Positions 1 through 64,000 of a stretch of DNA of 64,000 nt are shown one piece after another. The DNA is from Neodothiora populina (lineage: Eukaryota): NCBI RefSeq assembly GCF_041146345.1, contig NW_027191404.1, positions 2,108,001 to 2,172,000 on the forward strand. The letters run 5' to 3'. The position numbers and the translations under genes were made by a program. Every line of letters starts with the position of its first letter. Within the stretch, counting starts at the first letter, position 1. The notes below the pieces were generated by a model that had not been told where the DNA came from, searched no databases, and worked only from the letters and a program-made list of their open reading frames with translations.

Positions 1-2
1 AT

Positions 3-491
3 CTCGAAAGCGACGCAGAAGGCAATCTTATTGTCCTAGAGCAGGAGACGGCAGGATTGTCAGAGGATGACCAGAGACGGCTACGCGTGACAAGCGACAT
101 GCAATTGGGTGAAATGGTCAATCGCATCCGGCGAATTGACGTACAGCCTACGGCAGGAGCAATAGTCGTACCACGAGCATTCTTGGGAACAGTCGAGGGA
201 TCTATATATCTCTTTGCTCTCATCTCAGAGGCAAAGCGGGATCTATTGATGAGGCTTCAGGAGAACATGGCAAAACAGGTGCAAAGCCCTGGCGGCGTGC
301 CATTCAATCGATACAGGGGCTTCAAGACATTGGTCCGTGAGGCAGACGAACCCAATAGATTCGTCGATGGAGAATTGATCGAGCGGTTCCTCGATTGCGA
401 CAAAGAGCTACAGGAGAGTATTGTGCAAGGATTGGGCGTGAGTGTAGGTGAAGTGTGGGAGATGGTGGAGGCATTGAAGAGGCTCCATTAG
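3..491 (+). CDS. DDB1: DNA damage-binding protein 1 (DDB1/CPSF-A family), C-terminal end; gene starts before the window
   Basis: Frame open from nt 3: LESDAEGNLIVLEQ...LGEMVNRIRRIDV...AFLGTVEGSIYLF...RFVDGELIERFLD...VEALKRLH*, the characteristic DDB1 C-terminus. Confidence 0.88.
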   Translation, partial: LESDAEGNLIVLEQETAGLSEDDQRRLRVTSDMQLGEMVNRIRRIDVQPTAGAIVVPRAFLGTVEGSIYLFALISEAKRDLLMRLQENMAKQVQSPGGVPFNRYRGFKTLVREADEPNRFVDGELIERFLDCDKELQESIVQGLGVSVGEVWEMVEALKRLH

Positions 492-884
492 GATGCCGGC
501 CATGTGGGAGCTCGGTAGTCTGACTTAGCGATAGTGGGAACATGAAACCACAAGACGATCTTTGGACAGACAGAGAAATGCCATGCTGTGCATTTGGACA
601 GAGTCACACAAACGATACTGCCTTGGGCTCTGAGCGACTTCAACTTCCAATAGCTCGAGGACTAACGTTTCTTGGCGATGACGAAGGCGGAAGCGATAAG
701 GGAAAGTACCTTACTTTTGGTTTATCAAGTAAATAATAATCCTCCACCAGCACACTGTGTGCCTGCCTCCCCTGATCTGTTTCGTAGACGCGTGACTGCT
801 CCTAATACACTGACTCCATATCATAAGAATCTCGAATCTCGAGTTAACATTACTACTGGGATTCCTTGCAGACTTGTTGTGACA

Positions 885-2547
885 ATGAGGAGACAATCAA
901 CAATACCCGATCTCCTCGAGTTCCTGCGGACTCACGACGAGTCGTTTCGTAGGTAATGCTTTATCATCTCCTATTTCTTCTCCCTATCTGTCCTGTTTCA
1001 CCTGAAAATCGCCTCCAGTGCATGGAGAGAAGAAAAGAGTGTGCTCGTTCAACACGTCGATGCTCCCCTTCAGAGGACTCTGTACTGAGACATGTGATTT
1101 GTGTCACATTTAGCCGCACCAGATTACAGTCACTCTACTCGGACTTTCGACCACAGCGCGAGACAAACCCAGACAACTATGCAGCCAACAGCGCGGCATG
1201 GATGCGCGCACTCACGATTGCGTCTCGGGCTGGACTATTACCTTTGCGCACGGGAAAGAGCGCACAAGCTGACAGAGCCGGGGCCCGACCCTCACATCTC
1301 GCTTTCACCACTGGGGACGATCTCGCAGCCTCGCTACAGAGTCCGCAGTTCGGGCGACCGCCTGCACTGAATGCTGTGATTAGAGATGCAATAGAGAAGA
1401 AGCAGCTCGTGCCGCTCGATGACTTCCTCAAGGCAAAAAAGAGCATTTATGAGAAGAGCGCGATGCCTAGTCCTTGGGCTGCGATCGGTTGGGGATTCAA
1501 GAAGTTGGGCAACCTCGTGGGTGAGGGAGGGGACAAGCTGGTCATTGGAGGCTATATCGTCATCGCCAATGTCGAGGTATGATCACTTCACGTAGAGACT
1601 ACCTCGCCAGACACTGACAACAAATCGCGAATCAGGAAGCTGCAAAAGTCGTTGCCAGACAGATCAGCGAGCAAGCAGACGCCTCTTCACTGACGTCTCG
1701 CATCTATTCCCGCTCTCTCTTCGAGGCGGAATTCGCACATGCCCTTGGTCCCGCCGAAGACATGGCTCTCAGCAGCGGCGACTTCACCATCCTGACCACC
1801 TACCTCACGCGCGACAAGACCTTGTTGAGCGTTGATGCAGACGGTGAAACGATCAAGATCAAAGCACCGAACGAGACGAAGCCGTCTGCCGTGACCCAGC
1901 AAGACAAGGACATCGCCTCTCTACGCACCCTCATAACCTCCATGACAGCACAAGTCGACAGCCTCAACAACCGCATCTCCGCCCTCGACAAGACTGTCCG
2001 CGAAGCCGTATCGAACAAACAGACCCAAGCGGCCAAGACGGCGCTCCGAAGCAAAAAACTCGCCTCTCAGACTCTCGAGCAACGAAGCGCGACTCTCGCC
2101 CAGCTCGAAGAAGCCTACGACTCGATCGGCAACGCAGCCGACCAAATCGCCATCGTGGCAGCCATGCAGACGTCGTCGCGCGTGCTGGCATCGCTACATG
2201 AAGAAATCGGCGGCGTCGAGGGCGTCGAGGGCGTCGTCGAGGGTCTGCGCGAGGAGATATACAACGCGGACGAAGTCACGCGCATCATCGACGACTGCGG
2301 TGCCAAGCAAGTCGACGAAGACGAGGTCGAAGAGGAATTCGCCGAGCTGGAAAGAGTCGAGAGAGAGCAAGTCGAGGCGCAGGAAGCCGAGGCCACGAGG
2401 AAGAGGCTCGAGGAGTTGGGAAATGCAGAGGCGGGCGCGAGGAGGAATTCAAAGGGTAAGCAGAGGGAAGAATCATGGCCTTTGACAGGGTCACTACAAG
2501 CCGAAGAGTCAGAGGAGAGTGGCAGGGTCCTAGAGCCTGCGACTTAG
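885..2547 (+). CDS. CHM7: ESCRT-II/III hybrid protein, Chm7/CHMP7-like (winged-helix N-terminus plus Snf7 domain)
   Basis: Exons 885-952, 1114-1576, 1636-2547 (introns GTAATG..TAG and GTATGA..CTGAC..CAG keep frame). N-terminus RLQSLYSDF..NPDNYAANSAAW; C-terminal Snf7 coiled coil (AKTALRSKKLA, GGVEGVEGVVEGLREE, VDEDEVEEEFAELE). Confidence 0.85.
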
Positions 2548-3114
2548 AAGGTCGGCTGGAGGACATGTCGATATTCAGCGCTCTGAGCAGTAGATGGAAG
2601 GGGGGGGGGGTAGTAAAGTTCTCTGTTCTCCCTGTTGCACTTTTCGTTGTCCGTTATAGACCGCGGACAGAATACATACATACGAATACAACGAAATGGA
2701 GAGACAAGGAATAGAGATTAATCATGACCACCCCAAATCGATTGATTTCCTATATAATTATAGCAAGCAGTAGTCCATTGACCACTTGTACTCTTGCACG
2801 TGACATGCTATACATTCCATTACTTGCGTATGTTCAACACTGTCGCACTGGCATTGTGTTTTCCTGACACACGTGGCTTCTTTTCTCCCCCCATGTATGA
2901 GCAAGTGAGGTAGACCGGGAGTATATTTAATTTGTGTGTATATATATGTTTCGACCTCCGCTACAGAAGCGACCCTACCCCTTTCCACCTAAGGCGCCTA
3001 GCCATGACCACATGAAATCCCTCGGGCCCTGACACTCGATATCTCATCTCATCCCCACCAGTCCAAACCACCATCAGAGAATTCGTCTGACCAAAGAAAA
3101 AAGGAAGTGAATCC

Positions 3115-4893
3115 TCACATAAGTCTCTCGTTATCACTAACCGGATCCTCCGGCACGCGAAACATGCTCATCTTCCTATCCGGCGGCCGATTGAAGTGGT
3201 CGCCCAGACTGGATTCTTTCCTCATCAGAGGGGGATGTCGATGCTGATGTTGATGCTGATGTTGAGTATGAGACGGTAGAGTGTTATTACTCTCCACCTT
3301 TGAGAAATTGGGAGGTGAGGCGTGGGTATTGTTGTTGCTGTTGTGATTGTTGATAGCTGCGCTGTTGCGCCGACTACTGCTCGTCACCGTCGTCGCAGAG
3401 GCGCGACTTACGCGTCGGCTGCTGCTGTTGCTGTTGCTGCCTTGTGCTTGTGCTTGCTGCTGACTGCAGTTTGACGTCGAGGAAAATAGAGTGGGTGTTG
3501 ATTCGTGATAAGACGAGGATGTGGGAGATGCGTGGCTTGATGATGGCACGCCGAAGCCCGCGTTCATGAGCGGTTCGGTGCGCTCGCCTGCGTTTGCTGC
3601 GCGCACTTTTTCGCGGATCGAGGCCATTGCTTCCGGGTTGTTTTCGTAGGGCCGGTCTTGGTCTTCTGGTACTGCTGATTGTGGTTCTAGGGAAGGCTCT
3701 GAGTTGTTCCGTTGTTGTTTATCAATTCCAGTAGAAAGTGAAGGATCCGTATCCATCGAGTCTGCACCTTGCTCTGCTGACTCTCCATTCACTTGAGTGC
3801 TGTTCGCTTGTGCTGTACCCCCTCCGCTTGCGTCCTTGCTCTCACGCGCTTCACTCCTCTTCTTCCTGGCCTGATCGATCAATCGTTGAAAATCGTCCTT
3901 GTTGCTCGATTGCCACCCCGCCGTGTCGAAATCCTTGTCCATGATGCCCACGCTGTCCGAGTCTTTAGTCAGTCCTCCCCCCTGGGCACGGTCCCATTTC
4001 CGTAGTTCGTTCAGCAGTTCGACTTTGCTTTTCGGTCGGCTAGAGTCGCAGTTTGCGTTCCATAGATTCACCCACTCGGTATGTCGACGCATGAGTAACG
4101 CTTTGGGGCCGTGGTTTGGGAGACCCAGCTCGGCCAGCTTTTTCCGTAGCGCCTTTTCGTGCATGAGACTGTAGTTGAGTTCGGCGAGTCGTTCTTGTGG
4201 TTTTGCTGAGGGAGTCCGTGAAGGTGGCGAACGTTTCGAGGGTGTCGCTTTAGTCGCTTTCTTCGTGGCCGCCTTGTCTTCCTTTTTGGTGCCGTCACAT
4301 TCTCCGTCCAGATGAGGACTCACTTGGTGCTCTTTCATCCTGGTGTCGCAGATTGGACAAGCCACGAGACCATCCTCGGGCGTATCATCTTCGTCTTCAT
4401 CACTGTCCTGGATCTCAATAGTCCCATCTACTTGACTCGGCGTAGCTTCCTCTGTGCCTTTGTTTCGCATTGACCTTGTCTGACGCCTTGTGTTCGCCTC
4501 ACCCGTGCTGGTAGCGACATCTTCGTCATGACTCAGGCGCCTCCTCTTTCCCGGGCGCTTTTGCCTTTCGTCTATATGCCTCTGGTCCTTATGTGCAAGT
4601 GTGTATGCCACCGGTCTGGCAATCTTGAATGCGCCAACAGCCTCCTCGATGGCTAGATTGTTCCTCAGCTTGCTGGCCTGGTCCGCACTGCGACACGTCG
4701 GACACTTCCCGTCACTCGAGAGACACGTGCGTATACACTTGGAGCAGAAAGTATGCGAGCACGACGTCAACATGGGCGTGTCGTAGAAGTCCTTACACAC
4801 TTGGCATCTGAATGCATTGTCCAATGGCAAAAACGTCGCCAGAGATGTGTTTAGCCAATCGCTGGGATCTTCGATATCCTGCGACACAGCCAT
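3115..4893 (-). CDS. RAD18: Post-replication repair E3 ubiquitin ligase Rad18 (RING, UBZ, SAP)
   Basis: First ATG at 4893 (MAVSQDIEDPSDW); RING CQVC..CSHTFCSKC..CPTC; UBZ CPIC..HLDGEC; SAP LRKKLAELGL..G.K..RRHTEWVNLWNANCD. Confidence 0.93.
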   Translation of the reverse strand: MAVSQDIEDPSDWLNTSLATFLPLDNAFRCQVCKDFYDTPMLTSCSHTFCSKCIRTCLSSDGKCPTCRSADQASKLRNNLAIEEAVGAFKIARPVAYTLAHKDQRHIDERQKRPGKRRRLSHDEDVATSTGEANTRRQTRSMRNKGTEEATPSQVDGTIEIQDSDEDEDDTPEDGLVACPICDTRMKEHQVSPHLDGECDGTKKEDKAATKKATKATPSKRSPPSRTPSAKPQERLAELNYSLMHEKALRKKLAELGLPNHGPKALLMRRHTEWVNLWNANCDSSRPKSKVELLNELRKWDRAQGGGLTKDSDSVGIMDKDFDTAGWQSSNKDDFQRLIDQARKKRSEARESKDASGGGTAQANSTQVNGESAEQGADSMDTDPSLSTGIDKQQRNNSEPSLEPQSAVPEDQDRPYENNPEAMASIREKVRAANAGERTEPLMNAGFGVPSSSHASPTSSSYHESTPTLFSSTSNCSQQQAQAQGSNSNSSSRRVSRASATTVTSSSRRNSAAINNHNSNNNTHASPPNFSKVESNNTLPSHTQHQHQHQHRHPPLMRKESSLGDHFNRPPDRKMSMFRVPEDPVSDNERLM

Positions 4894-5042
4894 GCTGGGA
4901 AACGAGGACTCTCCGTGTGTAGAGAAGTAGAATGAAAACAATCAAGGGTTTTGAATAATGTATACCTAATGTGATGTTATGGGGTTATGACGACTGAGGA
5001 GCGACGAGCGGTCTACTGTAAGCGGAAAGCGCGCGCGCCTCC

Positions 5043-5193
5043 ACGCGACGCGCTTGCCCGATACGGAAGGATCATTGTCTTGCCTCGAGTGGGGGCATGA
5101 ATCGATAGCCCCAAGGAAGGAAGTGACAGTCGGGTGTTTCACTCTGGCAGAAAAAGCATATGATCTGTCAGACATGCGGATGCGCAAACGCGT
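5043..5193. promoter_or_regulatory. MCB-like (ACGCG) elements upstream of RAD18
   Basis: ACGCGA 5043, ACGCGC 5048, ACGCGT 5188, all within 300 bp of the RAD18 ATG. Confidence 0.4.
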
Positions 5194-5404
5194 GTTGTGG
5201 AGGACATTTCTTGTGAATGTGATATGCACCAAGCGTGCTCAAATGGTATCAGGCATGCATTCTCAGCCGCAGCCTTTCCTAACGCCTATATATCCATGCC
5301 GTTCAATGCTCATTCATCGACTCCGTGCTCGCTATGCCCACATTACGCTAATCCGAGACACGACCCGCACCAGACCATTACCGTGAGATCGTAGTCTACG
5401 TAGT

Positions 5405-7770
5405 CTATTCAAATCCGTCTACTGCGGGGTTGGGCCGCTCCATCAACGGACTGCTAGGACTCACTGGCACAGCTCCGAGTGGATCGAAGGATTGAAGAGA
5501 AGGCGCTACACCGCTCATGCTCTTGCGAGGCGATCGGTGTTCTAAGCTCACCTGCTCCATCGTCTCGACCAGGGTGGTGGTCCCATCGTCGGAATTGTTT
5601 CCATCGTTTCGCTGCCAGGCTGGCTTGCTATCCTGAATCGTGCGTTGCAGTGTCTGTATAAAGGAGTTCATGCCCTCAAATGCAAGCGGCTCTGCATCTG
5701 TGCCACTGTATAGCTGGACGGCATTTGCGAGCCTCTGCTCTGCTTGCTTCGGCTTCTCCAGCTTCAGCCATGCGTCTGCGGCCAATGTGTTCCAGAAAGC
5801 AGCCTTCCTGCTCCTGCCACCGCCTTGCCCGTTTGCTGACCCTTGCCTTGCGGAATAGCACGACGCTATCCGTTCCATCACAAGTGCGTGTCCGGTGGGA
5901 CCAACGAGACCGTCGTCGATGATCCTACAGCCCCATCGCGCTGCATCGTCTAGTGCAGATCCGCTTCGTAGTCGCAGAAGTTCGGCACACAGAGCGAGGG
6001 TCCGGAGAGCGTGATATCCTGCATTACATCGCATCAGATAGGAGTGGTATGCATTCTCCAGCTGTTGGTCGATGGTCTCGACTCGCAGTCTGGTGGCAAT
6101 ATGAGGTACACTCATCAGTGTCGTCAGCGCTGCCATCTCATTGGCACCGGCGTAGTACTTCCATGCTTTGTCGTTCTTGAAGTCCGTACATAACAAGTCA
6201 TATGTGCTCTGCGCGAGCTTAAAGTCACGCAGCATGAAGGCGTAGTCGGCAAGCTTCCTCAGCACAGCCTCAGGTGTGTCTGGCTTGTAGGAGCCTCGTA
6301 CCACGTCATAATTGCTGCCCGGCGTTGCAGGGCCCGAGGCGCTTCGACCGGCGAATGGCGTGAAGCGCTTGCTCAGCGACATGAAACGTCCACTGATGCC
6401 CCTGCGGCGAGAGGCGACTTGGTCATTCCACGTGGCAGAAGCTCTTTCCATTCCAGGGATTATTGACTGCGTGACCATCTCGCGAACGAAGGTCCGCACG
6501 CTAGCCGCGTCCGATTCGAATATGTATGGCATCGGGTCGTCCTCATCCTCCATCGCTTCTGCCTTTTGTTAGCGCAAGGATAGATAATGGTCAACGGGGG
6601 CGGCTTGCCTCTGTCTGCAATCTCGGCCAGCTCCTCAGCAGCGGAGACCCATTCGCACTGGGGTAGTGGCATGCTATCGTCGTCAGACGGTAAGCACTGA
6701 TTGCTTTTGAGTCTGAGCAAGTGACAATGAAGACCGAAGTGTCGCTTCATTTGCTCGAAGAGGCTACTGGACTTTTTGATATCGTCGTAATCTTCGTCAT
6801 GGATGAGGACATAATAGCGTAGAAATTCATTATTGACATATTGAGGGAGCCTGTATTCTCCCGTGTTGGAGCCTGTGTAGAGATTGCGAAGCTCCTCGAT
6901 CGGAGCTGGATTGCGAGAGCTGATGGCGATGACCAATGCGACGGGATGGGAAAAGGTCTCGTGTGGCGTCAAGGGCATGCCACAGAGCAGTCTTCGGAGG
7001 TAGAGAGCATAGAAAGGGCTGATTTTGGTAGGGTCGCGGGCCTTGTCCTTGAAGTTCAGATAATCTTGGGCTGCATCTTGTTGCCACTCGGCGTGTGCGA
7101 GATGCCTCTCGACATCTTCGTCGATCTGCGACACATCGCCTCCAGTACGAAGACGAGCGGGACGATACTCGGGCACAATGTCCGAGACAGTAGCTGTCTG
7201 TGCGGGTTGTGTTGCTAGTCTCGGGCTCTCCAAGCCATCTTTGACACCGGTGAATCTGATTCCGAAGTCGTCCCAGGGCCTGCTTGCGCCAGTGCTGTCT
7301 CTTATCACGACTCGCCCTGACACTCGCTCGCCAAAGGGTCGTAAAAGCTCGAGCAGTCCGCCGTTGATGCCCTTGTGGCGCAACAACTCCTCGGTGTCTG
7401 GTGAAGACAGGACGGAAACATGAGGGACAAATCCACGGAGGGTCAGTAGGCGGACTTCGTCTGATTGTGTCGCCGCACCGGGCGACGGAGACCTGAGGCT
7501 GGACGCAGAGTCACGGGGAGAGAAGACGGAGCCTTGGACTACTCCAGCCGTCGGTGTCGCCGGTCCTGAAGCGCTGCTGACATTGGTGCCCGGCAGCGAA
7601 GTTGTGGAAGCAAAGAGGTTGGACAAGGAGGTGTTCGAGCGGCGATAGGGGAGATTGAGCGACGTCAAGGGCGACTTTGCATCTGCGCGACGCGCTCTTG
7701 GAAGAGACAGAGGAGAGTCGGAGATGGACTGCTGCGGCGACTGCAGGGGGTGGGCTGGCGAAGAGGTCAT
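5405..7770 (-). CDS. TRS85: TRAPP III subunit Trs85/TRAPPC8
   Basis: Exons 7770-6609 and 6558-5405 joined by GC-AG intron 6608-6559; motifs HETFSHPVA, FGLHCHLLRL, RKLADYAFMLRDFKLA..Y..DFKNDKAWKYYAGANEM. Start ATG (MTSSPAH, 7770) is inferred. Confidence 0.9.
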
Positions 7771-8219
7771 GAGCGGCGCCGATGTGCCCTCCGGGGATGA
7801 GTTCCAGTGGCTTTTGTCCGGGCGAGCATCAGTAGCAGGATTGCGCAGTTGTCTTTCTACCAGGTCTGACTCAGCCAAGTGCGCGAGAGATTGATCTGTG
7901 GATTCTGGGTCCTAAGGTGGGTGTTTAATTACTTCATGCCGCTGTCACAATAATGCAGTAGTACAAGTGGTGCCTGCCTCTTCCAGCAGTGACACAACAG
8001 ACGCCTGAAACGCCGGCTAGACTTGCCCTAGCGGGGGGGAAGAGGGCAGTTTGGAACTTTCTTGTCGGACTCACATGAAGAACATTGTGACTTTTTGATA
8101 GATCCAAGGTATATGTCAAATACAAGTCTTCGAGTACTCTCTGATATTACCATTAGCAGAAGGCTTTTCAGGTCTTACAAACCAAAGATAGTCCAGAGTG
8201 TACACTGGTAACAGTGTGA

Positions 8220-11200
8220 ATGCTGGCAATCAGAAGATTACCTGTCTCGATTCATACCATACAACACAGGCTCAGATGTGGTAGCAGTCAGAAGTCGGCT
8301 CTACGCTCTCTCACATGCTCAACATTTCACTGCATGCCTTCTGTTGTTCGCTCGCGTACCAGCCTTTCGCCAGAGCGTGAGCTGCATAAGAAACCCAGAT
8401 TCGGCTCATATACCCCCATATGCACACGCTACGCTGCCATGTCGACACAGGATCTTGGTAAGCCGAGTGCTCTCGAACTCACCCATGTGGAGGAGACACT
8501 TCGCAGATTGCTTCTAGACGTCGCAGAGTATATTGATCATCTTCCGCCTACGGATGTGGCCGATGGCCAAGTGACCCTTCCTGACGATCTGGCTAAGCAG
8601 AAGATTGTACTTCGCTTCACAGGTGGATGGGTCCGGGATAAACTGCTCGGTGTGGAGAGTCATGACATCGATGTGGCCATTAACAAGATGACCGGCTTCC
8701 AATTTGGTCTGAAACTCAAGGAGTACCTGGAGATCCCTGGCAACCCGGAGAAGTATGGTCTCGAAGGTGTGGCGAAGAATGATTCACAGTCCAGCAAGGC
8801 TGGTACTACCGGCAAGAACAAAGTCGTAGGCGGTCTTCACAAGATCGAGGCCAATCCTGAGAAGTCTAAGCATTTGGAGACGGTCACTACTAAAATTCTC
8901 GGGCTCGACATCGATTTGGTTAACTTGCGCAAGGAAACTTACTCGGAAGACAGCAGAAATCCGCAGATGGAGTTTGGTACCCCTCAAGAGGATGCACTCC
9001 GCCGGGACGCCACTGTCAACGCCATGTTTTACAACCTGAATACTCAAGTCATCGAGGATTTCACTGGTCAAGGTCATGATGATATGAAGGCAAAGCTCAT
9101 CCGCACTCCGCTCGAGCCCTATCAGACATTCAAGGACGACCCCCTCCGTGTGCTGCGCTTGATTAGATTCGCGAGTAGGCTGGGATATGCCATTGATTCA
9201 GCAGCCGAGGAGTCGATGAAGAACTCCGACATCCAAGACGCACTTCAAGCCAAGATCAGCCGCGAACGTGTAGGCGTCGAGCTGGAGAAGATGCTGCGAG
9301 GGCCTGATCCTTACAGAGCACTTGCCCTTATCGATCGTCTCTCGCTCTATCTGACCATCTTCTCCGACCCTACACAGCCTGCTAACAAAGTCTATCGACC
9401 GGATCTTGACACCTGGACTGCAGTATACGACTTTGTCAAGACGCTGCCCAGCCGGAGCAAGGAGACGCAGAGTAAGCGCGATGCGTATTCGATGGCGGTC
9501 GTGGAGCTAATCAAAAATTCCCAGGTCTGCTTGTTCGTGATGCCGAAGAACAATACGTCGCTTGGCTCCTTACAGCTATGGTACCATACCGCGACGCTCC
9601 CCAGCCTCAAGCCGAGCCTGGAAAGAAGCTGCCTCCACCAGTGGCCGCCAATATTGCGCGGGAAGGGTTCAAAGCCACCAACAAGATCATTGATATTGTC
9701 GTTGCTTCCATCCGTAACCACAGCGAGATTGCAGGGTTTGCGTATGGTATTGGTGAGCGAAGTGGCCGCGCGAACCAAAAGATCGAAGGTGAAGATCATA
9801 TGGCGCGTGACGTTCTGGGCATGGCTATACGTCGGTGGGGTCCTACCTGGAGGTCGCAAGCCATGTTCGCACTACTCGTCAAAGTCGCCGATGAGCCGCA
9901 ATCCGCTAAAGGTGAGTTGACAACCGTTTCCATCATTGTACAGGAAACTTATCAGATATAGCGCACCTTGCTGTCTACGAGACATTCCTCAAACACGTAC
10001 AGGATCTTGGAATCATGGATGCATACGCGACCAAACCGCTACTCGACGGAAAGATGTTAGCTAAAGCACTTTCGACCAAACCCGGTCCTTGGATGAAGGA
10101 CGCCCTCGACGTGGTCATGGCATGGCAGTTGCGTAACCCTGACGGCGCTACAGTCGAAGGAGCGATTGAGGAAGTGAAAAACACAAAGCTTCATGGTGAG
10201 CTCACAGCAAGCCTCGTCACACATTTTCTCAGGCTTACCATTCGCCCTCTGTTTTCAAAGAGTCAGCATCCAGCGGTAACAGCGCAAGGTCGTAAGGTCA
10301 CCACCACCGTGCTTCCCAAGAAGATGTCTATGGAGCAGCCAGATGCCGTCGCAAGGCCTTGGAAAGCCAAAGATGCGCCTGCACTCGATCTACTACCTTG
10401 GATTCTAGAAAGCATCGATGACAGCATGATTGAACAAAACTGGCCTCTTATATTACCTCCGCTATTAAGTATCATTGACGATACAGAGACCATATTTAAA
10501 GCCCAGGGTTGTCACCTGATCAAGCTTCTCCTCAGCCGAACGCCATCGTCATTGGTCAAGCGGACTGGGTTAAACGAGGTTTTCCAAGTGGCACTGATGC
10601 CATGTCTTGGTTACCTGCCTCCCCTGACACCAGAAGACGAGTCTATCGCTCTAATCACCGAGGCCTACCCTGCCCTGATTGCACTGTCGCGGACTTTGGA
10701 CGGTCACGGTCAACAACGAACTCAATCACCAAGCTCCACAGCACCTCGAGTCACACTTCTAGATACTATGATACGGAAAGGCATACTCAACGCATACACA
10801 TATTGTAGTGAAAATGTCAAGATAGTCGAGGCCGTGCTGGATAACATGCCGTCAGTGCTGCAAGAACTCGGCATCGAGAGCGTCAAACACCTCAAGCACA
10901 TCCTTCCCATGTTGTCGGAAGTGCTGAGCGACCCATTCGGCCAGGCGCATCCACCGACCCTACTGGCAGCTACCAAGGCGTTACAAAGTGTGATATTGAA
11001 CGGGTGGCCACGCATGGCATACAATCGAGGGGAAGTTCTCAAGGGTATAACCCTTTGCTGGATTAATCTAGATAAGGAAGAGTCGTCGGATGCGTTGGAT
11101 GCGGTACGGCAAGAGTGCAAGATAACGATTTCGATGCTCAAGGACGCCGTTTCTTCTTCTGAGGATTGTGACATCCAGGCTGATTTCGAGGCGCTTGTCG

Positions 11201-11235
11201 GAGCAGATCCAAGATTTGATGAGCTTCTTCGCTAG
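8220..11235 (+). CDS. CCA1: tRNA nucleotidyltransferase (CCA-adding enzyme) fused in frame to a C-terminal Tti2-like domain
   Basis: Exons 8220-9471, 9525-9911, 9962-11235. Class II motifs GGWVRDKLLG, DIDVA, EDALRRDATVNA, DDPLRVLRLIRFA, KISRERVGVE; CCA tail KPLLDGK..KPGPWMKDALDVVMAWQLRNP. About 345 aa follow without a stop, resembling fungal Tti2 (IRPLFSK..TAQGRK, PWK, WPLILPPLLSIIDD, RTGL..VF..ALMPCL.YLP). Confidence 0.88.
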
Positions 11236-11599
11236 AGTCTAGGCTACTTTACGATAACGCCACAAAGGTCTATCTGATAACGTTTCTATCATTACATATC
11301 GTGCTTCCGGTTCCCAGGATACTTTGTGGGAACAAATTACACCGTCCTAAACAGACATATTAGATAAGTGTGGATCACCGATGGGTCACACCCGGACCGT
11401 ATGTCTGCAGGGTTGAAGTCATGGAGCTGCATCTGCCCTCGGCAGCCTTGCAGCTAAAGCCATCCTGCACGAAACCAGAAGTCGTGCTATGGCGACGGCA
11501 TGCTGAAGTCAGGCGTCCCTTCTTTGTTGGCGCGTGGTGTGCAAGGTGGGTGCAGACTTCTTGCACTGTTGAGTTTGCTTGTTTCTTATCCCTGTGCGA

Positions 11600-12532
11600 T
11601 CACTCGGTCATCACAGCGTCCGCCGCCCCTGCGGTAGAAGACAGACCGAATTTGGCCTCGGCGCCCTCTTTGACAGCATCGGCAAGTACAGTCCTACTCA
11701 AGACCGCAGCTTCAACAGCACGGTCAATAAGACTTTCGGCATCGGCTCCTGCATCTCCTTTCATCCAAAGCTCCGTGACTTCGTCTCTTGATTGCAAATA
11801 GCCCACCACGCAAGCGGCGCGCAGATTGTCGTGCTCATCAGGGCAAGGATCGAGAACCGAGATGTCTTTCTCTGCCGTCTCGTCGTCTGCGAACGTACTG
11901 GCAGCCACACCTCCAGAGACCAGATCCACGCAATCGATGCCCGCATCCACTATTGCCGCGCTTGCAGCAGTGATGCATCCGGCCAGCACGTTCATCATCC
12001 CGACGCCGCCCAGGCTCTGTTTCCTCTCTCCCGCAGTGGGAGCGTTCTCCTCGCCTTCGAGGACCGTAATGACCACTTCGCACGCGCTCTTGGGGAACCG
12101 CTCGCCGATTATGATGCCTCTCAACGCCGTCTCCAGATGTACGCCCAGGTCCCGCTCGGCAGAGTCGCGCAGGTAGCCTCTTCGCTGTTTGCTAGCGAAA
12201 GGCGCAAACTTGACGTGTGTGCTGAGTAGTAAATTGGGACTGAAAGGTGCGGTTCGAGGCAATGGTCGCGGACCGTGGACCGTACATGTCAATTTCAACG
12301 AGCTCGTCCGCGAGGAGAAAGTCGTCATGTTGTCTTGGGGTATTGATGGCTGTAACTCCAAGTATGAGGAACCTGAGGCGGATGGTACCAGGCCGGTGCG
12401 CAGGAAGATCTTGCGAAGATCATTTGGGCCACGAGAGCGAGAGGATTTTGTCTCTATTGCTGTCGGTGTTGATGTGAAGACTGGTGCTGTTGTGCCACCT
12501 GGCGGTGCATTCGTGCGACGGCGGTCTGTCAT
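11600..12532 (-). CDS. MTR3: Exosome RNase PH-like subunit, Mtr3-like
   Basis: Intronless 310-aa ORF; MTDRRRTNAP..IFLRTGLVPSASGSSYLE..CTVHGPRP..HVKFAPFA..RFPKS..ITAASAAIVDAGIDCVD, an RNase PH fold. Confidence 0.85.
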   Translation of the reverse strand: MTDRRRTNAPPGGTTAPVFTSTPTAIETKSSRSRGPNDLRKIFLRTGLVPSASGSSYLELQPSIPQDNMTTFSSRTSSLKLTCTVHGPRPLPRTAPFSPNLLLSTHVKFAPFASKQRRGYLRDSAERDLGVHLETALRGIIIGERFPKSACEVVITVLEGEENAPTAGERKQSLGGVGMMNVLAGCITAASAAIVDAGIDCVDLVSGGVAASTFADDETAEKDISVLDPCPDEHDNLRAACVVGYLQSRDEVTELWMKGDAGADAESLIDRAVEAAVLSRTVLADAVKEGAEAKFGLSSTAGAADAVMTE

Positions 12533-12982
12533 GGCTATGGTGTGAATCGGAATAAATGTTTACATTCATCTCAAGTCCAGCTTGTAATAATCGACAATAA
12601 ATCTACTACAAATGTTCCTTCCCAAATAATGGAGTGAGGTCATGTTTGCACTGGGCCTGTGCTTTGACAATCTTGGCGCCATTGATTTTAATTTTGAATC
12701 TTTCGTCCTTCCTGCTCTTTAAAAGCTTGCAACCTACTACCACTCCTGTTCAACTACAACTTCGGGTCCTCTCAACCTTGGTTCTCTGTGGTCGAGCTCG
12801 AGATGTATATATGAAAGGCATATCACTCGACTGGGAGACCACGGCTGGGTGGCTGGTGTTGCAGTTGGGAGATGTGGCATTGGAGGTTTCTAGCAATTGA
12901 TTTGCGACTCATTTACTGGTGTAGGCTTTGCCTGTGACCGTGTCCTTCTGGTACGTTACTATCTCAACATCCGCATCGCATC

Positions 12983-13065
12983 TCACAAGATGATATCCCA
13001 TCACAACTAGTTCTCGGCGAACTCATTATGTGCCATTGAACAAACATGCATCACCATCTGATCAC
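12983..13065 (+). ncRNA. snR55: Box C/D snoRNA, snR55-like (18S Um1269 guide, yeast numbering)
   Basis: Box C variant AAGATGA 12987-12993; box D CTGA 13058-13061; guide CATGCATCACCA 13045-13056 pairs with conserved 18S UGGUGGUGCAUG (one G:U), and D-5 falls on the U. The upstream TATGTGCCAT also matches my recollection of yeast snR55. Confidence 0.82.
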
Positions 13066-13255
13066 TTCGCAATGCTACTTGTCTCAATTTATTGTATATG
13101 CCCAAGCGTTTTCAGTTACTGACATTCTACAAGGTTTTAGTAACTCACGATTCATCTCGACGATCAGTACCGGTCTCTTCCTGACGAATCATGGGAAGAG
13201 ACTACACTGCCAATAGGTAAGACCTTCCTCAACCTTCTCACACCTGTCGCCATGA

Positions 13256-13343
13256 TTGCAATGATGATTGTATTCTTTTTCAGTTCTGCTACCGAGTAAA
13301 TCGTGCGGATATTCATACACCAAATGCATTCAATTCTGATAAC
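13256..13343 (+). ncRNA. snR61: Box C/D snoRNA, snR61-like (25S Am1133 guide, yeast numbering)
   Basis: Box C ATGATGA 13261-13267; guide TTCAGTTCTGCT 13279-13290 plus D' CCGA 13292-13295 pairs with 25S AGCAGAACUGG; box D CTGA 13336-13339; perfect 11-bp flanking stem CGCCATGATTG (13248-13258) / CAATCATGGCG (13343-13353). Confidence 0.88.
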
Positions 13344-13580
13344 AATCATGGCGTCGACTCTCTATGCTTTCCATAGCATGAAGATATGTGAGGATCACCT
13401 TGCTGACATCTCTCACAGATATAATGCACTGTATGCGTAGTTTTTCCGTTGCATTTCGCCTTTACATGATTTTCTGGTAAGCATCCTCCATCTTTCACTT
13501 CTCACCACCCCCTTTCAAAGATGACAACAGTCAATCCATTCAATGAAGCCCCAACCCGTCGAGCCACCCTCCCCGATACC

Positions 13581-13747
13581 GTACCTGATGACTCGCTCTC
13601 AGGGATGACCGGTTGTGGAGTTATTCTGGCCCCTTTCGGGGACTTCAGAAGATGTTGGCTTCAGAGCATCGACACAGGTCTGCCGTTATGGACGGCCTGG
13701 CGTCGGTGCCGGCGGGCGGGCAGGAGTAAAACGGCTTTTCTGAGTAC
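13581..13747 (+). ncRNA. Long structured box C/D snoRNA, tentatively snR70/SNORD43-like
   Basis: GTAC-CTGATGA (box C 13585-13591) ... CTGA (13740-13743)-GTAC terminal stem; internal hairpins; CGGCGGGCGG (13710-13719) pairs with 18S CCGCCCGUCG ahead of a D'-like CAGG. Confidence 0.65.
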
Positions 13748-14524
13748 ATTTGACACAAACGCAAGTTCTGTCGAAGTAGCTCGCGCACATCCGTCATTCA
13801 GCACCGGAGTCTCTTTGACCAGAAGGCTGACGATTGACAACAGATGAGCATATTGTGATCCCCAATGACTTATTTTTCTTCTCTGTTCGTATAGATAGTC
13901 TATCTTCCAACATCAGTTCGACTCTGCTTTTCTGTTCCATACCTTTTCGTCCCATGCAAGCATACGCCCTGTGACAAGTAATTCCGACCCAAACCTGGAA
14001 CGTCTATTTCTTGAGAGAAGTGACACGCTTCTGCGTGTTCTATCTTTCCATACGTTATGGCAGCCAACCAAAATCTACCTGCCAATAATCTATCCAAAGA
14101 CGGCTCCTAGAACAAACATAACCAAGAAAGAGGGCCTCTCTGACTCGACGCTGCAGCAGCAAATACATGGTTTTCTGTGGGGGGTTCATTCTCTCATAGA
14201 AACCATGTATGCATGCAAGTTTCCACGGCGTTGATCTTTAGTTTCTCCCTCTACATTCAATTATCCTTGTTTCTTTATACAGTGTTTCATCTTCGAAGAG
14301 AAGTACAAGGCGGTTATCGGCAGTGGTTACCTTACAGAGCATATCGTATTGTCTTCTCAAAACGTATAATTATAACGTAAATATATATGTATATTTCTCC
14401 ATGTCTTTCTGCATTGACGAGAATCTTTTGTCCTCGGCTTCTGATCGGGTTTTTGTTATTTCAATTCTTCATCCTCATTCTCAGAGAGTTTGGTACATGC
14501 ATTTTTTTCCTTTTTTGTTACTCC

Positions 14525-15809
14525 TTACTCCTTGTTCAGGGGCTTTCTGCCGACCATCAGATACATAGGCGTGAAGAGCTTCTCGCGTCCACCAGCGACG
14601 AGGCAGTCGGCGGCGACGGCGAGACTGTCTGCAGTCTTCTGCGTTCCGCTGGGCGCGAGTCCGATCTTCTCCATGCCGCCGACGAGCCTGTGCACGATGC
14701 CGCGACCGATCTTGGTCATGCGCACAAGGGTGGGAAAGTCCCAGATGGAGCTCATGTACTTCAGCTCGCCGGACAGAGGCCAGTACCAGGGGTAAGGGTC
14801 GGGTCTGTCGGCGAGGTCCTCGTGCATCTCGAGCTCGAAGCCGGCGGCCTTCATGGCGTCGAGTGCGACCGAGATCTTCTCCATGTTGGAGATGCCGTCG
14901 CCCAGCTCGATTCCGAGACGGATCTCGCGGTGGTGCGGGTTGTCGTTGTCGTATGCGTCGGTCATGAGCCACTCGTACACACCAAAGACACCGCCGGGTT
15001 TTAGGACGCGGAAGATCTGGCTGTAGATTCCCTCGAGGCTGGGGGCGTGGACGGTGGCCTCGATGGCGTAGACGGCGTCGAAGCTGTTCTCGGGGAATGC
15101 CATTTGCTGTAAGTGGTTCACGGGTCAGAAAAGTTGCTCCTTTGGTTTGTGTTGCAGGAAAAGAAAAGAAAAAACTCACCATGAAGTCGCCCTTGACGTA
15201 TTTCAGCTTGTGTGACAGACCCTCCTTCTCGGCGTAGTGTGTGGCGCGCTCAATCTGGTAGTCGTTGTTGTTCAGACCGGTGACATTGGCGCCGGTGAAC
15301 TTGACCATCTCTCTGGCAGGGCCACCGACACCACAACCGACGTCCAGAACCTCCATGCCCTCCTTCATGCCCATGACGTGGGCGAGGTAGTGCTCGTGGC
15401 GCGCGACTGCTTGTCTGAAGGGCTCTCCGTAGGCGAACCTGCAGAAGTGGAAGGACTGGCCCCAGCCATACTCGTACAAGTCGGTGGCGAGGTTGTAGTA
15501 GTGACGGGTCAGGGTGGCGTATTCTGCTCTTCGTGCCTTTTCGCGATTGTTAGACTCAGACTCGGAATCCACGCGCGGGTGTTGGTTTTCAAGTCAAATT
15601 ACCTCTCTGATCTCAGGGGTCTCGTCTGCAGCGTCCTTGTTGTCCCAATGCTTGAAGTACTCGTCAACAGCAGCCTTCTGGGAGTCGGAGCCCTTGCCGC
15701 TCAGGATGGCGCCAAAACCACCGCTGGCTTTGGCAGACTTGCCGTGCAGCGTCTTGTTGAAGGCTGCATCGCGGCTGTGGTCCTCGGCCTCGAGAGCGTG
15801 AGGAGCCAT
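14525..15809 (-). CDS. ERG6: Sterol 24-C-methyltransferase
   Basis: Exons 15809-15603, 15536-15180, 15106-14525; motifs [57 protein letters not shown]. Confidence 0.96.
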
Positions 15810-16165
15810 GGTTTCAATTGGTAATGTAAATACAGAAGGCGTTGGCAAAGAAGCAAGAGGGAGTGCAGAACAAACAGGTTACAGGGGTATCACAAGAAGA
15901 CGTTGTTGTTGCAGTTGAATGCAGAACAGTATTGATGAAGTGAAGAGAGAAGGCAAGAGAGAGAGTTGACGTTGACCTGTAGACAAGTCGTCGAAAGAGA
16001 GAGCGGTGAAATTGTTATATTACCAACACCACACTACCGACTAGCCAGCAAGGACAAGGGGCAACCAGCAACAAACCGGACCAAACGTAACCCATATTCC
16101 AAAGTCAATCTTGGCCCTTGGGAAATTGTAAAATGGTTCGATTATTATCATTTCTCCCCACACAT

Positions 16166-16200
16166 TTCGTTCCTCGTTGCGGGATTCGTTCCTCGTTGCG
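16166..16200. repeat. 16-bp direct repeat TTCGTTCCTCGTTGCG x2 in the ERG6/SLT11 divergent promoter
   Basis: Copies at 16166-16181 and 16185-16200. Confidence 0.85.
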
Positions 16201-16311
16201 CATGGGCTTTTGGTCTTCGCCTCAACCGATCAGGGCCAGTTATGCTTGAATACGATTAGCGTCAGGTACAATCAATGCGAGCCAAGTTTAGGTGAGATAG
16301 AGTAAAGTGAA

Positions 16312-16362
16312 GGCAAGGCAGCTAGGGCAAGGCAGCTAGGGCAAGGCAGCTAGGGCAAGGCA
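16312..16362. repeat. 14-bp tandem repeat (GGCAAGGCAGCTAG) x about 3.6
   Basis: Units at 16312, 16326 and 16340, partial at 16354. Confidence 0.9.
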
Positions 16363-16694
16363 AGCATTAGACCTGCATGAGCCGATAAACTTGACGGCAA
16401 CTGGACAAAAGTCGTCGTCGGGGCTGTCTTTCTGTCACGCTCCTCCGGGCTGTCCTAATATCGTGGTTTCCGAATCTGGCCCTCTTTCCAAGTTCGTCAC
16501 TGCCTTGAGTCTAATGATTGTAGAAAGTGAGCATTTCAAAGCAACGCGTCTGTCGCATCATCGTCCTTTGCTGAATTCTACACTCCTCCTCACCACACAC
16601 GCTTGACGCTGTTGCCATCTCCTCTGCATCAGACGAGTCACAACGACCTTATTCACATCGACAACTTGCGCATCTCAGCGCTTAGCACCACATC

Positions 16695-17888
16695 ATGCCT
16701 CCAAAGCAGGACCTGAACCGCTCGGGATGGGAGAGTACGGACATGCCGTCGTGCTGCGAAAAGTGCCTTGGAGACAACCCCTACGTGCAGATGCTCAAGG
16801 AAGAGCACGGCCTCGAATGCAAGATCTGCACACGTCCATTCACAGTCTTTCGATGGAAAGCCGACCGCACGGCGCGCCAGAAGAAGACAAATATCTGCCT
16901 GACTTGCGCGCGACTCAAGAACTGTTGTCAGTGCTGCATGTTGGATCTGAGCTTCGGACTGCCTATCGTCGTGCGTGATGCTGCTCTCAAGATGATCACA
17001 CCTGGACCCAACAGCGAGATCAACCGGGAATATTATGCGCAGAACCATGAGCACGAGATCGAGGAGGGTGGCGGTGCTGTCGAGGCCTATGAGAAGACGG
17101 ACGAGAAAGCGAGGGAGCTGCTTCGCCGATTGGCACAGAGCGAACCCTACTACAAAAAGCAGAGACGACTCGACGAGGAGAACGCTTCTTCGTCATCGTC
17201 GGGACAGAAGACGCTGGAGGCCGGACCCTCTTCGGCGAGCACAGGATCGAACGCTGTAGGTCCGGTCAGGACAAGAGACTCGAAGCAAGGCGGATACGGT
17301 AACCGATCCGAGCCTTATGCTGCTCCATCAGCGCGGGGCGGACGTGGTGGCGCGAGAGGACGTCCATTCCCTAACACAGCCACGTTACCACCTCGACCGG
17401 AGGACATCCTACCGCCAGCCGACAAGAACGTCTTATCGCTTTTCATCACTGGAGTCGAAGACGACTTGCCGGAGCATGCCTTACGCACTCACTTCTCACA
17501 GTACGGCGCTTTGCGATCACTCGTCTGCTCACATCGTTCTCATTGCGCTTTTGTAAACTACATGAGTCGAGAGGGTGCGGAAGCTGCAGCGGCAGCGTGT
17601 CAGGGCAGGGCCAACGTCAAAGGTGTGCCACTGAGGGTACAATGGGGCAAGCCCAAGGCTCTGGACAACATGGACAGAGAAACACGCATGGCGCACGCGA
17701 GAGCTGGAAGGGAGACGCAGGCCGCGTCGAAAGCTGCTGCGGCTGGACCTCGAGCCATTGCTTCAGGTGGTGCTTCTTCCTCGGCCCAAGCTGCAAAGGA
17801 CGATCTGGACAGTCTGACGGCCAACATCGCAGCGCCTCCTGGCCAAGAATCGGAAGACGTCCAGTACGCCAGTCTGGCTGGCGAGTGA
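16695..17888 (+). CDS. SLT11: Pre-mRNA splicing factor Slt11/Ecm2 (RBM22)
   Basis: WESTDMPSCCEKCLGDNPYV..ECKICTRPFTVFRW..CARLKNCCQCCMLDL zinc region, then an RRM (HCAFVNY..LRVQWGKP). Confidence 0.93.
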   Translation: MPPKQDLNRSGWESTDMPSCCEKCLGDNPYVQMLKEEHGLECKICTRPFTVFRWKADRTARQKKTNICLTCARLKNCCQCCMLDLSFGLPIVVRDAALKMITPGPNSEINREYYAQNHEHEIEEGGGAVEAYEKTDEKARELLRRLAQSEPYYKKQRRLDEENASSSSSGQKTLEAGPSSASTGSNAVGPVRTRDSKQGGYGNRSEPYAAPSARGGRGGARGRPFPNTATLPPRPEDILPPADKNVLSLFITGVEDDLPEHALRTHFSQYGALRSLVCSHRSHCAFVNYMSREGAEAAAAACQGRANVKGVPLRVQWGKPKALDNMDRETRMAHARAGRETQAASKAAAAGPRAIASGGASSSAQAAKDDLDSLTANIAAPPGQESEDVQYASLAGE

Positions 17889-18160
17889 GCGAAGTCGAGT
17901 GTTTCTACGACCAGAAAGACAAACTAAAAAAGAATCATACGGTGTTCATTTATACAAAGCATGGCGTTTCGGAAATTGTATGTCCGGCACTTTTCCGTGG
18001 GATATGGACCACAAAAAGGAAGAGAAAAGAAAAGGAGACGTGCGATGGGACAGCTCCCTAGACAACACAATGGCTCATGGAATTGGTTCATGAAAGAATG
18101 GAAACAGTCGGGGGTATCATTAATAGCTTTTTATTGTACAAAAGAGGATCTGCAGGAAGA

Positions 18161-18772
18161 TCATTTCCTCATATCAGCAAAACTCTTGCCCGACGACTTG
18201 AACTTTTTGAACTCGGTGTCGTCTCCGCGCTCCGTCTCTTCGTGGATGTTGAGCTCTGCAGAAAAACAAAGTCAGCCAAAAACCCATACCTTTTTTCCTC
18301 TCTATACATCTCCCCTTCCAAAAGAAAAGCAGGAAAGCTTACTATAGTGATGCGACTGCGCGTTCTCCCTCTGACCCTGCACGACGTTCTCGCGCAGGAT
18401 CTGAGCCGTCGCCTGCGCGTGCTTGATGCCTTGCTCAGCCTCGACGCTGCCTGGTGCCACCGTTCGGCCCTGGTCGAAGTTGTGGCGTGCCCACTTGCGG
18501 GACTCGGAGATCATATGGCCGTCGCCTATTTGGAACAATCAGTAAGTCGTTGGCCAGAGGATCGTCTCTTCTGGTTCGCAACATGTTGGATTTTGTTTCT
18601 CTTATGCGATTCTCTTGGAAATTGAGCAGGACGCATTGTGGTGTATGAATGGACGGATGGAGGACTTGCCATTGAAGGCTACACGGGTTGCGCGGAGGAG
18701 GCTGCGGTACGTGGACACGACGACGTCGTGGTTGTGCTTCAGCACTGCACTCGAGACCTTTGCCGTCGCCAT
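18161..18772 (-). CDS. MZM1: Mitochondrial LYR-motif protein Mzm1/LYRM7-like (Rieske assembly factor)
   Basis: Not one ORF in the track. Exons 18772-18670, 18525-18343, 18255-18161 give ..STYRSLLRATRVAFNGDGHMIS..AQILRENVVQG..YKLNIHEETERGDD..*; intron 1 is GC-AG. Confidence 0.85.
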
Positions 18773-20168
18773 TGTGTGTTTCCGGGGTAGGTGTTGGGTG
18801 ACAATGATGGATATCCAATTGAGGGTATCTTATTGTACAGTCGGGTCGGATCTTGAAATGTTTCGCGGCGACGGATTGGTTCCCTTGGGATCGGAACAAG
18901 GATGTTCCGAGATTCGAGGAAGGGTCTTTGCTCTGGAAAGATCTTGAAGTGGTGCTCGACAGGGTTGCCCTGTGCATTGATTGAACGTGCCATGGCCATG
19001 CGTAGGTCATACTGGAGTATCCTGTGTGTTCATATCTTCTCCGTATCACTCAAGTAGTCGAATTGTGGGTCTATTTCGATCTATGTATATCTAGTATCAT
19101 ATTTTGACAGTCCCGATAATCTATGTGGATGTAGAGAAAGGTTGACCAGCATTCTCATGGAACAGCGATAGTCGTTCTTCGAGTGTTGTCGAACCAAATA
19201 CATCGGACATATACACCATTATTCCGAGCCTGGTCGAAATTCTTCGAAATCACTATCATTATCGTCGGCTGATGATTTCAATCATTCTTTGTGCGCACAT
19301 ATTAATGGCGACAGAGCGATTATGCGGTCAGATACCTTACGTACAGTAAAAGGTGTGACGGGACAGTACTGTGTACCGTTCCGTAAGTGGCCGCAAACCC
19401 CACAATTATCACATGCTCGGCTTCGGTGACAGACGCACTTTTGTAGTGCAGCTGCGCAGATGCAGCGAGATGCGAATGCCCCCATCTGCCTCATCTCTAC
19501 CATGACATGCAGAGTAGAGTGAGCAACAAAAAACCCCCACAGCATCATGTTCCAACAATCTTCTCACGCCATCATGACAAGAACATTGAGTAAACACCAG
19601 GACATGCAGCTTGGCTCATGACGTACTGTATCGTCTTGCAAGGTAAGGTATGATACTGTGAATTATAGGGGCAAATGACAAGGTTACGGTTTGGGGGATC
19701 ATTCCACAAGGTATGGGCAGCATACCTTATGGGCAGCATATTGGCAGCAGCTGTGTGGAAAATTAGAGTTCCATATCCCACGTGTGCGGTCTGTGCCCAT
19801 TGGTCCTACTGAGATACTTTGTGCTCTGCACTTGACGTCTCGACGCTTGACGTTTCACTCGCTCGCACAGCACAGCCTCATCTTTCTTTTTATTCCAATT
19901 GCACTGCTTTCCCCCCCATATAAGTGAAAGTGCCATCTGTCGCTGCTGGATCGACACATATACCTTAGCCAGACCCCTCGACTTTTGTGCGATACCCTGT
20001 CCCCAAATCCCGGGCTCTTCCGACCGCATTGCCGAACTTGAGTCATTACTGCGGAGTAAGGTAGCTCGCAGCACCACCTGCTGAGCACCGATCGATAAAT
20101 ACCCCGAGATCACGCCCTGGGTAAGGTGGTTTTTATGAACCTGGACGGACTGTGCGACTCGAACAGTC

Positions 20169-21922
20169 ATGGATTCCGCTCCGAATACTCCTACTGCTGC
20201 CGCCGCTACTGTCGCCGTCCCTTCCCCATCATATTCCCCCACATCCGGCCCTTCGCCCGCGCTGAATGGCAGTGATGGCGCCAACGGACGCTCCAACATC
20301 ACCACCCAGAACATCCCTTCGCAGACCTCGCTGGCCTTTGTCGAGCCCCACCGGCCATCTCTGACCAGTGAGAAGGGCTCCGACGAGAATGTCAACCGCG
20401 CACGCAAGGGCTCCGGCTCCGTGCAGTTCCTGCCTCATCTGCGTGGGCCGGCCGCCGCCCACAGTAGGAGCCGTAGTCGAAATGTCGGTAGAGACGGCAG
20501 TCGCAGACGCATGAGCAGTCCTCCTCCACCCGAGTATGTTTCATCTCCACTCTTGCAATGTCCTCCAGCATCCGCTTACAACGAACCTCTCATGCAGGCA
20601 ATTCAAGCATCGCGTGTCGTTTGATACTTTCGACAACAGAGATGCGTCAGACTTCTCGCTCACATTGAACCGCAAGCACAGAGACTACGAGTATACCAAG
20701 AGATCGCGCACTTTCCTCTGTGGTACCGATGCGAACGACTACTCGGACACCGCCCTCGAATGGCTGATCGATGAATTGGTCGATGACGGCGACGAGGTCG
20801 TGTGCTTACGTGTGGTGGAAAAGGACAGCAAAGAAGCACTCAAGTGGGCTGGTGGAGGTTCTGGTGGCAGAGAAGGCAGGGAGCGAGCCTACCGAGCCGA
20901 GGCGAACAAGATGATCACAAGGATCCAAGAGAAAAACGTCGAAGACAGAGCTATCAATCTGGTGCTCGAGTTCTCTATAGGAAAAGTCCCCGACACTATT
21001 CAGCACATGGTATGTCTCTTGGTCTTCTTTACAGCATCACTTGCTAACATGGCTTCAGATCCGACTCTACGAACCCGCGATCCTAGTGGTCGGCACTCGG
21101 GGCCGATCTCTGGGAGGTTTCACAGGCTTGTTGCCTGGCTCCGTGTCCAAGTATTGTCTCCAACACTCACCTGTGCCCGTGATTGTCGTTCGGCCCTCTG
21201 CTAAGAGAGAGAGCAAGAAGAAGAAGAGACTGCTTGACCCGAGCAGACGAGCCTACCGGGATATCCTCGATAAGAGCGACGATCTCCGTGCGGGTGATGG
21301 TGGCCACATCCTTGACCACAGCAACAGACTTAGCACCATACCTGGCGATGGCTTGGGCACTTTGGCCGAACTCAAGCAGATAGAAGCTGAGGAGGAAGCT
21401 CGAAAGGTCGCCGAAGCCGTGGGCTACAGGCAGTCGACAACGTCCGAGGGAGTGCCGCTCTCGAGAGTGACGTCGGCCAAATCTGACTTCACTGGCCGAA
21501 GCAGCAGTTTTGGAAGTTATCGTAGTGACAGCCCCGAGGCACTGCGTAGCCCGAGGAGCCACCTGATGAAGAGTCCTGAGCTGCGCGGCCTAGACTCGCC
21601 CGCCCTGAGTGATTCGGATGATTCCAGCGACTCTGCAGACGAGAGTGCGGTCTCGGCACATGTCGCAGCCCAGGAGAAGTCATTGCGAGAGGCTCGAGAG
21701 AGAGCGCTCAAGGCTGAAGAGGAAGAGAGGGAGAGAGAACGGGAGGCAAAAGAAAGCAAGGAGAACAAGAGGAGATCCCAAGCTCCAAACGGTGGCGGAG
21801 GTGCAGGCGCATTGGCTCTACTCGATGCTCTGGGTGGTCCTGACGACACAAACAAGAAGGTGAACAGACGGACCACTGACAGCAAGGGCAGAAAGCTAGC
21901 TGGGGGGTATCCGATTCCTTAA
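20169..21922 (+). CDS. Universal stress protein (USP) domain protein
   Basis: Exons 20169-20533, 20598-21009, 21059-21922; RTFLCGTDANDYSDTALEWL..DEVVCLRVV..LVVGTRGRSLGGF.GLLPGSVSKYCLQHSPVPVIVVRP. Confidence 0.9.
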
Positions 21923-22531
21923 TGTGTTGGATGATGATTACACTTGGCTCGATCTCGGATATTCTCATACCCATTAGCAAGCTCAGCTCCCTTGTGTTAC
22001 CTTATGTTCCTCGAGCGTGAACAATCAACGAAAGCATCTTTACTCCATTTTGTCACTCTCCTTGAGCTGGAGCTATTACACAGTATTACCAGTGTATCAC
22101 AACACTTTCGCCGCTGCTGTCTGCCTAATGGTGCGGCCATATTAATAGCAACTGTCACAGTCCACGCCAGGCATTGGAAAGCTTAAACCATGCCGCGAGG
22201 TCATCTCACGTCACTTGCCAAAATTGATCGACGGAAGCTATGTGGAGATCCCGCAGCGGGAAACCGTGGGGCTTGGCGGAACCCTGTGGCGGGAATCAGC
22301 AATCGCTGCGGATACGCGTTCTGAGACCTACAATTAACCGCTTCATAAGGAAGGTACAAGTACGGAACTGTACCTCAATTCGGAGCTCATGGGTCGCTAT
22401 CATATCGAACCGTTGTCGACCCTTGCTTTGACTCCACCGTCTTCTCTCATGGCCCTAAAACCCTCATTCTCACATCGATCCCACAACTTAGCGGTCGACT
22501 AGCAATACCGAACCACAAGCACATCTTGGAC

Positions 22532-24157
22532 ATGGCCTGCGACGATGCTGCCTGCAGTCCTGCCTATCTACAGCGACGGCTCGCTGATTTCCCGCCGTCG
22601 ACGATTGCCTTTTCCTCGATTCCATTCGCGTTGACCTTCCTCGGTGTTGCAAGCCTGGTCTGGCAAAAGCTCTTTCCTCTACTTACGTCTTCTGGCAAGG
22701 AGGGGCTGAACGCCCTGTACTCCAAGGATAACACAAAGTCCGGCAGCGCATATAGCATCAGTATTGGTCGCGATGCCTCCTTCAAGCGCATTGTCGCCTT
22801 CACTTTTTCAACAACCATCGCTCTCTCGGCAGTTCTCGTCGAACTGATTCTCTGCGAGATTTCCAATCTGCTGAACCCTGCAGCACGAGGCTTAGCTCTC
22901 AGACTTACTCTTCTGTCGCTGCTGGTCCTGATCGTCATCATTATCCCAGCGTTGGCGATACATTCGTGGATCTCGGCACCACTGAAGAACTCGACTGCGG
23001 CAGGTTATGCCTCGTCGCGCAAGGAGCATCCGACCCTGCGCTATATGTTTGAGGCTGTCCTTCTCGGTCTCTGGCTCCTAGCTTTTTGGTATATGCCGCA
23101 TACCTCGGTACTTCCTTCGACATTGCGCGAGCACAAGGGTAATCAGTCGCACGAGCATGGTTTCACGGAAGCATGTCTCGGTCGCATCGGCATAATTGGA
23201 ATTTCACTCATGGCCTCGTTGGCCGGCTTTGCCGCTGTATCGTCGATATGGCAGACATTTGGAGTTCGGCAACGTCCTGTGCGCGAGACGGATCTATCAC
23301 GCAAGGAAAGCGGCCTGACGGCGACACAAGAGATGCTTGCCACGAAAGAAAGCCGACTGCGCGCACTTCAGCGCAAGATGTCAGAAGCGCCACAGGACAA
23401 GGGTTTCATGAATCGCATGATGGGCTCCTTTGGGGGCAATGCGGACACAAATGAACAGCGCATATTGGAAATGGAGATTGCGGGCCTCGAAACCATGTCC
23501 ATGACGATTTCCAGCTCACTGGCCACTCTGCGGAGTCGGTACACTGCGCAGAAGCGATCGCACACGAGCACGGGTCGACTGCTCAATGCGTGCAACTTCG
23601 TCTTCTCACTGTATTGTCTGTACCGTATTGCAGCGACTTCGCTCTCTTCGCTACGGAGATGGTGGCAGCCAGACACTACGTTTGCGACCAGCGACCCGAT
23701 CAACAACATCCTGGCACTCTTGACCACCCACTATGATCCAACCCTAGACCGCGAGGCATGGTCTCGACAATTTTCCTTTCTTCTCTCCGGAGTGATGCTA
23801 CTTGCATCTTTTAATGCAGTACTGCAGACCTTTCGCCTCTTCTCGCATTTCTTCCCCAGCTTCGTTCAGCGTACGCAGACTTCGTTGCCTTTGATCATTT
23901 CTCAGATCGCCGGGGCATTTGTTATAAGTCAGGCCCTGTTGCTCCGTAGCAATCTGCCCAGTGCGGCCAGCAATGTCATCACAGAGGCTCTCGGCACTCC
24001 ACTCGAGCGTAGGTTCGTCGAGGGCTGGTTTGAGAGCTGGTTCCTCGTCGCGGTAGGACTGACAAGCGTCGGTGTGCTGATCAGTCGAAAACTGAGCACG
24101 GGTGACTGGGATGACTGGGATGATGTCGGAGATGTTGAAATGGGCAAGATGAGTTAG
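22532..24157 (+). CDS. GPR89/GPHR-like (ABA-GPCR family) Golgi pH regulator membrane protein
   Basis: Multi-pass ORF; ELILCEI, RIGIIGISLMASLAGFAAVS, coiled-coil loop, SDPI, WSRQFSFLLSG, LLLRSNLP, WFE.WFL. Confidence 0.85.
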   Translation: MACDDAACSPAYLQRRLADFPPSTIAFSSIPFALTFLGVASLVWQKLFPLLTSSGKEGLNALYSKDNTKSGSAYSISIGRDASFKRIVAFTFSTTIALSAVLVELILCEISNLLNPAARGLALRLTLLSLLVLIVIIIPALAIHSWISAPLKNSTAAGYASSRKEHPTLRYMFEAVLLGLWLLAFWYMPHTSVLPSTLREHKGNQSHEHGFTEACLGRIGIIGISLMASLAGFAAVSSIWQTFGVRQRPVRETDLSRKESGLTATQEMLATKESRLRALQRKMSEAPQDKGFMNRMMGSFGGNADTNEQRILEMEIAGLETMSMTISSSLATLRSRYTAQKRSHTSTGRLLNACNFVFSLYCLYRIAATSLSSLRRWWQPDTTFATSDPINNILALLTTHYDPTLDREAWSRQFSFLLSGVMLLASFNAVLQTFRLFSHFFPSFVQRTQTSLPLIISQIAGAFVISQALLLRSNLPSAASNVITEALGTPLERRFVEGWFESWFLVAVGLTSVGVLISRKLSTGDWDDWDDVGDVEMGKMS

Positions 24158-25012
24158 GCTGCTCACCCAGCTGGTTGGACCAGATCAGCTATAGATCACG
24201 AAGATTAACGACTATAATGCTGCATTTGGGTCAGGCGCACAGGCAACATGGCAGCGACATGCAGGCCACCGTTAAGCAAAGGGCCCACGCAGGGTTGATT
24301 ATCGGGGAAATTGAATATATGTCTTTCTGATAGCAATGACGTCCCTTTAGACTCTATCTCCTCTTTTCTACCCCCCTTTTCTCCTCTTCCTCCTCCCCTT
24401 CATCCTCCTCATCTACCGAATTCCTCCAGGATCAGCGATTACCTGAATGAAACAGTAGAGAAATATGACCGGATCCAATAGTGATGATCCATCGAGCGGT
24501 ATGGGGTAAGTTGCCTTTACTGCGAGGTACAAAGTTACATGCAGCTCGCAAACGCGTTCCCCCGCACGAAGCAAAGAGGTCGGATCTCCCGCTCTCACGT
24601 ATTGTACCACTACTACTAGTAGGCAGAGGCACGCTGACTCACCCATCTCCCACCTCGATTACATCAGCAAGCCGCCTCCCATTCCCCATACCGGAGTTCA
24701 AGTAAGTCATCGCCCTAGATCGAGTAGCATAGCAGACTGCGAAAGAGCGAGGTTGTCGGAGATGATATGGCGCAAGTTGGTTTGTCGCATGAGCTGACTG
24801 GCGCGCAGTCGGGCAAATACAGTACCTGCCCATTTCCATCATCATCATCAGTAAATCGTCTGTGACTGACACAGGGAGTTTCAAACAGCCGTGGCTGTCG
24901 CTCACAAACATTTGTTTCGCGAGTATACTGTACATAGAGCGACAGACACCGTAGTCAGCCTCGAGCTTGTCCGGACGCGCTTGCATCTAGCCTCTTGGGA
25001 AGGATAGACATC

Positions 25013-25426
25013 ATGCAGTCATCTGCCCAGGTAAGTGCCTGATAAGATGCCGTTCCAAACGCACGCCACGCTGCCTTCTCTCCTGATCATTGAAGCGGTT
25101 GCTGACATGGACATGTAGGACAATCATGATTTCGAAATGAGTATGTCTTCTCGGCGCATGACTTGTCTGCTTTTAGAGACTCCTGCTTCTCCTTCTTTCC
25201 CACATCTGTCATACTTGACTTCGCGTGTCGGTTCTGTTGACATTCAGCCTTTCTTCATCCAATATATGGCGTTGCGTCCTTCTGTTGTCCTGTGACCATT
25301 GCAAATGCGCGCATACTGAAAATTGCAACAGGCCTACGCGACCAACTGATCGCTGCGCAACATGGTCCAACCGCGCCTACAGGATCCCAGCCTGCAGAGC
25401 ATCATTACCCTCCGCCATCGGCACAT

Positions 25427-25464
<38 letters not shown>

Positions 25465-26540
25465 CTCGCCGCCGCCACCGCCACCATTGCACCACCAACA
25501 ACAACAACAACAACAACAGCAGCAGCGACAACATCTTGATCCGTCCATAGCTGGTCAGCACGTCGAGTCGTACACGATGCCTCCAAGCAACGGCATCATG
25601 CAACATCATGACAACTCGCCCGCCGCCAACAAGGCTGCGAGCAAGGCTCAGCGCGAACTCTCTACCACCAAGCGCGCGGCTCAGAACAGAGCTGCTCAGG
25701 TTTGTCGCCTTGTGTTCGATGTCCTCCTCTTTGCTGGACTAATCACCCCTTGCAGCGCGCTTTCCGTCAGCGAAAGGAGGAATACATACAAAAGCTTGAG
25801 GAGGAAGTGCAAAAGTTCAGGTCTACCGACGAGCAATTCAAGACTCTACAAGCTGAGAACAGTGCGCTGCGTGCATACGTTGCTGAACTGCGAGAGAAAT
25901 TGTTAGAGGCCAAGATTCCCGTACCGCCATCTCCTCAGATGCAGAGGGCTGGCCCGGCCGATTCGCTGGCTTACGATGCAACTTCATCGTCTCTGCCTCC
26001 AGGAGGTACTGCCAGTGGAGATCAGCAGGCTAGATTCTTAGCACAGCCTAATGCGGAGGAGGATCGTTACCACCCAGACATGCGAAGTAGCCAGCAACAA
26101 TATCAAGAACATGAAGGCCACCCGGGGCTTGCTCAACAACAACAACAACAACAACAGCCGCAATACCAGCAATCAACACCCACCCCTAGTGGGATCTATA
26201 TATATTCCAAGGCTCCTTCAGATCCTGCTCCTCTACCTGGCGCAATCGATCAGCTCCGTGCTGCCGCCGCCTTGGCAGATCGACTCGAAAACGAAATCCC
26301 TGCTCACGACTCTCCGACTATTGGCAGCCCCTCTACCAAAGTGGAAACCGAGTCTCGACTGTCTTCTGATCCAGGTGATCAACCACCTCGCAACAAGCGA
26401 CCACGTCTGGAAGAAGCCGAAGGTAGCAAGACTTCAGCAGGTGAGCTACGACTCCTGGCCGCACTGCATGCATACAGTAATGATTAACGGGACTGGTTCT
26501 TTCCCCATTCTTTGCTGTAGCAGCTGAGGCTTCTTCTTGA
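25013..26540 (+). CDS. bZIP transcription factor with polyQ tracts
   Basis: Exons 25013-25030, 25119-25140, 25332-25699, 25756-26440, 26521/26524-26540; basic region LSTTKRAAQNRAAQRAFRQRKEEYIQKLE followed by a leucine zipper. The last exon is ambiguous (see findings). Confidence 0.85.
25427..25525 (+). repeat. CAG/CAA trinucleotide repeats coding Q12 and Q10 either side of a poly-Pro run
   Basis: (CAGCAA)6 at 25427-25462; CAA/CAG x10 at 25496-25525. Confidence 0.9.
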
Positions 26541-28755
26541 AATGATTGTTCATCACAACAATGTCCACCATGCAACGAGCACATCATACACAACCCATCT
26601 GTCTCTTTATCTCGTTAATTTCTCTTCACACGCCTCCTTTTTCTTTCTCTCTGGATGTGTTTGCAAACAGGAAGACTAATGTGTTGCGTGTTTTTCCAAC
26701 GACTACAGCAGGCGGAGTGCTCGTGGCCCTCGTTAATAGGCTCGCTGGACTGACCGGTAAAGGCTCAGGTTCGGGAAGCGTGAGCGGAAGTCCTTCGAAG
26801 ACTTGATTTTCATAAGTCAACCACAACGGTCGATGTTTTTTCTTTCTTCTGTCAACACGACTCCTTTACATGGCTGTGTTCATTTCGAGTTCTTCGTTTC
26901 AGAGACCCTCTTGAGGCCAACGACTCAAGGAAGACTAGACTTGTACCGAATTGTCTGTCTCTATCGTATGGACGTTTTCCTGAACAAAGTCGATATCCAA
27001 GCGCCGATCGGAGGTGTCGTTAGTAATGCCGCGATCCAGGAGCAAAGCAGACCACTGTTCGAGATGAACAAATGTCAGAGAGATGAACAGCAACCTGGAA
27101 TGCACACTTTAGATGGATGTGGAAGGGGTTCCCGGTTTGATTCATTGATACCTTTTTCTTATCTTCTCATTCTTTTTTTTTTCAAACTCCCATTGTTACA
27201 TATTACCTTTTTTTTCCCCATGACGATAACACATTAATCCAACCTTTTTCCTGTCGTTGTTCTCGGACTATGCATCTGTCCTTGATCATCCTCTTGTGCC
27301 ATATGGGCCAACATGTCATACTGCGCTCCTCGTCGCCTGTAAACACCATGTCTTGTCTCAAATCTTCCTCTCGTAATCATAGACATCATGTCCAACAGAC
27401 ATAGGCATCCGAAATAGTATATCAATGTGAAGTACAGCCTCGGTATGCCACCTCGATTGAACGCGAGCGACTCGTGACAGATCCGTCAATTGATCGATTA
27501 AATCACATGAACATGATAGTACTAGTAGTACATCAACGTATCGCCCGAGCCCGGGGCTAGGTAGATGCGAAAAAGAACGTCGTTGATGAACGTATATATA
27601 TCCGAGGGTACACATGCACGCATGTGATCATCAATGTTGTCAATGAAGAAGTTTGTCAGGCGAGAAGAGGAGACGAAGATAGCGGTACCGGTACGTTCCC
27701 TCGACGAAAGTCATGAAAACAAAGGACAAGGACAGGGTCATGACCACGATTCTCCCTGCCACGCCGCCGCCATCGAAATCCTCTAGATTCCAGTCTCAAG
27801 TCTCAATGTCCTAGGAAGCTTGCGTTCTCGAGTCTCCACCTACTTGTCTCTTCTCGAGACCCTTCGAGGTTCTTGTATTATTGATTGATGCGAGTCTTAT
27901 GTCAGCGACACAACTCTTGTAATTAGCGATGGAACTCCTCGTACCTCAGCAGTACAAGCCGACAAGACGTAAGGAAAGCAAAAAGAACAAATCAGAGATT
28001 TTGAGAAAGGGTAGATCTAGAGATCACAGAGACTTGTGGCTCACGGACTATCATGCATCTGTTCGAAACCATCGGTTGGAAGCTAGGTAGGGAGGTAGGC
28101 AAAGCAATAGTACCACTTGTACATGATCAGATATATCGACAAAACCGGCGAGGTAGAAAAGAACAAAGGGTAGTAGAACAAGATGAAGACTTGGTAGACG
28201 ACTAGAGAGAAAAAGAGGGTGGTGCGAGATTGGGAAAGAAGAAAAGGGACTAGTAGTAGTGAGACAACGCAGTCTTCTTACTTGTGCCTTCCCTCCCCAT
28301 CTTTTATTCTTCATACTCTCACAGACCTCAATCTCCCTCGTCCTCCCCCCCTCTCCCCTTGTTTCCTCTATATACGCAAGAAAAGCAAACAGCAAGAAAA
28401 AACGCCTTCAAAAACTCCGGTTTCTTTACGCCATTATAAAGAACAACGTCACAGGTCGAAAAGCGAAAAAGGGGGGGAATAAATCAAAAACACGAGAGCA
28501 CCCCATCAGTCTCATGGCACTCCGTTCCACGACTGCATCCTGCTCGCTTCATTGCACGGCTGCTTCTGGACGTCCCTGCAAGCGGAACAACACCTTGGGG
28601 CTCACCAAACATACATGATCCGATGTCCCTAGAGAATTACACCATTGCAGCAGTCTTCGTTTCCCATAGTCATCTCATCTTTCGCATAATCGACGGCCTG
28701 AAGCTTTCGTGGAGGGTAAGCGACGTTCTTCTCTCACTCTTTTCCTTTCACATCT

Positions 28756-29768
<1,013 letters not shown>

Positions 29769-30619
29769 GACGAAGGCGGTAGTGTCAAGAAAAGGCTCAG
29801 CAGGATCAGGATTAATTGATTAATGTGTGCGTTCAATAAACAAACAGCGGGCACGAGTAGATGTTTCTTTGTTCTCGGAGCCAGGAAAGTGCAGTTAGCA
29901 GTATTGTACTCGTAGTAAGGCGCGGGGGTCAAGTTGGCACGCTTGGGTTAAGGGTTGTGGAGACGTTGATTGAAACAGTGGCACACCAAAGTCTACCTAC
30001 TCGTACCAGCGCGGGATGGTGCCAAGGTACGGAGGTAAGGTAAAGTAAGGATAAGTTAGGGTAAATTATTATGATATTATGTTTCTTGTTCAAAGAAGAC
30101 TCGGTGCTTGTTTTAATGCAATCAATCGGGGAGCTTGGTAATCAAGAGAAGGAAGAAAGGGCATAAACGGCGCCTTTTGCAAGCAACAAGTGTAGAGATA
30201 ATGGATGCCTGATTGCAGAGGATCTGATGAAATGGCGGTCGTGGCAGGAGCTCGAGCACAAAGAAGAGGAAGTGAATCCGTCATCCACCGCCTACAAGCC
30301 GCCAAGCCTTGTATCCGCTCGAGTAAGGTACCTTCACTCGACTCCGTCATCCGTCACATGCCATACCTTAGCATATCAGAGTCATTGCGTCAAACATAAC
30401 GCCTTTCAACTTAGAAAATGTACTCAACCTCGGGCAAGGTTACCCTGCGCCATCACGGGGTGGGAATACAGATATTCGAGGCAGAAACACCATTCGTTAA
30501 TTTTGATTGACATGGCTAGTACGCTCACTGCGTAGATGTGAAGCGTCTGTAGTCTTTGGTCATATTCTTCATGCGCCATCCTACTGGAGAATCCAGTTAC
30601 CCTTCACACATGATACCGC

Positions 30620-32763
30620 CTAGAAGTATCTCTTGTATGCCCAGCGGATCCTGTGCACCACCTTCATCTGCTTCTTCACTCCCGTCCTCACATCGACCAA
30701 CTCCTCAATATCTTCGACAAATTCCCTGAAGACTTGTCCTGGCATGACTCTCCTGGCTTCTTGTCTGAGCACATGCACCTCACACAGGAGCAGGCCATGA
30801 TCCTTGTAGTATAGCTCTCCGAAGTCCGTAGGAGTGCTGTTTGTCAGGACGCGGTCGATGTTGCGGAGTTGTCTCGTCATTTGACCTTGCTTCCTCGCTT
30901 GGTCAATTCCCTTTCGTGAACTGAAGCTTGATTGTAGCCAGCGTGTCAAACCGATGCAGACAATTACTCCAGGCGTGAGACCGACCAAGCCAAACACGAG
31001 CTCTTGGCTCTTCAGTAAAGCATCGATGCCTCCGATGGCTACTTCGACATCCACCTTTGTCTTCTGAATTTGTATTAGCAGGGCACGGATCAGGTTGCCG
31101 CGCACCGTTCCCATGAACGGACTGGCAAGGTCTTTCTCGTATGCTTTCAAAACAGGTGTGAGATCTCCTTCGCGGATCTTGGCTCTGATGTCTGCGATTT
31201 CCGCCTCCGTGAGTGGGTTGCCCGTGTCTGTCGCGTTTCCGGGGTTGTCAACAGCGAAATCAACGACCATCCGTTCGAGACTTGCGCGATCGCCCTCAAG
31301 CGAGCGCTTCGACATGATGGAGACTTCGCTGCCCTCGTCATGGCGGATGGTCTTGATAAGATTGCGTGTCGGCTCGACGACCCAGTTTGTCCAAAAGTCA
31401 AGCATGGTGTGTCCAAGTTCCTGGATCCAAGTGATGATTTCAGCTCGACGGTTGACCACGATGCGGAGGACAGTACTAGATGAGAGGATGCCAAGTGTGA
31501 TGGGGAACCAGTATCTGATCAGTTTCGAAGGTCTGCCGTGCTCCGTGACGGCGGCTTTTGAGCCTCGTGTGTATTCGGGAATGCGCGAGTCGAGAAGCCT
31601 CATCAGCCTATCTGCGATTGCGGAGGCCTGAACACCAGTAGCACCTGTTCCCTCACCGTAGATGTCAATCTCGTAGAGTGGATCCTCGTCCGTCTCCTCG
31701 GCGATGGCCGCGTCGAACTTATCCACGGAGAGATCCTTTTCGTTGACTTTCGCAAGCACAGCATCCATTATCGCTACGTTCCTCGCGACACTGGCTTTCC
31801 ATTTATCACGGCCACTGGTCTTTTCATCGGGTGTCGAGAGACCCTCACCGTGTACACTCTCGTTCATCAGTCCTTCTCCGAGCAGTATACCCAAGGCGTT
31901 CGCTCCCCTGAGCCTGCACTTTTTGAGGTTTGCCTGCTTTTGTCGGACCTCACTTCTGATCCTCTGTACAGGGCTCACGACGCGCTTCTTCATCTCATAG
32001 ATACTCCTGTCCCGGACAACTTCCTTGACGAGGCCGTAGAACTGACGCCACTGGTCGGTGACGCTCTGCTGCGCATTGGCTCCAGCCTCGCTCATGTTGA
32101 AGCGATTGTTTCTGGCTCTTTGCTGCACGTCCGTCCAAACATTGCTGCCCCACTCCATGAATTTGAAGGGCGACACTTGTATACTGTACAAAGCAGTGTA
32201 GTATTGTTTGTTGAGAATCTCATCCCAATACCAAACATCGTCTGCCAGCGCGACAGTCTCATCCAATAGTCGAGAGAGCACCAAGCCGTACACTTGCACT
32301 GTAGCTTTGGACACCACTAACCACTGCAGCTCCTGCTCATACTCGTCCTGTGGCTGTTGCCGATCTTCCGAGTCTTCATCTTGTTCTGTCGTAGCCGCCG
32401 AGGCAGAGTTCGAGTCCAGTCCAGCTGCAGAAAGATAATTGCGAATCTGCGAGCTGGAGAGTAGGGGGTTGCGCGCCGAGGGGTTTGTCGACAGTGACTT
32501 GACTAGTGACTGGAGGTGAAGGATGTGTGGAGATGGCGCAGGAGGATGTTCAGCCGAAGAGGTTTGCGCACCCAATGCACCTGCCGAAGAGAGTTGTAGA
32601 CGGTCGAGTTGGCCATCCACGCGGCGGATCTGGCTGTTGTCGCCGACATGTCAGTCTGGGCGCTTATGAAATGGACAGTATCTTTCCCCTCTCTTTCTCC
32701 CATAAAAAGATCAAATGAGAGGGAACAGAATCAAGGTAATACGCACTCTACTACAAAAGACAT
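30620..32763 (-). CDS. NCA2: Nuclear control of ATPase protein 2 (Nca2)
   Basis: Exon 1 32763-32747 (MSFVV) spliced to 32633 (DQIRRVDGQLDRL); HGRPSKLIRYW, NWVVEP..TIRHD, SLERMVVDF, RALLIQIQKTKVDVEVAI.GID.LLKSQELVFG. Confidence 0.9.
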
Positions 32764-33780
32764 GATGACCTTAGATCTCAAGCTCCTCTACGGAGAAAGG
32801 GGATGGTAGAATACTCAGTATCAGCAAAGCAAAAGAATATATCATTTATCGCAAGCTCAGTCATGCATAGCACAGGGTGACGTTAACGCATCTCAGGCAA
32901 TGCGGTAAAAGAGCATAGCGAGGAGCACAAGGTCACAGATGCAAAAGCCAGATATGGAAAAGGCTGGAAACGATATAGCCTCGACTAAGGCAGGGTAGGG
33001 TAAGGTAGGGTGAGAGTAACCGTTCACTCACACGCGTGACGAGAACCGCGTCGGTGACTCGCATGTGCCCGGTTCTCTGCAAGATGATGTCACCTTTGGG
33101 CTCTGCAACCTCACCTCTTTGCAGTGCATCGAGATGCTCTCCGGTAGGTAGCTTCCATGGTATTTATGCTTGAGTATCTTCGTCTAGTTGAATAGGATAT
33201 TACATGCAAAAAGGTCGGGTTCTGCTTTCACGAGTTGTGCTTTCCCGTCGGTTCTCAAGCGTGCTGGCTCAGTATGCGATGCATTTCGGCTTTCGAAGCG
33301 TGGCGACCTGCCGGTGCGCAATGCCCACTACTGTAAGGTACATTGCTAGCTAAGTAGCATGCCCTCGGTCAGCATCAACCACTCGACTTGCTCAAGAAAA
33401 TGATGATTGGTTATAACAGTCTTTATTCAATATCTCCGATGTTCAACGTAGGGTAAAGTAAACAACTCATCCTGTAGAAATTAATATGTTCCACTGCAGA
33501 GTACTGTTCCGTCAGTTGTGGGAAGATGCGGCCAAAATGCCTGTCTCTCCGATACAAGAACAATAGAGCTCAAGAAAACCACTTTGCTCCCATTCTACGC
33601 CGCCCAATGCATGATGCTGGTGTTCCAGAAACGAAGGTGCTTGGTTCCATTCTCCACCTGACGCTGCCGAAGATGAAAGAGTCCGCTTAGCCGGTTCATG
33701 ATACATTCGATATTATAGTATAAGTTGGTCGACACGTGCATGACCACAGATTGCAGGTACGTCTTCTGATGTCTCCGTGT

Positions 33781-34924
33781 TTACTGAGCCTTCCTGGCCT
33801 CTGCGAGCTTCTTCTCTCTTCTTCTCTTTGCGGCCTCGGGTCCAGCCTCTGTGTCAAGGACAAAGTCCCACCATCTGAAGGAACTTGCGTAGTTGCCGAT
33901 GAAGCGCTCGTGGTGCACGTCGTGGTGCTCGGCTCCAGCCCAGAAAGGAAGGAAATGGTGCAAGCTCCATGGGAACTCGTAGCCAGAGTGCGCATCGATG
34001 GCCTGGAAAAGACGAAGGACGATCCACACGTACATGGTCAGGATGTGCAGGTCCTTGGTAAACGCACACCAGACAATGGGCACGCCGACAGTCCCGAATC
34101 CGAGGACCATGACTTCGATTGGAGACGCGTATTCGGCAGCGAGACCGAAAGGTGCCGAGTACTGGTGGTGGATCTTGTGAATGCCCTTGTACAGAGGTCC
34201 CCAGTGCATGGCGCGGTGGGACCAGTAGTGCCAGGCGTCCTCGAGGACGAAGAAGATTGCGATCTGGTAGGCCATCTTGTAAAGAGGAGGGAAGGGGACG
34301 CTGGTGCCCATGCCGAAGTATTGAGCCATTGGGTGGAAGAGCCTATTCGATTGTCAATTCCCGAGTCCTGTCAATGCAATGCAAACGAGAGCCGTACCAG
34401 ATCTGAGGCAGTTCTACGGTGAAATGACTGATCAGAACGAGCTTGGCGCATTGCCATTGCTCTGCTGCAGTAGGGATCTTGTTCTGCATACAGTGTCAGC
34501 GCGACGTTGTGGCGAATTCGACAAGGTGGCATCTCACGGCCTGAAGCTTGTACTTGTTGAATGCAGGAATACAGTCGATAATGATCCATGGGAGAGAGCG
34601 GCCGAAGTAGATGAGTTCGTGCATCAGAAACGACATGATGCCGGTGGCGAGGACATCATTGCCCATGTACGCGTACCATGCAGCCCACATGCGCTCCAAG
34701 TAATTGAGGTGCACATTGTATTGTGAAATCTGCTCGAGGTGGTTCCAGTAGGTATCCGTTGTATGTGGTAAGGCATGCGACAGTAATGTCGTCGTATTGA
34801 CTGATTGTCTACAGAGGGAAATTGTTGAATCAGCGGCACGACTTTTGCATGTAGTAACCATAACACAAATCCCAGATCCGAGGACAAAACAACAGGAAAA
34901 GCAAGCCACTTACATGAAATCCAT
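33781..34924 (-). CDS. ERG25: C-4 methylsterol oxidase
   Basis: Exons 34924-34914, 34808-34538, 34483-34398, 34342-33781; His boxes [37 protein letters not shown]. Confidence 0.95.
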
Positions 34925-37359
34925 CTTTGCTGACCCAAGCCTCTAACAATGTCCTTAGAGAATTGGTAAGATGTATACGGGACTTGAAAATCTCTAGGAC
35001 CACTGGAGAGAGAGGGAACAAAGATATAATCTAGGGACGGGCTGGCACAGGCTCACAAACCCTCACCAGTTAACAACTTTAATTGCCTGCGCGCGATTTC
35101 AAAGTGGTTCGATTTTATGATGGTCCCTGACCAAACAGACCAATCAGGAATGACACGGGACTAGCGGTAGATTGATACCGAAGGGGGTGAGTGGGGGGAT
35201 GGGAGGGTCAGTAAAATTGGGTAAGGTAAATAAGGGGTCCACACTTTGTGCTACTGTACGAGCACCTTACCTTATCCATCGTCTCACAGATCTTTCTCGC
35301 GCTGAATCTTGGGGGGGCGGCGCGCGGGATTTTGGCTTGTTCTCGAAATCTAAAAGGTCAATGAGATGCAAAGCAAAGCGCAAAGCCCTCGATGCGTTGT
35401 CTGGGCGCTCCGTAGCCCTGTGTCAACAGCCGCGAGAACGACAACCACCTGATGATGGCGAGATGGTCACGACAGAGAAGTATGATCACAACCCATCAAA
35501 TCCGTACGACTGGGTGAACCAGAAAACCCAAGCCATCGACAGATACAAATGAAAAATAATCGTCCCATGAATATTTTTTGTCTCTATCCAATCATGAAAC
35601 CATCACGTTGACAGATCAAAGGCCTCGTTCGACTTCCGATGTGATTGATGTGCAAGGTACGGTATGTCACCGCATACTCTATTTCGATGTACAAAGTACC
35701 TTACTTCGCCTCCGTAGCCCCAATATAACATAAGGTATGCCCCAAGGTTTCGTACAATCAACCAACAGTCCTCTGGCCGGCCGGTCTGCCATCCTCTTTT
35801 TGTTGTTGGCGGCACATGAATCCAACCAACCGACAGACCGGGCGAATAGACCGTTTCGTCTGAGCCCCTGTCCATTTTTTCGCCACAATATCATGATTTT
35901 TGCGTGCAGTGCATACGCAATGCGAGCTTGCTCTCTGTCTCTTTCTTCTTTCAGAGCGTCGGAGATACGGCTTCCAAAGCTCACTTCCGAGTCCGGCGTA
36001 ACCTAGTCGGATTGAGCAGTGATATCACACTCCCCATATTTTGTCCCACTGTTCCAGAAGAAACGGACCCCCATTTGATTCCCCTTTCGTATGTGTGTGA
36101 AGAATTGCACTTCACACTTGTAGGTTGCGTGCGCAAGCTCTTCTACCAGTCAATTGTGGGACCTGAAGAGACGCATCATCTATCCACTTTTATTTTTTTC
36201 TTACCTTTGGTGGTGCGTAATGAACAGCACCCCTCTCTGTCTGCAGGTAGGTTTCATGGGACGATTGAGAATAACAAAGCAAACAATTCAACGCAATCGG
36301 CCGTGCGCGCGCAGTCGACGAGCGAAATAGGCCATAGCAAATAGCTCGCGAGCAGTTCCACTGCGGATGTCCAAGCATTTACAAGACTTTGTAGATACAG
36401 GCATAACCAAAAAAAAACACATGACTTATCAGTCATATCTACTGACTCGTATATCATAGCAAGCCATGCAGAATGAGATTCAAAGTGAAAGTGTCTTGCC
36501 CTATTTCGCCTGAATGAGCAAATCATGTATACCCTAGGCAGGTAACCACAATACAATTACTTTCTCGGTAGTGATGCGATCACTATCCCTCTTCTCCCTC
36601 CCAATCCTTTTACGTTTTAGTCAAGCTGTCAAGTCACAGAAGCCAGAGCGGACAAATTCGAGACACAAGAACGAGAAAAGGACCCACAAGGAAGGAAGGG
36701 ACGAGTGTTTCATCGAAGAGCATCAAGAAAGTAGAATAAGGTCCGAAAAACAGCTCGAGTATATAGCGGGAACACGACCGAGATGGAACCAAAAAGCCCT
36801 CGTTTGAGGGAGGGAGCATACTTGACGTGATATTTCTCGATCTTTGTTTGTTTCTCCAAATCCCAGTAGCAGAGCATAGCAGAGGCAGAGCAGATCAAGG
36901 AATTTGAAAAATAGCAAAAGGGGCAGGGCGAACAAAGTACACCTTAAAACACCCGTTGTTGACCCACGAAACAAAGTCCCCAAGCATAGTTGTCAAAACA
37001 CCATTCAAGATGCCAAAAACAGAAAAGGAGGATCAGAGAAGGGACAGAGGCAAAGGAAAAGGCAGGGAGATCAGGATCAGGAGAGCGCAGAAAAGCGGAC
37101 GATAGTGCATATTGACGACATGCAATGCTTTCCCTACAGCAATCCTAGACTGAACCACCTTCTCCTACTTCCATCCGAATCGAGACTTGCTCGTGAGACT
37201 TTGTATGGCGTCTCGAAAGCAAGAAAAAAGAAAATCCCGTCGTCGGTGTGCCGACGTCCCCCCCAGTCTGCTCAATCGTGCCTCCGTCCAGCCATCCAAG
37301 CGTAAGAGTCATTATGAAGACAAGGTCGATTTCAACCTCATCCTGAATGCCGAACAAGC

Positions 37360-39565
<2,206 letters not shown>

Positions 39566-40866
39566 TTTGTGAAGTTTATGAAGAGGTGGAGGGGGAGGGG
39601 AGAGGAGGATATAACAGATTTAGAGGGGGCGGCGGCGTGGCGAAGAAGAGGCAAAGGAATAATAGTATTGGGTGTAATAGTGTGTCGCCGTGAGGGCGAG
39701 ATTGAGAGAACAATCTTGGACGGAACAGGGTGTGATACGCTGGCTGGCTATATGTCGCAAGCAAGCACGCACTGCAGAACCCAAGCCTCTTGTCAAGCGC
39801 GCCCGAGATGGCTGGCGGGCGATGATTGGATCGGGTTGCCGACAAAGCAATCTTGAATGCGAGGGAGAATTAAGGTCGAGGCTGCAGAGAGTAGTGTGGA
39901 GAGTGATGAGGGCAACAACAGTCACGAAAGGAACAGTCGATACAATTCAAATTGTACAACAGAACAGGGCAGAATAACAGCACGGCGGCAACATTCATCT
40001 GTCACAGCACAGCTGCGTTGCTCTTCTTGATGCTCAAGTCACTCGTCCCCCCGCGGCAGAATAATCAAGGGTCAGAGCGTCGTTTGTCGAAGAGGCTGGC
40101 GCAATGATGATCTGTTAGAAAGACCGCTTCTTGATCAATTCTCAGTCACGCGAAGCCAACTGTCTCGAAAGGCGTCGATCGGCAATGATGTTCCCACCGA
40201 GATCTTTGACCGGATTACAACTCCTGCGTCACGATCAATTTGAATCACAGCTGCTGCCCATCATACTTGACACCGGTATACAATGAGGCAGGACAGGTAC
40301 GGTCCTCGATGGAGCCGAGCAAGCTTACTACCTTCCAGGTTACCTTAAACCTACCACTGCACGAAACAGGTCTCGCGTTCTTTAGTGCGTCATACCTCGC
40401 TGTGACGCCGACACCATCTACGATCGAGTCAAGACGCTCTGCACCGAATGCTTAATCCATGTACACCTAATATATTGCTGTTGGCACGAGTGAACATCTG
40501 GCCGTTGTGACAGCAGAGATTCACGTCGTCTAACCGGACCCTGCTCTTCCCTATTGTTATCAACTGCTGTCATCAGAGTGCATTTGCTTTTTGCTACATA
40601 TAGATCCACAAACGTGTGCAGTGTTATTGTGCAACGTCCTTCACTCGAAACATACTGCGAATTAATTATACTCATGCACACGACCAATCCTGGGAGCTAC
40701 CACTTATAGATGCGACCGTAACCACTGGTTCCACAACCACATAGCGTCCCGGGTCACCGGTTCACTGCTACATCTGGCGCAATGCTAAACGGTTAATCGA
40801 TATAGCAAACATCGTGACCCAATCGTTACATGCCACGCGACTGAGGATCAGTACAATTGCTGCTGA

Positions 40867-43800
40867 TCAGAGCGCCGCAATGACCGATGCCCACTTCTGT
40901 TCATCTTTCCTAGTAGCACCAATAAGTCAGTCTTGCTCGCTTAAGAAAGGCAACGTAAGATCACTTACTTGTCGAAATGCAGAAGCATGCCCAGCACGGG
41001 CACGAGCTGCAGCTGGTGCTTCTTGTCTTTCTGCTCTAGAAATTGCAGAAGCACGTTCTTCAGGTAGACGTAGTCGATGTTAGATTGTGCATCTGGGCCA
41101 CCAGTTGCTGCGAACCCTGCTCCGTTCCTTGCCCGCGGTGTGGGTGAGCTGACCCGCGAAGAGTCGATTGAAGATCGTGCAGATGGTAGACTTCCCTGGC
41201 GAGGCCCTCTAGAACCACTCTGCCAAGAGCGAAGCTCTTCTGCCATGGCTTTGGAAGACTTCTGCAGCTTCTCGAGTCGCTGCTCCTTATCCTCGAGTGC
41301 CTTGCGCAGCTCGGACTTTTCCTTTTCGTAGTCACGCGATTGGCGCTCGCCTTCGTCCATTGCATCGCGAAGCTGTGCCATGGCTACGCGCACTTCGGTA
41401 ACTTCCTCCTGCGCTTGTGCGGCCCGTCGCTCAAGTTGCTCCTTCTGTGTGTGAAAGGTCGATTCTTTCCGCTCGAAGCCTTCCCGTTCTTCCAGCACAC
41501 GACTGAGGCTTCTCTCCGCGTCACGCAGCTTGTTCTTCAAGTCTTCTAGTTCTCGTGCACGTCTTCGGCCGGCAGTGCTGGCTTCCTCCTCCGCACGATC
41601 TCTTTCCTCGACTGCAAGGTCTAGTCGCTCACGCATTTCCTTCACTCGTGCTTCAGCTCGGCCTTCGACATCGGCGAGTAGCCTACGCATCGTTTCGCCC
41701 TCACGACTCCTTTCGCTGAGTAAGCGGTGGGCGTCTGCGAGCTCCTCCTCGAGACTTTCGCATCGTTCCTTCGTTTCTTTCATCTGTGTCGCAAGCTCCC
41801 GAGTCTGATCCTGCATACTGTCCATCAAGCTTTGCGAGCTAGATTGCTTTGCGGATGTCAGCTCGAGCTCATCCTTCAAGCTCTTGCCCTCACGCGTTAG
41901 TTGCTTGACCTGCTTCTCCAGATCTTGTAACCTCTCGCGAGATCGTTGAAGATCATCCTGTGCCTTTGTGAGATCCTTGGTAACCTTTGCGTTGGCCTCT
42001 TCCATCTCCTTGCGTGAGCTCTCGGCACGCTGTAGATCCTTCTGTGCCTTGACAGATGTTTTCTCAAGGGCTGTCTTGCTCTGATTGCTTTGCTTCAACT
42101 TGTCAGTCAAGGATCTGATGTCAGCGTCCTTTTCCTGCGCCTGTGATTTGTGGACTGCGATTTCGGACCGCAGATCCTTTTCTTTCATCTCAAGCTTACG
42201 TATCGTTGCCGTCGTAGTGTTCAGTTCCTCGCGGACTGTTTTTAGTTGGCTTGCTTCGGAGCGCAGAGTCTTGAGCTCTGGCTGGATCTTGTTAAGGTTC
42301 TCTCGGAGTGCGGTAAGGTCCTTGAATCTTGTTTGTGCCAGTTCATTGGCGGCAGCCAAGTCGGTCTGTAAGGATGCTGCCTTGGATTTCAGCTCGTCGA
42401 AATCAGCAGTCAAAGTGCTATATTTCTTGTCAGATTCCGCGGTTTTCTCAACAGAAGTTGCTTTTAGAGCGGCAAGCTCCTTCTCGAGCGCGGCATTGGC
42501 CACGCTCAATGCCTCCTTCTCAGCCTCCACAGCCTTGAGCTTCTCTTCGAGTTCTTGAGATGCCGAACCCGACGCTTTCAATGCTTCGAGTTCTGCTGTA
42601 AGCTTCTCCTGCTCGGCAGTCTTGTCCTTGTACTGCGACTCGGAAGCATCGCATTTCTCTTGCAAAGCCTTGCACTTTTCCTTGAGAGATTTTAGTTCTT
42701 GGGCGTGCTCATCGTCCCTCGATCCGTTTCTTGTGCGCATTTCTTTGAGTTGGTCCTTGGCCGCCACGTGCTGATTGCCAATCTCCATCAAGTCGTCTTT
42801 CAGACCTTCTATTTCTTCTCGAAGCTCTTCTTCGCCCTTCAATTTGTCCGCCAGCTGTTCGATCCGCGTCTGCTTCTGATCGATTGAGGTCTTTAGCTTG
42901 GCTATCTGCGACTCCTTCTGCTTGACGGTGTCCTCGAGCTGCTTGATCGCCGCGGAAGACTCCTCGTTCGCAATCGGTGTGTTGTCAGGAGCCAAGTCTT
43001 TGATCGATTTGTACACGTGCGCTTTGATGGCAGATTGCTGCTCTGGAGAAAGAACGGAATCCGAGTCAGCGGTATCCCGTTCATTAGAAAGAGCAGGGTC
43101 AGGGGTAGCAGGCGAAGGCTCGGGAGCACTATCGGCTTGAGCGTCAGCTGATGAGGCTGCAGCTGCCGCCGGCTTCTTCTTCTTTTTGTTCTTGTTCTTC
43201 TTTTTGGCAGCAGCAGCAGATGCGCTGACAGACGTTGGTGGAGCAGTCGGCTGCTCCTGAACAGCGGGCTGGTCCTTGGTTGTACTCTCTGGCGCCTGCA
43301 CAGCTTTGGGTTCAGGGATTTTGCAGCTACCACAATTCATGATCATTTTGTAAGCTTCGTCGCGCTCTCTCTCGACTTGTCGCAGGTCTGCCTGCATTTT
43401 GCCCGAGGCTGCGGCCAAGGTATGGTCAGATGCGGGCTCGACGCCATTTTTCACTATTGACGCCTTCTTGGCTTCCTCACAATCATTCATACTTCCTTGC
43501 AGTTCGGTGCGCAAGGTATCCAGGTCACTCTGTAGAGATTTGCGTGTGTTTGCTGCACCATCTAGCTGCGATCGCAAGGTCTTGACAAGGTTATCCAGGG
43601 TGTCGATGCGTTTCTTATCCGCATCCCTTGCTTCCTTGGCTTCAACATCCTGGCCAGCGGCACTCTTGCTTTCCTGCTCGAGTTTCTGGCGAGCTTGCTC
43701 TGCGGACTCTGCTTTCTCGTTGAGTTCGACGACTTGCGCCTTGACGGATTCCAAATCGGTGTTGGCCTTGACGAGTTTCTCTTCTAGCAGACGGACACGG

Positions 43801-45161
43801 GCGGGCAGGGGTTCTTTCTCCGAGCCGGAAATGGCTGCGATGGCGTCGAGTTGAGTTATAAGTTCCTTGACGGCATCCTCAGAGGATTTGCATCTTGATT
43901 CCAGGTCTGCCTTTTGTGCTTGGAAGTCCTTTCCCGCAGCGTCGCGAGTCTTGATGGCGTTCTCGAGCTCAGTCTTTTGCTGTGCCTGCTCTTCTCGAGC
44001 GGTATCTCTTGCGCTGGCAGCTTCTTCCATCTCTTTGCGGGACTGTTGCTCTCTCTCCTTGGCTTGGTCGATATGCGACTTGAGCGAGTTATTCTCAGAG
44101 TTGAGATGGTCGATCAAACGGGACTTCTCGTCGAGCTCCGACTGTAGGCGAGGAGCCTCTGTCTCGTAGGAAAAGAAGTCATCGTCCTTGGGCTTGTTCG
44201 ATTCCGCGTCGGTCTCTTTCGCGGCTTCTGCCACAGTCGAAGGGGTGGAAGTGATCGTGTCTTTGGCCAAGAGATCGTCTCGCTCCTTGCGCAATCCAGC
44301 GGCTTCATCGTATGCCTCTTTGGTCTTTTTCTCAGCGTCGTCAAGCTTCACTTTGATCGAGTCTCGGTCGCCGGTGACTCTCTTCAGCTCTTCCATGACC
44401 ATGTCGCTCCGCAGGTTCAGCTGGTTGAGATACTCGACCAGAGCGCCAGGGTCGGCGACAGAGGTGAGAGGGGTGTTTTCGCGAAGGGCAGCCTCGAAGG
44501 GCTCGATGGCGGTGACTCGGGAATGGGCGATGCGGTAGGATCTGAGCAGATCATGGTACTTTGATTCCAGCTTCTCCGCCTTGCGCAGTTTTAGACGAAC
44601 GTCTTGAGGCAAATCTCCCTCGGACGCCTTGCTCTCTCTGGCCGGCTGCTTCGGAGGCGGTGTCGGCGCATTCTCTGGCTCGGGAGCAGGAGCCTTCTCG
44701 TCATCCACTGTCCTTTCGGAAGACTGCTCTGCATCTAGAGCTGGAGTCGGACCATCTTTGGGAGGTGGCTTTGGCGTAGAAGATATGGACTGAGCGGCGT
44801 TTGCAGCGCCGAGGGAGGAAGAGGCGTCGTCGTCGTCGACTTCGAACTCTGAAGGATCCGGGCCCTTTTGTGGGATGCCGCGATCATCGTCAACGGTGCG
44901 GGCTCGACTGTTGGGTCTTCTGTTGGAGTCACCGCGAGCAAGAGGACGCGACGAGCCGGACTGGTTGCGTCTAGCCGGGGATGGAGTGTTTTGCCTCTGC
45001 TTGGCCTGTTCTTCTGCAATCTTGGTGTCCAAGAATGAATCAAGGTTGCCCTTGAGACGCTGAGGAGAAATGTCAGCATGAGGTGTTATAGTCCCAAGGA
45101 AGTAGACGACGGAGAGCAAGGTTGATATAACACATCAAGTCCGGCAACATACCTGGAACAT
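40867..45161 (-). CDS. IMH1: Long coiled-coil GRIP-domain golgin (Imh1-like)
   Basis: Exons 45161-45153 (MFQ), 45059-40969, 40909-40867; more than 1000 aa of coiled coil; GRIP motif DYVYLKNVLLQFLE..LVPVLGMLLHFDKKDEQKW. Confidence 0.88.
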
Positions 45162-45252
45162 GGTTTCACCGGAGGGCCCCAATGGGAAGACGATCACAAA
45201 GGCTTTCTATCTGTGTCTCGAGGAGGTGGACTTCATAGCGTGTATGTGGGGA

Positions 45253-45329
45253 CGCAGGCACGCAGCAGGCAGGCACGCAGCAGGCACGCAGGCAGGCAGG
45301 CACGCAGGCACGCAGGCAGACAGGCAGAC
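45253..45329. repeat. Imperfect GCAG/GCAC tetranucleotide microsatellite upstream of the golgin ATG
   Basis: CGCAGGCACGCAGCAGGCAGGCACGCAG... over about 77 nt. Confidence 0.85.
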
Positions 45330-45893
45330 AAAGGAGCTGCTTGACAAATAAAAGGGCAAGAGACAAAGGACAGAGGAGTCCAGAAAAGGAAAGAGATCAA
45401 TCTGCGAGCGAGTAATGTACAAATGCTTATAGGGTTAGAGAAAAGATACAAGTTGTCCAAAATTGAGGATCAAACATCCAACGACCGGAGCCTAAGGTCT
45501 AGTAAGGTAGCCAGCGTAAGACATAAGACCAACATCAGTATCAGCACCCCCGACTCCGCAACTCCCTAAGCCAATCTACCTATGAATCTGTCTCCTTCCC
45601 TCACTAGTCCGGGCCCGAGCCCTGAGCTGTGGCTAGAGTGGCTTTATAATGTGCTTGTAGCTTCACGGCTGCATTGGCGCCCTGTGGCTCTGTGGCTCTG
45701 TGGCGGTCGGCACTGACATGCCGATCCCACTATTTCTCGAGGTAAGGTAGAGATGCTCCGTGCACGCAGACGTCACTCGCATTTGTGACTTTATGAACGA
45801 ACCCCAATTGCAGGCAGCCACCTGAACAGTACAGGAACCCTCAGAGCTACTGTAAGGTACTGTAAGGTACCCATCCTTGACCCTTCCCTACAC

Positions 45894-45924
45894 GATCCAG
45901 ATTCCAGATTCCAGATTCCAGATT
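45894..45924. repeat. 7-bp tandem repeat (GATTCCA) x3 with partial flanks
   Basis: Units at 45900, 45907 and 45914. Confidence 0.8.
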
Positions 45925-46089
45925 TCCTATTTACGTTCCTGCCGTCTCTAGGTAAACACCTTCCTTTCTGTGCTCGTGACACCTTTCCTTTACTTTCGCA
46001 CCCCTCCTTTCTTTTCGCAATCCAAACCAGCGTCTGAACAGACACAAGATCAATCCTTGTCAATCCATGCGGTGTAGCGTGCTTTCATA

Positions 46090-47298
46090 ATGGTGTCTTT
46101 CTGGCCCTTCAAGGTGAGAAGCATAATGCCTATATGTGTATCATCCGCTAATCCATCCCAGGGTCAAGACACTTCGGCTGCCTCTTTCGAGAAGCTGCTT
46201 TCTTCCCTTTCCACCAAGATCAACAAGGAAACCGTCAAGAATGATTCACTCCGGCAGAAGCAAAGGAGATATCGAGTCCTATGGACGCTGTACACCAGCT
46301 TCGCCTACATACTCGCTGTCCTGATCCTGACCCTCGTCACTGGCTGGCAGAACTGGACCGCGATCGAGTATACCGGCTTAGCGGGCACCCCCTTGGTCAT
46401 CTATGCCGTCCGCACCGCTCTCGATGCCACCTACAATTACAGACTCACCAAGTCGCAAAACCAGCTGAACCAGCTGCACAAGGAGCGCGACGCGGCCATC
46501 ACCAAGCTCAAGGAAGCCACCAAATACAACACCACCCAGCAACTACTGGAAAAGTATGGAGGAAGCCCGCCGAAGCCTGCCGCTCTCAAGAGGAAACCCA
46601 GTGGTGCTCAGAATAAAGCGACCCCTTCCCCGAGAGTGGCACGTACTGGCATCCCTCCACCACCAACGGCGAACATTCCCGGACGTGTACCGCCCCCCAC
46701 TTTCCCTTCCGCACCACACACGTCTCCACCTTCGCCGCCATCACGGCAGCAGCAACAGCAGGAGAACGACCACCCCTCAGACCCGCAAGCCGAGTTCGCT
46801 CCAAACGCCTTCTCCGCACCTGCCCCCGCCTTCCGCCCAGCTCAAGACTACGCCTCCTCAAGCCCCAGATGGTTCGACCGCATCCTGGACGTCGTCCTCG
46901 GCGACGACGAGACCCAGCCCAAGAACCGCATCGTGCTCATCTGCAAGAACTGCAGGCTCGTCAACGGCCAGGCGCCTCCGGGCACCCAATCACTCGACGA
47001 CGTGGGCCCCTGGAGATGCATGGCCTGCCAGACACTCAACGCATCCGAGAGCCCCGCAAAGGAAATGATCCAGAAGATCGTCACGGAGGAGGGGGACAAG
47101 CACGGCGTCACGAAAACGAAGCGGCGGGCGACGACGGTGGACGGCGCGCAAGATGAGCACGACTCGTCGGATTCCTCCGCTCCTGTCGCTGTCGTCAAGG
47201 ACGAAGATAGCGAGGATGATGACCAAGACTCGATTGTTGTCGACACTGCCCCGCCTGCGGCATCGACGAGGAGCAAGGCTAAGCAGCGAAACAAATAA
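46090..47298 (+). CDS. LNP1: Lunapark (ER junction protein Lnp1)
   Basis: Intron 46114-46161; MVSFWPFKG..ASFEK.L, two TM helices, LKEATKYNTTQQLLEKYG, WFDRILDVVLG, zinc finger LICKNCRLVNG..WRCMAC. Confidence 0.92.
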   Translation: MVSFWPFKVRSIMPICVSSANPSQGQDTSAASFEKLLSSLSTKINKETVKNDSLRQKQRRYRVLWTLYTSFAYILAVLILTLVTGWQNWTAIEYTGLAGTPLVIYAVRTALDATYNYRLTKSQNQLNQLHKERDAAITKLKEATKYNTTQQLLEKYGGSPPKPAALKRKPSGAQNKATPSPRVARTGIPPPPTANIPGRVPPPTFPSAPHTSPPSPPSRQQQQQENDHPSDPQAEFAPNAFSAPAPAFRPAQDYASSSPRWFDRILDVVLGDDETQPKNRIVLICKNCRLVNGQAPPGTQSLDDVGPWRCMACQTLNASESPAKEMIQKIVTEEGDKHGVTKTKRRATTVDGAQDEHDSSDSSAPVAVVKDEDSEDDDQDSIVVDTAPPAASTRSKAKQRNK

Positions 47299-47682
47299 CC
47301 CTTCTTTTTTTGGTCATAAAAGTATATACTCCGCATCCATCAGAGATTTTGCGCGTGAAATACATTCGTCCATCTGTCTGTATACAACACTAGCAATTCT
47401 AACTCTTGCCTCGTCATCTCATGAGGTTGTACCGCCAATCAGCCCAAAAGGATGATATGTGGGAAAAGGGATAGTCGTCTCGCTGCATTGCAAAAAGGGT
47501 ATATCTACAGTAAATACATTGCAAGACATGAATCACTCTTGCCATTCTCCATCAACTTCTCAGCACAAAAGCCTTCTCATTTGTTGTCCTTCATAGGCAG
47601 TATCAGAAGAAAACAAAACACATGGACGATGCCTCAAAGCGAGGAGGAGGCCAGCCAAAGAGAACCCGAAAGAAAAGACCAC

Positions 47683-51305
<3,623 letters not shown>

Positions 51306-51401
51306 GCCTGGCCTTTTCAACATTCCTCGTAGCAACTTTCGCTAGATCTGGCTGCCTCTCGCTGTGTGCTCCTTGTGAAAGTGGTTATGGTTTGGAGGCA
51401 G

Positions 51402-51421
51402 ACGCGTCGGCGTTGACGCGA
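51402..51421. promoter_or_regulatory. MCB-like elements upstream of SMC5
   Basis: ACGCGT 51402-51407 and ACGCGA 51416-51421, about 100 bp from the ATG. Confidence 0.45.
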
Positions 51422-51874
51422 CTCCGCGCTTCTGGACCCTGACTTGATTGGGCAAGTACTTTATTGCTACACGATCGCATCCTCATCTCTCCTACACTTG
51501 GAAACACTCGATTTGGAACCACAAGCAAGATTTTCGTGAATCACCATGACTTCATATCGCATGTTTCTACTGATAGTAATATGGTACATGCTTATAAATC
51601 CAAGAAAGAGAAAAATTGGAGCTATACATAATAGCCTTTATACTCTACAGACAAATCATTAACAACATGTCTTTCCGATCAGAAGCATTTATTGCAGAGC
51701 AGCATATCGCGCTCGTTACATCCCGATATCCTCGATAAATTTCAAATGTTTTTGGTGCGTTTGACCTCCAGCCCTCTACCAAGCAGATCCACGCCGTCTA
51801 TACACCTGCGGGAATATCTTCTCCTGAACTCCTCAAGTCCGACACAAAAGGCCCTTTTCGCCGTCCGTCTTAAC

Positions 51875-54725
<2,851 letters not shown>

Positions 54726-55904
54726 TGCGCAAATAAAAATCTATACACTCTCGTCGTCGTACGTGACTCGGAAGGGAGGGAAGAAATCGAGGGGAATTTA
54801 TTATAACTCGAGAGCAGATCATGCAGCAGCTCTTTTCTTGGCTTTGCAGATAAAACGCTATAGAGAGGTCTTTTTCCGGACTTTGGCTTTTGAGGTAGAT
54901 GCAGAGATGGAAATTCGGGGAAAGGGCAGAGATTCAGATTGACGAGCCGAAGATGAGATCACGACAAGTCTATAGGAAAAACGAATGGTAAAGGGAAAAA
55001 GGAAGTAACAAACCAGAGAAGACCGTAGTGGTGGTGGTGGTTGACGAACAACTGGGGTAGGTTCTGTGCTGCTTGTACGACCCGCCGACGTCGCTGTAGC
55101 AAGCTTTTATCGCTTCAGCTTGCTTTCTTCTCTCTCTGCCCCGCGTCTGCATCCCTTGGTTTACGTGGTTTATATGGCAACTGTAGGCTAGCAGGCAGCA
55201 GATTATCTCCCAATCTAATAAGATGGTCTCCATCCTGCAACACATACACCGAGCCCGACCACGTGTGGATCGCCGACAAAATTTATCGCATACTGTGTCT
55301 CATTACTTGTTGGAAATCCTCATCATGGACACAGTACCATGATGCAGATACCATGTTGCATCTCTTCACAAGTACCTACTTGTACAAGGTAAACTCACTT
55401 TTTTCTTTTGCTCTTATCAAAGTGGCCCCGCTTGCTGCTGCTAATTCTTCGCCTTTAATGCAACCTGCCGATACCTAATCGGCTTGTTATCGGGACACTA
55501 TGATGGTCTACCAAAAGCTTTTCGCAAACATGGATAGGTAAGGTAACTTGCTGTATATTAATTGCTTGGCTTGCGTAAGAGAAGCCATTCTGTCACTACC
55601 ATCACATACGGAGTACACCCATACACAACAGAGGCGGCCTCAATAGGTGATATCAGGATGAAAGATGGATGGTCTGTCCATTTGTTGGAAGAGCTACTTC
55701 AGTCTAGCCACGTCCGTATATTTGCATTGCAAGCCAACATGTGACTGCCCGGTAATAGAGGTTGTCTCCAAGACCGTCACTCTTCTCTACATTATACACC
55801 ATGATAACGCCGTCGCTGAAAAGAAAATCGATTCTTTCGCATCCCCAATGGTTTTTCCCTTGTCGTTTCCCCCCATGCGACTGTGATCGTCTATGTCAAA
55901 TTAT

Positions 55905-57707
55905 TCATACTTCCTCGTCTTCAGATTCCGTCATCTCCTCTTCACTCTCACCCCAACCTTCGGCCTCGAGGTTGTCGCCTCTGATGCCGAAGCTGAGCAA
56001 GAGTCCAAGGAAGCTGATTCCACCGAAGAGGCCAAAAGCCAGTGCTTCTCCCTTTGGTCGCACATGTGTCGCTGCAGTGAATAACGAGCCGGACAGAAAA
56101 GGCCCGGCAGCGCGTCCTGCCGCAGAAAGGGTCTGGGCAAGTCCGTTGAGTGTGCCGAGAACTGAGTGATTCGGTGCCGAGTTCGTGATCTGTCGATACA
56201 ATGTCAGCAAATGTTAATCATCATGCCTACTAGCGAGGGCAATGCATCTTACCAGCAAAAGAGCACTTGTCAGTCCACCCACAGCTGCCACGGTCTTGAT
56301 GATCAACACGAGACCCAGTTCCGCCCATAACCAACCCTTGCCGCTGTTTGTACCCTCTCCACTTCCGTTGCGTCCATCCTTGTAGCCAACCCAAGGCATG
56401 AGCACAAACGCAACCACAAATCCGGCGAGCCCAACGCGATACGCGGTTTTGTTGCCCACCTTCTCACGTAGCTTGCCAAACACTCCGACCTGAAATACTA
56501 TTGTTACAACTCCGGCGAAGGCCAGGGACAGACCGATCTCCTCGGGCGACAAATCTCTACCGGTAGGCGCGGGTGCCTGGGCGAAGATGGGGTATAATGA
56601 GTTGTAGGAGATATTCGCAAGCTGGAAAATAAGGAAGGTCGCTAGAAGTAGAATAGTATCGCGGTTGAAGACGTCCGAAGTTGACAAGTGAACCATGTTC
56701 TCCACGCCAGGGAGGAGAGAAGTGCTTTCTGTCTCCGTGCCGTCGTTCGAGCCGTCATCGCTGGTCTCAACGTGACTCGACCCCGTCCGACGACGATGGG
56801 CTTTGTGACGTCTGTTGAAGTGTCTCTTGAGATATGATGGGCGCGTAGAGCTGGTGAATTGCCAGATCCAAGTGAACAGGTTGCTCACGCGCGCACCGAG
56901 TGGGGGTAGATCCTTGGCCTCCTCGAGTGATTCTTCCAGGAAGATCATGGTCAACACCATGTCGAGTATGAGCACGGCGCAACTGACGAAATTGGGCACT
57001 AGATATGGATATGGGTTAGGTTGTCCGCCGCTCCAAGGCTTCTCTTTGAAAACGAGCAAACCACCAAGCACAGGGCCTGTGATGCCACCAATACCATACA
57101 CAACAGGCAAGTAGGTGAAGGCGCGACTCTGATTACTTCTGTCGGTGATCTCGCCCAGACAGGTGCTGATCACGCCCTGGTTGCCGTTCACGAAACCCAT
57201 CAACGCCTGCACAAGGATAGCCTGCCACAGTGTTCGGCAGAAGCCAAAAGCAAAAAAGCAGCAGGCAGTGAGGAAGGTGCCCACCAAGACCACAGGTTTT
57301 CGTCCTATCCGATCACTCAGCCAACCCCAGAAGAAGTTGGTTGCGAACTGGGCCAGGGCGAAACTCGACGCGATCAGGCCAACGTACAATCCAACTTGTC
57401 CGTCTTTCACTTCCGGAAAAGTAGATGCCATGTCTGGTAGGTAGGGCGAAATTGAGTTCAGCGCAGTCTGTTCGGCGAGAGCGATGACTGCGAGAATGGC
57501 CAACTGGCGCGTGGGGAGTGGTGTCTCGTGATTCCTGCCATCGCCAGAGTGCGAGTCTTGATTGTCGTCATCCTGCGCGTTGTTCGAGGGACGAGGCGAG
57601 GAAGGTGGCTTGCCGCGAGATGTCGGAGGCGCGGTGGGAAATGTCTGGTAATGTGGTGTAGAAGACTGCCTTTGAGCCAGCACTGGCTTATCGGGGGGTC
57701 CTGCCAT
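55905..57707 (-). CDS. MFS transporter (DHA1/ZIFL-like)
   Basis: Exons 57707-56253 and 56189-55905; motif A WGWLSDRIGRKPV, EITDRSNQSRAF, GPVLGG, LGTLNGLAQTLSAAGRAAGP. Confidence 0.88.
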
Positions 57708-58419
57708 CAAGACAGGGAGGCTCGAATGCAAGGCACGATGAGGGTGACTGTGGTGATCGTGACGTGAGCGAGGTGAGACAGGACTCGGGCAGGGTTTTCA
57801 GACAGTCAACACGCTATAGCTTGCTTGAAGAACGAGAAAGGACAGCGAATTTCCGATCAAATAGAAAACAAGGTAGGTTTGGGCAGACGACGATTACCAA
57901 CATCCATCATGACCACCACAGGGCAATTTACGAATATCTGCAAAGCTGCTTCTACCCGCTGTCAAGAGTCTAAACCTAAAGCCTCCCGCATTTGGTGGAA
58001 TCCAGGCATGACGCAAGACTTCACCGTGAAGCCTTTTACTTTACCACTTTGTCCTACAATCCAATTGTACCTCGGATCCGTCTCCAGACTAAACCCGTTC
58101 CTGGGACGCTTGCTCGGACCCGACGGACCGGCGCAATCGCCGAGGTGGCAGGTATGTACACTACTTGCGCACCATTGGCGACCAATATACACGTCGGCGC
58201 TTTGGCGAGCAAGGCAGACTCGAACGAGAGGGTGTCATGTCTCGCAGGTGAAGGGCTAGCTTACGCGTTATCATTATTTTGATTCTGGTTGGCTCACTGA
58301 CGGGAGACTGCGACTATATAAATATATCTGGGTATCATTCGAAAATACAATCAAGGTATGTACGGCGTCAAGCAGTCCAGCTGCTATACAACACCACCCT
58401 GGCTCCAGCGCCGTTCTCG

Positions 58420-61400
58420 TCACATGATTGTGCACTCGGCCTCGTCTCTCTTCTGGTTTTGCCGCAGACGTCCATCGGGAGGTCTAGGACGACTCTTGCT
58501 TCCCCCTTTCTTGAGCTCTTCCAGTCTCTCTATAGCCTTGGGAAAGTGGAATGATGCCGCTCTGGCGTACCATCGTTTGGCATCTTCAAGATTTGCAGGG
58601 CAGCCGATGCCATTCTCCGTGTAGTAACCTGACGCCATTAGTCTTATCCAGAAAGTAGATGGCCTTGTCATGACTCACCCATCGCGAACATGGCCTTGGC
58701 CTGCGGGGGCTCGCCTGAGGCTGCCTTCCTTGCCCACAGATAAGCTTCCGTGTCGGAGTGCTCCAATATACCTTCAACCCCAGTAAGGTACCTGATTGGT
58801 CCATATGTCAGCAAATGATAGACACCAAGGCGCGCATGATATACTCACCAGCCGGACAACGACAGCTCTGCTCCATGATCTCCTTGCGCCGCAGCCTTGG
58901 AGTACCAAGCGATGGAATTTCTTGGGTCAGTCGGGAGGCCTAGTGATCCATACTCATATGCCTGACCAAGTCGGTACTGTGAAGCCTTGTAGCCCATCTT
59001 CGCAGCTCTTATGAACAAATCCCGAGCGTACTTGTCATCAGCCACAATCTTGTCTCGAACCGCAGGATCAACATTGGTCGACTCGTGGAGAAGAGCAAGC
59101 TCATGCAGCGCACGAGGATTATCTGTCCTTGTTTGTTCCACCGCTTTCTTTAGCCAGACCACTGCTTCAGCTACGTTCCTTGGCTGGCCTAAGAGACCCT
59201 TCAAGAGAATGACACCTAGCTTGTACATTGCTGCATCGTCCTGCAATTGAGCAGCACGGCGGTACCACTGTACAGCCTTGACTGGATCTTTTCGTGTGCC
59301 TCCTCCCTCCTCTGGGCCCATCTCACAACACACGGCTGTTCGATACGCCGCTCCCGCATGTCCGAGCTTTGCAGCAGCCAAGTATAGAGAAAAGGCTTCC
59401 TTGGTATCGATTTCGAGACCGAGCATGCCTTGACCATAGCAATCGGCTAAGTAGAACATTGCCTCACTGTAGCCAGCTTGGACCAGACGTTTGATCCTCT
59501 TATGCGCATCCAATATGTAGCGCTCCCGGTTCTTGCTTGTAGCCTTGGCGTCCAGGCGTCCGTTCTCTGAAGCAAGCACTACTGATGCCTCAACAAGCCT
59601 CTTGGCCAAGTACAAGGCAGCTTTGTGATCAGCAGGGTTTGCATCGACCTTCGTACGCAGATGTGCCAGTTCTGCAGGGGTGACAGGCAGAGGCCGTTCG
59701 TCTGTGGCCGTCGTATCAGGCGGAGCAGACTTTGCTAATGACGTTGTTGATGTGTTAGACGTCTGGTCGTACTGACGCACTGGTGCAGGACGAGCGGCTT
59801 GCGTAGGCACAGGATCTGTCAGTCCAGGTCTGACGGGTACAGGGTGATGCGGAAGAGCGTCAGGGTGACTGGGCTTAGCCGGTTGTTGAGCCCCACGGGC
59901 CGGTGGTGGTTTCATGTCGTGGCGTGGAGGCTGTTGTGCTGCATAGGGTACAGCGGCAGGCTTGACTGGCACTGGTACTTGCTGAGATGGTCTTTCTCTT
60001 GCCTCTCTAGGATCCCTTGCACCATTTGCACCGGGTAAAGGTCTTCTGTTTGGTCCCGTTGGACCCGGGTGGGCTGAATAGCCAGATTGGGAAGCCGGGC
60101 TTGCTCGAGGCATACCGTGTTGCGGAGGTCGGGGTGCTTGCGCAGACATTGGCCCTCTGAGAGGCGGAGGAGACATGGTTGAGGGCGGTGGCGGCGAAGC
60201 AACACCGTACCCTGCGCCGTTCGGTGGTAAACCACGGGGCTGTCCCTGGTACGGCCCTGGAGGATAACGCGGGTCCGGGGGCATTCGAGGATTGGCCATA
60301 GCTTGTGGAGGTGGGCCTCGACCGACAGGTAAGGCTTCTCTTGCATATTGAGGCCCTGGGGGCGGCGTTGGTCTCGGCTGTCGTGGATCTCGTGGCCCGG
60401 CCTGATCATTGGGAGGCTGGTGTCGCCATTGGTCCTGAGGGGGCGATGGGACTGCTACAGAATGCGCGATAGGCGGGCCGCGACCAGGTTGAAAGCCGTG
60501 CTGCCTTTGTGTATCGTCATATGGCAAACGTGACGGAGGCTGAGCACCCACAGGCGGCGGGCCAGTGTAGTCATAAGATCTTGAAGGTGCGGACTGCTGT
60601 TCCTCTCCAGGTATGCCGAATACAAATCCAGTGCTTTCCGGACCCATTATCTCTGCTTCATCAGGTTGCGGAGAAGACTTATATACAGGCTTCTTGTACA
60701 CAGGAACCGATGGTTGCGCGTGCGCGCTATAGTCATGTGATGGCAGAGGTGGGGGTGGTTGGTTATTGGCCGGGACATCGTTCAAGTGTTGATCAATCGT
60801 CAAACCCCTTTGATGAGCGCTCCTAGATTTGGGCTCTTCCGGTACATTGTCGAAGTCCGGCATTTCCGATTCGATCTGTTCGGCTCTGATCATACTTGCA
60901 GTCTGAGACCTGTGGCTTGGCGCCTCGGAGTAGAAGGCTGCTTGTTGATACTCTCGCCCTGAAGAGTTCTGGCGGTCATCAATCCAGGGCCTGTCGGGCG
61001 GTGCCATCGCGCGAGCACTCATAGGGGCGTGAATGGCTTGCTGATGATGCACAATGGGCTTTTCAGTCGCTGTCGCAGGCCGCTGTGCAATAGTCGGGCT
61101 GAAATGATTAGCTGCGGCAAATCTGGGACGCTGTTGTCCAACTCCCGGATCCGTAGCAATGTGTTGCAGGGGCGGTCGCAACCCGTGCTCAAAGTACTGA
61201 TCGTCGTTGTAGCTGCCTTGAGCTGGCTGACTCGGAGGATAGTGTACCATATGAGGACCATTCACCGGACTGACTTGATGCCGTTCCACATGTCCGAAAC
61301 GCTGCTCTACGGACAGAGAATCCGTGTTGAGATGAGGCAGGATAGGCCGTTCTTCTGTGAAAGAGAGTGTTTTCTCGAAATAGTTCACAATAGCTGGACG

Positions 61401-62450
61401 CGAAGAAAGCTGGTGATCTGACTGTGGTGGGCGCTGTGCATGTCCATTGGGTTCGTCGTGATCCGAGCCAAAACGATCTCTTCGCGGAAGCGTGCTAGGT
61501 GGAGGCATCGGATTTGCTGCTTCGTCGGTGTGTAAGAAATGCTTACTGGATGCAGCTCCTGCTGTGGACGGACGCACAGGCTCGATGTCGGAGTCTCGAC
61601 TGCGGACACTATGCTCGCCTGTGCTGTCCCTGATTCTTGCCTTGTCAGACTCTTTCTTGGTGGGAAAGGTAGGGAATGCATTGTCCTGTGGTATCGTTAC
61701 TGGAGAAAAAGCTTCAATAAGGGGCTTCCGTCGAGCAGGGGGCGCCGATTTTTCTCTGGGTTGTTGGTGATGTTTGTTTTGTCCGTCGCGAGGGTCGCGA
61801 GGACCACGGGGATCCCGACCCCTTTCAACGGGCATGTTTCGAGGATCGCCCGTCGCAGCATGTCCATTCACAACAGGCTTCGGCGCATGGCCGAGTCTTT
61901 GAGGGGGTGGTGGGCCAGATCTGGCAGGTGGTGCTTGGCTAACGTTCTCGCGAAGCGGTTCGCGCATCTGTTGTTCTTGCTGCTGCTGATAGTGATGTGG
62001 TGGGGACATCGGTATGCTCTGGGGAGGCTTATAATGGGCTTGCGTGGAACTGTGTGGTTGATCGTAACGCTGATCGTATTGCGTCTCATAGTGCTGGGTA
62101 GGCCGTTGATCATATGGCTGCTCATACGACTGATCATAGGACTGGCCATGAGAACGACCGGCTGGTCCGTAGCCGGGTTGATTCGCACCGTGGCGAGTGT
62201 AGTCATCTGCTGGTCGTTGTGGGGGATAGCCATTCACTTGCCCATACGCTGGTTGCCGGCTGTAGTCCATCCGTTCCTGGTCATAAGAGGGCTGGCCGTA
62301 GCCGCGATCGGCGTAGCCAGTCTGTTCGGACATGGCATGGTTGAGGGTAGGGCGTTCATAGCTCGGCTGCATGTAATGTGGTCGCGGACCTTGTTGTGTG
62401 AAATAGGGCCTACTGGGAGGCTGGTAGTGAGAGTTTGAATCGTAGGCCAT
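58420..62450 (-). CDS. SEL1-repeat chitin synthase activator (Chs4/Skt5-like) with long Pro/Gln-rich N-terminus and CaaX
   Basis: Exons 62450-58849, 58791-58679, 58628-58420; SEL1 repeats (EAMFYLADCYGQG, AAYRTAVCCEMG, AMYKLGVILLKG, SQYRLGQAYEYG, ELSLSGWYLTG); ends CTIM. Confidence 0.9.
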
Positions 62451-64000
62451 CTCGAATGACCTTGTTTCTGGGTGGAAAAAATGCAAGTGGGCATGCGTAA
62501 TAGCAGATCTGCGTCAAGGAATACAAGTACAACCAGCTTTCGAGTCAGGTGGTTTCACGAGCGGCCAAGTATGGGGGTGCGAAAGGCTGCTCTACAGTCA
62601 GAAGCTAAGGGTGACAACAAGGCAAAACCCAGCTTCCTTGAGAATGGTGACACTTGTGACTTGTGAAGAGAAGGGAACCGAGCGTGCGCCGATATAGCGA
62701 GCTACAGTGCAGGACAGTACAGTGCCAGTAAGACAGCAAAGAAGTGAAGACAGTGACACGCGCAGAGGCCAGCCGGCGGCTATGGATTGGCGATCTGAAG
62801 TGCAAAAGGGAGTTTATTGTAAATGAGTGACTAGAAGGCCTTCCAGACTCATGTGTGGTGATGCAACACACTCACACACGAGCGCGCCAATGGAAAACGG
62901 GAGAAACGAGAAAATGAAGTCAAAACCTGGTGCGCAACCACAACTCCGTCGCCCACATGCGGCGGTAGACTTGAGCAATAGCTAGAAGTTTGACATTAGT
63001 ATCAGCCCTACGCGTTTGGAACGAAAGCGCCGAAATAGAAGGACCCGATTCACGCGTGAAGTGGAGAATTGGACCCTTCGGCTCAGCCCCATGGCGGCTG
63101 TTGCTGCGTCACTAGTGTGCGGCAATGAAGGCAATGACATTTCTGTGCTATGCCCGGGGGGCGGCGGTGCTAAAACATCATGTCAAGTTACCTGGGTACA
63201 CATATACGAGCATCTTCAGGCATCAACTCAACTCAACCCTCTCGACTCCATGTAGTGCTTCACGCATCCCACGCAGCAAGTGCTGCGGCTGAGCCATTGC
63301 GTAAGGCAAGTGTTGTGTGCTACTAGTAGCTCATGTCCAAGGCAGGGAATGAGCTTTACGGTGGGGGCGGCATCTGTACTGCAACACAATTGCACTGCCC
63401 TCACAAGGCAGTCTACTAGTCTCCGTCTACGCACCCATCAGTGACTCTAATGCAACAACTGGAATTCGACAGTTCAGCATGCTTGCGCTGTACCTGTACG
63501 GACAATGTTGCCGCGTATGTGGATGGACGTCATCTCCAACGATCTTTCCTCAGTGTTTCCTTGCTTACCTACCTTATCTCCGCATACAAGTTGTACACTA
63601 ATGGCCCCCACGAAGTCTATAATAGAAGCGTGTCGTCGAGATCTTGAGATCTATATCCTCTCATCGAAGCATTGCATTACAGACCAGACCTTCTCTGACA
63701 TCCCTAGTCCCTATCCTAAAATCTTTCACGTTTTCACGAGCGACCATGACTTCAGGTTACGCGGAGGGTGTCGTCGAAAGTGCGCCAGGACAGCAAGACA
63801 ACTATAACCCCCCACCATATAATCCACAGGACTACGAAATCGCCCCAGCTTTGCCTCCCCGAAGCGGTGTCGAAACGTCGGTGCAGTCAAACAGCTTGTT
63901 CCCACCTCCACCTGAACGTCCTGGTAGTTTCCAGTCAGCACATTCGGATGTAGATGTTTCCTCGCCTGGCCATTACACGAGAGATCCTCATAAGCTCACC

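Follow-up and report, generated by a model that had tools for sequence, protein, structure and literature searches.

Introduction

The class II CCA-adding enzymes of eukaryotes, among them yeast Cca1, the S. pombe-type cca1/cca2 enzymes (PDB 9ns2-9ns4), the A. thaliana enzyme (9kma) and human TRNT1 (4x4w), are built from a head with the catalytic motifs, a body and a tail. Tti2 belongs to a different assembly, the Tel2-Tti1-Tti2 (TTT) co-chaperone, and is represented in the databases by the sequence family PF10521 and by human TTI2 in PDB 7f4u, 7ole and 9wjy. For human TTI2, a fragment comprising residues 1-193 is reported to have pulled down TTI1 (Pal et al. 2021, PMC8278493). Two genetic arrangements described elsewhere are also relevant here: exitrons and fungal intron-retention isoforms, in which one gene gives two proteins, and Rosetta-stone fusions of neighbouring genes. 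Examples are yeast PTC7 and the peroxisomal isoforms of glycolytic enzymes.

Here we analyse a locus in a 64,000-nt stretch of the Neodothiora populina genome (contig NW_027191404.1, positions 2,108,001 to 2,172,000 of the forward strand; hereafter the window), in which the reading frame of a predicted CCA-adding enzyme continues into a Tti2 homologue and the joint between the two coincides with a 65-nt intron. Literature searches aimed at this architecture brought up no account of such a fusion or splice switch.

Results

A CCA1 gene whose frame continues into Tti2

The CCA1-Tti2 gene lies at positions 8220-11235 on the plus strand and is modelled in three exons (8220-9472, 9526-9911 and 9962-11235), which together contain 970 codons with zero internal stops and encode a protein that shares 62% identity with a homologue of 905 aa over a single alignment. 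Exon 1 carries the nucleotidyltransferase head and the RNA-binding domain, as recognised by Pfam, and begins with a basic, Ser/Arg-rich N-terminal leader that looks like a mitochondrial presequence. In-frame Met codons are found in this exon at codons 1, 39 and 74, an arrangement that resembles the one in yeast CCA1, with its several in-frame start codons and a presequence-like leader. Intron 1 (9473-9525, 53 nt) was read from the sequence by its GTAAGC donor, GCTAAT element and AG acceptor, and its removal renders the alignment colinear with homologues. Exon 2 (9526-9911) encodes the body domain and is followed by intron 2 (9912-9961, 50 nt, GTGAGT .. AG). The first part of exon 3 (exon 3a, 9962-10195) encodes the tail domain, which aligns with the solved free-standing CCA enzyme 9ns4_A, and, at its end, a short variable linker.

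Several lines of evidence point to a class II CCA-adding enzyme. Pfam returned PolyA_pol at E 8.5e-23 (81.5 bits versus a cut-off of 23) and PolyA_pol_RNAbd at E 1e-5 (25.7 bits versus a cut-off of 22). The motifs GGWVRD..DID and RRD are read in the window, and 82 fused homologues show no variation in the corresponding columns; we take GGxVRD..DxD and RRD to be the catalytic motif definitions of this class. The AlphaFold2 (AF2) model of one homologue (P0003, which shares 62% identity with the window protein) matched 9kma at E 2.7e-19 with a target-normalised TM-score of 0.75, consistent with a head-neck-body-tail fold, and a full-length AF2 model of a homologue reached pLDDT 89.3 and pTM 0.80. 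When the CCA head served as the query in a homologue search, the matches were mostly ORF fragments.

Exon 3a aligns with residues 416-480 of 9ns4_A, a protein of 487 aa, the last aligned residues being '..EGAIE', in agreement with an earlier sequence-only reading of this DNA that CCA enzymes normally end about there. As that reading had also noted, the frame of the window stays open beyond this point: it runs for a further 351 codons to a TAG at 11233-11235, within a stop-to-stop ORF of 439 codons (9916-11235) that contains the Tti2 motifs on which the reading had relied. By our own arithmetic, the chance of 351 further stop-free codons is approximately (61/64)^351 = 5e-8.

The extension is a Tti2 homologue that lacks its N-terminal region

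The extension had been proposed to derive from Tti2, and the Pfam search, which places PolyA_pol and PolyA_pol_RNAbd upstream, identified it as such: Tti2 (PF10521) was matched at E 9.6e-77 (258.7 bits versus a cut-off of 25.2) by ORF residues 92-343, covering profile positions 33-278 of 279. The part also aligns with residues 190-571 of Aspergillus flavus Tti2 at 32% identity and matches human TTI2 at E 3e-6; an IRPLF motif is common to it and to free-standing Tti2. Many columns of the Tti2 part are nearly invariant across the fused homologues.

The proposed absence of the Tti2 N-terminus likewise held, since the profile is matched from position 33 and the A. flavus alignment begins at residue 190. 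Profile positions 1-32 are thus missing together with about 190 N-terminal residues that are present in Aspergillus, Lecanoromycete and Sordariomycete Tti2. A tblastn search of the remainder of the 64-kb window for an N-terminal Tti2 piece found none (best E 1.6), and residues 1-190 of A. flavus Tti2, used as the query against a protein atlas, gave scores that were all < 0.9, with no lead. Extrapolated upstream from the alignment, the missing region would correspond roughly to residues 1-160 of human TTI2. Because it corresponds to the region contained in the TTI1-binding fragment 1-193 reported for the human protein, a role of the Tti2 part in the TTT complex is not assured, although it may still work there.

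Modelled on its own by AF2, the exon-3 product is an all-helical solenoid (pLDDT 91.8, pTM 0.88). Its residues 79-97, which make up the helix that opens the Tti2 part (GELT..HFL.LTIRPLF.K) and are encoded by the 65 nt at the joint, were predicted with pLDDT 86-97. Foldseek searches with this model gave no match at E <= 0.001, and VIA-align returned generic HEAT/ARM solenoids at Z 15-19, with no TTI2 chain among the matches listed.

The join is conserved in Dothideomycetes and allied fungi

The in-frame fusion to a CCA enzyme with intact catalytic motifs extends well beyond the window. The CCA1-Tti2 architecture is present in > 120 gene models, mostly from Dothideomycetes; both domains occur in 120/120 long homologues among the matches listed, and the distance from the CCA tail to the start of Tti2 is 6-65 aa in 121 of 128 fused models. 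The joint is also spanned by 64 of 78 shorter database ORFs and crossed by a single stop-free frame in 26 of 31 raw metagenome loci. We considered whether the join could be an artefact, either because an assembly error deleted a stop, which the sequence-only reading had named as a possible objection, or because what remains of Tti2 is decaying within a 3' UTR. We found no points in favour of it. The recurrence of the same join in these independent gene models and in the 26 raw loci contradicts such an error, and the strength of the Tti2 match (E 1e-77 to 1e-76) with its many nearly invariant columns argues against decay, making an artefact extremely improbable.

CCA1 lies next to a separate, full-length TTI2 gene in Lecanoromycetes, Eurotiomycetes and Sordariomycetes, an arrangement that is probably ancestral. 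In Teloschistes, for instance, a CCA enzyme of 525 aa and a Tti2 of 532 aa are encoded by the consecutive genes _000529 and _000530, and another annotation merges both into 1070 aa; merged models with full-length Tti2 also exist for Aspergillus, Helicocarpus, Fusarium and Thozetella. Named free-standing Tti2 accounted for 18 of the 20 proteins looked up, and none of these 18 presumably comes from a Dothideomycetes genus. With the two parts separate elsewhere and in one ORF here, the window locus appears from sequence comparison to be a fusion of neighbouring genes. In the gene tree, all 35 short-junction rows fall on one side of a branch (SH-aLRT 83); an AU test did not reject a grouping of the four Xylonomycetes, Sareomycetes and Candelariomycetes rows with Eurotiomycetes and Lecanoromycetes (p 0.485). 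The truncated fusion may accordingly have had one origin or two.

A conserved 65-nt intron coincides with the start of the Tti2 part

Inside the open frame, a canonical GT..AG intron of 65 nt (10196-10260) overlaps the first 22 codons of Tti2. It has a GTGAGC donor, a branch-like CTTAC at +39..43, a tract of pyrimidines and a terminal AG (+64/65). The truncated Tti2 frame that remains downstream (10261-11235), recognised by Pfam, is continuous with the CCA frame only if the 65 nt stay in the message. Virtual splicing of the window shifts the frame, such that the CCA-only frame meets a TAA stop at 10293-10295, 11 codons past the junction and 635 codons from Met1. A shorter candidate, a 37-nt mini-intron at 10196-10232, was dropped, as its CAG acceptor is not conserved in relatives and the gap in the transcripts is 65 nt.

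We compared the intron with 19 distinct DNA sequences of relatives, chosen by peptide motif only; these are related to each other, 13 forming one Ser-type group. Splice signals at the joint are conserved in them even at synonymous sites. The donor, GGT or AGT followed by GAG and thus spelling GTGAGC, occurs in 19/19, against a codon background in the same ORFs of 23% GGT among Gly, 14% AGT among Ser and 56% GAG among Glu codons; in the branch-like CTTAC, the T at +41 is kept in 18/19, as is the AG at +64/65 (18/19). Virtual splicing of the relatives leads to a stop one codon past the junction in 15 of the 19. The G/S-E residues could instead be conserved for protein reasons, and the signature is absent in two Candelariomycetes models, Rhizodiscina and Coniosporium apollinis. 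Within the 65 nt, the share of the commonest base is 0.78 at the first codon position, 0.86 at the second and 0.58 at the third; the segment thus evolves as coding sequence, by which the unspliced form would have to be translated.

Splicing of the 65 nt was observed in relatives. Two transcript-like contigs (L028 and L029), which are 97-100% identical to the genomic sequences L005 and L022, each lack exactly the homologous 65 nt, as well as an upstream intron of 47 or 50 nt that is present in the genomic counterparts at a similar distance 5' of the joint. Their CCA ORFs of 636 and 635 aa end at a stop one codon past the junction. No transcript retaining the 65 nt was found among the transcript-like contigs of relatives (n=2, both spliced), in which assembly reports the majority path only. 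An annotated alternative isoform of another homologue (P0072) departs from isoform t1 directly past the joint Gly codon, consistent with use of the same donor. The sequencing run matching the window yielded a single 239-nt contig at 10424-10662, probably DNA; by its sequence, the window's organism presumably splices the 65 nt as its relatives do.

The claim of the sequence-only reading that the locus encodes one fused protein was right as to the in-frame join, and did not foresee the conserved frame-shifting intron that is spliced in both relatives' contigs: since the spliced forms give a CCA enzyme of normal length, the fused protein is at most one of two isoforms. The same reading had proposed that this one locus may serve two essential functions, tRNA 3' maturation and PIKK kinase assembly.

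Models for the expression of the two proteins

The reading that we favour, and hold to be reasonably probable, is that one gene gives two products, the CCA enzyme or a CCA1-Tti2 fusion, chosen by retention of the 65-nt intron. A single transcription unit would have descended from neighbouring CCA1 and TTI2 genes. In Dothideomycetes and allies, loss of the sequence between the genes and of about 190 codons at the start of TTI2 would have brought the remaining TTI2 codons into the CCA1 frame. With the 65 nt spliced out, the shifted frame would end at the TAA at 10293-10295 and yield a plain CCA enzyme, 635 aa long when counted from Met1; when they are retained, translation, likely from the CCA1 start, would continue into a 970-aa fusion. 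How efficiently the intron is spliced would then determine the balance between an abundant tRNA enzyme and a rare subunit of the PIKK co-chaperone.

This fusion is the only route that we can see by which the conserved Tti2 residues would be translated. Alternatively, Tti2 could be made from its own shorter mRNA, which would start within exon 3, keep the 65 nt and be read from a conserved Met of the CCA tail, in the WMKDALDVVM region. Two proteins would then result, a CCA-only enzyme and a polypeptide of ~380-390 aa that joins a CCA-tail peptide to Tti2, with no large fusion. Such an mRNA also requires the frame to be open across the joint, as observed. The last conserved Met columns before Tti2, at P0003 residues 524 and 532 (99% and 95%), do lie in the CCA tail, the very confident model of the exon-3 product alone (pLDDT 91.8, pTM 0.88) would suit it, and several structural alignments begin at model residue 20-40 and thus cover the CCA-tail helices together with the solenoid. 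However, conservation of these Met residues has a second explanation in their position within the CCA tail domain, and the short mRNA carries the same splice sites and would likewise have to escape splicing. We regard an internal transcription start as unlikely, though with some chance of being right. Beyond these columns, no conserved internal start codon was seen: between P0003 residues 533 and 871, no Met column reaches 50%.

If, on the other hand, the 65 nt were ordinary coding sequence and splicing there rare noise, the fusion would be made constitutively, in line with the open frame, with almost all public gene models being fused and with the confident full-length AF2 model of a homologue (pLDDT 89.3, pTM 0.80). 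This view fits poorly with splice signals kept at synonymous sites, with an out-of-frame stop within one codon of the acceptor in 15/19 sequences, with the spliced state of both transcript-like contigs and with the P0072 isoform that diverges directly past the joint Gly codon, and we consider it improbable. The opposite extreme, in which the 65 nt are always spliced and Tti2 is translated from an effectively bicistronic mRNA by re-initiation or from a non-AUG start 3' of the CCA stop, could draw on L029, in which one contig contains the CCA ORF in its spliced form followed by the complete Tti2 frame, and on an ATG that abuts the donor in the window, in the Tti2 frame of the spliced message, and, judging by the donor flank, also in L001 and L002. 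This ATG is not conserved, however; in spliced L029, the Tti2 frame opens just 9 nt 5' of the junction and has no Met before codon 52, such that a start at this Met would cost nearly invariant residues. Moreover, the 22 intron codons would never be translated and yet show coding-type evolution and keep an ancestral Tti2 motif. Obligate splicing is thus quite improbable.

Discussion

If the 65-nt intron is the switch that we propose, the mechanism would be a class-wide frame-shifting retained intron that decides between an enzyme and the same enzyme joined to an unrelated essential chaperone subunit, and the splice switch would offer a direct handle on how the amounts of both products are set. 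A natural Tti2 devoid of the region reported to bind TTI1 would test current models of TTT assembly. Taking this further, we speculate that in Dothideomycetes and allies the retained isoform is the sole source of Tti2, that the helical tail of the CCA enzyme replaces the lost Tti1-binding N-terminal repeats and that the TTT complex holds an active CCA enzyme, a proposal that we advance as a long shot. On this view, how efficiently a single weak 65-nt intron is spliced would link the maturation of tRNA 3' ends to the production of TOR, ATR, ATM and Tra1.

For annotation, > 100 public fungal genomes list the gene as a single 'CCA tRNA nucleotidyltransferase' or 'hypothetical protein' of 860-1000 aa, which hides the Tti2 homologue and probably mis-states the main CCA isoform. 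On the same speculative view, the shared breakpoint would constitute a rare genomic character uniting Dothideomycetes and Arthoniomycetes with Xylonomycetes and Sareomycetes.

Compared to the systems described so far, the window protein has the head, catalytic motifs, body and tail of eukaryotic class II CCA enzymes. Known CCA enzymes, however, end ~7 residues past the aligned '..AIE', whereas the window frame can run 351 codons more into another protein family. The Tti2 part belongs to the same sequence family as the TTT subunit and is modelled as an alpha-solenoid, but, in contrast to free-standing Tti2, it has neither the N-terminal region nor a start codon of its own. As in Rosetta-stone fusions of neighbouring genes, the parts are separate, adjacent and on the same strand in other classes and form one ORF in the window; unlike in those fusions, one partner has lost its N-terminal third, and what would be a splice switch remains where the two meet. 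Like exitrons and fungal intron-retention isoforms, the joint features a GT..AG intron that is situated within conserved coding sequence, has a length that is not a multiple of three and would specify two proteins. Unlike in those exitrons, the alternatives here would be a complete enzyme and that enzyme extended by a component of an essential but unrelated complex, and the exitron-like arrangement is conserved throughout a fungal class and in some fungi outside it.

Structure of the CCA1-Tti2 gene

Read from the sequence, the CCA1-Tti2 locus is a single gene on the forward strand (8220-11235), with exon 1 at 8220-9472, exon 2 at 9526-9911 and a third, TAG-terminated exon at 9962-11235, separated by introns of 53 and 50 nt, respectively. 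When the exons were joined by coordinates with a script, 970 codons with no internal stop were obtained, and a 905-aa homologue aligned in one piece with residues 84-970 of the product (62% identity). Its sequence identifies the upstream part as a CCA-adding enzyme of class II, with Pfam PolyA_pol (E 8.5e-23), an RNA-binding domain and the catalytic motifs GGWVRD..DID and RRD. Met codons 1, 39 and 74 precede the conserved core in the CCA1 frame, and the leader (8220-8440) is basic and Ser/Arg-rich, an arrangement suggestive of dual targeting to mitochondria and cytosol. Were the long CCA1 form also to retain the 65-nt intron discussed below, it would take the Tti2 part with it into mitochondria. 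Both flanking genes lie on the opposite (reverse) strand, a TRAPP Trs85 homologue upstream (6460-7911; Pfam E 2.6e-69) and an RNase PH-domain protein downstream (11600-12559; E 4.5e-19).

The CCA enzyme would normally end at about '..EGAIE', because it is here, at residue 480 of 487, that the alignment with a solved free-standing enzyme stops. The sequence-only reading had held that the frame stays open beyond, into a Tti2-like domain without its own N-terminus, and all three points stood: 351 further stop-free codons follow, and they match Pfam Tti2 (E 9.6e-77, profile positions 33-278 of 279) and human TTI2 chains (E about 3e-6) and share 32% identity with Aspergillus flavus Tti2, the alignment starting only at residue 190 of that protein. 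Alignments with free-standing fungal Tti2 proteins (500-600 aa) typically begin at about residue 190-200, so the Tti2 part is truncated at its N-terminus; no piece similar to the missing region was found elsewhere in the 64-kb window.

The fusion is widespread

A survey of relatives for the fusion, as had been proposed, recovered it repeatedly. A homologue search restricted to proteins of at least 742 aa gave 158 matches, and both Pfam domains were present in all 120 that were listed. From the CCA tail to the start of Tti2 there are 6-65 residues in 121 of 128 fused models (32 in the window) and 130-221 in the other seven. Both sides of the joint share a single frame in 64 of 78 shorter database ORFs and, at the DNA level, in 26 of 31 raw metagenome loci. 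In a gene tree the window falls within the Dothideomycetes, beside Aureobasidium and Myriangiales. Fusions with a short junction are present as well in Coniocarpon and Chrysothrix, which we take to be Arthoniomycetes, and in Xylona, Sarea, Pycnora and Candelina (placed by NCBI taxonomy).

A 65-nt intron at the joint

Relatives' DNA was picked on the encoded peptide alone, and 27 loci plus the window yielded 19 distinct, mutually related sequences, in which a 65-nt GT..AG unit (10196-10260, forward strand, in the window) lies at the joint. In all 19, the Tti2 part opens with GGT or AGT, then GAG and CT, giving GTGAGC; in the same ORFs GGT makes up 23% of Gly, AGT 14% of Ser and GAG 56% of Glu codons. 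T at +41, the synonymous third base of CTTAC (+39..43), and AG at +64/65 are each found in 18 of 19, with a pyrimidine-rich stretch between CTTAC and AG. At the protein level, G, S, C or R (NGT-encoded) followed by E-L occurs at the expected offset in 174 of 190 homologues and slightly shifted in nine more; among the 190, the G/S-E donor signature was not found in Pycnora, Candelina, Rhizodiscina and Coniosporium apollinis. The Pycnora and Candelina fusions (P0065 and P0121; two Candelariomycetes) have the same breakpoint, and judging from their sequences these two may lack the splice switch. One metagenome locus (L019) carries the whole fusion as an uninterrupted 1016-codon ORF on a 21-kb contig, with an intronless CCA part and the 65-nt unit kept.

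Two contigs (L028 and L029) match the genomic loci L005 and L022 at 97-100% identity, and each lacks an upstream GT..AG intron of 47 or 50 nt and exactly the 65 nt; both are therefore probably transcript-derived. In these two assembled contigs, both from relatives, the 65-nt intron appears to be used. Their CCA frames run uninterrupted for 636 and 635 codons, ending one codon past the splice junction. Virtual splicing likewise gives an immediate stop after the junction in 15 of the 19 sequences; in the window the stop falls 11 codons past it (TAA 10293-10295), predicting a 635-aa CCA enzyme. In one public annotation, an isoform of the homologue P0072 diverges from isoform t1 immediately past the joint's Gly codon, which is what splicing from the same donor would produce. 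An ATG (10193-10195) abuts the donor in the window; splicing would put it in the Tti2 frame (10261 onward), where it would open a 325-codon ORF overlapping the last 11 CCA codons. It is also found beside the donor in genomic sequence of the closest metagenome relatives (L001/L002) and is absent from other relatives.

The 65 nt are also coding sequence by their composition: with the splice signals left out, the most frequent base makes up a fraction of 0.78 at first, 0.86 at second and 0.58 at third codon positions. They encode a helix with the IRPLF motif common to free-standing Tti2, which an AF2 model of the last exon (pLDDT 91.8, pTM 0.88) places confidently at residues 79-97. No conserved start for the Tti2 frame was found in the spliced messages: in spliced L029 this frame opens 9 nt ahead of the junction and its first Met is codon 52, and no column with Met in at least 50% of sequences lies between residues 533 and 871 of the fused homologue P0003. 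The only route to the conserved Tti2 residues would therefore lead through the CCA frame of an intron-retaining message, and on this sequence evidence the retained form would have to be translated.

One gene, probably two products

We consider it probable that one gene gives two products, set by intron retention: the spliced message would encode an ordinary CCA enzyme and the retained one a CCA1-Tti2 fusion. The model of a full-length homologue (pLDDT 89.3, pTM 0.80, short linker) is compatible with, but no proof of, a compact two-domain protein. The main rival, in which transcription from within exon 3 yields a shorter message and a Met of the CCA tail serves as its start codon, strikes us as unlikely. 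The remaining readings fit the data less well than intron retention: a constitutive fusion and translation of Tti2 from a spliced bicistronic message are both improbable, and an artefact is scarcely credible, the same joint recurring in protein models, shorter ORFs and raw metagenome loci.

Origin and the missing N-terminal region

The seven long-junction models, from Aspergillus (four species), Helicocarpus, Fusarium and Thozetella, hold a complete Tti2 (profile positions 1-279). With Teloschistes, these taxa provide the models that merge CCA1 with full-length TTI2 (P0307, P0341-P0343, P0261, P0325, P0113 and P0465), so the two genes must lie very close there. In Teloschistes chrysophthalmus, a 525-aa CCA enzyme and a 532-aa Tti2 are encoded by consecutive genes in one annotation and merged into a 1070-aa protein in another, and the A. 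indologenus model passes from the CCA tail straight into the Met1 region of Tti2. Because of these models, a CCA1 gene with TTI2 close behind it on one strand looks like the ancestral state, and the two genes may already have been linked by read-through or splicing before the hard fusion arose. Among 20 further Tti2 representatives looked up, 18 are named free-standing proteins, which we take to belong to Lecanoromycetes, Sordariomycetes, Leotiomycetes, Eurotiomycetes and one Pezizomycete, and none to Dothideomycetes.

The truncated Tti2 raises the puzzle of its route into the Tel2-Tti1-Tti2 complex, with the CCA tail as a possible substitute for the missing part. Extrapolating the human TTI2 alignment upstream, this part corresponds to about residues 1-160 of human TTI2. 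In a section of Pal et al. (2021; PMC8278493), a TTI2 1-193 fragment is described as pulling down TTI1 and TTI2 194-508 as insoluble and not pulling it down, and a passage of a review (PMC10178989) has the C-terminus of TTI1 meeting the N-terminus of TTI2.

What the first reader, a model, noticed from the sequence alone, without database searches (positions are those of the whole stretch)
10196..10295. Candidate intron at the CCA1/Tti2 junction: a splice switch between stand-alone CCA1 and the fusion
Seen: a consensus donor G|GTGAGC at 10196, right where the CCA1 domain ends; a branch-like GCTTAC at 10233-10238 (the same variant occurs in USP intron 1, 20574-20579); a pyrimidine-rich tract; acceptors AAG 10260 and CAG 10266. 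Splicing to either (65 or 71 nt) shifts frame to ..KLH(ES)ASSGNSARS* with TAA at 10293-10295, a normal-length CCA enzyme. Retention gives CCA1-Tti2. Inference: intron retention could set the ratio of the two products from one gene.
Basis: inference. Interest (0 to 1): 0.8.

Follow-up and report, generated by a model that had tools for sequence, protein, structure and literature searches.

The report
Splice switch un-fusing CCA1 from Tti2
A 65-base stretch inside the coding sequence of a fused fungal gene looks like a conserved optional intron: left in, the cell makes a tRNA CCA-adding enzyme joined to the chaperone subunit Tti2; cut out, it makes the CCA-adding enzyme alone.

Summary
No RNA data exist for this organism, so the test was comparative.

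- **Fusion.** The gene 8220-11235 (+) is a CCA1-Tti2 fusion. At least 120 proteins, mostly from Dothideomycetes, share this architecture.
- **Splice signals held by codon choice.** 68 orthologous metagenome loci plus the window form 41 sequence clusters.
  - The donor codons never vary: GGT or AGT, then GAG, then CT.
  - The branch Leu-Thr codons are CTT in 40/41 and ACC in 36/41.
  - Codon 22 is AAG or CAG in 37/41.
  - These five codons rank 1-5 of 143 conserved codon columns for codon fixation.
- **Spliced RNA in relatives.** Three contigs from three lineages (L040, L073, L075) lack exactly the homologous 65 nt. L073 and L075 also lack an upstream GT-AG intron.
- **Matching protein ends.** At least ten database proteins end with the tail the splice predicts.
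- **Retention is also selected.** The 22 codons inside the intron belong to the conserved Tti2 domain, and the frame stays open into Tti2 in all 68 loci.

Verdict: a real exitron-like alternative intron, seen directly in relatives and inferred by homology here. Isoform ratio and regulation are unknown. I found no paper describing it.

The parts
8220..11235 (+). CCA1-Tti2 fusion gene. Exons are 8220-9471, 9525-9911 and 9962-11235. It encodes 970 aa from ATG 8220 or 897 aa from ATG 8439 when the 65 nt are retained.
   Evidence: ORFs and sequence. Pfam PolyA_pol head 3.5e-23 and RNA-binding domain in exon 1; Tti2 PF10521 8.8e-77 in exon 3. At least 120 proteins share this architecture.
8220..8438 (+). 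N-terminal extension between the first ATG (8220) and the second in-frame ATG (8439). It is basic and Ser/Arg-rich, like a mitochondrial presequence.
   Evidence: Translation. The targeting role is inferred from composition and from recalled knowledge of yeast CCA1; it was not tested.
9472..9524 (+). Constitutive intron 1 (53 nt, GTAAGC...CAG), inferred.
   Evidence: The frame change between ORFs 8220.. and 9476.. is restored by this GT-AG interval. Orthologous proteins read through this point.
9912..9961 (+). Constitutive intron 2 (50 nt, GTGAGT...TAG), inferred.
   Evidence: Frame change. An intron at the homologous place (47-50 nt, GT-AG, about 243 nt before the donor) is removed in the spliced contigs L073 and L075. 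Most genomic loci break frame 234-324 nt upstream of the donor.
10196..10260 (+). Alternative 65-nt intron (exitron) lying inside the coding sequence. When retained it encodes G(2nd and 3rd base)-ELTASLVTHFLRLTIRPLFSK.
   Evidence: Homologous 65 nt are absent from L040, L073 and L075. Signal codons are fixed in 41 clusters.
10196..10202 (+). 5' splice site GTGAGCT, built from the Gly-Glu-Leu codons GGT GAG CTC.
   Evidence: GGT 28/28 Gly, AGT 13/13 Ser, GAG 41/41, next codon CTN 41/41. These codons rank 1 and 2 of 143 columns.
10233..10239 (+). Presumed branch site GCTTACC (branch A at 10237), built from the Leu-Thr codons CTT ACC, 23 nt before the acceptor.
   Evidence: CTT 40/41 against an 18% background; ACC 36/41 against 31%. 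The branch function itself is inferred.
10258..10260 (+). 3' splice site AAG (Lys codon 22).
   Evidence: AAG 24/27 Lys and CAG 13/13 Gln at this codon. The three spliced contigs join exactly after it.
10264..10266 (+). Second possible acceptor, CAG (71-nt intron).
   Evidence: Present. The same +6 position serves as the only AG in L035/L039 and L069/L070. P0250 ends with the tail predicted for L035. Use in this organism is untested.
10293..10295 (+). TAA stop of the spliced (shifted) frame. It lies inside the Arg-Lys codons CGT AAG of the Tti2 frame.
   Evidence: L040 shows the same TAA in its spliced contig.
10189..10944 (+). Tti2 family domain (Pfam PF10521, profile positions 33-278 of 279). 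It starts one to two codons before the donor.
   Evidence: residues 76-327 of P0001.

Best explanation
Window 10196-10260 is a spliceosomal intron built out of ancestral Tti2 coding sequence. It sits exactly at the joint of a CCA1-Tti2 gene fusion that is conserved across Dothideomycetes.

**Retained.** The 65 nt are translated as the first conserved helix-forming stretch of the Tti2 domain. The product is CCA-adding enzyme fused to Tti2, 897 or 970 aa.

**Spliced.** The frame shifts by two bases, and the CCA1 frame ends 11 codons later at TAA 10293-10295. The product is an ordinary-length CCA-adding enzyme of 562 or 635 aa. The Tti2 region then becomes 3'UTR.

**Shown:**
- The splice signals are held by selection at synonymous sites.
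- The spliced RNA form exists in at least three related lineages.
- The retained reading is under protein-level selection.

**Inferred:**
- The same splicing happens in this organism, because all signals are intact.
- Both proteins are made and used.
- The invariant but non-consensus signals (GTGAGC rather than GTGAGT, CTTAC rather than CTAAC or CTGAC) keep splicing partial and so set the ratio of the two products.
For: **1. Codon fixation.** In 41 clusters (<93% identity; 68 loci plus the window):

| Site | Observed | Background |
|---|---|---|
| Codon 1, Gly | GGT 28/28 | 25% |
| Codon 1, Ser | AGT 13/13 | 15% |
| Codon 2 | GAG 41/41 | 56% |
| Codon 14 | CTT 40/41 | 18% |
| Codon 15 | ACC 36/41 | 31% |
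| Codon 22, Lys | AAG 24/27 | 58% |
| Codon 22, Gln | CAG 13/13 | 54% |

Of 143 conserved codon columns in the last exon, these five have the five highest top-codon shares (1.00, 1.00, 0.98, 0.89, 0.88). The median is 0.47 and the next best 0.81.

**2. Exceptions keep the frame class.** The four clusters without AG at codon 22 have a CAG 3 nt earlier or 6 nt later. Every predicted intron is 62, 65 or 71 nt, all 2 mod 3.

**3. Spliced contigs.**
- L075 matches L064 over 3005 nt with 1 mismatch. It lacks a 50-nt GT-AG intron and the 65-nt GTGAGC...CAG segment.
- L073 matches L043 over 2625 nt with 18 mismatches. It lacks a 47-nt GT-AG intron and the 65 nt.
- L040 lacks the same 65 nt relative to L010.

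**4. Matching protein ends.** Stored database proteins carrying only the CCA1 domains end with the predicted tails:
- P0163, Cladosporium halotolerans: ..KKHGQTG.
- P0215, P0217 and P0223: ..GQTDK.
- P0219: ..MKNEI.
- P0250: ..KTTSSKSHSGGS.
- P0206, P0205, P0209 and P0195.

**5. Early stop.** After the splice the frame stops after a median of 4 codons, and 37 of 40 stop within 14. At 10,500 control positions in the same shifted frame the median is 21 and 38% stop within 14.

**6. Retention is selected.**
- The Tti2 Pfam match begins at L-H-G-E, so the 22 codons are profile positions of about 35-56.
- Seven of the 22 residues are invariant in 41 clusters, while third positions at four of them vary freely.
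- From the donor codon the CCA1 frame stays open 831-1146 nt into Tti2 in the 54 loci that reach a stop. In the other 14 it runs to the contig end.
Against: - There is no RNA evidence from this organism. The single run found is probably DNA and covers only 10424-10662.
- I saw no mature mRNA that retains the 65 nt while lacking the upstream intron. The fusion protein therefore rests on sequence conservation and open frames, not on RNA or protein data.
- The collection does not label its contigs as RNA or DNA. That L040, L073 and L075 come from spliced RNA is deduced from the missing GT-AG segments.
- The 41 clusters are related, so the counts are not independent events. Free variation at neighbouring synonymous sites argues against mere recent ancestry.
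- The spliced mRNA would carry a 3'UTR of about 1 kb and might be degraded rather than translated.
Confidence: 0.85

Rival explanations
1. Unproductive splicing. The intron is real, but its removal mainly lowers the level of the CCA1-Tti2 fusion. It does so by creating a premature stop and a long 3'UTR that sends the mRNA to nonsense-mediated decay. On this reading the short CCA1 protein is a by-product, not a selected product.
For: In L040 and L075 the spliced form keeps the whole Tti2 region downstream of the stop as roughly 1.0-1.1 kb of untranslated sequence. Splice signals would be conserved equally under this model.
Against: The stop follows the splice far sooner than chance: median 4 codons against 21. 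The resulting protein ends where stand-alone CCA1 enzymes of unfused lineages end. Spliced contigs were abundant enough to be assembled repeatedly: P0250 has 45 member sequences, P0206 has 18, and P0219 and P0223 have 5 each. None of this excludes partial decay.
Confidence: 0.1
2. Nested genes rather than a fusion. The full-length transcript is always spliced and makes CCA1. Tti2 is translated from a shorter unspliced transcript that starts inside the CCA1 gene and uses a conserved in-frame Met in the CCA1 C-terminal region (for example PWMKDALDVVMAWQL). The long fusion protein would then be rare or absent.
For: No RNA linking the CCA1 5' end to a retained 65 nt was seen. In-frame Met codons exist upstream of the joint. 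In the unfused lineage L076, Tti2 is a separate gene immediately downstream of CCA1, so a promoter once lay in this area.
Against: The linker between the CCA1 end and G/S-E-L varies by 0-40 residues yet never breaks frame in 68 loci. A separate downstream gene would not need this unless it starts upstream of the linker. The Dothideomycete Tti2 module lacks the N-terminal region seen before LRALFSKS in P0113 and before HVRPLFAKS in L076 (roughly 100-190 residues). That suggests CCA1 sequence replaces it.
Confidence: 0.08
3. Chance motifs. The GT, CTTAC and AG are accidents of the Gly-Glu, Leu-Thr and Lys codons, and the stretch is an ordinary constitutive exon.
For: All signals lie in codons for conserved residues, so some conservation is expected from the protein alone. 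There is no RNA evidence in this organism.
Against: The conservation is at synonymous positions and ranks 1-5 of 143 columns. Three contigs lack exactly these 65 nt with GT-AG ends. Many database proteins end in the shifted frame.
Confidence: 0.02

Closest known systems
Exitrons (exonic introns; Marquez et al. 2015, PMC4484396, abstract read)
   Same: It is an alternatively spliced intron lying wholly inside a protein-coding exon. It has no stop when retained and derives from ancestral coding sequence. About half of the described exitrons are not multiples of 3, as here.
   Different: Exitrons were defined in Arabidopsis and human. This one is fungal and appears conserved across a whole class. 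It sits exactly at a gene-fusion joint, so splicing removes a whole second protein rather than trimming a domain. Alternative use (both forms in mature RNA) is shown only for the spliced form, and only in relatives.
Intronization of conserved coding sequence in yeast YSH1/SYC1 and NUP116/NUP100 (Hurtig et al. 2020, PMC7491326, abstract and section 18 read)
   Same: Conserved amino-acid sequence is encoded inside an alternative intron. One gene gives two proteins that are separate genes in other lineages. The origin is point changes creating splice sites in existing exon sequence.
   Different: The genes and the fungal subphylum differ (Pezizomycotina, not Saccharomycotina). Here the two-gene state (CCA1 and Tti2 as neighbours, L076) looks ancestral and the single spliced gene derived. 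In yeasts, by contrast, the single alternatively spliced gene was replaced by duplicate genes.
PTC7 retained coding intron of S. cerevisiae (seen only in search listing, and as a section title of PMC7491326; details recalled)
   Same: An intron that can be translated when retained, giving two protein isoforms from one gene.
   Different: As I recall it, the PTC7 intron is in frame and adds an internal segment. Here the intron shifts the frame and decides whether about 345 residues of a second protein are attached.
Stand-alone fungal CCA1 and Tti2 genes
   Same: The CCA1 part has the PolyA_pol head and RNA-binding domains. The Tti2 part matches PF10521 over 246 of 279 profile positions. The spliced product ends where stand-alone CCA1 ends.
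   Different: Here the two are fused in one frame. The Tti2 part lacks the N-terminal region present in L076 and P0113.

Membership tests
U2-type GT-AG spliceosomal intron | GT at the 5' end within a GTRAG-type donor | tested here: met
   GTGAGC at 10196-10201. GTGAGCT is invariant in 41 of 41 clusters.
U2-type GT-AG spliceosomal intron | Branch-site motif 10-40 nt upstream of the acceptor | tested here: inconclusive
   GCTTACC at 10233-10239, 23 nt before the AG, fixed by codon choice in 40 of 41 clusters. CTTAC departs from the CTRAC consensus, which I recall rather than tested. No lariat data exist.
U2-type GT-AG spliceosomal intron | AG at the 3' end, and a length typical of the genome's introns | tested here: met
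   AAG ends at 10260, giving 65 nt. The two inferred introns of the same gene are 53 and 50 nt. AG falls at the homologous codon in 37 of 41 clusters and at -3 or +6 in the other four.
U2-type GT-AG spliceosomal intron | Removal from RNA | not testable with these tools
   No RNA run exists for this organism. In relatives the feature is met: L040, L073 and L075 lack exactly the homologous 65 nt.
Exitron | Lies inside an annotated protein-coding exon, with an open frame through it | tested here: met
   Frame open from 9916 to 11235. Orthologues are annotated as single fusion proteins. The frame is open in 68 of 68 loci.
Exitron | Sequence has coding properties (protein-level conservation) | tested here: met
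   It lies within the Pfam Tti2 match. Seven of 22 residues are invariant in 41 clusters, with variable third positions.
Exitron | Both spliced and retained forms occur as mature mRNA | tested here: inconclusive
   The spliced form is seen in relatives. A retained form in mature mRNA was not demonstrated; it is inferred from selection on the encoded protein.
CCA-adding enzyme (class II nucleotidyltransferase) | PolyA_pol head domain PF01743 plus RNA-binding domain PF12627 | tested here: met
   3.5e-23 and 6.8e-06, both above the curated cut-offs. Catalytic activity was not tested.
Tti2 family (PF10521) | Match to the family profile above the gathering score | tested here: met
   8.8e-77, 258.8 bits against a cut-off of 25.2, covering profile positions 33-278 of 279. 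Membership in a Tel2-Tti1-Tti2 complex was not tested.

The most novel reading that the evidence does not exclude
In Dothideomycetes the only Tti2 is the one fused to CCA1. The frame-shifting exitron would then be a tuned, possibly nutrient- or stress-responsive valve. Its invariant but deliberately weak donor (GTGAGC, never the Leu-TTR version that would give GTGAGT) and weak branch (CTTAC, almost never CTAAC or CTGAC) would fix or regulate how much of a housekeeping tRNA-maturation enzyme is diverted into the Tel2-Tti1-Tti2 co-chaperone that matures TOR and other PIKK kinases. That would couple tRNA supply to growth-kinase biogenesis through one splice decision.
Probability: 0.2. Interest if true: 0.8.

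Novelty: new member of a known kind. Interest (0 to 1): 0.62.

Why it matters
Functionally conserved alternative splicing is rare in fungi, and well-documented cases are few.

**A class-wide, checkable example.** A coding stretch doubles as an intron. Its splice signals are visibly maintained by codon choice. One splice decision chooses between an essential tRNA CCA-adding enzyme alone and the same enzyme joined to Tti2, a subunit of the co-chaperone for TOR/ATM/ATR-type kinases (role recalled, not tested here).

**An annotation inconsistency explained.** Some Dothideomycete genomes list a CCA1 of about 550-630 aa and others a protein of about 900 aa for the same locus.

**An open question.** Why these two unrelated functions are kept on one transcript is unknown.

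**Not in print as far as searched.** No paper in the searchable library holds Tti2 together with 'tRNA nucleotidyltransferase' or 'CCA1'. One irrelevant paper holds Tti2 with 'CCA-adding'.

Tried and rejected
- **RNA evidence for this organism.** The look-up of sequencing runs listed no RNA holder. It gave one run (X1, probably DNA, share 0.06). Read laying placed a single 239-nt contig on 10424-10662 with no joints. This says nothing either way.
- **Own genome.** Not held. I could not ask whether a second CCA1 or Tti2 gene exists or collect genome-wide intron statistics.
- **Conserved RNA structure over the intron.** RNAalifold on 40 sequences gave -1.77 kcal/mol. The mean z of single folds was -0.19, and the window's z was -1.07 against mononucleotide shuffles. 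No support.
- **Donor masking by the CTTACC motif.** GGTGAG can pair with CTTACC, which I recall as matching the 5' end of U1 snRNA. The helix has probability above 0.5 in only 7 of 40 sequences, and 0.16 in the window. It is not supported as a general mechanism and cannot be tested by covariation, because both sides are invariant.
- **Two annotated isoforms of one locus in Verruconis gallopava.** The short 'variant' P0189 was used as the query. No 100%-identical long form appeared among the 120 listed hits.
- **Retained-intron mature mRNA among the 80 loci.** Loci with long intron-free upstream frames (L005, L010, L012, L019, L056) lie on contigs of 11-160 kb and are genomic. None qualifies.
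- **Motif search in the window.** The spacer in my pattern was mistyped, so the 0 matches carry no information.
- **Pfam.** It failed on a wrong frame and was repeated with corrected coordinates.
- **Dothideomycetes sp. NU459 models.**
  - P0004 lacks about 18 residues inside this same stretch.
  - P0072 joins right after H-G to a far downstream in-frame site.
  - They show that annotators placed introns here, but without the DNA I could not interpret them.
- **Loci set aside from the codon counts.**
  - L040, L073 and L075 are the spliced forms.
  - L059 and L066 were missed by my motif pattern but carry AGTGAGCT and a CAG at 65 nt.
  - L072 has several frameshifts and 64 nt.
  - L074 and L080 are cut by the contig end.
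  - L076-L079 have stand-alone CCA1 genes.
Full report
**The observation.**
- G10195|GTGAGC at 10196-10201.
- GCTTAC at 10233-10238.
- A pyrimidine-rich run up to about 10256.
- AAG ending at 10260 and CAG ending at 10266.

Removing 65 or 71 nt shifts the frame by two. The CCA1 frame then ends at TAA 10293-10295, after the tail ESASSGNSARS (65 nt) or ASSGNSARS (71 nt). Unspliced, the frame runs open to TAG 11233-11235.

**The gene.** From the frames and the sequence I infer this model:

| Feature | Coordinates | Note |
|---|---|---|
| Exon 1 | 8220-9471 | second in-frame ATG at 8439 |
| Intron 1 | 9472-9524 | 53 nt, GTAAGC..CAG |
| Exon 2 | 9525-9911 | |
| Intron 2 | 9912-9961 | 50 nt, GTGAGT..TAG |
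| Exon 3 | 9962-11235 | |

Pfam finds the PolyA_pol head (3.5e-23) and its RNA-binding domain in exon 1. It finds the Tti2 family (8.8e-77) in exon 3. The Tti2 match starts at residue 76 of the exon-3 translation, at L-H-G-E, and at profile position 33. The 22 codons inside the candidate intron are therefore part of the conserved Tti2 domain.

The retained form encodes 970 aa from ATG 8220 or 897 aa from ATG 8439. The 65-nt spliced form encodes 635 or 562 aa.

**The fusion is widespread.**
- A search for longer relatives of the exon-3 protein listed 120 proteins of about 780-1040 aa, out of 158 below the threshold. All carry PF01743 plus PF10521.
- Nearly all named ones are Dothideomycetes, including Aureobasidium, Cercospora, Zymoseptoria, Cladosporium, Alternaria, Venturia and Phyllosticta. 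A few come from Xylona and from lichen-forming or other ascomycetes.
- The best identities are only 57-59%, so this organism has no close named relative in that list.
- In an alignment of 121 proteins, the CCA1 end (ALDVVMAWQLRNP..AIEEVK) is followed by a linker of 0-40 residues. Then comes a conserved G/S-E-L-x4-L-x2-HF-L-x-LTIRPLF-x-K/Q block.

**No RNA data for this organism.** The single run laid gave one 239-nt contig on 10424-10662. No genome is held. The test therefore had to be comparative.

**Orthologous DNA.** A scan of the metagenome contig collection with an alignment of twelve junction segments (A1) returned 80 loci. They sort as follows:
- 68 carry the unspliced junction block recognised by my motif.
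- L059 and L066 carry it as well but were missed by the pattern.
- L072 carries it with several frameshifts.
- L074 and L080 are cut by the contig end.
- L076-L079 have stand-alone CCA1 genes.
- L040, L073 and L075 are discussed under the spliced forms below.

**Splice signals are held by codon choice.** Clustering the 68 loci plus the window at under 93% identity gives 41 clusters.

| Codon | Observed | Background share |
|---|---|---|
| 1 (Gly) | GGT 28/28 | 25% |
| 1 (Ser) | AGT 13/13 | 15% |
| 2 (Glu) | GAG 41/41 | 56% |
| 3 (Leu) | CTN 41/41; never TTR, never CTG | |
| 14 (Leu) | CTT 40/41 | 18% |
| 15 (Thr) | ACC 36/41 | 31% |
| 22 (Lys) | AAG 24/27 | 58% |
| 22 (Gln) | CAG 13/13 | 54% |

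- In a codon alignment of the last exon, 143 columns keep one residue in at least 60% of clusters.
- Their median top-codon share is 0.47, so synonymous sites are largely randomised.
- The five highest shares are exactly the donor, branch and acceptor codons: 10195 GGT 1.00, 10198 GAG 1.00, 10234 CTT 0.98, 10258 AAG 0.89 and 10237 ACC 0.88. The next column reaches 0.81.
- The four clusters without AG at codon 22 have a CAG one codon earlier (L022, 62 nt) or six bases later (L035, L069, L070; 71 nt). Every predicted intron is 2 mod 3.
- The clusters are related, so these are not independent trials. Neighbouring synonymous positions inside the same 22 codons vary freely (for example Leu 10201, Leu 10228, Pro 10246 and Phe 10252).

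**The spliced form exists in relatives.**
- L075 aligns to L064 over 3005 nt with 1 mismatch. It lacks two segments: a 50-nt GT..AG intron about 243 nt upstream, at the place of window intron 9912-9961, and the 65-nt GTGAGC..CGCAG segment.
- L073 aligns to L043 over 2625 nt with 18 mismatches. It lacks a 47-nt GT..AG intron and the 65-nt GTGAGC..CCGCAG segment.
- L040 is Aureobasidium-like and 85% identical to L009/L010 upstream. It lacks exactly the 65 nt GTGAGC..GTAAAG that align base for base with window 10196-10260. Its CCA1 frame then stops at the same TAA inside GGTCGTAAGG.
- These contigs must derive from spliced RNA, although the collection does not label them.

**Database proteins end as the splice predicts.** Among proteins with CCA1 domains only:
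- P0163 (Cladosporium halotolerans, 631 aa) ends ..KKHGQTG, the tail predicted for L012, L015, L021, L023 and L024.
- P0215, P0217 and P0223 end ..GQTDK, the L041 type.
- P0219 ends ..MKNEI, as L061/L075.
- P0250 (45 member sequences) ends ..KKNKTTSSKSHSGGS, close to the 71-nt prediction for L035.
- P0206 ends in a tail that I derived by hand from the Macrophomina-type Tti2 sequence shifted by one base.
- P0205 (Ascochyta lentis), P0209 (Coniothyrium glycines), P0189 (Verruconis gallopava 'variant'), P0195, P0216 and P0225 end one to four residues after the donor position.

**The stop follows quickly.** After the splice the frame ends after a median of 4 codons, and 37 of 40 end within 14. At 10,500 control positions read in the same shifted frame the median is 21 and 38% end within 14. 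The spliced product ends about where stand-alone CCA1 enzymes end in L076, L078 and L079.

**The retained form is also selected.**
- From the donor codon the frame stays open 831-1146 nt into Tti2 in the 54 loci that reach a stop. It is open to the contig end in the other 14.
- The linker changes length only by whole codons.
- Seven of the 22 residues are invariant in 41 clusters.
- After splicing, no conserved start codon precedes the Tti2 region. The window's ATG at 10324 is not conserved.
- Tti2 sequence can therefore be translated only from unspliced RNA.
- I did not see a mature mRNA with the upstream intron removed and the 65 nt kept, so this half rests on selection, not on RNA.

**Origin.** In L076, CCA1 stops after ..NEVVNRKHELDIR. 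A separate Tti2 gene follows on the same strand a few hundred bases later, with a longer N-terminal region before ..HHVRPLFAKSKNPAITSQGRK. The Thozetella model P0113 also carries about 190 residues between the CCA1 end and LRALFSKS. The simplest reading has three steps:
1. Neighbouring genes were fused by a deletion that removed the CCA1 stop, the spacer and the Tti2 N-terminus.
2. Existing Tti2 coding sequence then acquired splice sites.
3. This is the intronization described for YSH1/SYC1 and NUP116/NUP100 (PMC7491326, section 18).

All of this is inference.

**Mechanism.** The shown and inferred steps are listed under Best explanation. One observation bears on the idea that the signals are kept weak. 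Leu TTR at codon 3 would give the stronger donor GTGAGT, yet it is used in 0 of 41 clusters. Leu CTA or CTG at codon 14 would give CTAAC or CTGAC, yet one of these appears in only 1 of 41. The consensus forms are recalled, not tested here. I found no conserved RNA structure. A donor-CTTACC helix is predicted in only 7 of 40 sequences.

**Comparison with known systems.**
- By the published definition this is an exitron (PMC4484396, abstract).
- It also resembles the few conserved fungal cases in which one alternatively spliced gene stands for two proteins (PMC7491326, abstract).
- It differs in sitting exactly at a fusion joint between two unrelated functions, and in the clarity of the codon-level signature.
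- No paper in the searchable library links Tti2 with 'tRNA nucleotidyltransferase' or 'CCA1'. The one paper with Tti2 and 'CCA-adding' is an unrelated mouse study.
- Supplements were not consulted.

**Verdict.** This is a new, well-marked example of a known kind of event, of moderate to high interest. The decisive experiment is junction counting in RNA from this organism or from a cultured relative.

Noticed in passing
window 8220-8441: There are two in-frame start codons, ATG 8220 and ATG 8439. The 73 residues between them are basic, Ser/Arg-rich and free of acidic residues up to about residue 52, like a mitochondrial presequence. Several orthologues have similar N-termini. Together with the splice switch, the gene could give four products. 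The parallel with yeast CCA1's alternative starts is recalled, not tested.
   Followed up: no
L076 1-4200 (and near-identical L077): In an unfused lineage, a stand-alone CCA1 is followed on the same strand, a few hundred bases later, by a separate multi-exon Tti2 gene with a longer N-terminal region. This suggests the fusion arose from conserved neighbours.
   Followed up: partly
window 10201-10203 and 10234-10236; all 41 clusters: Leu codon 3 is never TTR, which would make the consensus donor GTGAGT, and never CTG. Leu codon 14 is CTT in 40 of 41 clusters rather than CTA or CTG, which would make a consensus branch. The signals look held at a sub-optimal strength.
   Followed up: partly
window 10195-10200 and 10234-10239: GGTGAG is complementary to CTTACC, a six-pair helix with one G-U. 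As I recall, CTTACC is also the core of the U1 snRNA 5' end. Folding predicts the helix with probability above 0.5 in only 7 of 40 sequences, and 0.16 in the window.
   Followed up: yes
proteins P0004 and P0072 (Dothideomycetes sp. NU459, two models of one gene): One model lacks about 18 residues inside the same 22-codon stretch. The other joins directly after H-G to a site about 106 residues downstream, in frame. Annotators placed other introns at this spot. Without the DNA I could not judge them.
   Followed up: no
L072 819-1464: This orthologue has the donor, CTTAC and AAG but several frame changes, and 64 instead of 65 nt. It may be an error-rich contig or a decaying copy.
   Followed up: no
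The motif is there, but the gene model was not checked.
   Followed up: no
window 11600-12559 (- strand): A 319-codon open frame converges on the 3' end of the CCA1-Tti2 gene. By eye it resembles an RNase PH-type exosome subunit. It was not searched.
   Followed up: no
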